Positions 1 through 47,452 of a stretch of 47,452 bases of DNA are shown one piece after another. A program made the position numbers and the translations under genes. Source of the DNA: an uncultured Ignavibacteriaceae bacterium (GTDB taxonomy: Bacteria; Bacteroidota; Ignavibacteria; UBA10030); NCBI GenBank assembly GCA_964372545.1, contig CAYJSZ010000002.1, forward strand, positions 1 to 47,452, written 5' to 3'. The first letter of the stretch is position 1. Each line of letters begins with the position of its first letter. The notes below the pieces were generated by a model. That model searched no databases. It saw nothing but the letters and a program-made list of their open reading frames with translations, and was not told the origin of the DNA.

Positions 1-2
1 TT

Positions 3-2936
3 TTACTTGATCGCTTCCACCACTGCGTCATGCAGCTTCGGTCGCGCGTCGAAAATCTTCGTGTTGTTGCGCGTGGGGTAGACTCGATTGGTGAGAAGAA
101 TTACGAAAAGATTCCGCTCAGGGTCAACCCAGATGGAGGTACCGGTAAACCCCGTGTGGCCGAAGGATTTCGGCCCGAACAATTTTCCCGCCGAGCTGTA
201 GCCGTTCAAGCTCTTCGTATCCCATCCGATGCCGCGCGTGCTCTTCTCCGACTGGCGCGCGATAAATTGCTTCACAGTTTCTTCTTTGATATAGCGTTTG
301 CCTCCATACGTACCGCCGTTCAAGAGCATCTGCACGATCATGGCAAGGTCGGAGGTGGTGGAAAACAACCCCGCGTGGCCGGAGACTCCGCCAAGCGTTG
401 CAGCATTCTCATCGTGCACGCGGCCGCGGACAGCAACGCCTGTTTTCTTCCAGAACGTATCGACTTCCGTCGGTGCGATGCGGCTCAGCAACAACTTCGG
501 CGGATTATACATGGTGTTGGTCATGCCAAGGGGCTTAAAGAAAACGGAGTCGACATAGCGGTCGAGCGTTGTCCCTGAGACGCTCTCAATCACTTTCCAG
601 ATGGTGATGAGGCCGAGGTCGCTGTAGATCGTCGAATCTCCGGTACGGTACTCCGGCGGGGTTGCAAAGACGGAATCGAGCACGCACTGCGGCGTGCTGC
701 AAAAATCGTAGTACCGTCGCCATGCAGGAAGTCCGCTGTTGTGCACCATCAGATTGTAGACGGTGATGTTGTCCTTGCCTTTCTGGCCGAATTGCGGGAC
801 GTGCTTCACAACCGGGTCGCTCAGATTGAGCTTGCCCTCGTCGACTAACCGCATAACGGCGCTCGTGGTTGCGATGACTTTGGTGACGGATGCGAGGTCG
901 TAGATGGTGTTCACATCGACCTGCCGAGAGTAAGGATCGTATTCGTACGTGCCGAAGGCTTTGTTGTAACCGACGACTCCGTTGTGCGCGGCCAACACGA
1001 CCGCGCCGGGGAACGCCGAATCGCTAATCGCTTTTCTTACGACATCATCCACCAGCTTCAGTTTCTCCAGATCGAAGCCTGCAAGAATCGGATCGTCGCT
1101 TCGCAGTGAAACTTTCGGCAGGTTGATTCCCGTGCCGTACGCGAAGCCCGCCTTCGGTAAGCCGTCGGCGGACAGGCCGCCGGGTATCGTGACCGGCAAC
1201 TTTCCTCTCGCCTCGATCTCGCCGAAGATCGCCTCGACCGCCGCTTCGACCACAACATCTGCCTGACTGTAACCCGCGATGTATGCATCGACAGTCGGAA
1301 ACGCAGTAAGAAGATACGGGTTGCCGAACGAGACGACGACCGTGGGCCTCTTGAGCTTCAGAAGATTGTTGAGAAACTCCACTTGCTGCGGCTGGAAGAA
1401 TCCCGTCATCTGCGCCGAGCGTGTCTGCACGTACATGTGAACGAGCAGCAGATCGCCCGTCGCCGCGCGCGTGAGAATCGAATCGTACTCGATCTTGTTG
1501 CTGCGCTGGTCGACGCGCAGGTCTTCGTACCGCTGAACGCGAGAGCGCACGAGCGAGCGGAAGTACGCTCCCGTCGTCGGGTCTTCCGTATCGCCGAACG
1601 CGATGCCGACAATTTTCTTCTGATTGTTCTTCTGCATGGGAAGAACGCTGTTATCGTTCTTGACAACCGTGATGCCATCACGCGCAATTTGTTTGGCGAG
1701 CCGGCGGTGCTCGACACTCCCGACAACCGATGCTACCGCGTTCGGGTCGGCAAAGCGGTTCTCTGTTATGCCGAGGGATTCCTTGAAGGCTAAGACTTTG
1801 CGGACGGAGGCGTTGATGCGTTCTTCGGAGATCTCTTTACGCCCAACCGCTCCGACAATCGCATCGATGGCAACGTCCATATCGGGCGGCAAGAGAACGA
1901 GATCCGTTCCCGCTTTGATCGTTCGGACCGCGGCATCGGCCGTGGAGTATGCTTTCGTGACGCCCTGCATCGTCATTGCGTCCGTCACGATCAATCCTTT
2001 GAAGCCGAGCTGGTTCTGGAGCAGGTCGGTGATGATCGGGCGAGACAGTGTCGCCGGCAGTCCTTTGGTCGTGTCGTACGCGGGAACGGACAGATGAGCG
2101 ATCATCATGGACATAACGCCAGCATCGACCGCGCGACGAAAACCGACGAGCTCTAAAGAATCGAGCCGGCTCTTCTGAAAGGGTAGCACCGGCATGTCGA
2201 GATGCGAGTCGACGTCCGTGTCGCCGTGGCCGGGGAAGTGTTTGGCCGTCGCGATGACGCCGCCTTCCTGTAATCCTCTGACGAACGCGGCGGACATTTC
2301 AGAGACAAGCTGCGGGTCTTCGCCGAACGACCGCGTGTTGATGACCGGGTTCATCGGATTGTTGTTTACGTCGACGACCGGCGCGTAGTCCTGATGAACG
2401 CCGAGTGCACGCGCTTCCTTCGCCGTCACTCTGCCCATTTCGTACGCGTACGCCGGGTTGCGCGTGGCACCGACCAGCATGGCTCGTGGAAAAAGCGTCG
2501 CGCGACGCACCCGCATCGCAGTGCCGAACTCAAAATCCGCCGCAATCAACAGCGGGATATCCGACATCGCCTGCAGCCTGTTGATTTGCACGACATACTC
2601 ATACACATCACCCTGAAAGAAAACAAACCCGCCGATCTTTCTCTCCTTCACCAGCCGCTCGTAGTACTGCCACCGCTCGTCATCGCTGCTGAGATAGCCA
2701 CCGTCCGCGCGTTCAAACACCAACTGCGCGACCTTCTCTTGAAGTGTCATCCGGCCGAGTGTCTCTTCGACCCAGGAGCCTTTTTCCTCCACCACACTGA
2801 CAGATACCGGAGCGGAAGGTGCTGAATCCTTGCTACCTTGCGTAGCTCCGGGTTGGCTCGAACAGGATAAGAGCAGGGAGCAGACACCAAGATGAATGAA
2901 ATTGATCTTCATTGCTGTTTGAAAACTATGGGACAA
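3..2936 (-). CDS. Glycoside hydrolase family 3 (NagZ-like beta-N-acetylhexosaminidase) fused to a C-terminal serine beta-lactamase/PBP-like hydrolase domain; probable lipoprotein
   Basis: 977-aa ORF with its stop at 3-5. The N-terminus MKINFIHLGVCSLLLSCSS is lipoprotein-signal-like, and ATG 2912 is an alternative start. GH3 hallmark KHFPGHGDTDVDSHLDMPVL is present. The C-terminal half has class-C-type motifs: SxxK (ASVTKVIATT) and HTG (FGHTGFTGTS). Confidence 0.85.
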   Translation of the reverse strand: MSHSFQTAMKINFIHLGVCSLLLSCSSQPGATQGSKDSAPSAPVSVSVVEEKGSWVEETLGRMTLQEKVAQLVFERADGGYLSSDDERWQYYERLVKERKIGGFVFFQGDVYEYVVQINRLQAMSDIPLLIAADFEFGTAMRVRRATLFPRAMLVGATRNPAYAYEMGRVTAKEARALGVHQDYAPVVDVNNNPMNPVINTRSFGEDPQLVSEMSAAFVRGLQEGGVIATAKHFPGHGDTDVDSHLDMPVLPFQKSRLDSLELVGFRRAVDAGVMSMMIAHLSVPAYDTTKGLPATLSRPIITDLLQNQLGFKGLIVTDAMTMQGVTKAYSTADAAVRTIKAGTDLVLLPPDMDVAIDAIVGAVGRKEISEERINASVRKVLAFKESLGITENRFADPNAVASVVGSVEHRRLAKQIARDGITVVKNDNSVLPMQKNNQKKIVGIAFGDTEDPTTGAYFRSLVRSRVQRYEDLRVDQRSNKIEYDSILTRAATGDLLLVHMYVQTRSAQMTGFFQPQQVEFLNNLLKLKRPTVVVSFGNPYLLTAFPTVDAYIAGYSQADVVVEAAVEAIFGEIEARGKLPVTIPGGLSADGLPKAGFAYGTGINLPKVSLRSDDPILAGFDLEKLKLVDDVVRKAISDSAFPGAVVLAAHNGVVGYNKAFGTYEYDPYSRQVDVNTIYDLASVTKVIATTSAVMRLVDEGKLNLSDPVVKHVPQFGQKGKDNITVYNLMVHNSGLPAWRRYYDFCSTPQCVLDSVFATPPEYRTGDSTIYSDLGLITIWKVIESVSGTTLDRYVDSVFFKPLGMTNTMYNPPKLLLSRIAPTEVDTFWKKTGVAVRGRVHDENAATLGGVSGHAGLFSTTSDLAMIVQMLLNGGTYGGKRYIKEETVKQFIARQSEKSTRGIGWDTKSLNGYSSAGKLFGPKSFGHTGFTGTSIWVDPERNLFVILLTNRVYPTRNNTKIFDARPKLHDAVVEAIK

Positions 2937-3003
2937 CTCAGTTCATTCCGAAAAATTTCCACAAGGTTGCAGGTGCGCCAAGAGTCGAACTTTCTTCTTT
3001 ATT

Positions 3004-3167
3004 CAAGTTGACCAGTAGGTGCGGGCTAAAGCCCGATAATTGTTTGATATTCAACTTTTCCCCGACCTGAAGGTCGGGGCAGTGCCACGTCCTTTGGAAC
3101 AGGACGTAGACCAATCAAAACCTAGAGCTCCTAGGGTTTTAACCCCTTCCGAAAAGCGGTCAACTTG
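3004..3167. repeat. MITE-like stacked-hairpin element, copy A (about 164 bp) with terminal inverted repeats CAAGTTGACC / GGTCAACTTG
   Basis: It shares its termini and internal blocks with 16394..16530. The shared blocks are gggct(a/g)aagccc, ccccgacct(g/a)aaggtcggggc, ggttttaacccctt and aaagcggtcaacttg. Copy A has extra internal hairpins: acgtcctttggaacaggacgt and aaaacctagagctcctagggtttt. It lies between two minus-strand genes. Confidence 0.7.
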
Positions 3168-3209
3168 AATTCTTCACTCTTTTTTCCTTAGACTTCGTGG
3201 CATATTCTT

Positions 3210-4160
3210 TCAAGAGGAACTGCTCAACGCGAGCAACACGGCGCCGTACGACGGCGGGGCGTGCGGCTGCACAATGGAAATCTGAGGCAATGAAAAGGTG
3301 ATCTTCTGCTTCAAGATTTTCGTGAAGACGTTGTCTCCGCTGATCACGCTGCCGATGAATGCCAGCGAAAGTTTCTGACGCGGCCGGTCCCGCGTCGCAG
3401 CTTCGAGCGTCAGCGTGAGTGTCCGCACATGTTCGGCGAGCTCGAAGGTAGCCTTGTTGAGAATCCGCTCGCACTCCGCGTCGTGCTGATCCGCCGCTTC
3501 GATCACCAGCGGCGCGACGGATGCGACGTCGAAATTCTCACGATAGACAGCGGCGATGATCTCTTCTTGCGACTTCAGGTTGAATCTCTTCCCCGCCAGC
3601 TCAGTCAACAGCGTCTTCTTTCCCCTTCCATCAAGATGGCGGGTGACTGCATTCAACCCATCCCGGCCGATGGCAAATCCGCTTCCTTCATCTCCCAACA
3701 CCCTGCCCCATCCGCCGACTCGGAATATCTTACCATCATGACTTTTCCCCAACGCGATCGAGCCTGTTCCGCAAATCAGAATAATGCCTTCGCCTCCCTT
3801 GAACGCTCCTTCCAGTGCAATGCGTGCGTCGGTCTCTATTATTACCCGCTCAAATGCTACGCCGCGGTTTCGAGCGTATGATTCAAACCCTTCTCGCATT
3901 CTCTGCCGGTCGGTAGAACGACCTGCGCCCGTCAGTCCCGCAACGACCGTCTTCACTTGCTGCAGTGTCAGGCCTTCTTTTTGACAACATGCATCGGCGA
4001 CGGAAAACAATGTCTCCGCAGCTTGTTCAACACCGATGATGAGAAAATTGGAAGGACCGCCGGCCACTTCTGCCAGGACGTTCCCCTGAAGATCGGCAAG
4101 CGATGCAGCCGTTTTGGTTCCCCCACCGTCAAGACCGAGAACGAATTGTTTCTTCGCCAT
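3210..4160 (-). CDS. BadF/BadG/BcrA/BcrD-type ATPase, N-acetylglucosamine kinase-like
   Basis: 316 aa. It has the N-terminal phosphate-1 motif LGLDGGGTKT, then ILICGTGSIALG and GGWGRVLGDEGSG, which are typical of this sugar-kinase/ATPase family. It sits directly upstream of the GH3 gene on the same strand. Confidence 0.75.
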   Translation of the reverse strand: MAKKQFVLGLDGGGTKTAASLADLQGNVLAEVAGGPSNFLIIGVEQAAETLFSVADACCQKEGLTLQQVKTVVAGLTGAGRSTDRQRMREGFESYARNRGVAFERVIIETDARIALEGAFKGGEGIILICGTGSIALGKSHDGKIFRVGGWGRVLGDEGSGFAIGRDGLNAVTRHLDGRGKKTLLTELAGKRFNLKSQEEIIAAVYRENFDVASVAPLVIEAADQHDAECERILNKATFELAEHVRTLTLTLEAATRDRPRQKLSLAFIGSVISGDNVFTKILKQKITFSLPQISIVQPHAPPSYGAVLLALSSSS

Positions 4161-4454
4161 GGAACGGTGGGCAAAGTACCGATTTTTGCAGGGAAAATCA
4201 AGGCAACGCGGATACTCACTCCCGCCCGAACGACCGAAGTCATTCGGTCGGGCGAGGATTTTCGCGGATGTGCACGGATAAGTTTTTCCGACGTGATCGG
4301 AAGCGATAGCCTTGATTCGTGTTAGACTCTTTTCTTTTCAGGAATCATGTTGGATTCTCAATACGCGAGCATCCGCGTGCGGTTGCCCTTGAGGAAGTTC
4401 TTGCTTACTTTTTGCTGTTTCACATTGCGCCTCTTTCAGCGTGTCGACCAAACC

Positions 4455-6125
4455 ATGAGGATAAACATGAAAACTCCACGGAGCTCTCGAAGTAAAGAAA
4501 CGTCACCCAGTCGTAGAAAATTTCTCCGCTCGAGCGTGTTGGGGAGTGTCGCTGTACTGACAACTCTTAAATCGCCGGCTTCAACGGGGAAAGGAGTTGA
4601 ACAGCAACCGGGAGTATTTGAACTCGATGAAGCGACGATAGCCCAACTGCAGGGAATGATGCAGGAAGGAAGAACCTCGGCACGCTCACTCGCTGAGAAA
4701 TATCTTGCGCGCATCGAAGAGATCGACAAGCACGGACCGACGATCAGCTCCATCATCGAGCTCAATCCCGACGCGCTGGCGATTGCCGATGCGCTCGATG
4801 GGGAACGCAAAGCGAAGGGACCGCGAGGACCGCTGCACGGAATTCCCGTGCTGATCAAAGACAACATCGACACGGCGGACAGGATGATGACCACTGCCGG
4901 CTCTTTGGCTCTTGTTGGTGCGAAGCCGGCAAAAGATGCGTTCGTCGTTCAACGGCTGCGGGAAGCCGGCGCAGTCATTCTCGGCAAGACGAACCTCAGC
5001 GAGTGGGCGAACTTCCGGTCGTCTCACTCGACGAGCGGCTGGAGCGGACGAGGCGGACAGACAAAGAATCCGTATTCGTTAGACAGAAATCCCTGCGGGT
5101 CCAGTTCAGGTTCTGGGGTTGCCGTTGCTGCCAATCTCTGCGCAGTCGCTGTTGGCACAGAAACCGACGGCTCCATCATCTGCCCGTCTTCGTCGAACGG
5201 CATCGTGGGCATCAAACCAACACTTGGACTCGTGAGCCGGACGGGAATCATCCCGATCGCGCATAGTCAGGACACGGCCGGACCGATGGCTCGCACCGTT
5301 GCCGATGCTGCGGCTTTGCTCGGCGCGATGGTCGGCATCGACAATGAAGACGGCGCCACCATCGGGAGCAGGGGAAAATCCTCCACAGACTACACGAAGT
5401 TCCTGGACCCAAACGGCTTGAAAGGCGCTCGCATTGGGGTGGCACGGAAATTCTTCGGCTTCAGTGACAAAGTCGACAAGCTCATGAACGACGCCATCGA
5501 CGTTATGAAACGGCTTGGCGCGACGATCGTTGATCCTGCCGACTTGCCAACGCACGGGAAGTTTGACGACTCGGAGTTCGAGGTGCTGCTATTCGAGTTC
5601 AAAGCCGACATCAACAAGTACCTTGCACAGTTGGGCTCAAGCTTCCCGCTGAAGACGCTGAAAGACCTGATCGACTTCAACGAAAAGAACCGCGACAGGG
5701 AGATGCCGTACTTCGGGCAGGAGCTCTTCATCAAAGCGCAGGAGAAGGGTCGGCTCACCAGCCCGGCATACCGCAAAGCGCTCAAAAAAAATCCCCGCAT
5801 GAGCCGTAAAGAAGGCATCGACGCGGTCATGAACAAGCACAAGCTCCACGCGCTGATCGCGCCTTCCGGAAGTCCCGCGTGGACGACAGACCTTGTGAAC
5901 GGCGATCATTTCACCGGCGGCAGCTCGAGCCCGGCAGCGGTGGCGGGTTATCCCAACATCAACGTGCCGGCGGGGTTCGTGTTCGGTCTTCCGGTCGGCA
6001 TTTCATTTTTCGGTCGAGCCTTCAGCGAGCCGACGCTCGTCAAGCTCGCATACGCGTACGAGCAAGCGACAAAGTTCCGCCGCCCGCCGCAGTTCCTACC
6101 AGAAGCAAACCTTAGGTCTTCATGA
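4455..6125 (+). CDS. Amidase-signature family amidase with a Tat-type signal peptide
   Basis: Amidase signature GGSSSGSGVAVAANLCAVAVGTETDGSIICPSS and KDNIDT are present. A twin-arginine-like SRRKFLRSS follows ATG 4455 (ATG 4467 is also possible). The tracked ORF start at 4347 adds an implausible leader. Confidence 0.85.
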   Translation: MRINMKTPRSSRSKETSPSRRKFLRSSVLGSVAVLTTLKSPASTGKGVEQQPGVFELDEATIAQLQGMMQEGRTSARSLAEKYLARIEEIDKHGPTISSIIELNPDALAIADALDGERKAKGPRGPLHGIPVLIKDNIDTADRMMTTAGSLALVGAKPAKDAFVVQRLREAGAVILGKTNLSEWANFRSSHSTSGWSGRGGQTKNPYSLDRNPCGSSSGSGVAVAANLCAVAVGTETDGSIICPSSSNGIVGIKPTLGLVSRTGIIPIAHSQDTAGPMARTVADAAALLGAMVGIDNEDGATIGSRGKSSTDYTKFLDPNGLKGARIGVARKFFGFSDKVDKLMNDAIDVMKRLGATIVDPADLPTHGKFDDSEFEVLLFEFKADINKYLAQLGSSFPLKTLKDLIDFNEKNRDREMPYFGQELFIKAQEKGRLTSPAYRKALKKNPRMSRKEGIDAVMNKHKLHALIAPSGSPAWTTDLVNGDHFTGGSSSPAAVAGYPNINVPAGFVFGLPVGISFFGRAFSEPTLVKLAYAYEQATKFRRPPQFLPEANLRSS

Positions 6126-6256
6126 AAACCGAACGTGGGTACAATAACCTCCCCCGATCCCACAAAGCGGGATCGACCCCTCCCTGCCTGTCCGGCAGGC
6201 AGGCTTGTCAAAGAGGGGAAAGTATGCTCAGGTACTTTGTCCCCCTTCTCCCGCCA

Positions 6257-7372
6257 ATGAACGGCGGGACGCAGAAAACGCGCAAGGGGGACGCGCGCTT
6301 TTCGCGCAGGGGGTCATTTTACTTTCTTCTTTGCGCACTTTTCTTTCTCTATAGTAACATTTTCGCTCAAGACGAGGTCGTGGACTTGAAGAGCGGCAAG
6401 GCGATGTACGAAGCCTGGTGCGCGAAGTGCCACGGCGAAGACGGCCGCGGCTTGGTGGAAGGCCTGGAGCTTGAAGTACCCGTCCCCGATTTCACCGATT
6501 GCGGCTTCAACTCCCGCGAGCCGCGCAAAGATTGGAAAGCCGTCGTTGCGCACGGCGGACCGGCACGGGGACTTTCCTGGAGCATGCCCGCCTGGAGCGA
6601 AGCGATCTCCGACGAGCAGATCGACCTGATCATCGACTACACCAAAACATTCTGCACCGATGCGCGCTGGCCGAAGGGTGAGCTGAACTTTCGCCGCGCG
6701 CAGGTTACGGCGAAAGCGTTTCCCGAAAACGAGGCGCTGCTCATCCCCATCTACACTCACAGCCGGCATCGCAGCTCGACCACGAAGCTCGTCTACGAAG
6801 AACGCATCGGGCCGCGCGGGCAGTGGGAGATCTCCGTGCCGATCGTTTCCCGCTACCAGAGCGCAGCGACGGGAATCGGGGACGTTGAGCTGTCCGGCAA
6901 GCTCGCACTGTTCGACAACCTCGAATCGCTGTCGATTGTCAGTGCAGGCCTGGAGGTCGGCCTCCCGACCGGCGACGAGAGCAACGGGTTCGGTTCGGGG
7001 CGATGGAAGCTCGCACCATACCTCGCGGCAGGCAAAGGGGTTGAAGATTTTTTTCTCCAAACGAGTATCAAATACGAGCAGCCGTTGAAGGGTGAAGATC
7101 GCGAGCTGCAATACAATTTCGCGCTGACCTATCCGCTCACGGAAGACAAGCAGGGACTCATCCCGATGTTGGAGGTGAACGGCATCAAGTCGTTCGAGAC
7201 TGGAGCCAACTCTCTCTTCTTGACGCCCCAGATGTACATCGGACTCGTCAAACGGGGCCACATCGCGCTTTCCGTCGGCACGCAGATTCCGATCGCCGGC
7301 GAGAGGCCGTTCGACTATCGCGTTGTTGCGTTTTTCTTATGGGAATATGCCGACGGCGGTCTTTGGTGGTGA
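6257..7372 (+). CDS. Mono-haem c-type cytochrome domain fused to a C-terminal beta-barrel (MetA/phenol-degradation-like transporter) domain
   Basis: From ATG 6257 there is a Sec signal (RRGSFYFLLCALFFLYSNIFAQ). A single CxxCH (WCAKCHGEDG) is followed by a distal SMPAW Met-ligand-like motif. About 260 aa of alternating beta-strand-like sequence follow, ending in GGLWW. The start is uncertain: ATG 6224 is in frame, and 6122-6256 is occupied by hairpin repeats. Confidence 0.6.
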   Translation: MNGGTQKTRKGDARFSRRGSFYFLLCALFFLYSNIFAQDEVVDLKSGKAMYEAWCAKCHGEDGRGLVEGLELEVPVPDFTDCGFNSREPRKDWKAVVAHGGPARGLSWSMPAWSEAISDEQIDLIIDYTKTFCTDARWPKGELNFRRAQVTAKAFPENEALLIPIYTHSRHRSSTTKLVYEERIGPRGQWEISVPIVSRYQSAATGIGDVELSGKLALFDNLESLSIVSAGLEVGLPTGDESNGFGSGRWKLAPYLAAGKGVEDFFLQTSIKYEQPLKGEDRELQYNFALTYPLTEDKQGLIPMLEVNGIKSFETGANSLFLTPQMYIGLVKRGHIALSVGTQIPIAGERPFDYRVVAFFLWEYADGGLWW

Positions 7373-7609
7373 GGAAAGTGGAATGATGGAGTGATGGAGT
7401 AATGGAGAGGTGATGGGTGCGTAGGAATACGGATGACAAATTAACTCCCGCCAAGAAACGGCGGGATGTCCCGCCTTCTGGGATTCCGCTCAAAGGCAGT
7501 GCCGTCACGCCTCTCGGCGTGACGAGCATTCTCGTCTCGAACGAAGTTCGGGACGGAAGATTCTGAGAAGCGGAACATAAAGCGCACAATTAGCCAGGTG
7601 GGATTTCTC

Positions 7610-8176
7610 ATGAAGATCGGAAAGACTCTATACGCGAAGAATCGACACCAATGGCGAGCGTGGCTGAAGAAGAACCACTCGACGGCAAAAGAGATCTGGT
7701 TGATCTACTACAACAAGCAGTCCGGCAAGCCGCGCATTCCGTACAACGACGCCGTTGAAGAAGCGCTCTGTTTCGGGTGGATCGACAGTATTGTCAAAAA
7801 ATATGATAAAGACCGGGCGGCTCAGCGGTTTTCTCCCCGCAAGCCGAAGAGTACGTGGTCGGAGATGAACAAAGAACGCGTGCGGCGACTCATCAAGCAA
7901 GGCAGAATGACGAAGGCGGGATTGGCAGTGTTCGACAAGAAGCAGGGACTACAAGTGATCAAAGAAAACAGGCTCGTCATTCCGAAAGATATTCTACAGG
8001 GACTCAAGAAGAACAAGACCGTTTGGAGAAACTTTCAGAACTTTCGGGAGTCGTACAAACGAATCCGCATCGGGTGGATCGACGCCTCACGCAATCGACC
8101 CGATTTCTTCCGACGACGGCTGCGCTACTTTCTGAAGATGACGGCGCAGAACAAGCGATTCGGGATGGTGCAATAG
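7610..8176 (+). CDS. YdeI/OmpD-associated family protein
   Basis: It matches the family pattern WRAWLKKNHSTAKEIWLIYYNK...PYNDAVEEALCFGWIDS...RFSPRKPKSTWSEMNKERV. ATG 7610 is preferred over the upstream GTG at 7598. Confidence 0.75.
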   Translation: MKIGKTLYAKNRHQWRAWLKKNHSTAKEIWLIYYNKQSGKPRIPYNDAVEEALCFGWIDSIVKKYDKDRAAQRFSPRKPKSTWSEMNKERVRRLIKQGRMTKAGLAVFDKKQGLQVIKENRLVIPKDILQGLKKNKTVWRNFQNFRESYKRIRIGWIDASRNRPDFFRRRLRYFLKMTAQNKRFGMVQ

Positions 8177-8191
8177 ACATGAGCAACAACG

Positions 8192-9028
8192 ATGACCGTT
8201 GAATCACTCAGGACTCTCTGGTACACCTTCAAGCATTTCCGATCGCCTCTTCGCACAATCCTTCGTTTCTACACGCAAACGGAATTTGTGATTCAGACCA
8301 GGCGAGGCAAGGCAGTACATTTCTCGAAGAAAAAAATTTCCTTCGGTTTTTTGCTGCGCGTCTTGAACAACGGATGGACGGTGGTGGATCATCGCGACGA
8401 CCACTTCCTGTTTCATCGGGACGGGATCTCGCTCTTCCAGCCCAACGTGGGCGTCCTCATGGAGGACTTTGACGAACAATATGGAACGTTTGATTACCAC
8501 GGAGCTGTCGTAATCGACGTGGGAGGATACGTTGGCGAGACGGCAGTATTCTTCCAAAAATGGGGCGCAAAGACAGTCGTTGTGTTCGAGCCGGTGAAGG
8601 AGCATGTCGCCCTCCTGCGGAAAAATCTCAAACTGAACGCAGTGAAGGCGCAGGTCGTTCAGGCGGCGGTCTCCAACAAGAGTGGCAGGCTCTGCATCGG
8701 TGCACGACGACATATTCTCGACGCCGGTTTTGGACTGGTCGACCGCGGAGAGCTCACCGTCGAATCATGGTCCTGGAACAAGCTCCTCTCCTTCGCAAGG
8801 AAGAAGAATGCCTCCATCATCAAGGTTGATTGCGAAGGGTACGAACGATTTCTTGTTGAAGTGAATAAAAAGGCAATCGCTTACATTCCCCGTTGGTTGA
8901 TCGAAGCCCATTCACCGGCGATACGCGATTCTCTTGTTTCGTTTTTTGGGCAGGCCGGCTTTCGGCTCGTAAAGACCCTGACGGTCGAAAAGGATATCTT
9001 CCTCCTGACTTTTCTCCGGCCATCGTAG
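8192..9028 (+). CDS. FkbM-family methyltransferase
   Basis: SAM-binding segment VIDVGGYVGETAVFFQKWGAKTVVVFEP is present, followed by NKSGRL...IIKVDCEGYE, the typical FkbM layout. Confidence 0.7.
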   Translation: MTVESLRTLWYTFKHFRSPLRTILRFYTQTEFVIQTRRGKAVHFSKKKISFGFLLRVLNNGWTVVDHRDDHFLFHRDGISLFQPNVGVLMEDFDEQYGTFDYHGAVVIDVGGYVGETAVFFQKWGAKTVVVFEPVKEHVALLRKNLKLNAVKAQVVQAAVSNKSGRLCIGARRHILDAGFGLVDRGELTVESWSWNKLLSFARKKNASIIKVDCEGYERFLVEVNKKAIAYIPRWLIEAHSPAIRDSLVSFFGQAGFRLVKTLTVEKDIFLLTFLRPS

Positions 9029-9111
9029 CGAACCATCCGGCGAAACTATTTGTTTTCCCAGAGAACAGTCTGTACCTTTGATCATCATCCTTTAATTCAT
9101 TCGAGGACGTC

Positions 9112-9627
9112 ATGATGCGTACCCTTTCTCTTAGCTTTCTTGTTCTCCTAATTCTGCTTGTTCTTTCGAGTATGGCGGTGGGGCAACAGCAATCCAAACA
9201 ACAAGCCCCGAACTTTGCCCTCAAGACCTCCGACGGCAAGACGATCGAGATGGCAAAGCTCAAAGGCAAAGTCGTGCTCGTGAACTTCTGGGCGACCTGG
9301 TGCGGTCCGTGCCGCAAAGAGATGCCGGATTTCGTCGAGGCGTACAAGCAATACAAACCGAAGGGATTCGAGATCGTCGGCATCTCGCTCGACGAGGATG
9401 GCTGGGATGTGGTCAATCCGTTTGTGAAGAAGTACGGCATTAGTTTCCCCGTGGTGATCGGCGACGGAAAGCTTGCGCGGGCCTACGGCGGCATTGAGTA
9501 TATTCCCACGAGCTTTCTCGTCGACCGTCAGGGCAACATCGTCGACAAACATGTCGGGATGATGCCGAAAGAGCTTCTCGAAAAGAAACTCCAGCCGCTC
9601 CTGCAGAACAGGGAACGAATCCAATGA
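9112..9627 (+). CDS. TlpA/ResA-family periplasmic thiol:disulfide oxidoreductase
   Basis: A signal peptide is followed by the thioredoxin active site WATWCGPCRKEMP. The gene is 171 aa. Confidence 0.85.
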   Translation: MMRTLSLSFLVLLILLVLSSMAVGQQQSKQQAPNFALKTSDGKTIEMAKLKGKVVLVNFWATWCGPCRKEMPDFVEAYKQYKPKGFEIVGISLDEDGWDVVNPFVKKYGISFPVVIGDGKLARAYGGIEYIPTSFLVDRQGNIVDKHVGMMPKELLEKKLQPLLQNRERIQ

Positions 9628-11408
9628 ACCGCTTTCGGCCGCTTCTGGCCTCTCTTTCCCTGATCGCCCTGATTGTTTCGCCATCGTTTGGACAAGCCAG
9701 CGCGAGCAAGGTCCAGGTTGAAACGAAACTCGCAGCGGACAAAGCAAGCGCCGGCTCCACGGCGCGCGCCGCAGTAATCGTGAATATCGCCGAGGGCTGG
9801 CACGTCAACTCGCACACGCCGTCTGAAGATTACCTCATCGGCACGTCGCTCGAGCTTCAGCCGATGGAAGGCGTCATCGTCGCCGACATGCAGTACCCGA
9901 AAGGGCAAGTGCTGAAGTTCGCGTTTTCCGAAACGCCGCTCGACGTCTACGAAGGCTCGACTCCGATTTTTCTCACACTGAAACTTTCCGACAAGCTCGC
10001 GGCCGGGAGGTATTCGCTCACCGGCTCGCTGCAAGTGCAGGCGTGCAACGATCAGGTCTGTTTAGCGCCCTCTCGCATCGCAGTGACCATTCCGCTGGAA
10101 CTGGTTTCCTCGCAAGAATCCGTGGCTGAGGTCAATCAAGAACTCTTTGCATCGTACACTCCCGCAGAACCTCAGCAGGGAACGAACGAGCCGCAGAACC
10201 AGATCGCGCAGATCGTTGAACAGGAAGGAACCGCCGTCGCCTTCCTCGCAATTTTCCTGATCGGCCTCGCGCTGAATCTCACTCCCTGTGTCTATCCGAT
10301 GCTTTCAGTTACAGTCTCGCTCTTCGGCGGCCAGACGGACACCAATATTGCTCGCGTCTTTTTGAAAGCAGTCGTTTACGTCCTCGGCATGGCGACGATG
10401 TACAGCCTGCTCGGGGTCAGCGCGGCGTTGAGCGGCGAGTTATTCGGAAGTTGGCTGCAAAGTCCGTGGGTGCTCGCGGGAATCGCCACATTATTGTTTG
10501 GCCTCGCGCTGAGCATGTTCGGTTTGTACCAGATTCAGATTCCGTACTGGATCACAAGCAGGTTGGGCGGGACGACCGGCACCGGTATCGTCGGGTTGTA
10601 TCTTTCCGGATTGGTAGTCGGAATTTTTGCCGCGCCGTGTGTCGGTCCGCCGGTGATTGCCCTGCTCGCGTTCGTCGGAGCAAAAGGCGATCCGGTCTTC
10701 GGCTTCTGGACGTTTTTTATCCTGTCGCTCGGACTCGGCTTCCCCTATCTCATCCTCGGAACATTTTCCGGCCTGCTCAAGAAAGTCCCGAAGTCCGGCG
10801 TCTGGCTGATCTGGGTGGAGCGGATCTTCGGCGTGGTGTTGACGGGCGCTGCGCTCTTTTATCTGTCGCTCGCATTCTTCCCGAAGCTCTCTGCGTACGT
10901 TCTCCCCGCGATCCTGTTGCTTGGAGGATTGTATTTGGGATTCCTCGAACCTTCCGGCAAAGACAAAAAAGGATTTCTCAGGCTGAAGTGGTCGTTTGGA
11001 GTCGTTGCCGTAGCGCTGAGCATCTACGGATTCAACGCACTGCGCGAGCCGGGGATTTCGTGGGAGGCATACGCCGGCGCGACTGTTGCCGAGGCGAAAG
11101 CGCAGGGCAAACCGGTGATGATCGATTTCTACGCGGATTGGTGCATTCCCTGTCTGGAGCTCGACCGCAAGACCTTCACTGACGCTGGAGTCATGGACGC
11201 GACGCAAGAGTTCGTTCGTCTCAAAGTCGACCTGACGCATTTCGATTCAGCAGAATCCGAAGCGCTGCGGAAAGAGTTCGCCATCGCCGGTGTGCCGACG
11301 ATTGTGTTCCTCGACCGCAGCGGCAACGAAGTGAAATCCTCCCGCGTCGTCGGCTATCTTCCGCCGCAGGAGTTTCTCCAGCGGCTTCAGCCTCTTCTCG
11401 CAAAGTAG
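9624..11408 (+). CDS. dsbD: Thiol:disulfide interchange protein DsbD (alpha domain, transmembrane CcdA-like core, C-terminal thioredoxin)
   Basis: It has an N-terminal signal and a DsbD-alpha-like domain. The multi-TM core carries conserved Cys segments (LNLTPCVYPML and FAAPCVGPP). The C-terminal thioredoxin motif is YADWCIPCLELD. It overlaps the upstream tlpA-like gene by the 4-nt ATGA. Confidence 0.85.
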   Translation: MNRFRPLLASLSLIALIVSPSFGQASASKVQVETKLAADKASAGSTARAAVIVNIAEGWHVNSHTPSEDYLIGTSLELQPMEGVIVADMQYPKGQVLKFAFSETPLDVYEGSTPIFLTLKLSDKLAAGRYSLTGSLQVQACNDQVCLAPSRIAVTIPLELVSSQESVAEVNQELFASYTPAEPQQGTNEPQNQIAQIVEQEGTAVAFLAIFLIGLALNLTPCVYPMLSVTVSLFGGQTDTNIARVFLKAVVYVLGMATMYSLLGVSAALSGELFGSWLQSPWVLAGIATLLFGLALSMFGLYQIQIPYWITSRLGGTTGTGIVGLYLSGLVVGIFAAPCVGPPVIALLAFVGAKGDPVFGFWTFFILSLGLGFPYLILGTFSGLLKKVPKSGVWLIWVERIFGVVLTGAALFYLSLAFFPKLSAYVLPAILLLGGLYLGFLEPSGKDKKGFLRLKWSFGVVAVALSIYGFNALREPGISWEAYAGATVAEAKAQGKPVMIDFYADWCIPCLELDRKTFTDAGVMDATQEFVRLKVDLTHFDSAESEALRKEFAIAGVPTIVFLDRSGNEVKSSRVVGYLPPQEFLQRLQPLLAK

Positions 11409-11507
11409 TGCCCCTTCGTCATTCGACATTCAGCATTCGATATTCGTTATTGCCCCTCTCCCGTTTGATTACTACCCATCCCCTCTGTACATTCCATCCC
11501 ACGTCTT

Positions 11508-12359
11508 ATGGCGATTACGCATAAAAACATTTTCTCCTTTCCCGTCCACCTTCTCGCTTGCGTTGCGGCTTGCACATCACTGGTTTTTGCGCAGCGACCG
11601 GTGATGCTGACGGAATCTGCCACAACGTCCGGCAGACACAGGCTCGACCTTTTTCTTGGCGGGGAATACTTCAACAAGCAGCAGGCCCCGGCGCTCGATC
11701 GTGCCCGTTCGATGACGCGTGTGGGCGTGATCGGCTGGCATCAGGGCGTAGCCGACAATGTGAATCTCGACCTCGATTGGCGTGGGTATCTTTTCGCGAA
11801 GCTTGGGAATGGCGCAAGCGTGAACGATTGGGGCGACGTGACGATTTCGACCCGCGTACGATTCTTGAAGGAAAAAAACCGTCGGCCTGCTCTTGGATTG
11901 CGGACATCATTCAAACTGCCGAACACGAAGTACGTTCCCTACGGCCTTGGAAGCAACCAAGCGGACTATTACTCGCATCTCCTGGTCACCAAACATTTCG
12001 GCGACGCGGAGACGCGGCTCAACGTCGGCTTTGGTATCGTCGGCGACCCGAAAGCATTAAGCGCACAGGACGATGTCTATTTGCTCAGCGGTGCGGTCAT
12101 CGTCCCAGCAAGCAGTCGCTTTTCTCTCTTCGCAGAGGTGTACGGTCTGACGGGTTATTACGACGATGACGACAAACTCCTCGCGCGCTTTGGCGGCATG
12201 GTGAATCTTGGCGGACTTGAGTTGGCCGTTTTCGGCAGCGCGCGATTGGCCGGCTCGAACATCGATATCGGCGGTGCGTTCGAGGCGAGCGAGAGCTGGA
12301 GTATCGGCCTCGCTCTGAGAAAAACCTTCGAGTTGAGTTTCTTGAAGGAAGAAGAGTAG
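11508..12359 (+). CDS. Putative outer-membrane beta-barrel protein, related to the barrel half of the 6257..7372 product
   Basis: The signal peptide ends in LVFAQ and the sequence has an alternating amphipathic pattern. The motif order GDV-x-S...KLP...GLGS parallels the C-terminal domain of the cytochrome fusion. No specific family can be assigned by eye. Confidence 0.45.
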   Translation: MAITHKNIFSFPVHLLACVAACTSLVFAQRPVMLTESATTSGRHRLDLFLGGEYFNKQQAPALDRARSMTRVGVIGWHQGVADNVNLDLDWRGYLFAKLGNGASVNDWGDVTISTRVRFLKEKNRRPALGLRTSFKLPNTKYVPYGLGSNQADYYSHLLVTKHFGDAETRLNVGFGIVGDPKALSAQDDVYLLSGAVIVPASSRFSLFAEVYGLTGYYDDDDKLLARFGGMVNLGGLELAVFGSARLAGSNIDIGGAFEASESWSIGLALRKTFELSFLKEEE

Positions 12360-12394
12360 TGTCATCAGTCCGATGTGAAGACCAAAAAACGTAG

Positions 12395-12916
12395 CCCACG
12401 AATCTGCGCGAATCTCCACTAATAATTGTTCGTCTGGATTGACGGCAAACGGAAAGGAGCTGAAAGCCATGCCTGAACTACTCCTGAAGGATGAGGTGTA
12501 CACTCTTGTCGGTGCAGCAATGGAGGTGTACAACGAATTGGGGAACGGATTTCTTGAAGCAGTTTATCAAGAAGCGTACGAAATGGAATTAGGCGATAGA
12601 GTAATTCCATACGAGCCTCAGAAGCTACTGACCATCTACTATAAGACTCGCAAACTGAATAGAGAATACAAAGCGGACGTGCTGGCATACGGAAAGATAG
12701 TCGTGGAGCTAAAATCTGAAGAGCGTCTTACAACGAAGGATGAAGCACAACTATTGAACTACCTCAATGCGACTCGATTGCCGGTTGGTCAGCTCATTAA
12801 CTTTGGCGCAGAGAATAAACTCGAATGGAAACGAATGATTTTAACGAAGAACATTCCTCACAATATTCAATGATTGATGCAATACTCTTTCGTGAAGATT
12901 CGTGTAGATTCGCGGG
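12395..12916. repeat. Imperfect 25-bp inverted repeats (12395-12419 and 12892-12916) bracketing the GxxExxY gene
   Basis: The left arm is cccacgaatctgcgcgaatctccac. The reverse complement of the right arm is cccgcgaatctacacgaatcttcac. They match at 21 of 25 positions, and 2 of the 4 mismatches would be G-U pairs in RNA. Each arm contains CGAATCT twice. Confidence 0.7.
12469..12873 (+). CDS. GxxExxY family protein (PD-(D/E)XK-like small protein)
   Basis: It carries the eponymous motif GNGFLEAVYQEAY and an RBS-like ggaaaggag ending 9 nt before ATG 12469. The gene is visibly more AT-rich than its neighbours. Confidence 0.8.
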   Translation: MPELLLKDEVYTLVGAAMEVYNELGNGFLEAVYQEAYEMELGDRVIPYEPQKLLTIYYKTRKLNREYKADVLAYGKIVVELKSEERLTTKDEAQLLNYLNATRLPVGQLINFGAENKLEWKRMILTKNIPHNIQ

Positions 12917-13151
12917 AGGAAGTAAATGACGGGTCAATTCAGGAATTACTCGCTTGCCATTTTTTTCGTCGAAAATCCGCCTTGTCTTTCGGTCAAAAAT
13001 CCAGTAGCTTTGTCGCTGCGTTTTTCCCCCGTGAACGAATGAAGGACGCCTTCTTGCCTGAGGCCATGGGAACGGCCGCGAACGAATCATCAGCCGGCGG
13101 CCGTGCACCAGAATCGATGCGTGCAGTTCGTGCTGACTCAGGCGCTCCCTT

Positions 13152-14903
13152 GTGACGACCGACGCACTACATACCGCGTACCAACCGACCGGCGTAAAAG
13201 AGTACGCCACCAGCCGACCTCGTGTGCTTGGCTGGATTCGCAGCGCCGCACTGCTCGACGGCGACTGGGGCACCAGCATCGCCTATGTTCTCGGCATCAG
13301 CTTTGCCCTCTCCGGCTACAGCAGCTTTTGGTATCTGAGCCTCATGCTGGCTTTTACCACTCTCGTAGCATTCAACTACGTTCACCTCTGCCGTCTGTAT
13401 CCGAATGGCGGCGGCGTGTACAGTTCCGTCTACCATCGCTCGAAAACGCTCGCCGTCATCGGCGCTCTCCTCCTTGCTGCCGATTATGTCGTGACGATGG
13501 CGCTCTCTGTACTGGACGCGTTCCACTATTTCGACATCCCCTCTCCGGAGCTCTGGGCGATCGGGGTCATCCTCTGCATCGGAGTGTTGAACTGGTACGG
13601 TCCCCGCCATAGCGGCGGCTTTGCGGTTGCGATTTCCGTCGCCACATTCGCGACCATCCTCATCATCGTCATCGCGTCCGCCCCGACCGCACTGGAATCC
13701 GCGACGGTGGTGAAACCGACGGGACCTCCGCTGGAGAATTGGGGCCACTTCGTCGGCATTATCTTGAGCATCTCCGGCATCGAAGCAATTTCCAATATGA
13801 CGGGGTTGATGAAAAACCCCAATGCCGACTCCAGACGTGCAATCTATTCCGTCCTTTCAAAAGTCGTTATCGCAACGGTGTTCCTCGGCCTTGCGATGCA
13901 GGCAGTTCCAGAGTTGACGGGACATACGGAAGACATGGTTCGATTCCTGGGTGAGCACTACGTCGGTTACTGGTTTGGCTGGGTTGTCGCGATCTCTCTC
14001 GGACTGTTGCTCATCTCCGCCGGCAATACTGCTATGAACGGCCTTGTATCCGTACAATTTCTGATGTCCGTCGACCGGGAACTACCCAAAGAGCTGCGCA
14101 GACTCAACAAGCACGGTGTTCCCGTTATCCCGCTGATCGTCGCAACGGCGGCGCCGATTATCGTCCTCATCTTCATCCATGACGTGTTGACCTTAGCGCA
14201 ACTCTATGCCATCGGGGTGGTAGGGGCCATTTTCATCAACATCGGCTCGACGTCGACAGACTACTCGTTGCCCCTTCGTCGATGGATACGGATCCTGATG
14301 CTCGTCTCCGCCGTCATCCTTTTTTTCATTGAGATTTCGATTGCCGTCCAGAAACCGAAGGCGGCTATTTTTGCTTCGATTGTGTTGACGGTCGGATTAG
14401 GCGCGCGGGCCATCGCCAAACGAAGCCGTGTCCCCGTAGCCGTGCCCGGTGAAGCCGCGGCACAGCAAGTCCGGCCGAGACGCCATGTGCGACGGCGTGC
14501 CCCGGCAACGCGATACCTCGTGGCGATCAAAGACACGAGCGACCGTCTCCTGAAATTCGCCATCGATGAATCGAAGGCCCGGAACGCGCTGCTTGTCGTC
14601 CTGCGCGTCAAAGAAATCGCCGTGGGAACGCTGCCCGGCAAGATCGAGATGGAGAGCAACGGCGTCGAGCAGCGCATCGAGGAACTCTGCTCGCAATCGA
14701 GCATCGATTATGAGATTCTCACCATCCCGAGCTACGAAGTCGGCTACACGATCGTCGAACAGGCTGCGACATTCGGCGCCGACCGCGTGATTCTCGGGGC
14801 AACGCACCGCGGCGTGTTAGAAAACGCTCTCAAGGGCAACGTCATCCGTTCCGTCAGTCAGCTCCTTCCCGAAGAAGTGCAGTTGGTGATCTTCGGCGGA
14901 TAA
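13152..14903 (+). CDS. APC-superfamily permease (KimA-like motifs) with a C-terminal universal stress protein (Usp) domain
   Basis: The N-terminal ~430 aa are polytopic and carry YPNGGGVYSS and GIEAISNMTGLMKNP, resembling the KimA/APC family. The C-terminal ~140 aa are Usp-like (RYLVAIKDTS...ADRVILGATHRG...VQLVIFGG). The start codon is GTG. Confidence 0.8.
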   Translation: MTTDALHTAYQPTGVKEYATSRPRVLGWIRSAALLDGDWGTSIAYVLGISFALSGYSSFWYLSLMLAFTTLVAFNYVHLCRLYPNGGGVYSSVYHRSKTLAVIGALLLAADYVVTMALSVLDAFHYFDIPSPELWAIGVILCIGVLNWYGPRHSGGFAVAISVATFATILIIVIASAPTALESATVVKPTGPPLENWGHFVGIILSISGIEAISNMTGLMKNPNADSRRAIYSVLSKVVIATVFLGLAMQAVPELTGHTEDMVRFLGEHYVGYWFGWVVAISLGLLLISAGNTAMNGLVSVQFLMSVDRELPKELRRLNKHGVPVIPLIVATAAPIIVLIFIHDVLTLAQLYAIGVVGAIFINIGSTSTDYSLPLRRWIRILMLVSAVILFFIEISIAVQKPKAAIFASIVLTVGLGARAIAKRSRVPVAVPGEAAAQQVRPRRHVRRRAPATRYLVAIKDTSDRLLKFAIDESKARNALLVVLRVKEIAVGTLPGKIEMESNGVEQRIEELCSQSSIDYEILTIPSYEVGYTIVEQAATFGADRVILGATHRGVLENALKGNVIRSVSQLLPEEVQLVIFGG

Positions 14904-14946
14904 CGGAATCCAGTTTCTCACCCCACACAAGGAGGAAACAGCCCCC

Positions 14947-16368
14947 ATGCACAATGACCAGTCCAACGGCCCCGGACTGTTACGGCAGATCGGGCTGGTT
15001 TCTGCCATCCTGATCGTCATCAACAACGTCATCGGCTCGGCGATCTTCCTGACGCCGAAGAACGTTGCCGCAGCCGTGGATATCCCCGGCATCGCAATTG
15101 GCGTCTGGGTTTTCACCGGACTTCTGACGTTAGCCGGCGCGCTGACCAACGCCGAAATCGCCAACGAAATCACCGACGCAGGCGGACAGTACGTATACTT
15201 CCGGGTGCTCTTCAAAGACTGGATGGCGTTTCTCTACGGCTGGACGGCGTTCATCGTCTATCAAACGGGAACGATCGCTACCGTTGCCATCGCTTTCGGG
15301 CTCTACTTCAACCATCTCGTCCCTTTACCGCACTTCAGCGCCGAGCTTGAAGCATGGAAGCTGCCGCTCCTCGGCAACATCTTTCCGTTCAAAGATATCG
15401 GCGTGAAGCTTGCTGCCATCGGTTCGGTCGTGATTCTGACTGCTGTTAATTATTATGGTGTGAGATGGGGGGCGTTCGTCTCCGACCTGTTTACCTATTT
15501 GAAGCTTGGCGCAATAGCCGCTATCGTTATCCTCGCGTTCACCTTCAGCGGCGGAAGCACCGATAATTTTTCCCCACTCTGGGGGATGCCGAGCTCCGGG
15601 TCATTCATCGGCTCCTTTGGCGTGGCGATGATTGCAACATTGTGGGCGTATGAAGGCTGGAACAACATCAGCTTCGTGGCCGGGGAGGTGACCAACCCGC
15701 GGCGGAACGTTCCGCTCGCCCTTACGCTGGGAACGGTGGGGATCATGCTCGTCTACGTCGTCACGAATCTCGCCTACCTCTATGTGCTGCCGATTGGCGA
15801 GATTGCAAAGTCGAACCTCGTTGCGTCCGATGTGATGGAGAGGATCGTGGGTCCGGCCGGCGGCGCGCTCATTGCCGTTGCCGTAATGATCTCGACCTTC
15901 GGCACGGTGAACGCCACGGTGCTGACTGCCGGGCGTGTCACGTACGCGATGGCAAAAGATAAGCTGTTCTACAAACCGTTGGCAGAGGTAACGCCGAAAT
16001 ACCATACGCCGGGCAAGGCGCTCATCGCTCAAGGTGTCTGGACGTCGCTCCTGACGCTCTCCGGAACGTACGACCAGCTCTTCACGTACGTGATCTTTGC
16101 CGGATGGATCTTCTATGCCTTAGGCGCTGCGGGCGTGTTCATGCTGAGAAGGAAAATGCCCAATGCGGAGCGCAGCTATCGCGTGCCGGGCTACCCGGTC
16201 GTTCCGCTGTTGTTCATCGTCGTGGCAACTTGGTTTGTGATCAACACGCTGGTGGAGCAGACGGCGGATTCGCTCGTGGGACTCGTCTTGCTACTGCTTG
16301 GAGTGCCGTTTTATCTGTACTGGAAGAAACATCTCGACAACAATAACCGGACGGCTCAGGCTTCCTAG
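14947..16368 (+). CDS. APC-family amino acid permease
   Basis: 473-aa polytopic protein. GSAIFLTPK and WAYEGWNNISFVAGEVTNPRRNVP are typical of APC/LAT-type amino acid transporters. Confidence 0.85.
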   Translation: MHNDQSNGPGLLRQIGLVSAILIVINNVIGSAIFLTPKNVAAAVDIPGIAIGVWVFTGLLTLAGALTNAEIANEITDAGGQYVYFRVLFKDWMAFLYGWTAFIVYQTGTIATVAIAFGLYFNHLVPLPHFSAELEAWKLPLLGNIFPFKDIGVKLAAIGSVVILTAVNYYGVRWGAFVSDLFTYLKLGAIAAIVILAFTFSGGSTDNFSPLWGMPSSGSFIGSFGVAMIATLWAYEGWNNISFVAGEVTNPRRNVPLALTLGTVGIMLVYVVTNLAYLYVLPIGEIAKSNLVASDVMERIVGPAGGALIAVAVMISTFGTVNATVLTAGRVTYAMAKDKLFYKPLAEVTPKYHTPGKALIAQGVWTSLLTLSGTYDQLFTYVIFAGWIFYALGAAGVFMLRRKMPNAERSYRVPGYPVVPLLFIVVATWFVINTLVEQTADSLVGLVLLLLGVPFYLYWKKHLDNNNRTAQAS

Positions 16369-16393
16369 TGCCGTTTCAAATAAATAATCTTTT

Positions 16394-16530
16394 CAAGTTG
16401 ACCGCCTTATTGGAAAGGGCTGAAGCCCTTGGGCTTTTTTATTGGGGTTCTTCGTGTCCCCGACCTAAAGGTCGGGGCTATAGCCAAATCTTACAGAGGT
16501 TTTAACCCCTTAGCTAAAGCGGTCAACTTG
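16394..16530. repeat. MITE-like stacked-hairpin element, copy B (about 137 bp); contains a terminator-like hairpin plus T-run
   Basis: It has a perfect 12-bp terminal inverted repeat, caagttgaccgc / gcggtcaacttg. Its internal blocks are shared with copy A. At 16415-16440, aagggc-tgaa-gccctt is followed by gggctttttt, starting 26 bp after the permease stop codon. Confidence 0.7.
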
Positions 16531-16681
16531 TGTAATCTTGTAATGCGTGAAAAGTTTCACCGCGGAGGTCGCAGAGGAACGCCGAGTAATACAGAGAATA
16601 ACTCTCAGCGCACTCCGCAAACTCTGCGGTTGAAAATACAATAGAAGTTCTTAGAAACAGTACTAGACCCTTTTTCCTCCG

Positions 16682-17611
16682 ATGGAAAACGACGAAACAC
16701 TTCTCTTCATCGGCTTCAATATCTTCGTCGTCGTGCTGCTGGTGATCGACCTGAGGGTCTTTCACCGTCATGCGCATGAAGTGAAGATCAAAGAGGCGCT
16801 ACTCTGGAGCGCTGTCTGGGTCGTGCTGTCGCTTGCCTTCAACGTCGGCGTGTACTTCTGGCACGGGTATGAAGCCGCGCTGCAATTTTTCACCGGCTAT
16901 TTGATCGAGAAGTCGCTGAGCATCGACAACCTCTTCGTCTTCCTGCTCATCTTCACGTACTTCAAAGTGCCGGCCCAGTATCAACACTACGTGCTGTACT
17001 GGGGAATTCTCGGCGCCCTGGTGATGCGCGGGCTGCTCATCCTGCTCGGCGTGACGGTCATTCGCGAATTCCATTGGGTGATCTATCTCTTCGGTGCGTT
17101 TCTCGTTTTTACCGGCGTGAAGATGGCGTTCCAGAAGGAAACGGCGGAGGTGCATCCCGAGCGCAATCTCGTCGTTCGGATCTTCAAGAAGTTCATCCCG
17201 GTGACGGCCGGCTACCACGGTTCGAAGTTCTTCGTAACGGTCGATGGCAGGCGCTGTGCAACGCTCCTGTTCGTCGTCCTCATCGTCGTGGAAACCACCG
17301 ACCTCGTCTTCGCGGTCGATTCGATTCCCGCCATTTTTGCCATCACCACCGACCCGTTCATCGTCTACACCTCCAACGTCTTTGCCATTCTCGGGCTGCG
17401 CGCGCTCTATTTCGCGCTGGCAGGATTGATGAACCTCTTCCGCTTTCTCAAACTCGGCCTTTCGATCGTTCTCAGCTTTGTCGGTGTGAAGATGCTGGCG
17501 AGCGAGATCTTTCCCATCCCCATCGGCATTGCGCTTTCGGTCGTTGCGACCGTGCTGATCGTCTCCGTGATTTTTTCTATCATGATCAAGCCGGGAGAGT
17601 CTCGACGGTAG
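16682..17611 (+). CDS. TerC-family integral membrane protein (Alx/YkoY-like)
   Basis: TerC motifs are present: EKSLSIDNLFVF, VETTDLVFAVDSIPAIFAIT and TSNVFAILGLRALYF. Confidence 0.85.
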   Translation: MENDETLLFIGFNIFVVVLLVIDLRVFHRHAHEVKIKEALLWSAVWVVLSLAFNVGVYFWHGYEAALQFFTGYLIEKSLSIDNLFVFLLIFTYFKVPAQYQHYVLYWGILGALVMRGLLILLGVTVIREFHWVIYLFGAFLVFTGVKMAFQKETAEVHPERNLVVRIFKKFIPVTAGYHGSKFFVTVDGRRCATLLFVVLIVVETTDLVFAVDSIPAIFAITTDPFIVYTSNVFAILGLRALYFALAGLMNLFRFLKLGLSIVLSFVGVKMLASEIFPIPIGIALSVVATVLIVSVIFSIMIKPGESRR

Positions 17612-17625
17612 CCGGTTATTCCTGA

Positions 17626-17844
17626 ATGCCCGACAATTTCCTCCTCATTTTCTTTGGAATCCTTTCGACACTTGGTCTGGCGGTAGGAATTCTGGGCGTC
17701 TACCTTGCCGTGAAGGCTGCCAAGAAGAGCGACGGCGAGGTCAAGATGGCGCTCTGGTCTGTGGTTGCGCTCGCCGGCTTCACCCTTGCCGGCATGAGCT
17801 GGGCGTATTTCCTGATCCCGATTATCATCAACCGCCTCTTCTAA
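17626..17844 (+). CDS. Small hypothetical membrane protein (two predicted TM helices)
   Basis: 72-aa ORF starting 15 nt after the TerC stop. Two hydrophobic helices are separated by KAAKKSDGEVK. No family is recognised. Confidence 0.4.
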   Translation: MPDNFLLIFFGILSTLGLAVGILGVYLAVKAAKKSDGEVKMALWSVVALAGFTLAGMSWAYFLIPIIINRLF

Positions 17845-17916
17845 ATAAGCCACCACCACGTTCCATTCTTCATCGTTCATTACTCATTGAACATTGTCTA
17901 TTAAGCCTCCCCTCCT

Positions 17917-18015
17917 GGTAGTGGTACGTTTTCAAATTAATTGTAGGGCGAATCGCTGATTCGCCTGGCGAGACAGCGTCTCGCCCTACATATAGAACCA
18001 AGACGTACCATTACC
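17917..18015. repeat. Nested palindromic element upstream of dnaG
   Basis: The outer inverted repeat is ggtagtggtacgt / acgtaccattacc. The inner part is gtagggcga...tcgccctac (17943-17989), enclosing two hairpins: ggcgaatc-gct-gattcgcc and ggcgagac-agc-gtctcgcc. Confidence 0.55.
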
Positions 18016-18068
18016 CCCCTCCTAGTTACCTTGCTTGTCCCTTCATTATTGGCTACATTCGTGTTGGC

Positions 18069-19943
18069 ATGCGCATTCCGGACGAGAAGATAGAAGAAAT
18101 CAGAACGGCGAACGACATTGTGGAAGTGATTTCCGCGCACGCGCCCCTGAAAAAGCGCGGCAAGAACTACATCGGACTGTGCCCGTTCCATCAGGAAAAA
18201 ACCCCCTCCTTTACCGTGAGTGCGGATAAGCAGATGTATCATTGCTTCGGTTGCGGAAGGGGCGGGAATATTTTCACGTTTGTCATGGAGTTTGAGAAAG
18301 TCTCGTTTGTCGAGGCCGTTCGTTCACTGGCGCAACGGGCAGGAATCGCAATCCCGGAAACAGAGGCTCAGTACGAGCAGTCGAGTGAGATCGAGAATCT
18401 CTACAACGCCTGTCGTTTTGCAGGACTGGTCTTTTATGCGAATCTCACCAAGACCGACGAAGGCAGAGCAGCGCTCGAATATTTCCACGAGCGCGGCTTT
18501 TCTGATGAGACAATTCGCACATTCGGTTTGGGGTATTCGCTGAACTCGTGGGAGAACCTGCTGCTGAAGGCAAACGAAGAAGGCATCTCGACAGAGTATC
18601 TACTGAAAGCAGGTCTCGTTCGAGCACGAGACGACGGCTCGGGCTATTATGATTATTTTCGCGGGCGAGCGATGTTCCCAATTTTTTCAACGACCGGGCG
18701 TGTGGTCGGTTTTGGGGCGAGAAAAATCCGTGAAGATGACCCAATTGAGGGAAAATACATAAACTCTCCGGAAACGCCGGTCTATAATAAGAGCCGAATT
18801 CTCTTCGGCCTCTTTCAGGCCAAAGATGCCATCCGCACAGAAAACAGCGCTCTGATGGTCGAGGGTTACGCCGATCTCATCTCGTTATTTCAAGCCGGGT
18901 TTCAGAATGTGGTCGCGTCGAGCGGGACGGCGCTGACCGTCGAGCAGCTCCAGCTCATTGGCCGCTACACGAAGAACCTGACACTTGTCTACGATGCCGA
19001 TAGCGCCGGCTCTCAGGCGACGTTGCGTGGCGTCGATTTGGCGCTGGAACAAAACCTCGACATAACAATCGTTGAATTGCCGCAGGGGGAAGACCCCGAT
19101 TCGTTTGTCCGGAAGCAAGGCGCAAAAGCATTCCGTGCACTGCTGGATGGTGCCGTTTCGTTCATCGACTATAAAGCAAGGCAATTCCTGAACGCAGGCA
19201 GATTAACAACACCGGAGGGACAGACAGAAAGCGTCCGGTCAATCGTTCAATCCATCGGCAGGATGAAGGACGAACTGAAGAGAAACTTCTACATTAAGCA
19301 TGTCGCCGAGAAGTACGAGATCTACGAATCGGTGCTGTACCGTGAGCTGGAGCTGACGTTGGAGAAGGAGAAGCGCATACGACGGGGAATTCCCGATGCA
19401 CAGCGCGTGCCGGCCTACGATGCTCAGGTCTCCGAAGTAACCCCTTCGCGAAAAAAAGAAATTCCAGCAGCTGAACGCGACATCCTGAAGTTGTTCCTCG
19501 AAGGAACTCCGGACCTCATCGGTTACGTTACATCGTTTATTTCCCCGGAAGAGCTTGTGGACGATCGCGTCAGGAAAGCGGTTGTTTTTATACTGGAACG
19601 ACTCGAAGGAACCGGCACCGCTTTTCCGGCGGCGATCATCAACGAGGTCGAAGATGTCGAGTTGAAGAGCCTGATTTCCGACCTTGCGTTGAGCAAATAC
19701 GAGTTAAGCAAGGGGTGGGCAGAAATGGAAGTCGAGATCGAAGAGCCGGATCCGTGGAAGATCGCCCGAGATTCGATCGTTGCTATCAAGCGGCAGGCAA
19801 TCCAACGGGAGATCGAGCAGAACCAGCGGCGCTTGAAAGACGCATCGCAGCACGGTGAGGATATTGCTACTCTCGTTCATCGACACCAGGATCTGCTCCA
19901 GCGGCTCAAGGGAATCGAATCGACCGAGTTCCTGAAAACTTGA
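18069..19943 (+). CDS. dnaG: DNA primase
   Basis: CHC2 zinc finger CPFHQEKTPSFTVSADKQMYHCFGCGRGGN is present, with TOPRIM segments EGYADLISL and VYDADSAG. The gene is 624 aa. Confidence 0.9.
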   Translation: MRIPDEKIEEIRTANDIVEVISAHAPLKKRGKNYIGLCPFHQEKTPSFTVSADKQMYHCFGCGRGGNIFTFVMEFEKVSFVEAVRSLAQRAGIAIPETEAQYEQSSEIENLYNACRFAGLVFYANLTKTDEGRAALEYFHERGFSDETIRTFGLGYSLNSWENLLLKANEEGISTEYLLKAGLVRARDDGSGYYDYFRGRAMFPIFSTTGRVVGFGARKIREDDPIEGKYINSPETPVYNKSRILFGLFQAKDAIRTENSALMVEGYADLISLFQAGFQNVVASSGTALTVEQLQLIGRYTKNLTLVYDADSAGSQATLRGVDLALEQNLDITIVELPQGEDPDSFVRKQGAKAFRALLDGAVSFIDYKARQFLNAGRLTTPEGQTESVRSIVQSIGRMKDELKRNFYIKHVAEKYEIYESVLYRELELTLEKEKRIRRGIPDAQRVPAYDAQVSEVTPSRKKEIPAAERDILKLFLEGTPDLIGYVTSFISPEELVDDRVRKAVVFILERLEGTGTAFPAAIINEVEDVELKSLISDLALSKYELSKGWAEMEVEIEEPDPWKIARDSIVAIKRQAIQREIEQNQRRLKDASQHGEDIATLVHRHQDLLQRLKGIESTEFLKT

Positions 19944-20064
19944 AATCTTGGGTGATGCAAGTCTCGCCGTTTGCTCGTTTCATTGCATTTCAGACGATCT
20001 GTTTCTATTTTTGATGCAACGGCACATCCCCCTGAACGGGGGACTTTCATCTGTGAAGGATCCC

Positions 20065-20301
20065 ATGCCTCGTAATGCGCCATTGATGATTCACATCGTT
20101 CCCGGCAAATGCGACTTTTGCGGTTGCTGCGTCGGAGTGTGCCCCGAGGATGCCATCGAGCTGATGGAATCGGAAATTCGGATTATCGACGAGCGCTGCA
20201 CGAATTGTCGCAAGTGCGTGTGGGGATGTCCGTGGGAAGTGATCGAGTTTCATCGAGAGGGAGTAGACCATTTACCGAAGGCTGTGGTTCTTTCACCTTG
20301 A
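20065..20301 (+). CDS. 2x[4Fe-4S] ferredoxin
   Basis: Two CxxCxxCxxxCP motifs are present: CDFCGCCVGVCP and CTNCRKCVWGCP. The start is ATG 20065 or 20086. The tracked ORF extension back to 19948 has no coding character. Confidence 0.75.
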   Translation: MPRNAPLMIHIVPGKCDFCGCCVGVCPEDAIELMESEIRIIDERCTNCRKCVWGCPWEVIEFHREGVDHLPKAVVLSP

Positions 20302-20403
20302 TGTTCTCAATCAGCGCGAATGTGGTGAGAATGAAATTCTCTGAAGGTGGTCGATCATCGAAACGCGAACGCTCAGGGAAGCGACAAAACATTGAAACGG
20401 GGT

Positions 20404-21262
20404 ATGTGGATGAAGAGGCTTGCTCTACAAAGGAGAGAGCGGTACGATACGCCGGCCCGTGTATCGGTCTTAAGAATCGCTTTGGCCATTACGGTTGCCT
20501 GTTTGTTGCACCTGCAACCGGACTTCTCCCAAAACCTCGGCGCCATTGTTGCCAAAGTCGACACGATCTGGAGTCCCGGCAATTCCAGCCGGATCGTACC
20601 TATGTCAAATGCGCAATCCGCATTCACGAGCGCTGAGCTAACAGCTGTCAATGGTTTTTTCCAGAGCAGCGGCAGTACCTTTCTTCTCGGGAGCGGCGCC
20701 TTGTGGCTTGCGACGCATCCCGGCTCGACGCTCGACCAGTATCCCATGAATCAGATTGGGTCCCTGTGTGGTTATCGTTGGATTGACGGTCTAATTGTTG
20801 ACCCCGTGCATAATTCGAACGGGCGACTGCTCTTTCTCTGTTTCTATCCAGCCGTGGAGCTCCAATCATTCCCGAACGCCTTGGCTTTTATTGACTCCGT
20901 TGCGACTGCGTACCCTACCAACATCCGACAACAAAGGGAACGTCACAGCCGTCAATTCGAGCGTCACATCGGTAGAACATCGTTCCTCCGCCGATCTTCC
21001 CACCGAGTATGAGCTCGAACCAAGCTATCCCAAGGCGTTCAACGGGTCGACGTTCATCCGTTATCGACTTCCCTCCCGGTTCTATGTCTCACTTACCGTC
21101 CATAACCTGTTGGGGGAGAAAATCGAAACGCTGTTCGAGGGAAACCAGGAAGCGGGAAGTCATTCACTTCAATGGAACACCAACCACCCGAGCTCGGTCT
21201 ATTTCTGTCGTTTGCAGGCAGAAGGCGTGGTTCGTGTACGAAAATTGATCCTTCTCAAGTAA
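20404..21262 (+). pseudogene. T9SS C-terminal-sorting-domain secreted protein, disrupted by a frameshift near 20915-20935
   Basis: The N-terminal part reads in the 20347 frame, starting MWMKRLAL with a signal-like segment. The C-terminal part reads in the 20795 frame and ends in a typical Por/T9SS CTD (LPTEYELEPSYPKAFNGSTFIRYRLP...VYFCRLQAEGVVRVRKLILLK). After AYPTNI the first frame degenerates to RQQRERHSRQ. Confidence 0.6.
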
Positions 21263-21263
21263 G

Positions 21264-22436
21264 ATGGCTCTGAGAGATATATATGACGTTATCGTTGTCG
21301 GTGCGGGTCCGGCTGGCTCGACGGCAGCGCGGTATGCCGCGGCCGGGGGCGCTTCGGTGTTGATGCTGGAGAAAGACCGCGACGTCGGCTATCCTGTTCG
21401 CTGCGGCGAGGCTGTGAGTCATGAGGGCGTCGTTCAATTCATCGAGCCGGATCCGAAATGGATTGCGACGACAGTGACGCGGTTTCGCATCTTTGGTCCA
21501 AATCGAAAGCATGTCATTCCGCGCTTAGATGGCATTGGCTATGTCCTTGAGCGCCGAATCTTCGATTACGAGTTGGCCAAGGTTGCAGCACGCGCAGGAG
21601 CAGAGGTCATCACCAAAGCGTACGTCTACGATTTGATCAGGTCAAACGGACGGGTCGAAGGTGTTCGAGCGTTGATCAAAGATGAGAAAGTCGAGATTCA
21701 CGGCAAAGTCGTCATTGGTGCCGACGGTGTAGAAAGTCGTGTTGGGAAATGGGCTGGCATCGACACCACGTGTCATATTCGCGACATGGAAAGTTGTGCG
21801 CAGGTGACCCTCACCGGCGTTGAGGTGGAAGAAGACATCCTCGACTTTTACTTTGGTGAAAATGTGGCGCCGGGCGGGTACTTATGGGTATTTCCGAAAG
21901 GAAAGGATTCTGCCAATGTAGGTTTGGGCGTGAGTGTGGAGCAAGCAAAGAAGAAGGCTGCGATCAAGTATCTTGAAGAGTTTATTGAACAAGAATTCCC
22001 GGGCGCAGCCATCTTAACGAGAATTGCAGGAGGAGTACCCTGTGCGAAGACCTGTGATGAAATCGTCAAGAACAACGTCTTGTTAGTTGGCGATGCAGCC
22101 CACCAAGTCAACCCTCTGACCGGTGGCGGCATCATTACTGGCATGATCGGTGGGATGATCGCTGGCCAAGTTGCAGCAGAGGCAATTGGCAAGAATGATC
22201 TGCGCCATCTTCGAGAGTACGAAAGGCGCTGGCACAAGCGTCTCGGCTGGCGACATGAGGTCTTTTACAACATTAAAGAAGCGATTTCTCAATTCTCGGA
22301 TGACACGTTGAACAAACTTTGCGAAAGCGGCTCAAGGCTGCCAGAAGAAAAACGAACAGTCGGAGGAATTTTTCGAACCGCGCTCTGGAATCAGCCGTCG
22401 ATGTTGTTGGATGTCGCCCGCGTATTTGTTTCTTAA
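21264..22436 (+). CDS. Geranylgeranyl reductase family FAD-dependent oxidoreductase
   Basis: FAD-binding fold YDVIVVGAGPAGSTAARYAA is present, with VRCGEAV and LLVGDAAHQVNPLTGGGI, typical of GGR/ChlP-type reductases. Confidence 0.85.
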   Translation: MALRDIYDVIVVGAGPAGSTAARYAAAGGASVLMLEKDRDVGYPVRCGEAVSHEGVVQFIEPDPKWIATTVTRFRIFGPNRKHVIPRLDGIGYVLERRIFDYELAKVAARAGAEVITKAYVYDLIRSNGRVEGVRALIKDEKVEIHGKVVIGADGVESRVGKWAGIDTTCHIRDMESCAQVTLTGVEVEEDILDFYFGENVAPGGYLWVFPKGKDSANVGLGVSVEQAKKKAAIKYLEEFIEQEFPGAAILTRIAGGVPCAKTCDEIVKNNVLLVGDAAHQVNPLTGGGIITGMIGGMIAGQVAAEAIGKNDLRHLREYERRWHKRLGWRHEVFYNIKEAISQFSDDTLNKLCESGSRLPEEKRTVGGIFRTALWNQPSMLLDVARVFVS

Positions 22437-22537
22437 GCCGAACTTTCGTATCCTCAGGAGAGCATGTAGATGCGTCGGGGGGAATTCTGATACAGGTCCG
22501 CCCCGTGGTGTACGTGGTGAGCGAACAGAGGACCCCT

Positions 22538-22577
22538 GAATCCCTGCGAAGAACCTTCGCGGGGATTCTTCGTTTTT
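22538..22577 (+). terminator. Rho-independent terminator after the reductase gene
   Basis: The hairpin is gaatccctgcgaag-aac-cttcgcggggattc, a 14-bp stem with 13 Watson-Crick pairs and 1 G-U. It is followed by ttcgttttt. Confidence 0.65.
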
Positions 22578-22678
22578 GGACGTGCACCAGCAACTCCTTG
22601 CGATTATTGTTAACCGGTGTCTTTGGCAAGACGCAACAACTCCAAACAATTCTTTCAGCACAACGAAAGGCATGAAGG

Positions 22679-23308
22679 GTGGCGACGGTGCTTGAAAAAC
22701 TGGAACGTGCTTCACGAGGTTCTATCCTCCTGCTCGGTTTCCTTCTCAGCGGAATTCTCGGGTTGGTTGATTACTGGACCGGATGGGAGATCTCCTTTTC
22801 CATTTTCTATTTGTTGCCGATTCTCTTCGTTACCTCCTACGCAGGCCGCTCACCGGGCCTGATTGTCTCCTTCGCTTGTGCAATCACATGGCTTATCGCC
22901 GACAGGATGCTCGGTACCCTGTATTCGAAACCCATCATTCCGTATTGGAATGCGTTCATGCGTCTTGGCTTTTTTGCTGTCGTCGTGTATTACGCATCAT
23001 CGTGGAGAATGCTCGTACAAACACTGGGACGGCAAGTCCATGAACGAACAGCATCCTTGACGACGGAGATCGCCGAGCGCAAACGAGTGGAGGATGAATT
23101 TCGCACCGTACTTTCAGACATCAAGACTCTCAGCGGCCTGCTACCCATCTGTTCTTCGTGTAAACGGATCCGGGAGGATGACGGCTCCTGGCATCAGCTC
23201 GAAGCGTACATCATCGGGCACTCCGAAGCTCAGTTCACACACGGCCTCTGTCCCGACTGTTTAGAACGGGTCTATCCAGAATTTTCCGGAAAAAAGAGAG
23301 AAGGATAG
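22679..23308 (+). CDS. Membrane sensor-like protein: 4-TM N-terminal domain, coiled-coil linker, C-terminal Cys/His-rich module
   Basis: Four hydrophobic helices occupy residues ~15-110. A charged helical linker (TEIAERKRVEDEFRTV) follows. The C-terminus is LLPICSSCKRIREDDGSWHQLEAYIIGHSEAQFTHGLCPDCLERVYPEF (CxxC...H...H...H..CxxC). The start codon is GTG. Confidence 0.6.
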   Translation: MATVLEKLERASRGSILLLGFLLSGILGLVDYWTGWEISFSIFYLLPILFVTSYAGRSPGLIVSFACAITWLIADRMLGTLYSKPIIPYWNAFMRLGFFAVVVYYASSWRMLVQTLGRQVHERTASLTTEIAERKRVEDEFRTVLSDIKTLSGLLPICSSCKRIREDDGSWHQLEAYIIGHSEAQFTHGLCPDCLERVYPEFSGKKREG

Positions 23309-23412
23309 CATCCACGATTCGCGGTTCAGCAGAGGTTCTCCGACCGCTATTCCTTTCCTTGCACCTCATGACACCTTCCTGTATATTGATTCAACAAATT
23401 TCTTTCTGAAGT

Positions 23413-24474
23413 GTGGCGCAACCTCAATTTCACAACGTTCTTCTCTGTCGGATTGACCGTATCGGCGATGTTGTTCTTTCGCTCCCGATGATCTCAGTCC
23501 TTCGTTCGAATGCCCCTTCTGCTCAAATCTCATTCTTGATTCGCTCGTACACAAAAGAAATTGTCGAAGGTCATCCGGATCTCAACACGATACTTCGTTA
23601 CGACCTTGCAGGAGAGCCTAAGCCGTTTTTCACCATGCTGGCAGAGCTCCGGGTACACCGGTTCGACCTTGCGGTCCTTGCCTACCCGACGTTCCGTCTT
23701 GCCCTGCTTCTGTTTCTTGCCGGTATTCCGACGCGCGTCGGGACAGGCTATCGCTGGTACTCGTTTTTGTTGAATCGCAGGGTGTATGAGCACCGCAAGA
23801 CGGCGGAAAAGCACGAGTTAGAATACAATCTTTCGCTGCTCAAAGCGCTCGGCTATTCGTTTGACGCGTATCCCAAACCAACGCTGTCGCTTTCCGACCA
23901 TGATATTGCCGTTGCCGGACAAACGCGTCGGAGGTTAGGACTCCTGCTCGAGGACCGGGTGGTCGTTCTGCACCCGGGCAGTGGAGGATCTGCAAGAGAA
24001 TGGAGCGCGCGTAATTTTGGCCTGTTGGCGCGAGAGCTTCGGGAAAAGAAGTACAAAGTTGTGGTGACAGGCGGACCGGGCGAGGAGGAGCTTGTGTCCT
24101 CTGTTGTCCGGGTAGCTGGCGACGGTGTGTTTCCGCTCGCCGGTCGAATAACGCTCAAGCAGCTCGCGGCTTTTTTCTCGAGCGTTCATCTCTTCATCTC
24201 CAATTCGACCGGCCCACTGCACATTGCGGCCGCCGTGGGGATACCCGTGATTGCCTTCTATCCTCCCATTCGAGCGTGCAGTCCTGAGCGGTGGGGGCCG
24301 TATACAGAGGAGAAAGTGGTGTTTGTCCCGGACGAAAACAAATGCCCTCGATGCCATGGCGGGCCATGCCAGGGGAATGATTGCATGGATCAAATCTCCG
24401 TAAGCAAGGTGGTCGGGGAAGTGGACAGGATACTTTCGAAACATCGAGAGCAATTAGAGAGGGAGCGGTCGTGA
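23413..24474 (+). CDS. Glycosyltransferase family 9 (LPS heptosyltransferase-like)
   Basis: GT9 pattern is present: ILLCRIDRIGDVVLSLP, VVLHPGSGGSAREW and ISNSTGPLHIAAAVGIPVIAFY. The start codon is GTG. Confidence 0.8.
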   Translation: MAQPQFHNVLLCRIDRIGDVVLSLPMISVLRSNAPSAQISFLIRSYTKEIVEGHPDLNTILRYDLAGEPKPFFTMLAELRVHRFDLAVLAYPTFRLALLLFLAGIPTRVGTGYRWYSFLLNRRVYEHRKTAEKHELEYNLSLLKALGYSFDAYPKPTLSLSDHDIAVAGQTRRRLGLLLEDRVVVLHPGSGGSAREWSARNFGLLARELREKKYKVVVTGGPGEEELVSSVVRVAGDGVFPLAGRITLKQLAAFFSSVHLFISNSTGPLHIAAAVGIPVIAFYPPIRACSPERWGPYTEEKVVFVPDENKCPRCHGGPCQGNDCMDQISVSKVVGEVDRILSKHREQLERERS

Positions 24475-25280
24475 GGAGGTCACTGTTCACCGTGATGCTC
24501 TGCGTGTCTGTCGCGGGCGTTGATTCGGTCGCGCAGGATTCTCTGAACAACCGGGTTGACACGCCAATGCTGCGGTCGGTGCGGAACACCGCATTCTCCG
24601 TCGGTGAGCGGCTGGTCTTCGATGTCGGCTTTAGTTTCATCAAAGCCGGAGAAGCGGTCTTTGAGATTCCACAAATCGACTCGGTCAACGGCCGCCCCAG
24701 CTATCGGATACGGTTTAGCGTCAACTCCACGCCATCATTCTCGTGGATTTATCGGGTCGAAGACCGCTATGAAACTTCTGTCGATGTCGACGGAGTTTTC
24801 CCGTGGCGCTTTTCGCAGCAAATCCGCGAAGGAAAATATAAGCGTGACTTCCAGGCAGAATTTGACCAAATTAAGAACGTCGCCCGCACGACGGAAGGTA
24901 TTTTCCCGATTCCACCGTACGTGCAGGACATAGTCTCGGCGTTTTACTACACCCGCACGGTCGATTTTTCCGGCTACGCGGTAGGGCAGCTTTTTTCCAT
25001 GCAACATTTCTATAAAGATTCCTCCCGCACCCTTGCAGTCAAATTTCGCGGGCGGCAACGAATCAAGGTCGATGCGGGCACGTTCAATTGCATTATCGTC
25101 GAGCCGATGGTTCAGGAGGGCGGTCTCTTTAAGAGTGAAGGACGGCTGCTCGTCTGGATGACGGATGACGAACGGAAAATCCCCGTGAAGGTCAGCACGA
25201 AGGTCGTCGTCGGCTCCATCGATGCGGAATTGCGGGAGTACTCCGGCATCGACGGTCCCATACGGGCAAAGGTAAAGTGA
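24471..25280 (+). CDS. DUF3108-like secreted protein
   Basis: GTG 24471 overlaps the GT9 stop (GTGA). The signal peptide is RRSLFTVMLCVSVAGVDSVAQ. GERLVFDVGFSFIKAGEAVFEI and a beta-rich body resemble DUF3108. Confidence 0.6.
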   Translation: MRRSLFTVMLCVSVAGVDSVAQDSLNNRVDTPMLRSVRNTAFSVGERLVFDVGFSFIKAGEAVFEIPQIDSVNGRPSYRIRFSVNSTPSFSWIYRVEDRYETSVDVDGVFPWRFSQQIREGKYKRDFQAEFDQIKNVARTTEGIFPIPPYVQDIVSAFYYTRTVDFSGYAVGQLFSMQHFYKDSSRTLAVKFRGRQRIKVDAGTFNCIIVEPMVQEGGLFKSEGRLLVWMTDDERKIPVKVSTKVVVGSIDAELREYSGIDGPIRAKVK

Positions 25281-25326
25281 CTCACATGGGTGCGTCAATG
25301 ATCGCATCCGCAAGAATCGCACTACG

Positions 25327-26280
25327 ATGTCAAAATTCAAGCAGATAGATTTATCCCGGATCAAGACGATCTCTATCCGCGAGCGCAAAAGCAAAGTCTC
25401 GCAGAAAGACTTCGCGCGTCCGGTAGACCCTCACAAGAATACTGTGGCAACGTTTCTCGATTCATTGCCGCACATCCTCGTTGGAAACGATCTGCGCGAG
25501 CTTGTGGACGATATCGTTCGATCTCGCAAGCGAAAGAAGCCGGTCATTCTGATGATGGGCGCGCACGTTATCAAGGTAGGCATGTCGCCCATCATCATCG
25601 ACCTTCTGAAGCATGGTGTCGTGACGCACGTTGCCATGAATAGCGCAGCAGCGATCCACGATGTCGAAACGGCGATGTGGGGGCAGACGTCGGAAGATGT
25701 GGCGGTGAACATGTTGGACGGAAAATTTGGCATGGCGCGGGAGACCGGAGAGTTCATCAATAAGGCGCTTGTGAAGGCAATGACAGAGTCGTCGGAGGGG
25801 TATGGCGAGGCGCTTGCCAAGAAGCTCCTTGCCTTGAAAGCTCCTCACAAAAAGGTCAGCATTCTTGTGAACTGCTACAATCTTGTTGTTCCCGTGACGG
25901 TCCACGCGGCCATCGGCACGGACATCGTGCACCAGCAGCCGACAATGGATGGCGCTGCGACGGGGGAGATGAGCTTTCGGGATTTCAAGATTCTGGCCAA
26001 CGGTGTGAAGGAGTTGAAACAAGGGGGAGTGGTCCTAAACATCGGGTCAGCAGTCATTCTGCCGGAAGTGTTTCTGAAGGCCCTTACCGTCGCTCGGAAC
26101 TTAGGCCACCGGGCGCAGGGATTCTCGACCGCAAATTTTGATATGATTCGCCACTACCGTCCACAAGTCAATGTCGTCGAACGTCCCACGCTGAAGCATG
26201 GCCGGGGGTTCAACTTCGTCGGCCACCATGAGATCATGGTACCTCTGCTGGCGGCGATGATCAAAGCAAAGCTAGGCTGA
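25327..26280 (+). CDS. Deoxyhypusine-synthase-like (DHS-like NAD-binding fold) family protein, function unknown
   Basis: The segment order parallels DHS. VILMMGAHVIKVGMSPIIIDLLKHGVVTHVAMNSAAAIHDVE corresponds to DHS xFLGYTSNLISSGxR...VDVxVTTAGGxEED. Later segments are IPV-like VVPVTVHAAIGTD and GGVVLNIGSAVILPE. This is by-eye similarity only. Confidence 0.45.
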   Translation: MSKFKQIDLSRIKTISIRERKSKVSQKDFARPVDPHKNTVATFLDSLPHILVGNDLRELVDDIVRSRKRKKPVILMMGAHVIKVGMSPIIIDLLKHGVVTHVAMNSAAAIHDVETAMWGQTSEDVAVNMLDGKFGMARETGEFINKALVKAMTESSEGYGEALAKKLLALKAPHKKVSILVNCYNLVVPVTVHAAIGTDIVHQQPTMDGAATGEMSFRDFKILANGVKELKQGGVVLNIGSAVILPEVFLKALTVARNLGHRAQGFSTANFDMIRHYRPQVNVVERPTLKHGRGFNFVGHHEIMVPLLAAMIKAKLG

Positions 26281-26288
26281 ACTCTTGC

Positions 26289-27233
26289 ATGTCGGAAGAC
26301 TCCCAACATACGGCATCCGTCGAACAGCCGGCGCAGTTCCCGCTTTCGTTTGTCGAGCGCAATAACATTCACCCGATCATTTTTGCCATCGGCTGTTTGT
26401 TCGTCATTTTCGTGCTGTACCAGCTTGTGGCCGGCACGATTACGGTGCTGGTCATGGGCGGCGCGAGGATCACGCGCGAAAATGTCTTTTCGACGCGGTT
26501 GTTCACCATGGTGGGCCAGATTCTCTTCATCTTCGGACCTTCCCTTCTCTTTGCGCGTCTCTTAAGCGTACGCCTTACCGATGTGTTCCAATGGCGCATC
26601 CCGACGGCGAGGGAAACGATCTATGCGTTGCTCGGTCTTGTCTGGCTTCAACAGATTTTTCAGATTTATCTTTTCTTTCAGGAACGCATTCCGCTTCCCG
26701 ATGCCGTCAAGCAACTGGTCGACCCGCTGAAACAAATGATGGAGGAGATGTTCAAGGGGTTGGTGACGGCGCAGAGTATTCCCGAGCTTGCGTTCGTCTT
26801 GCTGGTTGTTGCGTTCGTGCCGGCGATTGTGGAGGAGCTCCTCTTTCGTGGTGTCATTCAGAGCACGTTCGAGCGCCTTGTCACCCCCCTTCGCGCCGCT
26901 CTCATTACCGGGATGATCTTCGGCCTCTTCCACTTCAACCCGTTTGCTGTGCTGCCCCTCATCGGTTTGGGATGTTACTTTGGGTTTCTCCGCGCCCGGT
27001 CGCACAGCATCGTTCTCCCGATGACGGCGCACTTCCTCAACAACTCTCTTGCGGTGATTGTCGCCTACTTCGGCATGGAAGAAGAGGAGCTGGTGAGCAT
27101 GGGCGTTACCGCACATCCGACGACAGCCGCCGTACTGGTTCAACTCGGGTTTTTTGTGATGCTGTTTGTTCTTTCGTTGTTGGCGTACCTGCGCGCGACG
27201 GCAGAAACGTCAGACTCTGGAAGAGGGGAGTGA
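26289..27233 (+). CDS. CPBP-family (CAAX/Rce1-like) intramembrane metalloprotease
   Basis: Motifs EELLFRGVIQ, FGLFHF and HFLNN sit in a polytopic protein. Confidence 0.8.
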   Translation: MSEDSQHTASVEQPAQFPLSFVERNNIHPIIFAIGCLFVIFVLYQLVAGTITVLVMGGARITRENVFSTRLFTMVGQILFIFGPSLLFARLLSVRLTDVFQWRIPTARETIYALLGLVWLQQIFQIYLFFQERIPLPDAVKQLVDPLKQMMEEMFKGLVTAQSIPELAFVLLVVAFVPAIVEELLFRGVIQSTFERLVTPLRAALITGMIFGLFHFNPFAVLPLIGLGCYFGFLRARSHSIVLPMTAHFLNNSLAVIVAYFGMEEEELVSMGVTAHPTTAAVLVQLGFFVMLFVLSLLAYLRATAETSDSGRGE

Positions 27234-27237
27234 GTCT

Positions 27238-27705
27238 ATGCGATGCGTACAGTGCGAGTTGCCCGTAGATCATGCTCGATCATTCTGTCTGCACTGCGGT
27301 GCGTTGCAGAGGGATCGTCTCCATGAGCCTCTTGAATGTGAACATCACGCCGGGGAATCGGCAATCGGGCTTTGCATCGTGTGCGGAAAACCGGTGTGCG
27401 GCGACTGTGCAGTAGCATCCGACGGAAGAGTCGTGTGCGACGTCGTTGACCACCGGTCAAAGGCGTCACATTGGTCGAGTATTTATAGCTCGGACTTCGT
27501 TTTCGAAAGCGAGATGATTCGGCAGAATCTCATGAATGCCGGTATCGAAGCAGACATCTTTTCGTTCGGCGACCATCTCGAAACGTTCTGGCTCCCCGAT
27601 GCACGATTCGTTCACGTGATGGTTCCAGCTCACGAGAGAGCAAAGGCTCTTGAGCTGCTCCATCAATTGCATCTGACCGATCTTTCAGACCCTACGCGAC
27701 CATGA
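27238..27705 (+). CDS. Zinc-ribbon / B-box-like Cys-rich protein with a DUF2007-like C-terminal domain
   Basis: The N-terminus has CxxC...CxxC (MRCVQCE...FCLHCG). A second cluster follows: CEHH...CIVCGKPVCGDC. The C-terminal ~75 aa resemble the putative signal-transducing DUF2007 fold. Confidence 0.5.
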   Translation: MRCVQCELPVDHARSFCLHCGALQRDRLHEPLECEHHAGESAIGLCIVCGKPVCGDCAVASDGRVVCDVVDHRSKASHWSSIYSSDFVFESEMIRQNLMNAGIEADIFSFGDHLETFWLPDARFVHVMVPAHERAKALELLHQLHLTDLSDPTRP

Positions 27706-28670
27706 GTTCAATGACCTTAAACGATCGTCCCTTTGGAAGTTTGGCGATACGCGTAGCTGTCGCCGTTGTCGCTATTCCGCTTATCCTCTGGGCGGCGCTT
27801 CAAGGCGGCTATCTCTTCTTTGCATTCGTTGCCCTGATATCGGGATTTTCCCTGTACGAATTCTACACGCTCGCAGAAATGAAGAGTGCGGTCCCGCAGA
27901 AATATCTGGGACTGGTCTTTGGCTTCCTTGTCAACGGTGCATTCATTTACGAACGTGCGCAGGTCGAGCTCTATCGGTTTTTCGAGAACATGGGGGTTCG
28001 GCTCTCGATGTTCTCGCAGTTGCAGCTACTTCTCGTCGTTCTGCTGCTGTTTCTTCTGCTCACGCTCTTGGTCGAGCTGTTCCGGCAACAGGGCTCGCCG
28101 ATGATGAACATTGGCGTCACGGTTCTCGGCGTTCTCGTCGTCTCTCTGTTCTTCGGCACGCTCGTTGCGATTCGAGAGCTGTTCCCTTACGGTTTTCCGA
28201 CCTATAAATTCTTTTCAGGCAGTCTGGCCAATGCCGAGAATCTGCCCATCATCGATCGATGGGGAGGTTATACCATTGCTGCAATTCTGGCGTCCATCTG
28301 GATATGCGATACCGCGGCGTATTTCGGGGGGCTCGGTCTCGGCAAACACAAATTGTTGGAGCGGGTCAGTCCGAAGAAAACGTGGGAGGGAGCGATTCTG
28401 GGGTTTGTGTTTGCGGTGGCAACGATGATCGTGGCCAGAGAATTTGTTCTGGAGTATCTCGGACTTGTCGACGCGATCATCTTGGGTGTGATCGTCGGTG
28501 TTTTCGGCCAACTGGGGGATCTCGTGGAGTCACGTTTCAAGCGGGATGCTGGTGTCAAAGACTCTTCTGCAATTATTCCCGGCCATGGCGGTGTGTACGA
28601 CCGCTTCGATAGTCTGGTATTTGTGGCGCCGATTGCCTATCTTTACATAGATTTTGTCGTGCTTTCCTGA
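27702..28670 (+). CDS. cdsA: Phosphatidate cytidylyltransferase
   Basis: CdsA signature SRFKRDAGVKDSSAIIPGHGGVYDRFDS is present in a polytopic protein. It overlaps the upstream gene by ATGA. Confidence 0.85.
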   Translation: MSSMTLNDRPFGSLAIRVAVAVVAIPLILWAALQGGYLFFAFVALISGFSLYEFYTLAEMKSAVPQKYLGLVFGFLVNGAFIYERAQVELYRFFENMGVRLSMFSQLQLLLVVLLLFLLLTLLVELFRQQGSPMMNIGVTVLGVLVVSLFFGTLVAIRELFPYGFPTYKFFSGSLANAENLPIIDRWGGYTIAAILASIWICDTAAYFGGLGLGKHKLLERVSPKKTWEGAILGFVFAVATMIVAREFVLEYLGLVDAIILGVIVGVFGQLGDLVESRFKRDAGVKDSSAIIPGHGGVYDRFDSLVFVAPIAYLYIDFVVLS

Positions 28671-28686
28671 ATTGGAACAATCGAAA

Positions 28687-29985
28687 ATGTCAAACGAGAA
28701 ACAACGGTCAAAGATCAATGTTGTGACGCTGGGGTGCTGGAAGAATGCTGTCGATAGCGAGAACCTTCTCGGCCAGCTTAGGGTGAATAACGCGGCGCTC
28801 GTTGATGACGTTGAAGATGCCGATACGGTTGTCATCAATACGTGCGGCTTCATTGACGCGGCGAAAAAGGAATCTGTCGACACGATCATGGGCGCTGTGC
28901 GACGAAAGGCGAATGGCCAGCTCAAGAAAGTGATTGTGATGGGTTGCCTCTCCGAGCGTTATGGAAAGGAGCTCGCCGTCGAAATTCCGGAAGTCGACGC
29001 GTTTTTCGGCACGGATCAATTGCCGGGCGTCGTCCGGGCGCTCGACATCGATTACAGGCGAGAGTTGGTGGGAGAACGGCTTCTCACCACGCCATCGCAT
29101 TATGCCTATCTGAAAATCTCCGAAGGCTGCGACCATCCGTGCTCGTTCTGCGCGATCCCGATCATGCGCGGCAAGCACCGCACAAAGCCGCAGGATGAAG
29201 TCCTCGCTGAGGCAGAAGCGTTGGCTCGGCGCGGAGTGAAAGAGCTTATTCTCATCGCCCAAGACTCGACATACTACGGGCTTGATCTCTACGGTGAACG
29301 AAGGTTGAAACCGTTGCTCGAAGATCTTTGCACGATCGACGGGATAGAGTGGATTCGGTTGATGTATGCGTATCCTGCGAGATTCCCGCGTGAAATCCTT
29401 GACGTATTTCAAAAGAACCCCAAGATCTGCCATTACTTGGATATCCCGGTCCAGCATGCGTCCGACGACGTGCTCAAGTCGATGCGCCGAGGCATGACCA
29501 ACCGCGCAACGCGTGAGTTGCTTGCGACCATCAAGACAGCGGTTCCCGACATCGCTTTGCGCACGACGCTCATCGTCGGTTATCCGACGGAAACGGACGG
29601 GGATTTCCGGATTCTGTGCGACTTTGTGCGTGAGATGAGATTCCATCGACTCGGCGTGTTTACGTACTCGCAGGAAGAGGGAACTACGGCGTATCCGCTT
29701 CATGATCCCGTTCCTCAGGAAATCAAGGAAGAACGCCGTGGGGCCATCATGAGTACCCAACAGGAGATTTCCGAGGAACGAAACGCCACGCTCGTCGGCA
29801 CTTCGGTGAAAGTTCTTGTCGACAGGCACGAACAGGGCCTCGCCGTGGGCCGAACACAATGGGATGCTCCGGAAATCGACCAGGAAGTACATATACGTCA
29901 TGGTTCATCAGTCAGTATTGGCAACTTCTATGAAGTGAAGATTGTTAGTATGAGTGAATACGACCTTTATGCAGAGCTTGTCTAA
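28687..29985 (+). CDS. rimO: Ribosomal protein S12 methylthiotransferase
   Basis: MTTase N-domain INVVTLGCWKNAVDSE is present, with the radical-SAM motif CDHPCSFCAIP and a C-terminal TRAM-like domain. ATG 28687 is preferred over TTG 28654. Confidence 0.8.
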   Translation: MSNEKQRSKINVVTLGCWKNAVDSENLLGQLRVNNAALVDDVEDADTVVINTCGFIDAAKKESVDTIMGAVRRKANGQLKKVIVMGCLSERYGKELAVEIPEVDAFFGTDQLPGVVRALDIDYRRELVGERLLTTPSHYAYLKISEGCDHPCSFCAIPIMRGKHRTKPQDEVLAEAEALARRGVKELILIAQDSTYYGLDLYGERRLKPLLEDLCTIDGIEWIRLMYAYPARFPREILDVFQKNPKICHYLDIPVQHASDDVLKSMRRGMTNRATRELLATIKTAVPDIALRTTLIVGYPTETDGDFRILCDFVREMRFHRLGVFTYSQEEGTTAYPLHDPVPQEIKEERRGAIMSTQQEISEERNATLVGTSVKVLVDRHEQGLAVGRTQWDAPEIDQEVHIRHGSSVSIGNFYEVKIVSMSEYDLYAELV

Positions 29986-30003
29986 CCTTTGGGAGGGATG
30001 TGT

Positions 30004-31311
30004 ATGAAGAGAGGACTTCTGAGAGTTGGGACGGTCGGGACGCTGGCACTCATCATCCTCCTTTTCGGCGTCCAGGTTGTCTCCGCACAGACGCCGATTG
30101 AGGCGTCGGGCGAACCTGTTTTTTTCTTTGAAGCTATCAGCTATGCTTCCGAACAGCCCGGAAAGGCGCGCATCGATGTCTACGTGCAGGTTCCGTATGA
30201 CGAGCTCCGTTTCGTCAAAGAATCGGAACTGTTTGTTGCGAGGTATGACGTCGTACTGAGCTTGTACAACCCCGACGGACAACTCGCGCTGGAGAGAACC
30301 TGGACAGATGTCGTCCGGGTCAAGGATTTTTCACAGACGACTTCGAATAAGTTTTACAGTCTCTCTCATCGACCGATCGAGGCTGACCCTGGAAATTACC
30401 GAGCCAACGTTCAAATCCAGGACCAGGATTCAAAGAAGACGGCGCGCCGGCATCGGAATCTTCTCGTGACCGACTTCGCCAAAGATTCTCTGAGTATGAG
30501 CGACATTATGCTCGTGAATCGTCTTTCCACGACCGGCGACAAGCGGAGCATCGTGCCCAACATCTCGGGTAATGTGGGACATTTGACGGAAGGGTTTTTC
30601 CTTTTTGTCGAAATCTACAACAACAGCAGTGTCGATTCCCTCATGCTCAGGTGGAAGATCCTCGACCAACAGCAACGGGAAGTTCTCAACCGGACGCAAG
30701 CGGAAGCGACTACCGGCAGAGTAACGCAGACGTTCTTGAAAGTTGATAAACTGAGTCTCACCGCCGGAACGTACTTCCTCTCGGTCGGCGCAGAGCCATT
30801 GCACAATCTGAGCATTCATCCCGCTCTTGCTGCTCTGACGTCGAGGACGTTTTCGGTTCAGTGGTCCGACCTCCCGCGAGTCGTTCAGGATATCGATAAA
30901 GCTGTCGACCAACTTCGGTACATTGCCCGAGATTCTGACATGTCTCATATTCGGGAGGCAACATCGCCGGAAGAAAAGAAGCGGCGATTTGTCGAGTTCT
31001 GGAAGAAGCGCGATCCTGATCCGCAAACGCCCGAGAATGAATTGATGGAAGAGTACTACGGCAGAATCGAGTATACGAACAAGAATTACACGCATTACAT
31101 TGAAGGATGGCGTACCGACCGGGGGATGGTGTACATCTACCTCGGAGCGCCGGATAACGTCGAGCGCTATCCGTTCCAAAACAACAGCAAGCCGTACGAG
31201 ATTTGGTACTACAACCAGATCAACCGGCGCTATGTCTTCGTGGATGAAACCGGGTTTGGCGATTACCGGTTGCGGTCGCCGATCACCGAACTGTGGGATC
31301 GAGTTCGCTGA
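30004..31311 (+). CDS. GWxTD domain-containing protein
   Basis: A signal peptide is present. The C-terminal motif is EGWRTDRGMVYIYLGAPDNVERY. An RBS-like gggaggg lies 6 nt before ATG 30004. Confidence 0.8.
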   Translation: MKRGLLRVGTVGTLALIILLFGVQVVSAQTPIEASGEPVFFFEAISYASEQPGKARIDVYVQVPYDELRFVKESELFVARYDVVLSLYNPDGQLALERTWTDVVRVKDFSQTTSNKFYSLSHRPIEADPGNYRANVQIQDQDSKKTARRHRNLLVTDFAKDSLSMSDIMLVNRLSTTGDKRSIVPNISGNVGHLTEGFFLFVEIYNNSSVDSLMLRWKILDQQQREVLNRTQAEATTGRVTQTFLKVDKLSLTAGTYFLSVGAEPLHNLSIHPALAALTSRTFSVQWSDLPRVVQDIDKAVDQLRYIARDSDMSHIREATSPEEKKRRFVEFWKKRDPDPQTPENELMEEYYGRIEYTNKNYTHYIEGWRTDRGMVYIYLGAPDNVERYPFQNNSKPYEIWYYNQINRRYVFVDETGFGDYRLRSPITELWDRVR

Positions 31312-31313
31312 CG

Positions 31314-33113
31314 ATGCAGCAACCATCGTGTGCCCGTTGTGTTGAAGCCAGTGCTGAGAGCCCCTCCACTGGCTTCTTTCGTTTTCTCTGCACGGTGTTA
31401 ATGCTGGTCATGCTATCCCAATCGTTGCACGCTCAGCAGAGCGTCACCGTAAGTTCTATTGTTGTTCGCGGGAGCGTACAGTTCGAAGAGCGCGAGATCC
31501 TTTCGTGGCTGCAATTGAAGCCTGGTGCGGAGTTCATGAGAGAAGTTCTTGCCAATGATCAAAAGACCATCCAACAGCACTATGCGCTTGAAGGGCTCCT
31601 CTTTGTCGCTGTCGACACTCTGGTAACGACCGATGAAAAGGCCCGCACAGTGACGGTAGCATTCCATCTCCGCGAAGGTAAACCTGCGATCCTTCAGACG
31701 ATAGCGTTCGAGGGGAACAACGCCATTGACACTGATGAGCTGCTGTCAGGATTGTCGAGTCACATGAACGGCCGTTTTCGTCAATCTGTCCTGGAACAGG
31801 ACCTGCACTTCATACTGAAAAAGTACGAGCAACGCGGATATTCCTTTGCCAAGGTTTCCATAAAGAACATAACGCTAAAGGAGAACGACGCGGAATATCA
31901 GGTGGATGCGCTGGTGACGATTGACGAAGGAGAACCGGTACGAATTACGGAGCTCACGATCGAAGGCAATACGACCACACGTGATTTCGTGATAGAACGT
32001 GAAGCGAGACTTCGTACGAACGAATTGTTCAGGCCTGAATTGGCTGCGAGCATTCAACAGCGGCTCCAGCGCCTGCAGCTGTTTTCGTCGGTCTCACAGC
32101 CTGAATTGTATCTCCGAGAGGGAGCGGCCGGGTTGCTCATCCGTGTGACAGAAGGAAATCCCAACCGCGTTGACGGCCTGGTTGGGTATGTTCCCTCCAG
32201 TGTCTCCGGCGAGTCGGGTTATTTCACCGGATTAGCGAACTTGCAGTTTCGGAATCTCTTCGGTACGGGGCGAAGATTCTCGGTCCGTTGGCATCGCGAA
32301 AACCAGTCGACACAGGAAATCGGGCTCCGGTATCATGAACCGTGGATAGCATCCTATCCGGTCAACGGTGAAATCGGCTTTTTCCAGCGCAAGCAGGATT
32401 CTTCCTACGTGAAACGGAATCTCAATCTGCAAGCGGAGTTCATGCTCTCGGAGGAATTTCGCATCGGAGCGACATTCAGTCAGTACAATGTCGTTCCTTC
32501 CGTGAGCCAGACAGCGTCTTTGGTATCAGACAGCCGTACGATCACGATTGGCGGCTATCTTTTCTATGATTCCCGGGATGATGCGGTGACCCCCACGAGC
32601 GGGATACTCTATCGCACGGAGTTTCACACCGGCACCAAGAGATACTTGGTTGCCGCGGGGACGGTTACCAACAGTACACAGCGGTTCGGTATGGACCTCG
32701 AGTATGATGTTTCTCCATTTCAACGTCAGGTGTTCGCTGCTGGCTTGCACGTCCAGGAGTTCCGGTCGGGCAGCATGGAAATCAGCGACCTGTTCCGCCT
32801 GGGAGGAGCGTCAACACTCCGTGGATATCGCGAAAGTCAGTTTCTCGGATCCCGCGTCGCGTGGGCTAACCTGGAGTACCGTGTTCTTGTTTCACCGCGC
32901 TCTTTTTTCTTTGCCTTCACCGATGCCGCTTATGTTGCTTCCCCGTCGCAGCCTGCGTCAGGTATTGTTCAAGCCGAGCTCACCAAGATCGGCTATGGTG
33001 TCGGTCTCCGTCTGGATACTGCAGTCGGCTTGCTCGGAGTCAGCGTCGCGTTGGGGCAGGGGGATACGTTTGGCACGGCAAAACTCCATGTGAGATTGGC
33101 GAATGAATTCTAA
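31314..33113 (+). CDS. BamA/TamA-family (Omp85, POTRA-containing) outer membrane protein
   Basis: POTRA-like repeats are present (VVRGSVQFEEREI..., IAFEGNNAIDTDEL..., LTIEGNTTTRDFVI...). The C-terminal barrel has RLGGASTLRGY and ends in a terminal aromatic residue (LANEF). Confidence 0.75.
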   Translation: MQQPSCARCVEASAESPSTGFFRFLCTVLMLVMLSQSLHAQQSVTVSSIVVRGSVQFEEREILSWLQLKPGAEFMREVLANDQKTIQQHYALEGLLFVAVDTLVTTDEKARTVTVAFHLREGKPAILQTIAFEGNNAIDTDELLSGLSSHMNGRFRQSVLEQDLHFILKKYEQRGYSFAKVSIKNITLKENDAEYQVDALVTIDEGEPVRITELTIEGNTTTRDFVIEREARLRTNELFRPELAASIQQRLQRLQLFSSVSQPELYLREGAAGLLIRVTEGNPNRVDGLVGYVPSSVSGESGYFTGLANLQFRNLFGTGRRFSVRWHRENQSTQEIGLRYHEPWIASYPVNGEIGFFQRKQDSSYVKRNLNLQAEFMLSEEFRIGATFSQYNVVPSVSQTASLVSDSRTITIGGYLFYDSRDDAVTPTSGILYRTEFHTGTKRYLVAAGTVTNSTQRFGMDLEYDVSPFQRQVFAAGLHVQEFRSGSMEISDLFRLGGASTLRGYRESQFLGSRVAWANLEYRVLVSPRSFFFAFTDAAYVASPSQPASGIVQAELTKIGYGVGLRLDTAVGLLGVSVALGQGDTFGTAKLHVRLANEF

Positions 33114-33945
33114 GAAACTCAAAGCCTTTGCAGAATTGATCCGGCCGGTGAATGTGGCAATCGTGTTCCTGGCAATCGGGGCTGCCTCGCTGCTCGCAGG
33201 TGCGGAATTGGCCGACTGGAAAACGATTCTGCTTGCGTCGCTTTCCGGAGCTCTTATCGCAAGCGGCGGCTACGCTATCAACGATTATTTCGACGCCGAT
33301 ATTGATTCCATCAACAGGCCAGATCGTCCGTTGCCGCGGGGAGCGTTGGAGAAATCCGAAGCCTGGTGGATCTGGAGAATGAGCTCGAGCGCGGGGGTCA
33401 TCGTGAGTGCATTTCTTGGCCCGGCTCCACTTTTCATTTCACTTGTCTGGGTTATCTCATTATATTTCTACAGCAAACGCTTCAAACGGGTTGTGTTGGC
33501 CGGCAATATCATCGTGAGCGCTGCAACCGGACTTGCGCTTCTCTACGGCGGGGTGGTCGTCGGTAAGATCGAACGCGCACTCGTGCCGGCACTGTTTGCC
33601 TTTTTGGTGAACTTCGCCCGCGAGGTAGTAAAAGACATCGAGGACATGGAGGGCGACGCAAAAGGAAATGCCCAAACACTGCCGGTGAAGCATGGAACGA
33701 AACCTGCTCTAGCTCTTGCAACAGTAACGTTGCTCGTGCTTATCGCTGCGACGCTGGCAGCGTTTCAATTCGGTGTCTACAATCTTCGGTATCTTGTCGT
33801 TGTCGCGCTGGTCGATGTTGCGTTGATTATCGTGATTCTGTCGATGTGGCGGAGTTCAGCTCCGGCGACGATGCACAGACTCAGCACGGTCTTGAAAGCG
33901 TCCATGCTGGTAGGGTTGGTCGCACTGTATCTTGGGTCGTCCTGA
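33103..33945 (+). CDS. UbiA-family prenyltransferase, DGGGP-synthase-like (geranylgeranylglycerol-phosphate geranylgeranyltransferase-like)
   Basis: The first Asp-rich motif is YAINDYFDADIDSINRPDRPLPRGAL and the second is KDIEDMEGDAKGNAQTLP. The gene encodes 280 aa with about 8 TM helices. Confidence 0.75.
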   Translation: MNSKKLKAFAELIRPVNVAIVFLAIGAASLLAGAELADWKTILLASLSGALIASGGYAINDYFDADIDSINRPDRPLPRGALEKSEAWWIWRMSSSAGVIVSAFLGPAPLFISLVWVISLYFYSKRFKRVVLAGNIIVSAATGLALLYGGVVVGKIERALVPALFAFLVNFAREVVKDIEDMEGDAKGNAQTLPVKHGTKPALALATVTLLVLIAATLAAFQFGVYNLRYLVVVALVDVALIIVILSMWRSSAPATMHRLSTVLKASMLVGLVALYLGSS

Positions 33946-34541
33946 TGAACGGTCTCGACTACGAGCGCACGTACTGGCACCGCGGCATTGAACTTCTCGC
34001 CGGTGTCGATGAAGCCGGCCGCGGACCTCTAGCCGGTCCGGTGGTTGCCGCGGCCGTGATCTTTCCAAAGGAGATGTTCATCGATGGCGTGGATGATTCG
34101 AAGAAACTGTCGGAAAAAAAGCGAGAGAGTATCTTTGAGTTGATCCGGGATTCGGCGATTGCACTCGGCGTCGGCGTTGTGCAGCACGATGTCATCGACC
34201 GTATCAATATCTACCAGGCATCGATTCTCGCAATGCACAAAGCGCTGGATGAGCTCAGGCTTCCTCCGCAATTCGTCGTCGCGGATGGGAACAGTTTTCG
34301 CCACGAGAGTTTGCCATTCGAAAACGTCATCGATGGCGACGCCAAGGTCTTTACGATTGCCGCAGCGTCGATCGTCGCAAAAGTGACGCGCGACCGGTTG
34401 ATGCGGGAATATCATGAACGATTTCCGGAGTACGGGTTTGCCCGCCACAAAGGCTACGGCACGAAACAGCATCGTGAGGCGATCCGACAACACGGGTTAT
34501 GCGAAATTCATCGCAAAACGTTCCATGTCAAACTCGACTAA
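33945..34541 (+). CDS. rnhB: Ribonuclease HII
   Basis: GVDEAGRGPLAGPVVAAAV and DSKKLS motifs are present. ATG 33945 overlaps the upstream TGA. Confidence 0.9.
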   Translation: MNGLDYERTYWHRGIELLAGVDEAGRGPLAGPVVAAAVIFPKEMFIDGVDDSKKLSEKKRESIFELIRDSAIALGVGVVQHDVIDRINIYQASILAMHKALDELRLPPQFVVADGNSFRHESLPFENVIDGDAKVFTIAAASIVAKVTRDRLMREYHERFPEYGFARHKGYGTKQHREAIRQHGLCEIHRKTFHVKLD

Positions 34542-34908
34542 AGCCCGGCAAGCACGAGATCCTCGAAAACGACGCGGCGCGGTGGGGGAATTGCTTGCCG
34601 TGAGATTCCTCGAACGGGAAGGAATGAAGATCCTTCGACGCAACTACCGCTTCGAACGAGGCGAAATCGACATCGTGGCTGAGGAGGGGGAGGAGATCGT
34701 GTTTGTCGAAGTCAAGGCTCGCCGATCAAAAGCCTTCGGTGAACCGGAAGAAGCCGTGACCGATCACAAGCAGGAGCAGTTGCGTAAAGTTGCGGAAGGC
34801 TATCTCTTCGAGCATGAGCTCAGCGACCGGGCGTGTCGATTTGACGTTGTGGCAATTTTTTTCCACAATGGCAGGGCGGAGATCAACCATATCAAGAACG
34901 CCTTTTGA
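34525..34908 (+). CDS. YraN-family (UPF0102) endonuclease-like protein
   Basis: GELLAVRFLEREGMKILRRNYRFERGEIDIVAEEGEEIVFVEVKARR matches the YraN pattern. It overlaps the end of rnhB by 17 nt. Confidence 0.8.
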   Translation: MSNSTKARQARDPRKRRGAVGELLAVRFLEREGMKILRRNYRFERGEIDIVAEEGEEIVFVEVKARRSKAFGEPEEAVTDHKQEQLRKVAEGYLFEHELSDRACRFDVVAIFFHNGRAEINHIKNAF

Positions 34909-34911
34909 CGT

Positions 34912-36345
34912 ATGACCATCCTCGACAAACACACAGCTCTCTACACCGATTTTTATCAGTTGACCATGGCGCAGGGATATTTCCTGACCGGCAAGTCGGA
35001 AACCAGCGCGGCGTTCGACTACTTCTTCCGCGAAAACCCGTTCGAGGGCGGCTACGTCGTTTTTGCCGGGTTGAGCGATTTGGTGGAGACTCTCCAGCAT
35101 TTCCGTTTTGAGAAAGAAGACCTCGACTTTCTTAGCGGGCTAGGACTGCAAGAACCGTTTCTCAAGTATCTTGAGCTTTTCCGATTTCGTGGTACCATCC
35201 ATTCCGTGCGCGAGGGTGAAATTGTCTTTCCGCTTGAGCCCATCGTGCGCGTCGAGGGTAACATCATCGAGACGCAAATCATCGAAACGCTGTTGCTGAA
35301 TTTTTTGAACTTCGAGTCGCTCATCGCGACGAAAGCGGCTCGGATCAAACATGCTGCCGGTCCTCGTCGCGTCGTCGATTTCGGTCTGAGGCGCGCGCAG
35401 GGCTTGGGCGGCATCCTGGCGAGCAAGGCGGCTATCATCGGAGGGGTGGAGGCGACGTCGAACCTGTTCGCCGCGTACCATTGGGGCCTGGAGGTTTCTG
35501 GAACTCAGGGGCATTCCTGGATTCAAAGCTTTGACGATGAGCTGACAGCCTTTCGAAAGTTTTCGGAAGTTTATCCGGAGCGTTGTGTCTTGCTGGTCGA
35601 CACCTACAACACGTTGCGAAGTGGCATGCCGAACGCGATTACCGTTGCAAAGGAGCTGGAGAAAAAGGGACACCGCCTGCTGGGGATTCGGCTCGACAGC
35701 GGCGACCTGGCCTATCTCAGTCGACATGCACGGGCGCTGCTCGATGCAGCGGGACTTCCCTACGTAAAAATCGTAACCTCGAACCAGCTCGATGAATACG
35801 TCATCCGGAGTTTGCTGGAGCAGAACGCGCCGATCGATATTTTCGGTGTTGGGACGCATCTCGTTACGGGCAGGAATTCACCCGCGCTCGACGGCGTGTA
35901 CAAGCTCAGCATGTGCGATGGCCGGCCGCGATTGAAGTTCTCAGAAAACTTTACGAAAACAACATTGCCCGGCCTGAAGAAGATTCTCCGCTATGTTGAC
36001 GCTCATGAGAATTTCTACGCCGATGCCATCGTGCTGGAGGACGAACACGGCATCGACAACATCTATCATCCCTTCTATCCTGAGCAGAAGAGCAAGGTGG
36101 AACAGCGAATCGCCGAGCCACTTCTCCAGAAAGTGATGGAGCGCGGGCGGGAGTTGAATGGCACAACCCCCTTGAAAGAAACGGTGGCGTACGCAAAAGC
36201 CCGGCTGAACAGACTTTCTCCGGAACACCAGCGCTTTGAGTTTCCGCATGTGTACAAGGTCGGCATCAGCCACAGGCTGATGAGCCTGCGGTCGCAGTTG
36301 ATGGAGGAGATTCAACAAAAAAACGGTCTTGGTGGAGGGAAGTGA
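34912..36345 (+). CDS. pncB: Nicotinate phosphoribosyltransferase
   Basis: The N-terminal TDFYQLTMAQGYF and a 477-aa NAPRTase-like layout are present. A nicotinamidase gene follows immediately. Confidence 0.85.
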   Translation: MTILDKHTALYTDFYQLTMAQGYFLTGKSETSAAFDYFFRENPFEGGYVVFAGLSDLVETLQHFRFEKEDLDFLSGLGLQEPFLKYLELFRFRGTIHSVREGEIVFPLEPIVRVEGNIIETQIIETLLLNFLNFESLIATKAARIKHAAGPRRVVDFGLRRAQGLGGILASKAAIIGGVEATSNLFAAYHWGLEVSGTQGHSWIQSFDDELTAFRKFSEVYPERCVLLVDTYNTLRSGMPNAITVAKELEKKGHRLLGIRLDSGDLAYLSRHARALLDAAGLPYVKIVTSNQLDEYVIRSLLEQNAPIDIFGVGTHLVTGRNSPALDGVYKLSMCDGRPRLKFSENFTKTTLPGLKKILRYVDAHENFYADAIVLEDEHGIDNIYHPFYPEQKSKVEQRIAEPLLQKVMERGRELNGTTPLKETVAYAKARLNRLSPEHQRFEFPHVYKVGISHRLMSLRSQLMEEIQQKNGLGGGK

Positions 36346-36346
36346 C

Positions 36347-36889
36347 ATGAAGGCGTTGCTCGTGGTCGATGTGCAAAACGATTTTTGTCCGGGAGGCTCG
36401 TTGGCGGTGCCGGAGGGTGACAAAGTCGTTCCCGTCATCAATCTGTTGTTCGAGAAATTTACGCTGGCCGTCGCGTCAAAGGATTGGCACCCGCACGAGA
36501 CGGTGCATTTTCAGAAATGGCCTGTCCATTGCGTCCATAACACGAGGGGGGCGGAATTTCACCCAGACTTAAACTCAGTGAAAATCCGGCAAGTGTTTCT
36601 GAAGGGAACCGGCAATAAGGATGACGGCTATTCCGCATTCGAAGCGACGAACCTGGATTTGGCAAAATATCTCAAGGGAAAAGGCGTCACTGAGCTGTAC
36701 GTAACCGGCCTGGCAACCGATTATTGCGTACGTGCCTCGGCGATCGATGCGTCCAGGTCGGGATTTAAGACGTTCGTAGTCGAAGATGCTGTCGCGGCAG
36801 TCAACATACATCCCGGAGACGACGTCCAGGCGTTTGATGATATGAAGAAAGCCGGCGTCACGATCGTCGCATCGAAAGATATTCAGTGA
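36347..36889 (+). CDS. pncA: Nicotinamidase/pyrazinamidase (isochorismatase family)
   Basis: LLVVDVQNDFCPGGSLAV is present, with the catalytic Cys segment GLATDYCVRASA. Confidence 0.85.
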   Translation: MKALLVVDVQNDFCPGGSLAVPEGDKVVPVINLLFEKFTLAVASKDWHPHETVHFQKWPVHCVHNTRGAEFHPDLNSVKIRQVFLKGTGNKDDGYSAFEATNLDLAKYLKGKGVTELYVTGLATDYCVRASAIDASRSGFKTFVVEDAVAAVNIHPGDDVQAFDDMKKAGVTIVASKDIQ

Positions 36890-36942
36890 CTTCCTTCATA
36901 ACGCATGAGCTATAACCAACCACCAGTCGCTCATTACCAATC

Positions 36943-38796
36943 ATGAATGCACTTCCCTTCATTCTCGGCGCGCTCTGCGTCATGGCCATCGCCTACCGAT
37001 ACTACAGCGCGTTCCTTGCCACAAAAGTCGTTGCGCTGGACGACGCTCGACAAACACCGGCCCACACCTTGAACGATGGGCAAAACTATTACCCGACCAA
37101 CAAGTGGGTGCTCTTTGGACATCATTTTGCGGCGATCTCCGGTGCGGGTCCTTTAATTGGTCCGGTGTTGGCGGCGCAGTTTGGGTTTCTTCCGGGATTT
37201 TTGTGGCTGTTGATCGGGGTTTGCCTCGGCGGTGCCGTTCATGATTTCATGATTCTCTCTGCTTCTGTGCGTCGCAATGGAAAATCGCTGGCCGAGATTG
37301 CGCGGCACGAGATCAGTCCGATGGCAAGCGCCGTGGGGTCGGTCGCTATTCTCATTATCGTCATCATCGCGCTCGCGGGACTCGGTCTGGCAGTCGTGAA
37401 CGCGCTCCGCGAAAGCTCGTGGGGGACGTTCACGATTGCGATGACAATCCCGATTGCGCTCTTCGTCGGCTTGTGGATGTACAAGATCCGTCCGGGGAAC
37501 ATTGGCGAAGCGAGCCTCATCGGCGTCGTCGGCGTGTTTGCCTCCGTATTCGTCGGTAGCTTCATACCGGAGTCGTCCTTCGCACAATACTTTACGTTGT
37601 CGCGCGAAGGAATCATCATCGCAATTGCCGTCTACGGGTTTATCGCATCCGTGCTGCCCGTCTGGCTGCTGCTCTGCCCGCGTGATTATCTGAGCTCGTA
37701 CATGAAGATCGGAACGATCGCCGCGCTGATTCTCGGCGTCGTGATCGTTGCGCCGGAAATCCGCATGCCCGCCATTACGGAGTTCATCCACGGCGGCGGG
37801 CCGATTATTCCCGGCAAAGTCTTTCCCTTTGTGTTCATCACCATCGCTTGTGGTGCGATTTCAGGATTCCACGCCTTGGTCTCGTCCGGCACGACGCCGA
37901 AGATGCTGAACCATGAAACCGAGGCGCGCGTGATCGGCTATGGTGCCATGCTGATGGAAGGCGTGGTCGGCATCATCTCCCTCATCGCAGCCAGCTCGCT
38001 CTTCCCGGCTGATTATTTTGCGATCAACCTTACTCCGGAAAAATTCGCGGCGCTCGGCATGTCTCCGGTCAATCTACAAGAACTCTCGCTCGAAGTCGGT
38101 GAAACCGTCGCCGGCCGTCCGGGCGGCGCGGTGTCGCTCGCGGTCGGTTTTGCCCAGATCTTTTCCAGCATCCCAGGCATGAAAGGGTTGATGTCGTATT
38201 GGTACCATTTTGCCATCATGTTCGAGGCGTTGTTTATCCTCACCACGATCGACACGGGGACGCGTGTCGCGCGTTTTCTGGTACAAGAGTTCGGCGGTAG
38301 AATGTGGAAGCCGTTTGAAAGAACTGACTGGCTCCCCGGGACTCTTCTTTCGACTGCTCTGGTGGTTGTTGCGTGGGCGTATTTCATCTGGAACGGAAGC
38401 ATCAGCACCATCTGGCCGATGTTTGGAACGGCAAACCAGTTGCTCGCCAGTGTTGCGCTTGCCGTGGCAACGACCGCCATCATCAACGCCGGTAAGCAAC
38501 GCTACGTCCTGGTGACACTCCTGCCGATGTTGTTCGTCTCGAGTACCACGCTCACCGCGGGCTGGCTGAACATTACCGACAACTTCTGGCCGCTGACCGC
38601 CAATCCCGCAACCGCAACGCAGGGGTATGTCAATTCCATCCTGACGGGAATCATGATGGCCTGCGCGGTCATCATTATTATAGAATCGTTTCGACGATGG
38701 CATCGTGTCCTCGTGAAAAAGCAGTACTCGGTCGCCGGAGCGCTCGTACCGGTCGCAGAGGGAAATTTCACGCCGCCGTCCTATGGTTGCTGCTGA
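36943..38796 (+). CDS. cstA: Carbon starvation protein A (peptide/pyruvate transporter family)
   Basis: 617-aa polytopic protein. [12 protein letters not shown] and [23 protein letters not shown] are hallmarks of CstA. Confidence 0.9.
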
Positions 38797-39041
38797 TCCT
38801 TTGCAAGGACAATGCTAATCTGAATCCACACCGAACAAAGGCCGGTACGCTCCGACGCATCAGCTTCAAGCCCCCCATACCTACTTCAAAGATCAGCAGC
38901 CCCTTTTGTAGAATTTGCCTTGCCCTCTCGTGTGCACTCCCCGAAGAACCAAGAAATCCAGTGATATTCGCTGGCATATTGCTTGACCCTCTTGGTGCGA
39001 CATGACACATCGTATTGTGGTTCGACCAAAGGAATCAAGCC

Positions 39042-41036
39042 ATGCAAGTCCTTCGCGTTGTTGAAGATTATCGCTATCGTACCAGCTCTCGACCGTTCCC
39101 GACGAAGCCACAGAGAAAAAATCCGGGAACAATACTCTTTCGCAGCACGGAGGGGATCCTTTCCTCGGTGTGGGAACAATCGAAAGATGGAATGCTTTTG
39201 ACGGATGAGGATGGAATTATCGTCGCGGTCAACAACGCCTACTGCAGACTGGTAAACATGCAGCAGCGCGAATTGATTTACAAACCGCTAACGGTGGTGT
39301 ATGCGAGCGAACAAGATAAACAAGAGGTGCTGAGCGACTATCGACGGAGATTTGAGAGTCGAACCATGCAGGAGGATGCTGAGAAAGAGTTGAGATTGCA
39401 TGATGAGAGAGTCATCGATATCCAGACTGCGTATTCGTTTATCGAAGCGGAAGACGGAACGCCGCTGCTGCTTGGCGTATACCGCGATGTGTCCCGCAGG
39501 AAAAGAGCTGAGCGTGCATTAGCCCAGAGTGAACAGAACTATCGCGAACTGTTCGACAAGTCCGTGCAGGGGATGTTCCAAGTGACGATCGATGGGAAGC
39601 TTCTAGACGCAAACCTGACGCTGCTGCGCCTTCTGGGATACGACTCGCTGGAAGAACTCAAGAGCGTCAACATCGGCAAGGCAGTGTATGTGAACCCTCA
39701 GGATCGTGAACGGTTGACGGAGCTGCTGTTGCAGCACGGCTTCTGCCGCGATGTGGAGCTTCATTTGAAGCGGAAAGATGGCAGGCGGATTACTGTGCTG
39801 GAACACTCACGGGTCATAAAGGATGCCCAGGGAAAACCGCTGATGTTTGAAGGGATTTTAGAGGACATTACGGAGCGAAAAGAACAGGAGCGACAGTTGC
39901 GGGAAAATGTGGACGCGCTCAGGGTCGCCTACGAAGTGTTAGCAGAATTGAATGCGAGAAAGGATAAGTTGCTCTTTGCGCTGTCGCACGACCTCCGCTC
40001 ACCATTGGGAAGCATTATCGGCTTTTCTGAAGTTCTGCTCGCCGATGGTGAAAAGCTGCCGAAAGAGGAGTTGCAGCAATTCCTGACCTATATTCACGAT
40101 GCTGCGCAAAACCAGTTGCGCTTAATTAACGAACTTCTTGAAAAACCGACGCCGGAAACCGACGACCTCCGGGTGAATCCGGAAGAAACTGACCTTGCCG
40201 AAATCGGGATCAAAAGTGCCCAATTGTTGTCGACCGTCGCGAAACAGAAATCGATCGTTTTGAGCATGGATATCCCTGCGGACACAAGGGCACATGTTGA
40301 TGGGCAGCTTGTCCTTCAGGTTTTCAACAACCTGATCAGCAACGCGTTGAAGTTCACACCGCCCGGCGGCTCGATTTCCCTCGAGCTCCTCGATCAGACC
40401 GAACGAGAATGGGTAGTCGCCGTGCGGGATACCGGCATCGGAATTCCGACAGAAGACCTTCCGAAGTTGTTCCGCGACAAGGGGACATACTCGCGCACAG
40501 GCCTTTCCGGCGAGAAAGGAACCGGTCTTGGGCTTTCGCTCTGCGCGGAAATCATGAAAGAGCTCGGCGGGCAAATCTCGGTGAAGAGCACGGTGGGTAA
40601 GGGGACGGCCTTCGTCTTGCGGTTTCCAAAGTCTGATCCCGAACAGAGCCTGAACATCCTCGTGGTCGACGATGAGGCCGGCATCCGGGCGCTCCATGCG
40701 ACATACATACAACGAGTGCTTCCCGGTGCCCGTGTGTTGCAAGCCGCCGATGGCCAGAAAGCCTTAGAGCTGATGTTTCGTTACCGGCCGCACGTTGTGT
40801 TTTGCGACTACGCCATGCCAAAGATGAACGGTCTTGCACTCCTCGAAGCGAAGAAACTACATGACGAGACAAAGGATATCCCGGTTGTGATCGCGACAGG
40901 GCATGACTCGTGGGCAGTTCGGGGAGATCTTGAATCGGCGGGAGCGTATGAGGTTCTCTCGAAGCCCGTTCCGGTGGCGAAAATCGAGTCGATACTGCGG
41001 GCGACGGCATGTTCCCTCAAACCGATAACATGCTAA
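39042..41036 (+). CDS. PAS-domain hybrid sensor histidine kinase with C-terminal receiver domain
   Basis: PAS repeats are present. The H-box is LSHDLRSPLGSI. The ATPase boxes are NLISNALKFTPPGG, DTGIGIP and GTGLGLSL. The receiver is ILVVDDEAGIR...CDYAMPKMNG. The start could also be GTG 39015. Confidence 0.85.
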   Translation: MQVLRVVEDYRYRTSSRPFPTKPQRKNPGTILFRSTEGILSSVWEQSKDGMLLTDEDGIIVAVNNAYCRLVNMQQRELIYKPLTVVYASEQDKQEVLSDYRRRFESRTMQEDAEKELRLHDERVIDIQTAYSFIEAEDGTPLLLGVYRDVSRRKRAERALAQSEQNYRELFDKSVQGMFQVTIDGKLLDANLTLLRLLGYDSLEELKSVNIGKAVYVNPQDRERLTELLLQHGFCRDVELHLKRKDGRRITVLEHSRVIKDAQGKPLMFEGILEDITERKEQERQLRENVDALRVAYEVLAELNARKDKLLFALSHDLRSPLGSIIGFSEVLLADGEKLPKEELQQFLTYIHDAAQNQLRLINELLEKPTPETDDLRVNPEETDLAEIGIKSAQLLSTVAKQKSIVLSMDIPADTRAHVDGQLVLQVFNNLISNALKFTPPGGSISLELLDQTEREWVVAVRDTGIGIPTEDLPKLFRDKGTYSRTGLSGEKGTGLGLSLCAEIMKELGGQISVKSTVGKGTAFVLRFPKSDPEQSLNILVVDDEAGIRALHATYIQRVLPGARVLQAADGQKALELMFRYRPHVVFCDYAMPKMNGLALLEAKKLHDETKDIPVVIATGHDSWAVRGDLESAGAYEVLSKPVPVAKIESILRATACSLKPITC

Positions 41037-41042
41037 CGAATC

Positions 41043-42143
41043 TTATTTGGATTCAGCTTGTGGCCTCTTGAGGTCCAGTTGCGTGCGAAAGGTATGAAGG
41101 ATTCCGTCGACCTGGAGAATAAGTTTCTTTTTCTCGACGCGGGGCGCGAAAATTGATCCATCCAGCATATACAAACGTTTGGAGGCAGTATCGTAGAACG
41201 TGTAGTTCACGAACGGTCCACCACCGGACTTGTCACTAAACCGCCAGTTCCCTCTTGTTTCCAACGCAAACCTGCCAAGGAAATCCGATTGGTGCATTTC
41301 CAAATTGTACGGTGCAATTTGAACGTACGCGTCATCCCCCGTGGTGCGGAAAAACATCTTCGTGAGGGAATCGCGTAGAGCGAGGACAGAATTCTCCGTT
41401 AACATTCCGGGCTGGGCGGCATCAATCCAATGGACGAAGATCCACCGTTCCATGTCGGAGGGTGTGGCGCGTCGCATCCAGAAAAAACGAGAGCCGGCGG
41501 AGTCGATAGCAACGACGTAATCATGCTGCGCAGTCATCGTCCAGCCGTACCGGTTCAGCAGTTTCTCCTCAATCTCCTTCTTGTTGTATCACCGTTCCGC
41601 CTCCAGGGAAGCCAACTCCCGTTTGAGCGACATGTTGGTAAAATAGTAGAGTAGATCCGGCGCCCGGTTTTGAATCGACGCCCACAGAATAGGAAGGTCA
41701 CGACCCGTCAAATACATCACCAGTTGTTGCCGCGCATGAACGTCGTACTTCGCGAAGACGAATTCTTTCCCCTGCTGAACGAGTGACCGAACCGTAGTAT
41801 CGAGTGTTGAACGCAGGTAGCCGGCAACAGTGTCGGCTCCGTTGAGCGGAGCGACAATGAGTCGATTCTTGTGCGTAGAGAATTCGTCAAAGCGATTGAA
41901 GCTCGTCCAGCGCAGGGTGAACCAGGGTTCGGGCTGGGGAGTGAACACTGTGTCTTCGAACGTCTCCCGCAAGACCGCCTGCAGAGCCTCCCAGGTGGTC
42001 GTATCGGCGAAGACGACGATTTCATCTTCCTTGCCCGTGGCTATGGTTTTTGCTTTCTCGCAACTACTCAAGGTGACGAGGAAGATGATGAACAGGGTTG
42101 TGCAGATCGGTTTCCAACGCATCATGGATTCCCTTGACACCAC
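41043..42143 (-). pseudogene. DUF4837-like lipoprotein gene interrupted by a single in-frame TGA (41589-41591)
   Basis: Two tracked ORFs (41589..42143 and 41043..41537) are in the same frame. Translation across the gap reads LEAER*YNKKEIEEKLLNRYGWTMTAQHDY without any other stop. The N-terminus MMRWKPICTTLFIIFLVTLSSC is lipoprotein-like. Confidence 0.6.
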
Positions 42144-42146
42144 GGT

Positions 42147-42881
42147 CTACACGAATGAAAAAAGGTCGACGGAAGGCAACAAGAGCACGTACAAACCCCA
42201 CATCACTGCACCGACACTGAGGGGGACGGACAGGTTGTCGTCGATCGGCAAAGGGGCTGACTCAGCGACGGCAGCGACGGCAGCTCCAATGACACCGATA
42301 CCGTATTCCAGCGGGAGCCCTTCGACCTTCGGCGTGATGAAAACGACGACGACTGCAGTAATGAAAAAGGCGAGAGTACCTTCCAGGCTCTTGCTGAGGA
42401 ACGGCCGCTTGCCGAAACGACGTCCGACCAGCGCAGACGTGGAGTCGGAGATTATGAGGATCGAAAGTGCCGTCACGACGAGCACTTTTGGAAAAATCAG
42501 CACACAGAGCGACGATGCGATCAGGACATTCGTTGCGCCATTGAGGCGTTTCCTCTGCTCATCCCGCTCGTGCCTTCGCAACAGCCATCCAAACCAGCGA
42601 TAAAACCAGTCGCTCGTTGGCTTGTGGTAGTATCGGGCGAGGTCGACGAGAAAGAATGCGGCCGTGAGCGGCAGAAGGAGCTGTAGGGCAAGCTGCTTCG
42701 AAATAAAAGAGTAGATGACAGGAATGGAAAGGGAGCAGAGGTGAATCGATTTGCGAATGAGTTCCGACCGGTAGTTGATCGTCGCAGAGTGTTCGAGCGA
42801 CTTGTTCACATCGTGGGGTTGCCGGTCATCGTGAGAAGATTCATCCCTGGATTGCATGAATTCCACAGGAGATTCGCTCAT
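42147..42881 (-). CDS. SEC59/DGK1/VTE5-family CTP-dependent polyprenol (dolichol/phytol) kinase-like membrane protein
   Basis: Polytopic 244-aa protein. It has the N-proximal RKSIHL motif and a layout typical of the family. Its start overlaps the ftsH stop by 4 nt. Confidence 0.55.
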
Positions 42882-45001
42882 GAACCTTTATTGGATTTCT
42901 CCGGTAGAGCATCCGGTGACCCAGGATTGTTTGTTCTCGACTGTGAAGAGGGTCCTTCAGCTTGTTGAGCTGTTGCTTGTTGTCCGTTCTTTCTTCTGTC
43001 CACCGGAGGGAGTTCTTCACCGCGCATGATCTTGTTGATTTCCTCGGCGTCGAGAATTTCTCGCTCGAGCAACTCGTTCGAAAGGCGGTGGAGGGTCGAA
43101 ATATTCTCGCGCAGAATTTTCTCCGCTCGTTTCATCGCCGCAGTCACGATCTTTTTCACTTCATAGTCGATGGTAATGGCGGTATCCTCGCTGAAATTGC
43201 GCGTGCGTGTGATTTCACGACCCAGGAAGAGCTCCTCTTCTTTTGCGCCGTACGCGAGAGGGCCGAGTTTGTCGCTCATGCCCCACTCGCACACCATTTT
43301 GCGGGCAAGTTCTGTGGCACGTTCAATGTCGTTTCCCGCTCCGGTGGTGAGCTGGTTGAAGATGATCTTTTCAGCCGCCCGCCCGCCGAGCGCGTAGGTG
43401 ATCATCGCTTCAAGGTATTCCTTCGAGTAGGTATGCTTTTCGTCGATCGGGAGGTAGGTGGTGACGCCCAACGCACGTCCGCGTGGGATGATGGTGACCT
43501 TGTGAACGGGGTCTGCTTCCGGCATGAATTTGGCGACGAGTACATGGCCGGACTCGTGGTACGACGTTACCTTCTTCTCGCGATCCGAGATGATCATCGT
43601 CTTCCGTTCCATCCCCATCATCACCTTATCTTTCGACGCCTCAAAGTGCCGCATGGCGACTTCTTTTTCATTCCCGCGAGCGGCAAGCAACGCGGATTCG
43701 TTCACCAGGTTAGCAATGTCGGCGCCGGAGAGTCCCGGAGTTCCTTTTGCCAGGACCTCCAGGTCGACATCATCGGCAAGCGGCGTGTTCTTCGTATGAA
43801 CTCGGAATATCCCTTCGCGGCCCTTCACGTCCGGTCGGTCGACTACCACCTGACGGTCGAAGCGGCCCGGACGAAGGAGCGCCGGGTCGAGTACATCCGG
43901 ACGGTTCGTTGCCGCAATAATGATGACGCCGCTGTTTTGCTCAAAGCCATCCATCTCGACCAGCAGTTGGTTCAGCGTCTGCTCGCGTTCGTCATGTCCG
44001 CCGCCCAAACCGGCGCCGCGATGACGGCCCACTGCATCGATCTCGTCGATGAAAATAATGCACGGGGCGCTCTTCTTTCCCTGCTCGAAAAGATCGCGCA
44101 CGCGGCTCGCACCGACACCGACGAACATTTCGACAAAGTCCGCCCCGCTGATCGTATAGAAGGGTACACCCGCTTCGCCGGCGACCGCGCGGGCAAGGAG
44201 CGTTTTGCCGGTGCCCGGAGGCCCGAGCAGTAACACGCCGCGAGGAATTTTTCCACCCAGTCGCTGGAACTTGCCGGGGTCTTTGAGGAATTCGATGATT
44301 TCCTGCAGCTCGAACTTCGCTTCATCCGCTCCGGCCACATCTTCGAAGGTGATTTGCGTGCCGCCTTCCGTCAACAATTTGGCGCGACTCTTCCCGAACG
44401 AGAACAGGCCCTTCGGCCCGCCGGCTCCTGCCTGCATCCGCCGGAAAATGATCAGCCAGATGCCGATGAGCAACACCCACGGGAGAAATCCCACGAGCAT
44501 GTTGTACCACGCACTGTCTTCCTTGACAATATTAAAGCGAACCCCTTTGCCGCTCCAGTCGGAAATAATCTTGTCATCGATGTTCGAATAGGGGAGCGTC
44601 AGAACGATGCGGGATGCGTTTCGTGCACGTTTGCCGCTAACGGTGGTCAGCTCCATCGGTTGCGAGAGTCTGCCGTGGAAATCGTAGTCGTTCAGGTTGG
44701 ATTTCTTGATGAGTGCTTCGGAGATTTTTCCATCGCTCATCAATTGTTGAAACGTGGTGAAGTTGACCTCATACTCCGTTTCCTCGTTGCTCTTGAAGGC
44801 ATACATGACGAGAAATACCGCCAGGAGAATCCCCAGCCAGCTCGCGATGACGCGCCCGACCTTGTTCCAGTTGAACTCGTCGTCGCGGTACTGCTTCGAT
44901 TGTTTTCGTTGCGGTCGCTGTGGAACGAAGCGCCTCTTCTGTTGGCCGCTGTCTCGTTGTTTGGGATCGCTGGAATCTTCTTTGTAGAACGTGTTGCTCA
45001 T
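42878..45001 (-). CDS. ftsH: ATP-dependent zinc metalloprotease FtsH
   Basis: Walker [19 protein letters not shown] and Walker [10 protein letters not shown] are present, with the zinc motif HESGHVL and two N-terminal TM helices. ATG at 45001 is preferred because the longer ORF would overlap hpt. Confidence 0.95.
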
Positions 45002-45032
45002 GATACACTCCTCAAAATGCCCGACGCCGTTC

Positions 45033-45590
45033 TCAGTTCTTCTGTTCAGTCGGTTCAAGCCTGTAGACTGCGCGTAAGTTACGAACTTTTTGTGCGTAGT
45101 CCAAACCGTAGCCAATCACAAATTCCGGCGGAATCTCGAAGCCTACGTAATCGATAGAAAAATCAATTTTTGCGACGGTTTTCTTCAGCAATAACGTCAC
45201 GACACGGAACGAGCTGGGGTTCTCGCGCATGATGAGCTTCTTGATAAAATCGATCGACAACCCTGAATCGACGATATCTTCGACTACGACGATATCGCGG
45301 TTTGTTACCTCGCAGTTCAGCTCCTTCAACAACTTTACCTGGCCCGAGGAAATCTTTGCGTCGCCGTAGCTGGAGAGCTTGAAGAAATCCACCTCGCAGT
45401 CGACGGTGATTTCACGGATCAAATCGGAGATGAAGATGAACGAGCCGTTCAGGATGCCGATGAAGATCGGCGTTTTCCCCCGATAGTCATTGTTGATCTC
45501 TGCAGCGAGCTCTTTCACGCGCTTCTGGATTTGGTCTTCGGATAAGTATTGCTTAAAGCGCTCGCCGTTGACAGTGACGTATTCGTGCAT
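45033..45590 (-). CDS. hpt: Hypoxanthine phosphoribosyltransferase
   Basis: PRPP-binding motif [12 protein letters not shown] is present, with [16 protein letters not shown] at 45590 gives a 185-aa product. The longer tracked ORF overlaps tilS. Confidence 0.9.
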
Positions 45591-45597
45591 GTGAAGG

Positions 45598-46995
45598 TTA
45601 TCCGTTCGAGAGGGGAAGGAATTGAAGTGTTGCGACCGAAACGGTCTCCTGAGTAAGCTGAAAGCGCTCGTCGAGTCGTTGGCCACACACCCAGACGATG
45701 GCGCCGTCGGATTCAAGCACGGGAATACGATGTTTTTCGTGCAGCGGGATCTTCTTGTCGACGAAAAAATCGCTCAGTTTTTTCTTTCCGTGTAATCCCA
45801 ACGGGATGAACCAATCCCCGTCCCGCCAGTTTCGAAGAACGAGCTCCTTGCCCAACCGCCCGGCATCGACGAACGCGGTCATCGCGCCGCGTTGAAACGT
45901 GCGCGGCGTGTCGTGTTCGACGACGGAAGAAAACTCAAATCCGGGAAATCGATAGGCCTCCCCGAGTTGCACAGGATACTCGAACGGTTGAACAGCTGTG
46001 GAGCTATCGAAGACCAATCGATCGCGGTCTCGGAAAACTCGAACAGACCGTGAAAGCGATAGTGACCGCCCGGTTTGTTTGGAACAAAGCTCCAACACGT
46101 GGATCACTTTTTCAGCAAGGGGTTCAACGTCGAGTCTTCGGAAGAGCGAGAGAATGATTTCGTCCTGAAGAAGGGGAGATTGTTTTAGAAGAAGCGGGAT
46201 GTCCACGAATGTTTTCTTGTTATCTCGAGAAACAATCTGTCGAAGCACGGATTCCGTTTCAGCGGTGAGTCTTCCTTCGAGATCGCGCATCGACGCGGCA
46301 ATCCGATTGAACGACTGTGAGACATCGATTTCCAGGCTCGTGCGCAGAAAAGGCATAACCTTATGGCGAATGAGGTTCCGCGTGTACTCCAGAGAATCGT
46401 TTGATGAATCCTGCCGGAACGCGATCCGGCGCTCCCGTGCGTAGTGCTCAATTTCCTTCCGATACGCAAAGAGCAGCGGGCGGATAATAGATCCATTCTC
46501 TCGCTTCGAGGGAATCCCCGCGAGCCCATGAATACCGCTGCCGCGCAGCGCATTCATCAGGACTGTTTCCGCGTTATCGTCCGCATTGTGAGCAGTTGCA
46601 ACCAGATCTGCGCCAAGAGCCTTCCGCGTTTCTTCAAAGAATCGGTAGCGCAACTCGCGAGCTGCTTCCTGTTTTCCTACGCCGTGCTGATGAGCGTAGT
46701 CCAGCGTCTCGACACGAGCAGAATAGGAGGGAAGACCCAGGCGTTCCGCTGCCTCCCGAACAAACTCTTCGTCGCCACTTGCCTCATCGCCGCGTAATTG
46801 ATGGTTGACGTGAGCGACGCTGAGTGTGAGCTTCCATGGTTCTTTCAGTTCCAGGAAGAGATACATCATGGCCATGGAGTCGATTCCCCCGCTTACGGCG
46901 AGCAGAACATGCAAACCCGGTGTAAGCAGCTGGTGTGACGTGAGAAACTCCTCGAACCGAGAGAGAAAATGTTCAGGATGGGTCATCATTGGCAT
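45598..46995 (-). CDS. tilS: tRNA(Ile)-lysidine synthase
   Basis: PP-loop LLAVSGGIDSMAM is present. The gene encodes 465 aa and keeps the conserved tilS-hpt-ftsH gene order. Confidence 0.9.
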   Translation of the reverse strand: MPMMTHPEHFLSRFEEFLTSHQLLTPGLHVLLAVSGGIDSMAMMYLFLELKEPWKLTLSVAHVNHQLRGDEASGDEEFVREAAERLGLPSYSARVETLDYAHQHGVGKQEAARELRYRFFEETRKALGADLVATAHNADDNAETVLMNALRGSGIHGLAGIPSKRENGSIIRPLLFAYRKEIEHYARERRIAFRQDSSNDSLEYTRNLIRHKVMPFLRTSLEIDVSQSFNRIAASMRDLEGRLTAETESVLRQIVSRDNKKTFVDIPLLLKQSPLLQDEIILSLFRRLDVEPLAEKVIHVLELCSKQTGRSLSLSRSVRVFRDRDRLVFDSSTAVQPFEYPVQLGEAYRFPGFEFSSVVEHDTPRTFQRGAMTAFVDAGRLGKELVLRNWRDGDWFIPLGLHGKKKLSDFFVDKKIPLHEKHRIPVLESDGAIVWVCGQRLDERFQLTQETVSVATLQFLPLSNG

Positions 46996-47003
46996 CGTTC
47001 ATA

Positions 47004-47051
47004 CAAAAAATCTTGATCCGGCGATACCACGGCGCGATCAAGAGTTTTTTT
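47004..47051. terminator. Bidirectional terminator-like hairpin between the tRNA locus and tilS
   Basis: Stem tcttgatc...gatcaaga (47011-47043) is flanked by an A-run (47004-47010) and a T-run (47045-47051). A U-tract therefore follows the hairpin on either strand. Confidence 0.5.
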
Positions 47052-47076
47052 GAATTTTAGGATTTCAACACGTTGC

Positions 47077-47221
47077 GATCCCGACAAAAGTCGACAGGGA
47101 TTCTGAAAATGGCAGTCACTCATTGAAAACGTTCGTGGGCCACAACTTTCGATCCCGCCACGAAGCGGCGGGGTTCTCAAAATCACTGCCACTCGCACAA
47201 TGCGCTCGCGGGTGATTTTGG
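47077..47221. repeat. Two tandem ~72-nt double-hairpin modules immediately 3' of the tRNA gene
   Basis: Module 1 (47077-47150) is gatcccgacaaaagtcgacaggga + ttctgaaaatgg... Module 2 (47151-47221) is gatcccgccacgaagcggcgggg + ttctcaaaatcac...gtgattttgg. A third copy with the same architecture lies at 47328-47397. Confidence 0.65.
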
Positions 47222-47224
47222 AAG

Positions 47225-47298
47225 TAGCGGGGGAGGGATTCGAACCCACGACCTGCGGATTATGATTCCGACGCTCTAACCAACTGAGCTACCCCGCC
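47225..47298 (-). tRNA. tRNA with anticodon CAU (Met or Ile2/lysidine type; isotype not resolvable by eye)
   Basis: The minus-strand sequence GGCGGGGTAGCTCAGTTGGTTAGAGCGTCGGAATCATAATCCGCAGGTCGTGGGTTCGAATCCCTCCCCCGCTA folds as a 74-nt cloverleaf. The D stem is GCTC/GAGC, the anticodon loop is AUCAUAA and the T-loop is TTCGAAT. No CCA is encoded. Three weak or mismatched pairs are present: G1-U72, U27-C43 and U50-U64. Confidence 0.75.
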
Positions 47299-47452
47299 AA
47301 CAAATCGAGACTGACGACGCTCTAACCAATCCCGTCGAACTGCGACGGGATCCTCAAAATTGCAGTCCCGCAAAGAAACTGCGGGAGCAATTTTGGGACT
47401 GAGCTACCCCGCCAACAAATCGAGACTGACGACGCTCTAACCAATCCCGTCG
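47283..47452. repeat. Tandem 115-bp repeat (1 full unit plus 55 bp of a second, truncated by the window end) carrying 5' tRNA fragments
   Basis: 47283-47337 is repeated exactly at 47398-47452. Read on the minus strand, each unit is: tRNA nt 1-16 (GGCGGGGTAGCTCAGT), a 68-nt double-hairpin insert, tRNA nt ~17-30 (TTGGTTAGAGCGTCG), then the 16-nt spacer TCAGTCTCGATTTGTT. Confidence 0.8.

Follow-up and report, generated by a model that had tools for sequence, protein, structure and literature searches.

A double-hairpin repeat family of Ignavibacteriales associated with partial tRNA gene copies

REP elements are palindromes of 20-40 nt with a GTAG or CGTC tag at one end (PMC3733652). The element analysed here (the module) was found in a 47,452-nt stretch of DNA from an uncultured Ignavibacteriaceae bacterium (the window: contig CAYJSZ010000002.1, of 57,313 nt, assembly GCA_964372545.1) and resembles the REP/REPIN-RAYT systems in several respects: both comprise short, structured, multi-copy chromosomal repeats that seem to act as folded single strands, both are largely inherited vertically and occur in clusters and arrays without a classical TIR/TSD pair, and RAYT-like Y1 genes are present in the same genomes, twice adjoining a module. 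However, the module, though palindromic, is 65-90 nt long with two different hairpins, its consensus contains no GTAG or CGTC tag, and it is found upstream of genes and often inside gene fragments, whereas REPs lie at the 3' ends of ORFs. We know of no REP feature of the same sort as the polar target duplication described below.

IS200/IS605 elements and their ORF-less derivatives (PATEs) share with the module hairpin ends in place of inverted repeats, insertion without target duplication, and a strand-specific active strand. Single-stranded DNA targets of this type would explain the preference for loops in tRNA genes. In contrast to IS200/IS605, no fixed tetra- or pentanucleotide was found 5' of the module, the 657 ORFs of 78 loci included no full-length IS that could be its parent by matching ends, modules lie either way round relative to tRNA genes (19 to 13), and peel-and-paste transposition leaves the regular partial target duplication unexplained. 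Rolling-circle transposons (IS91/ISCR, Helitrons) have one defined active end, generate no TSD and form head-to-tail arrays; if they miss the terminator they take 3' flanking DNA along, and they terminate at target-like sequences. By mechanistic analogy only, these features could be matched to a unit of module + spacer + target 1..n inserted at site n, but the module unit is ~100 nt long and has neither a Rep/HUH-helicase gene nor known end motifs.

Integrative elements that target tRNA genes are likewise flanked by direct repeats of a part of the tRNA and regenerate an intact tRNA. In the case of the module, however, it is whatever lies 5' of the module that is repeated, from either end of the tRNA, the size is ~100 nt with variable end points, no integrase is present, and the starts of protein genes are also targeted. 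Rickettsia palindromic elements, mitochondrial GC clusters and 'byps' are, like the module, small hairpin-forming inserts tolerated inside genes, including RNA genes, and double-hairpin elements have the two-hairpin appearance in common with it. All of these are nevertheless tolerated in place (in frame or bypassed) with no regenerated gene copy, and their hosts and sequences are unrelated to those of the module. No account of the element was found in the literature on Ignavibacteria repeats, tRNA-associated MITEs, double-hairpin elements and REPIN/tRNA, in agreement with an earlier note on the window, which knew of no described element of such layout; the family is apparently undescribed so far.

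The tRNA(CAU) locus of the window

The features of the locus are listed in Table 1. A single tRNA was called by ARAGORN (anticodon CAT), and CCA is absent from its encoded sequence. Only this tRNA passed when the window was scanned with Rfam 15 (E up to 10); the other Rfam matches all had E > 0.01 and were antisense-tRNA artefacts or noise. A simple promoter and terminator scan (46800-47452) gave no match.

Table 1. Features of the tRNA(CAU) locus, in window positions
Feature	Position	Strand	Evidence
tilS (tRNA-Ile lysidine synthetase), downstream neighbour	45598..46995	-	homologues with PF01171 + PF11734, named TilS
Module M3, degenerate copy adjoining M2	47077..47145	-	R1, 27.8 bits, E 0.0036
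Module M2, full family copy directly 3' of tRNA	47151..47223	-	R1, 76.7 bits, E 1.7e-13
Intact tRNA, anticodon CAU (elongator Met or Ile2)	47224..47298	-	ARAGORN; Rfam RF00005, 67.2 bits at 47225-47298
16-nt spacer TCAGTCTCGATTTGTT (minus sense), abutting the intact tRNA on its 5' side	47299..47314	-	sequence
Copy of tRNA nt 16-30 (TTGGTTAGAGCGTCG), 3' piece of unit-1 pseudo-fragment	47315..47329	-	identical to tRNA nt 16-30
Module M1, 69-nt double-hairpin element	47330..47398	-	covariance model R1, 71.3 bits, E 2.4e-12
Copy of tRNA nt 1-15 (GGCGGGGTAGCTCAG), 5' piece of unit-1 pseudo-fragment	47399..47413	-	identical to tRNA nt 1-15
Spacer, 16 nt, copy 2	47414..47429	-	identical to 47299-47314
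Unit 2 start: tRNA nt 16-30 copy (47430-47444) + last 8 nt of next module (47445-47452)	47430..47452	-	identical to 47315-47337

The earlier note had described tandem 115-bp units, each with a split 5' fragment of the tRNA, upstream of the intact tRNA(CAU), and this was confirmed by repeat searches: 47283-47337 and 47398-47452 are identical at 55/55 positions with a spacing of 115, and CGACGCTCTAACCAA is present in three copies (at 47269, 47315 and 47430). The order within a unit is 16-nt spacer, tRNA nt 1-15, 69-nt double hairpin, tRNA nt 16-30. The final 8 nt of the window match the first 8 nt of the insert in coordinate order (script check). Unit 2 is truncated by the window end; 1.48 units are visible and the far end of the array lies beyond the window. 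Since the final 23 nt already open another unit, the array as assembled contains at least two units and, as had been proposed, runs past the window edge. The D-loop location of the insert also stood, with two corrections: its length is 69 nt by the family consensus instead of 68 nt, and M1 splits the tRNA copy between nt 15 and 16, although a one-base T ambiguity also allows 16/17. In the minus sense, the long hairpin A (TCCCAAAAT...ATTTTGAGGA) of M1 precedes hairpin B (TCCCGTCG-CAGTT-CGACGGGA), and the minimum free energy is -40.1 kcal/mol. The fragments stop at nt 30 without the 3' half and were rightly regarded as not being tRNAs. The spacer begins TCAGT and is similar to the sequence after the module ends in L062 and L019.

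Two extra module copies on the other side of the tRNA, between it and tilS, had been overlooked. M2 has a tandem G.A motif in its hairpin A, and a module is found at the equivalent position in L081/L082; the fold of M3 is weak (-15.5 kcal/mol).

Orthologous loci for comparison were picked with tilS as anchor. The gene order tRNA-tilS-hpt-ftsH is common to the window, L062 and L081-L084, and the same tRNA(CAU) adjoins tilS in all these comparison loci. L083 contains neither a module nor a tRNA fragment, and the leftmost fragment of L062 retains the native promoter and a hairpin leader, which are common to L081. On this comparison of sequences, the module-bearing state of the window locus is taken to be the derived state. 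For the 86%-identical relative L001, the contig gives only 175 nt upstream of tilS.

Distribution and fold of the module family

The earlier note had proposed that relatives be searched for the module. A strict pattern scan of species-representative genomes gave 79 loci in ~51 MAG assemblies, of which ~2 would be chance matches by our own estimate; the hosts are nearly all Ignavibacteriales, Ignavibacteriota or 'Bacteroidota'. A covariance model (R1) was built from 82 copies. The family consensus is TnCCAAAAT...ATTTTGAGAATCCCG...CGGGA; its stems are CAAAAT/ATTTTG and TCCCG/CGGGA, and it has two distinct hairpins. Paired cells make up 96.7% of the family fold (82.6% in shuffles), the covariation score is 0.382 (0.117 in shuffles, none of 500 reaching 0.382, and 0.02-0.06 in slid controls), and one base pair of the fold is split between UA:40 and CG:38. 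The putative active strand was named S and corresponds to the tRNA-sense strand in the window; the better fold was obtained on S in 66/82 copies (p = 4e-9), and conserved tandem G.A pairs are found on this strand. From its sequence and predicted fold, the 69-nt insert was assigned to this Ignavibacteriales-specific double-hairpin repeat family as one of its copies.

Arrays of module units are not confined to the window. The tRNA of L036 is preceded by three units, each made up of tRNA nt 1-10, a module and 24 nt; further arrays were found in L004, L019 and L016, and L035 and L072 carry pure tandem stacks of modules. Degenerate copies are represented by M3 and by module b of L062.

Landing sites and polar layout

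The D-loop site of the window is also interrupted in L062, L038, L054 and L076, and the anticodon loop is interrupted in L004, L016, L049, L021 and L046 (TTA-module-CAA in L049 and L004, CTTC-module-CCAA in L021). Other landing points in tRNA genes are 5/6, 10-11, 29-39, 41-44, 52-53 and the tRNA ends. Most lie in or beside the D-loop and the anticodon loop, often in or near stretches that would loop if the tRNA gene strand were folded as a cloverleaf. It had been suggested that a structured mobile module targets the D-loop region and is then amplified: the module does belong to a structured, repeated and apparently mobile family that forms arrays elsewhere, but it settles at several kinds of site besides the D-loop, the 5' region of Ser/Thr-kinase genes among them. 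The target is interrupted precisely, without target-site duplication (window; L049, L004, L021). The 5' flank ends in CAG, TAG, AAG, TTG, AGC, AAA, TTC, AAC, TTA and others, with a weak (A/T)AG tendency, and no association was seen by eye between a TCC or TTC module start and the last bases of the target.

In S orientation the regular layout is as follows: target 1..n, module, 0-15 nt of continuing target, a 10-25-nt spacer and the intact target. The length n of the fragment 5' of the module ranges from 5 to 53; in the window n = 15, the target continues to nt 30, and the arrangement is repeated at least twice. The duplicated segment usually starts <=4 nt (0-4) from the mature tRNA end. In 38/78 copies, what precedes the module on its 5' side is found again on the 3' side, where it continues into the intact gene; the mirror arrangement was found in 5/78, all within arrays. 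By these counts, the partial gene duplication accompanies the module regularly and in a polar fashion and is not an independent later event. The polarity is set by the S strand rather than by the tRNA-sense strand. Of 32 tRNA-adjacent modules, 19 are sense and 13 antisense to the tRNA, a mixture that points to single-stranded DNA rather than RNA.

Origin and significance of the module

The reading that we favour, with moderate confidence, is a REP/MITE-like non-autonomous ssDNA element that inserts in a polar manner and leaves behind both an intact copy of the gene and a fragment of it. Insertion would be a polar, replicative process on single-stranded DNA in which the proximal part of the target is copied anew. 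Two routes could be envisaged: rolling-circle read-through from the 5' end of a module to the next cognate site, with insertion at the same site, or joining to a nascent strand with a subsequent backward switch of template. The survivors would be only those events that restore an intact essential gene, and such selection would explain why the duplicated segment starts at a gene boundary. Arrays might grow by repetition of the event or by unequal exchange between direct repeats, and transcription presumably still passes through the array to the intact tRNA, which RNase P would then release. Several points weigh against this mobile reading, among them the lack of a fixed 5' tetranucleotide like that of IS200/IS605 and the conservation of the module relative to kinase coding sequence given below. 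There is no sign of recent movement: copy similarity is 0.75 within a genome and 0.70 between genomes, and the closest pairs of copies share the same genomic context in different species (89-99% identity). In addition, the formation of the first fragment-module-spacer-gene layout has to be explained without any observed intermediate; in the window, where the tRNA nt 16-30 piece sits between module and spacer, more than one step is needed.

The strongest rival, which we regard as unlikely, is that the main role of the module is that of a functional structured RNA or a cis-regulatory element in tRNA leaders and kinase 5' UTRs, its mobility being ancient or irrelevant; it could be an attenuator, a hairpin for processing or stability, or a platform on which translation is coupled, with units kept for their function. 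The transcribed leader or small-RNA array offered as an alternative in the earlier note may also apply. The bias to the S strand and the conserved tandem G.A pairs are features often seen in functional single strands; together with the strong covariation and the high same-context identity between species, they are consistent with such a role. So is the setting of the kinase-associated copies, which lie at a fixed distance of 15-25 nt upstream of Ser/Thr-kinase gene starts and are always co-oriented. An upstream ORF runs from a duplicated ATG across the entire module in 12/22 kinase units and ends in a TGA that overlaps the real ATG; these ORFs use two different reading frames of the module. 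The rplL-rpoB spacer also holds a module in two genomes. In five species the conservation of the module is 0.83 and that of the neighbouring kinase coding sequence 0.66-0.71, a difference that points to selection, about 25/72 of the module positions compared being fixed by the search pattern. However, the antisense copies (13/32 next to tRNAs), the copies within non-functional gene fragments, the degenerate copies and the tandem stacks are not as expected of an RNA element, no Rfam match was obtained even at E = 10, and the closest relatives of the window locus manage without a module (L083). REP elements are known to be co-opted, so that a function in RNA would be compatible with a mobile origin.

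It was judged very unlikely that the module enters as RNA, through reverse splicing or ligation into tRNA loops or tRNA halves with later reverse transcription and recombination, or that it is a new type of tRNA intervening sequence. The clustering of landing points in or beside tRNA loops, the start of the duplications 0-4 nt from the mature end and the existence of full-length interrupted tRNA copies (L049, L046) would fit this explanation. Antisense insertions are nevertheless common and the polarity follows the S strand, the leader sequence is duplicated too (L077 and arrays), kinase coding starts are also targeted, and no recurrent reverse transcriptase was found in the loci. The window fragment has no 3' half, so removal of the module could not yield a tRNA. 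A tRNA intron (group I or bulge-helix-bulge) was rejected on the fragment ends at nt 30 and the absence of Rfam intron or ribozyme matches at E up to 10, and a split or permuted tRNA on the bacterial host and the same fragment end.

Two further explanations are very improbable. In the first, the tandem units would be an assembly artefact, or a neutral local duplication with a chance hairpin-forming sequence; the window ends in a repeat of exactly 55 nt, a usual k-mer length of de Bruijn assemblers. The junction into unit 2 is, however, already inside the last 23 nt of the window, the insert fits the family model (E 2e-12), and the same architecture recurs in independent assemblies (L036, L062, L004, L049, L038, L076) whose k141 MEGAHIT, SPAdes NODE or scaffold names indicate other assemblers. 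In the second, the fragments would be att scars of deleted integrase-borne islands or prophages and the module the remnant of an element's end: direct repeats of tRNA segments beside foreign sequence do resemble attL/attR, and in L041, L061 and L069 an antisense module is accompanied by downstream 3' tRNA fragments, as in classical att sites. The window repeats 5' segments (nt 1-30) instead of 3' ones, repeat lengths and end points vary (n 5 to 53), the 'element' is only ~85-115 nt long and tandemly repeated, the module behaves alike at kinase gene starts, and viral contigs scanned for it gave 0 matches. A classical integrase att duplication at the tRNA, already doubted in the earlier note, was rejected on the repeated 5' segment, the 69-85 nt interval without ORF and the lack of an integrase cluster.

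The remaining candidates were rejected as follows: CRISPR-like array (repeat too long, 'spacers' being local gene pieces); DGR template/variable repeats (differences not adenine-specific, no RT); k-turn (bulge not adjacent to the G.A pairs); classical MITE (only a 4-nt TCCC...GGGA symmetry where terminal inverted repeats of about 10 bp or more would be expected, and either no TSD or long repeats of variable length, 8-60 nt); and integron attC, judged on the stems, which are not R''/R' boxes (RYYYAAC ... GTTRRRY).

For the favoured ssDNA element, the sole enzyme candidates seen are RAYT-like Y1 (HUH) transposases. These are only a lead, no transposase being tied to the family. Two RAYT-like genes (L011, L050) are 37% identical to each other, belong to PF01797, carry HUH and YY motifs and match NF047646 with E 2e-15 and 5e-17, at scores under the NCBIfam cut-off. 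A co-oriented module lies downstream of each (46-49 nt gap) and none upstream, and RAYT-like genes interleave with module-carrying kinase arrays; the one-sided adjacency may merely reflect this location. Repeats on both sides are a criterion for RAYT genes, whereas modules were found on one side in L011 and L050, and on neither side in L165-L167 (three contigs with closer RAYT homologues, showing RAYT-kinase alternation); 80 metagenomic loci of the same RAYT family carry no module at all. Because of these loci, the RAYT link was kept as a lead only. A PDB sequence search with the RAYT-like protein gave nothing useful, and the 657 ORFs of 78 loci contained no recurrent integrase, reverse transcriptase or module-ended transposase element.

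A further, less probable reading is a target-regenerating micro-element of a new kind: a folded ssDNA module of ~70 nt that would home into the loops of tRNA genes and a conserved kinase start, with a polar replicative step that carries or re-copies the proximal target, so that each insertion rebuilds an intact gene beside a dead fragment. Such an element would resemble a tRNA-integrating island in miniature, working without an integrase and capable of growing into arrays. Some copies could since have acquired a use in the host, for instance as translated leaders of kinase genes that are competent for coupling.

In practical terms, the arrays break assemblies, many module copies lying at contig ends, and they create tRNA gene fragments that annotation pipelines can misread as genes. 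In the kinase-associated copies, the possible passage of translation through a strong hairpin, with termination-reinitiation at the ATGA overlap, can be put to the test. If the polar layout is the direct product of insertion, it reveals a way for a very small non-autonomous element to settle in essential, single-copy genes, tRNA genes among them, without killing its host, and the S-strand module of ~70 nt would be a defined substrate in the search for the enzyme.

The array at tRNA(CAU) and its double-hairpin module

Read upstream from the intact tRNA(CAU) gene, in the tRNA sense, the window contains a 16-nt spacer (TCAGTCTCGATTTGTT), tRNA nt 16-30, a 69-nt insert (module copy M1) and tRNA nt 1-15, and beyond these an identical spacer, a second copy of nt 16-30 and the first 8 nt of a further insert. 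Over the comparable 55 nt the units repeat exactly every 115 bp (only 1.48 units are visible), and the tandem layout of tRNA fragments and insert reported in the earlier note is borne out by the sequence. The split tRNA copy also stands, but the insert, previously given as 68 nt between nt 16 and 17, has 69 nt and lies between nt 15 and 16, with a one-base T ambiguity. Weak Rfam matches on the plus strand (47225-47297; Plastid-ycf2, E 0.011, and Plastid-psbl-rps4) are the antisense tRNA and not separate features.

Coordinates of the tRNA gene, module copies and associated genes (L handles denote loci from other assemblies)
Feature	Position	Strand	Remarks
Intact tRNA, anticodon CAU	window 47224-47298	minus	ARAGORN; Rfam tRNA 67.2 bits
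Module copy M1	window 47330-47398	minus	
M2, further copy of the two-hairpin module	window 47151-47223		directly 3' of tRNA
M3, degenerate copy of the two-hairpin module	window 47077-47145		3' of tRNA
22-nt miniature double hairpin	L004:1306-1327, 1457-1478, 1511-1532; L081:2833-2855; L069:3134-3161		
Kinase units with read-through ORF	L011:5289-5436; L070:4009-4154; L042, L056, L067, L028, L017, L079, others		
RAYT-like Y1 genes	L165:1583-2134, 5147-5812; L166:4150-4668, 8001-8684; L167:3479-4003, 7180-7755		

A strict search pattern was built from M1 and M2 and used to scan bacterial and archaeal genomes, one for each species. The pattern matched 79 loci in ~51 assemblies (~2 chance matches by our own estimate). 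Nearly all matches were in Ignavibacteriales, Ignavibacteriota or 'Bacteroidota' MAGs; several loci were frequently found in a single genome, and positions close to contig ends were common. A match in a Pseudomonadales MAG was without the hairpins and was rejected as a chance match. The strict pattern had no match in IMG/VR viral contigs, and no Rfam family matched the module.

For structural analysis, 82 copies were aligned in the S orientation (the module strand equal to the tRNA-sense strand in the window), giving the consensus TYCCAAAAT-(stem-loop)-ATTTTGAGRA with TCCCGnn-(loop)-nnCGGGA immediately after it. The two-hairpin fold is well supported: 96.7% of cells were paired (82.6% in shuffles), and the covariation score was 0.382, against 0.117 in shuffles (0/500 reached the observed value) and 0.02-0.06 in slid controls; the search pattern forces part of the module's invariance, and the covarying columns are free of it. 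Clean pair switches were observed (UA 40 / CG 38; GC 37 / AU 26 / UA 11 / CG 8). In 66/82 copies S is the better-folding strand (p = 4e-9), and tandem G.A pairs are usual in hairpin A, where the opposite strand would have pyrimidine mismatches. A covariance model from the alignment, run over the fetched loci, detected >100 confident copies, many of them clustered. The 22-nt miniature (TTCC-nnn-GGAA-TCCC-nnn-GGGA) consists only of the 'feet' of both hairpins; tRNA-Val 3' fragments of L004 carry it in their T-loop, and it is also nested within other modules.

The terminal repeat of the window (47398-47452) is exactly 55 nt, a common de Bruijn assembler k-mer length, and many family copies in other MAGs are ≤150 nt from a contig end (L025, L046, L060, L064, L065, L023, L047). 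Together, these observations indicate that module copies regularly break short-read assemblies.

Insertion points and polar duplication of the target

Sites were surveyed in 78 loci. An intact tRNA lay ≤150 nt from the module in 29 of these, and in 21 the module was 15-25 nt 5' of a Ser/Thr-kinase gene starting MIGQTISHYK...; many of the remaining 28 had tRNA fragments at the module edge. The density of tRNA genes in module loci was ~8x that of a typical genome (the typical value being our own figure). Insertion points were read by comparing the interrupted copy with the intact gene of the same locus and, wherever this was done, insertion was precise and without target duplication. The D-loop was interrupted in the window, L062, L038, L054 and L076, and the anticodon loop in L004, L016, L049, L021, L046, L065 and L039; other insertion points were 5/6, 10-11, 41-44, 52-53 and the tRNA ends. 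Relative to the tRNAs, 19 modules were sense and 13 antisense. Outside tRNAs, a module occupies the rplL-rpoB spacer one base past the rplL stop in two species-level MAGs (L040:1619-1689 and L063:397-467, 98.6% identical); the E. coli spacer carries an attenuator and an RNase III site.

In the S orientation, the sequence ending at the module 5' edge recurs shortly 3' of the module in 38/78 copies, and there runs on into the intact gene. The mirror arrangement (5/78) was confined to tandem arrays, where it results from the array periodicity. The general order is target 1..n (n being the last target position before the module), module, 0-15 nt of further target, a 10-25-nt spacer and the intact target. 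For modules co-oriented with a tRNA, the orphan piece is an upstream 5' fragment, as in the window; for antisense modules it is a downstream 3' fragment (L041, L061, L069, L029, L044, L047, L049). The duplicated segment usually begins 0-4 nt from the gene boundary (in L077 it takes in 50 nt of leader), and in all five D-loop cases 5-15 nt of target continues after the module, nt 16-30 of the window being the longest such continuation. Similar arrays occur in other assemblies: in L036 an intact tRNA(CAU) is preceded by three repeats of tRNA nt 1-10, module and a further 24 nt, and L004 has a complex array built from tRNA-Val 3' fragments. Since this layout is common across the family, the window array is a typical member and not a singular oddity. 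Unrelated hairpins (e.g. CCCTCACTCCCCTTCTCCCATAATGGGAGAAGGGGAAGGGGGATGAGGG) follow short duplicated kinase starts (ATGATCG...) at L167:8590-8650 and 11160-11200, so the pattern of gene-start fragment plus hairpin may not be limited to this family.

Orthologous loci and kinase units

The gene order tRNA(CAU)-tilS-hpt-ftsH is conserved. An anticodon-CAU tRNA lies directly 5' of tilS in all relatives examined (window 45598-47298; L062, L081-L084); candidate identities are tRNA-Ile2, the substrate of TilS, and elongator tRNA-Met, ARAGORN calling Met from the anticodon alone. L083 (TilS ~60% identical) carries the tRNA alone at this locus, free of modules and fragments, and L081/L082 (TilS 64%) have one degenerate module just past the tRNA, at the M2 position. 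In L062 (TilS 49% identical), the native promoter and hairpin leader, both common to L081, come first. Two tRNA fragments are next: nt 1-11, with a module and 20 nt behind it, and nt 1-25, split after nt 16 (the D-loop site) by another module. The intact tRNA lies 11 nt further on. This comparison argues that the array is a derived state and that the leftmost fragment holds the gene's original position. Because the closer relatives are without a D-loop insertion, the D-loop site was probably used independently in two distant lineages. Between tRNA and tilS, 10-55 nt before the tilS start, the window also has a 14-nt inverted repeat (47005-47049; 93% complementary, 17-nt loop, A and T runs at the flanks), kept in the 86%-identical L001 (~115-165). 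A simple terminator scan did not call this repeat, which may act as a terminator or operator.

Module similarity was barely higher within genomes than between them (0.75 and 0.70), and the most similar pairs came from the same context in different species (89-99% identity). Kinase units comprise a kinase gene start with a duplicated start piece and a module. For the unit with n = 52, compared in five species, the module was best conserved (0.83, with about a third of its positions fixed by the search pattern), and values were 0.71-0.73 for fragment and gene start, 0.66 for kinase coding sequence, 0.60 for spacer and 0.57 for upstream DNA. These figures argue that most copies are old and vertically inherited, and may be under selection. 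Fragments were closer to their own neighbouring gene (0.77-0.94) than to fragments in other species (0.73), which fits homogenisation between direct repeats.

In 12/22 kinase units an upstream ORF runs from the duplicated ATG through the whole module to a TGA overlapping the true ATG (ATGA), and two different module reading frames are used (L070 was checked by hand). Such read-through ORFs suggest that these units have kept translational coupling with the kinase, and indicate that at least some units were shaped by selection. The peptides contain ...VPKWLTSVSQRVIAILRIPP... or ...FQNSPRAFSASGWNFENP..., the double hairpin being read over ~70 nt.

Proposed mode of movement and candidate enzymes

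The best-supported reading is a REP/MITE-like element acting as single-stranded DNA, because the conserved fold has a strand bias, insertion is precise and without duplication, and sites favour the loops of the folded tRNA-gene strand. The occurrence of both orientations speaks against an RNA-level route of entry, a reading that is unlikely. The polar companion duplication points to a directional, replicative step that would re-copy part of the target. Rolling-circle copying could extend from the module 5' end to the next cognate site, with the product inserted at the same site, comparable to the 3' transduction of IS91 and Helitrons; alternatively, the module could be joined to a nascent strand before a backward template switch. 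Selection would retain only events that rebuild an intact gene, so that the duplicated segment starts at a gene boundary. In the window, tRNA nt 16-30 separates module and spacer, which takes more than a single step, and no intermediate was seen among the loci examined.

When 657 ORFs from the 78 loci were clustered, kinases were the only recurrent family. L011 and L050 each contain a RAYT-like Y1 transposase gene with HUH and YY motifs, separated by 46-49 nt from a co-oriented module on its 3' side; the proteins are 37% identical (PF01797, 24.8 bits; NF047646, E 2e-15 and 5e-17, under the curated cut-off). Closer homologues in L165-L167 alternate with kinase genes, the RAYT stop overlapping the kinase ATG (ATGA), and modules lie upstream of other kinases of the same array. 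These homologues are multi-copy, sit between Ser/Thr-kinase-TPR genes and start ~50 nt past the kinase, an unusual arrangement, whereas RAYTs are normally single-copy and REP-flanked. Modules were not found on both sides of the RAYT-like genes, and 80 wider-RAYT-family loci from metagenomes had no module. As the module's enzyme, these genes are a lead and not a finding.

In the main rival reading, the module serves chiefly as a functional RNA or a cis element. Its conservation and the open, coupled upstream reading frames favour this; the antisense and degenerate copies, together with the module-free orthologous locus, argue that it is not the whole story. An assembly artefact and integrase scars are both unlikely. 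Among known systems, the module does not pass the defining tests of REP/RAYT (it is without a GTAG/CGTC tag and a flanked RAYT) or of an IS200/IS605 derivative (no fixed target or parent IS). The same holds for those of classical MITEs, att scars, attC sites and tRNA introns. The module operates most like single-stranded-DNA hairpin elements, and no description of it was found in the searchable literature. Mobile and functional readings need not conflict if old elements have been co-opted, a possibility discussed for REPs (PMC3733652). The interest of the module lies in the regular, polar regeneration of its target gene.
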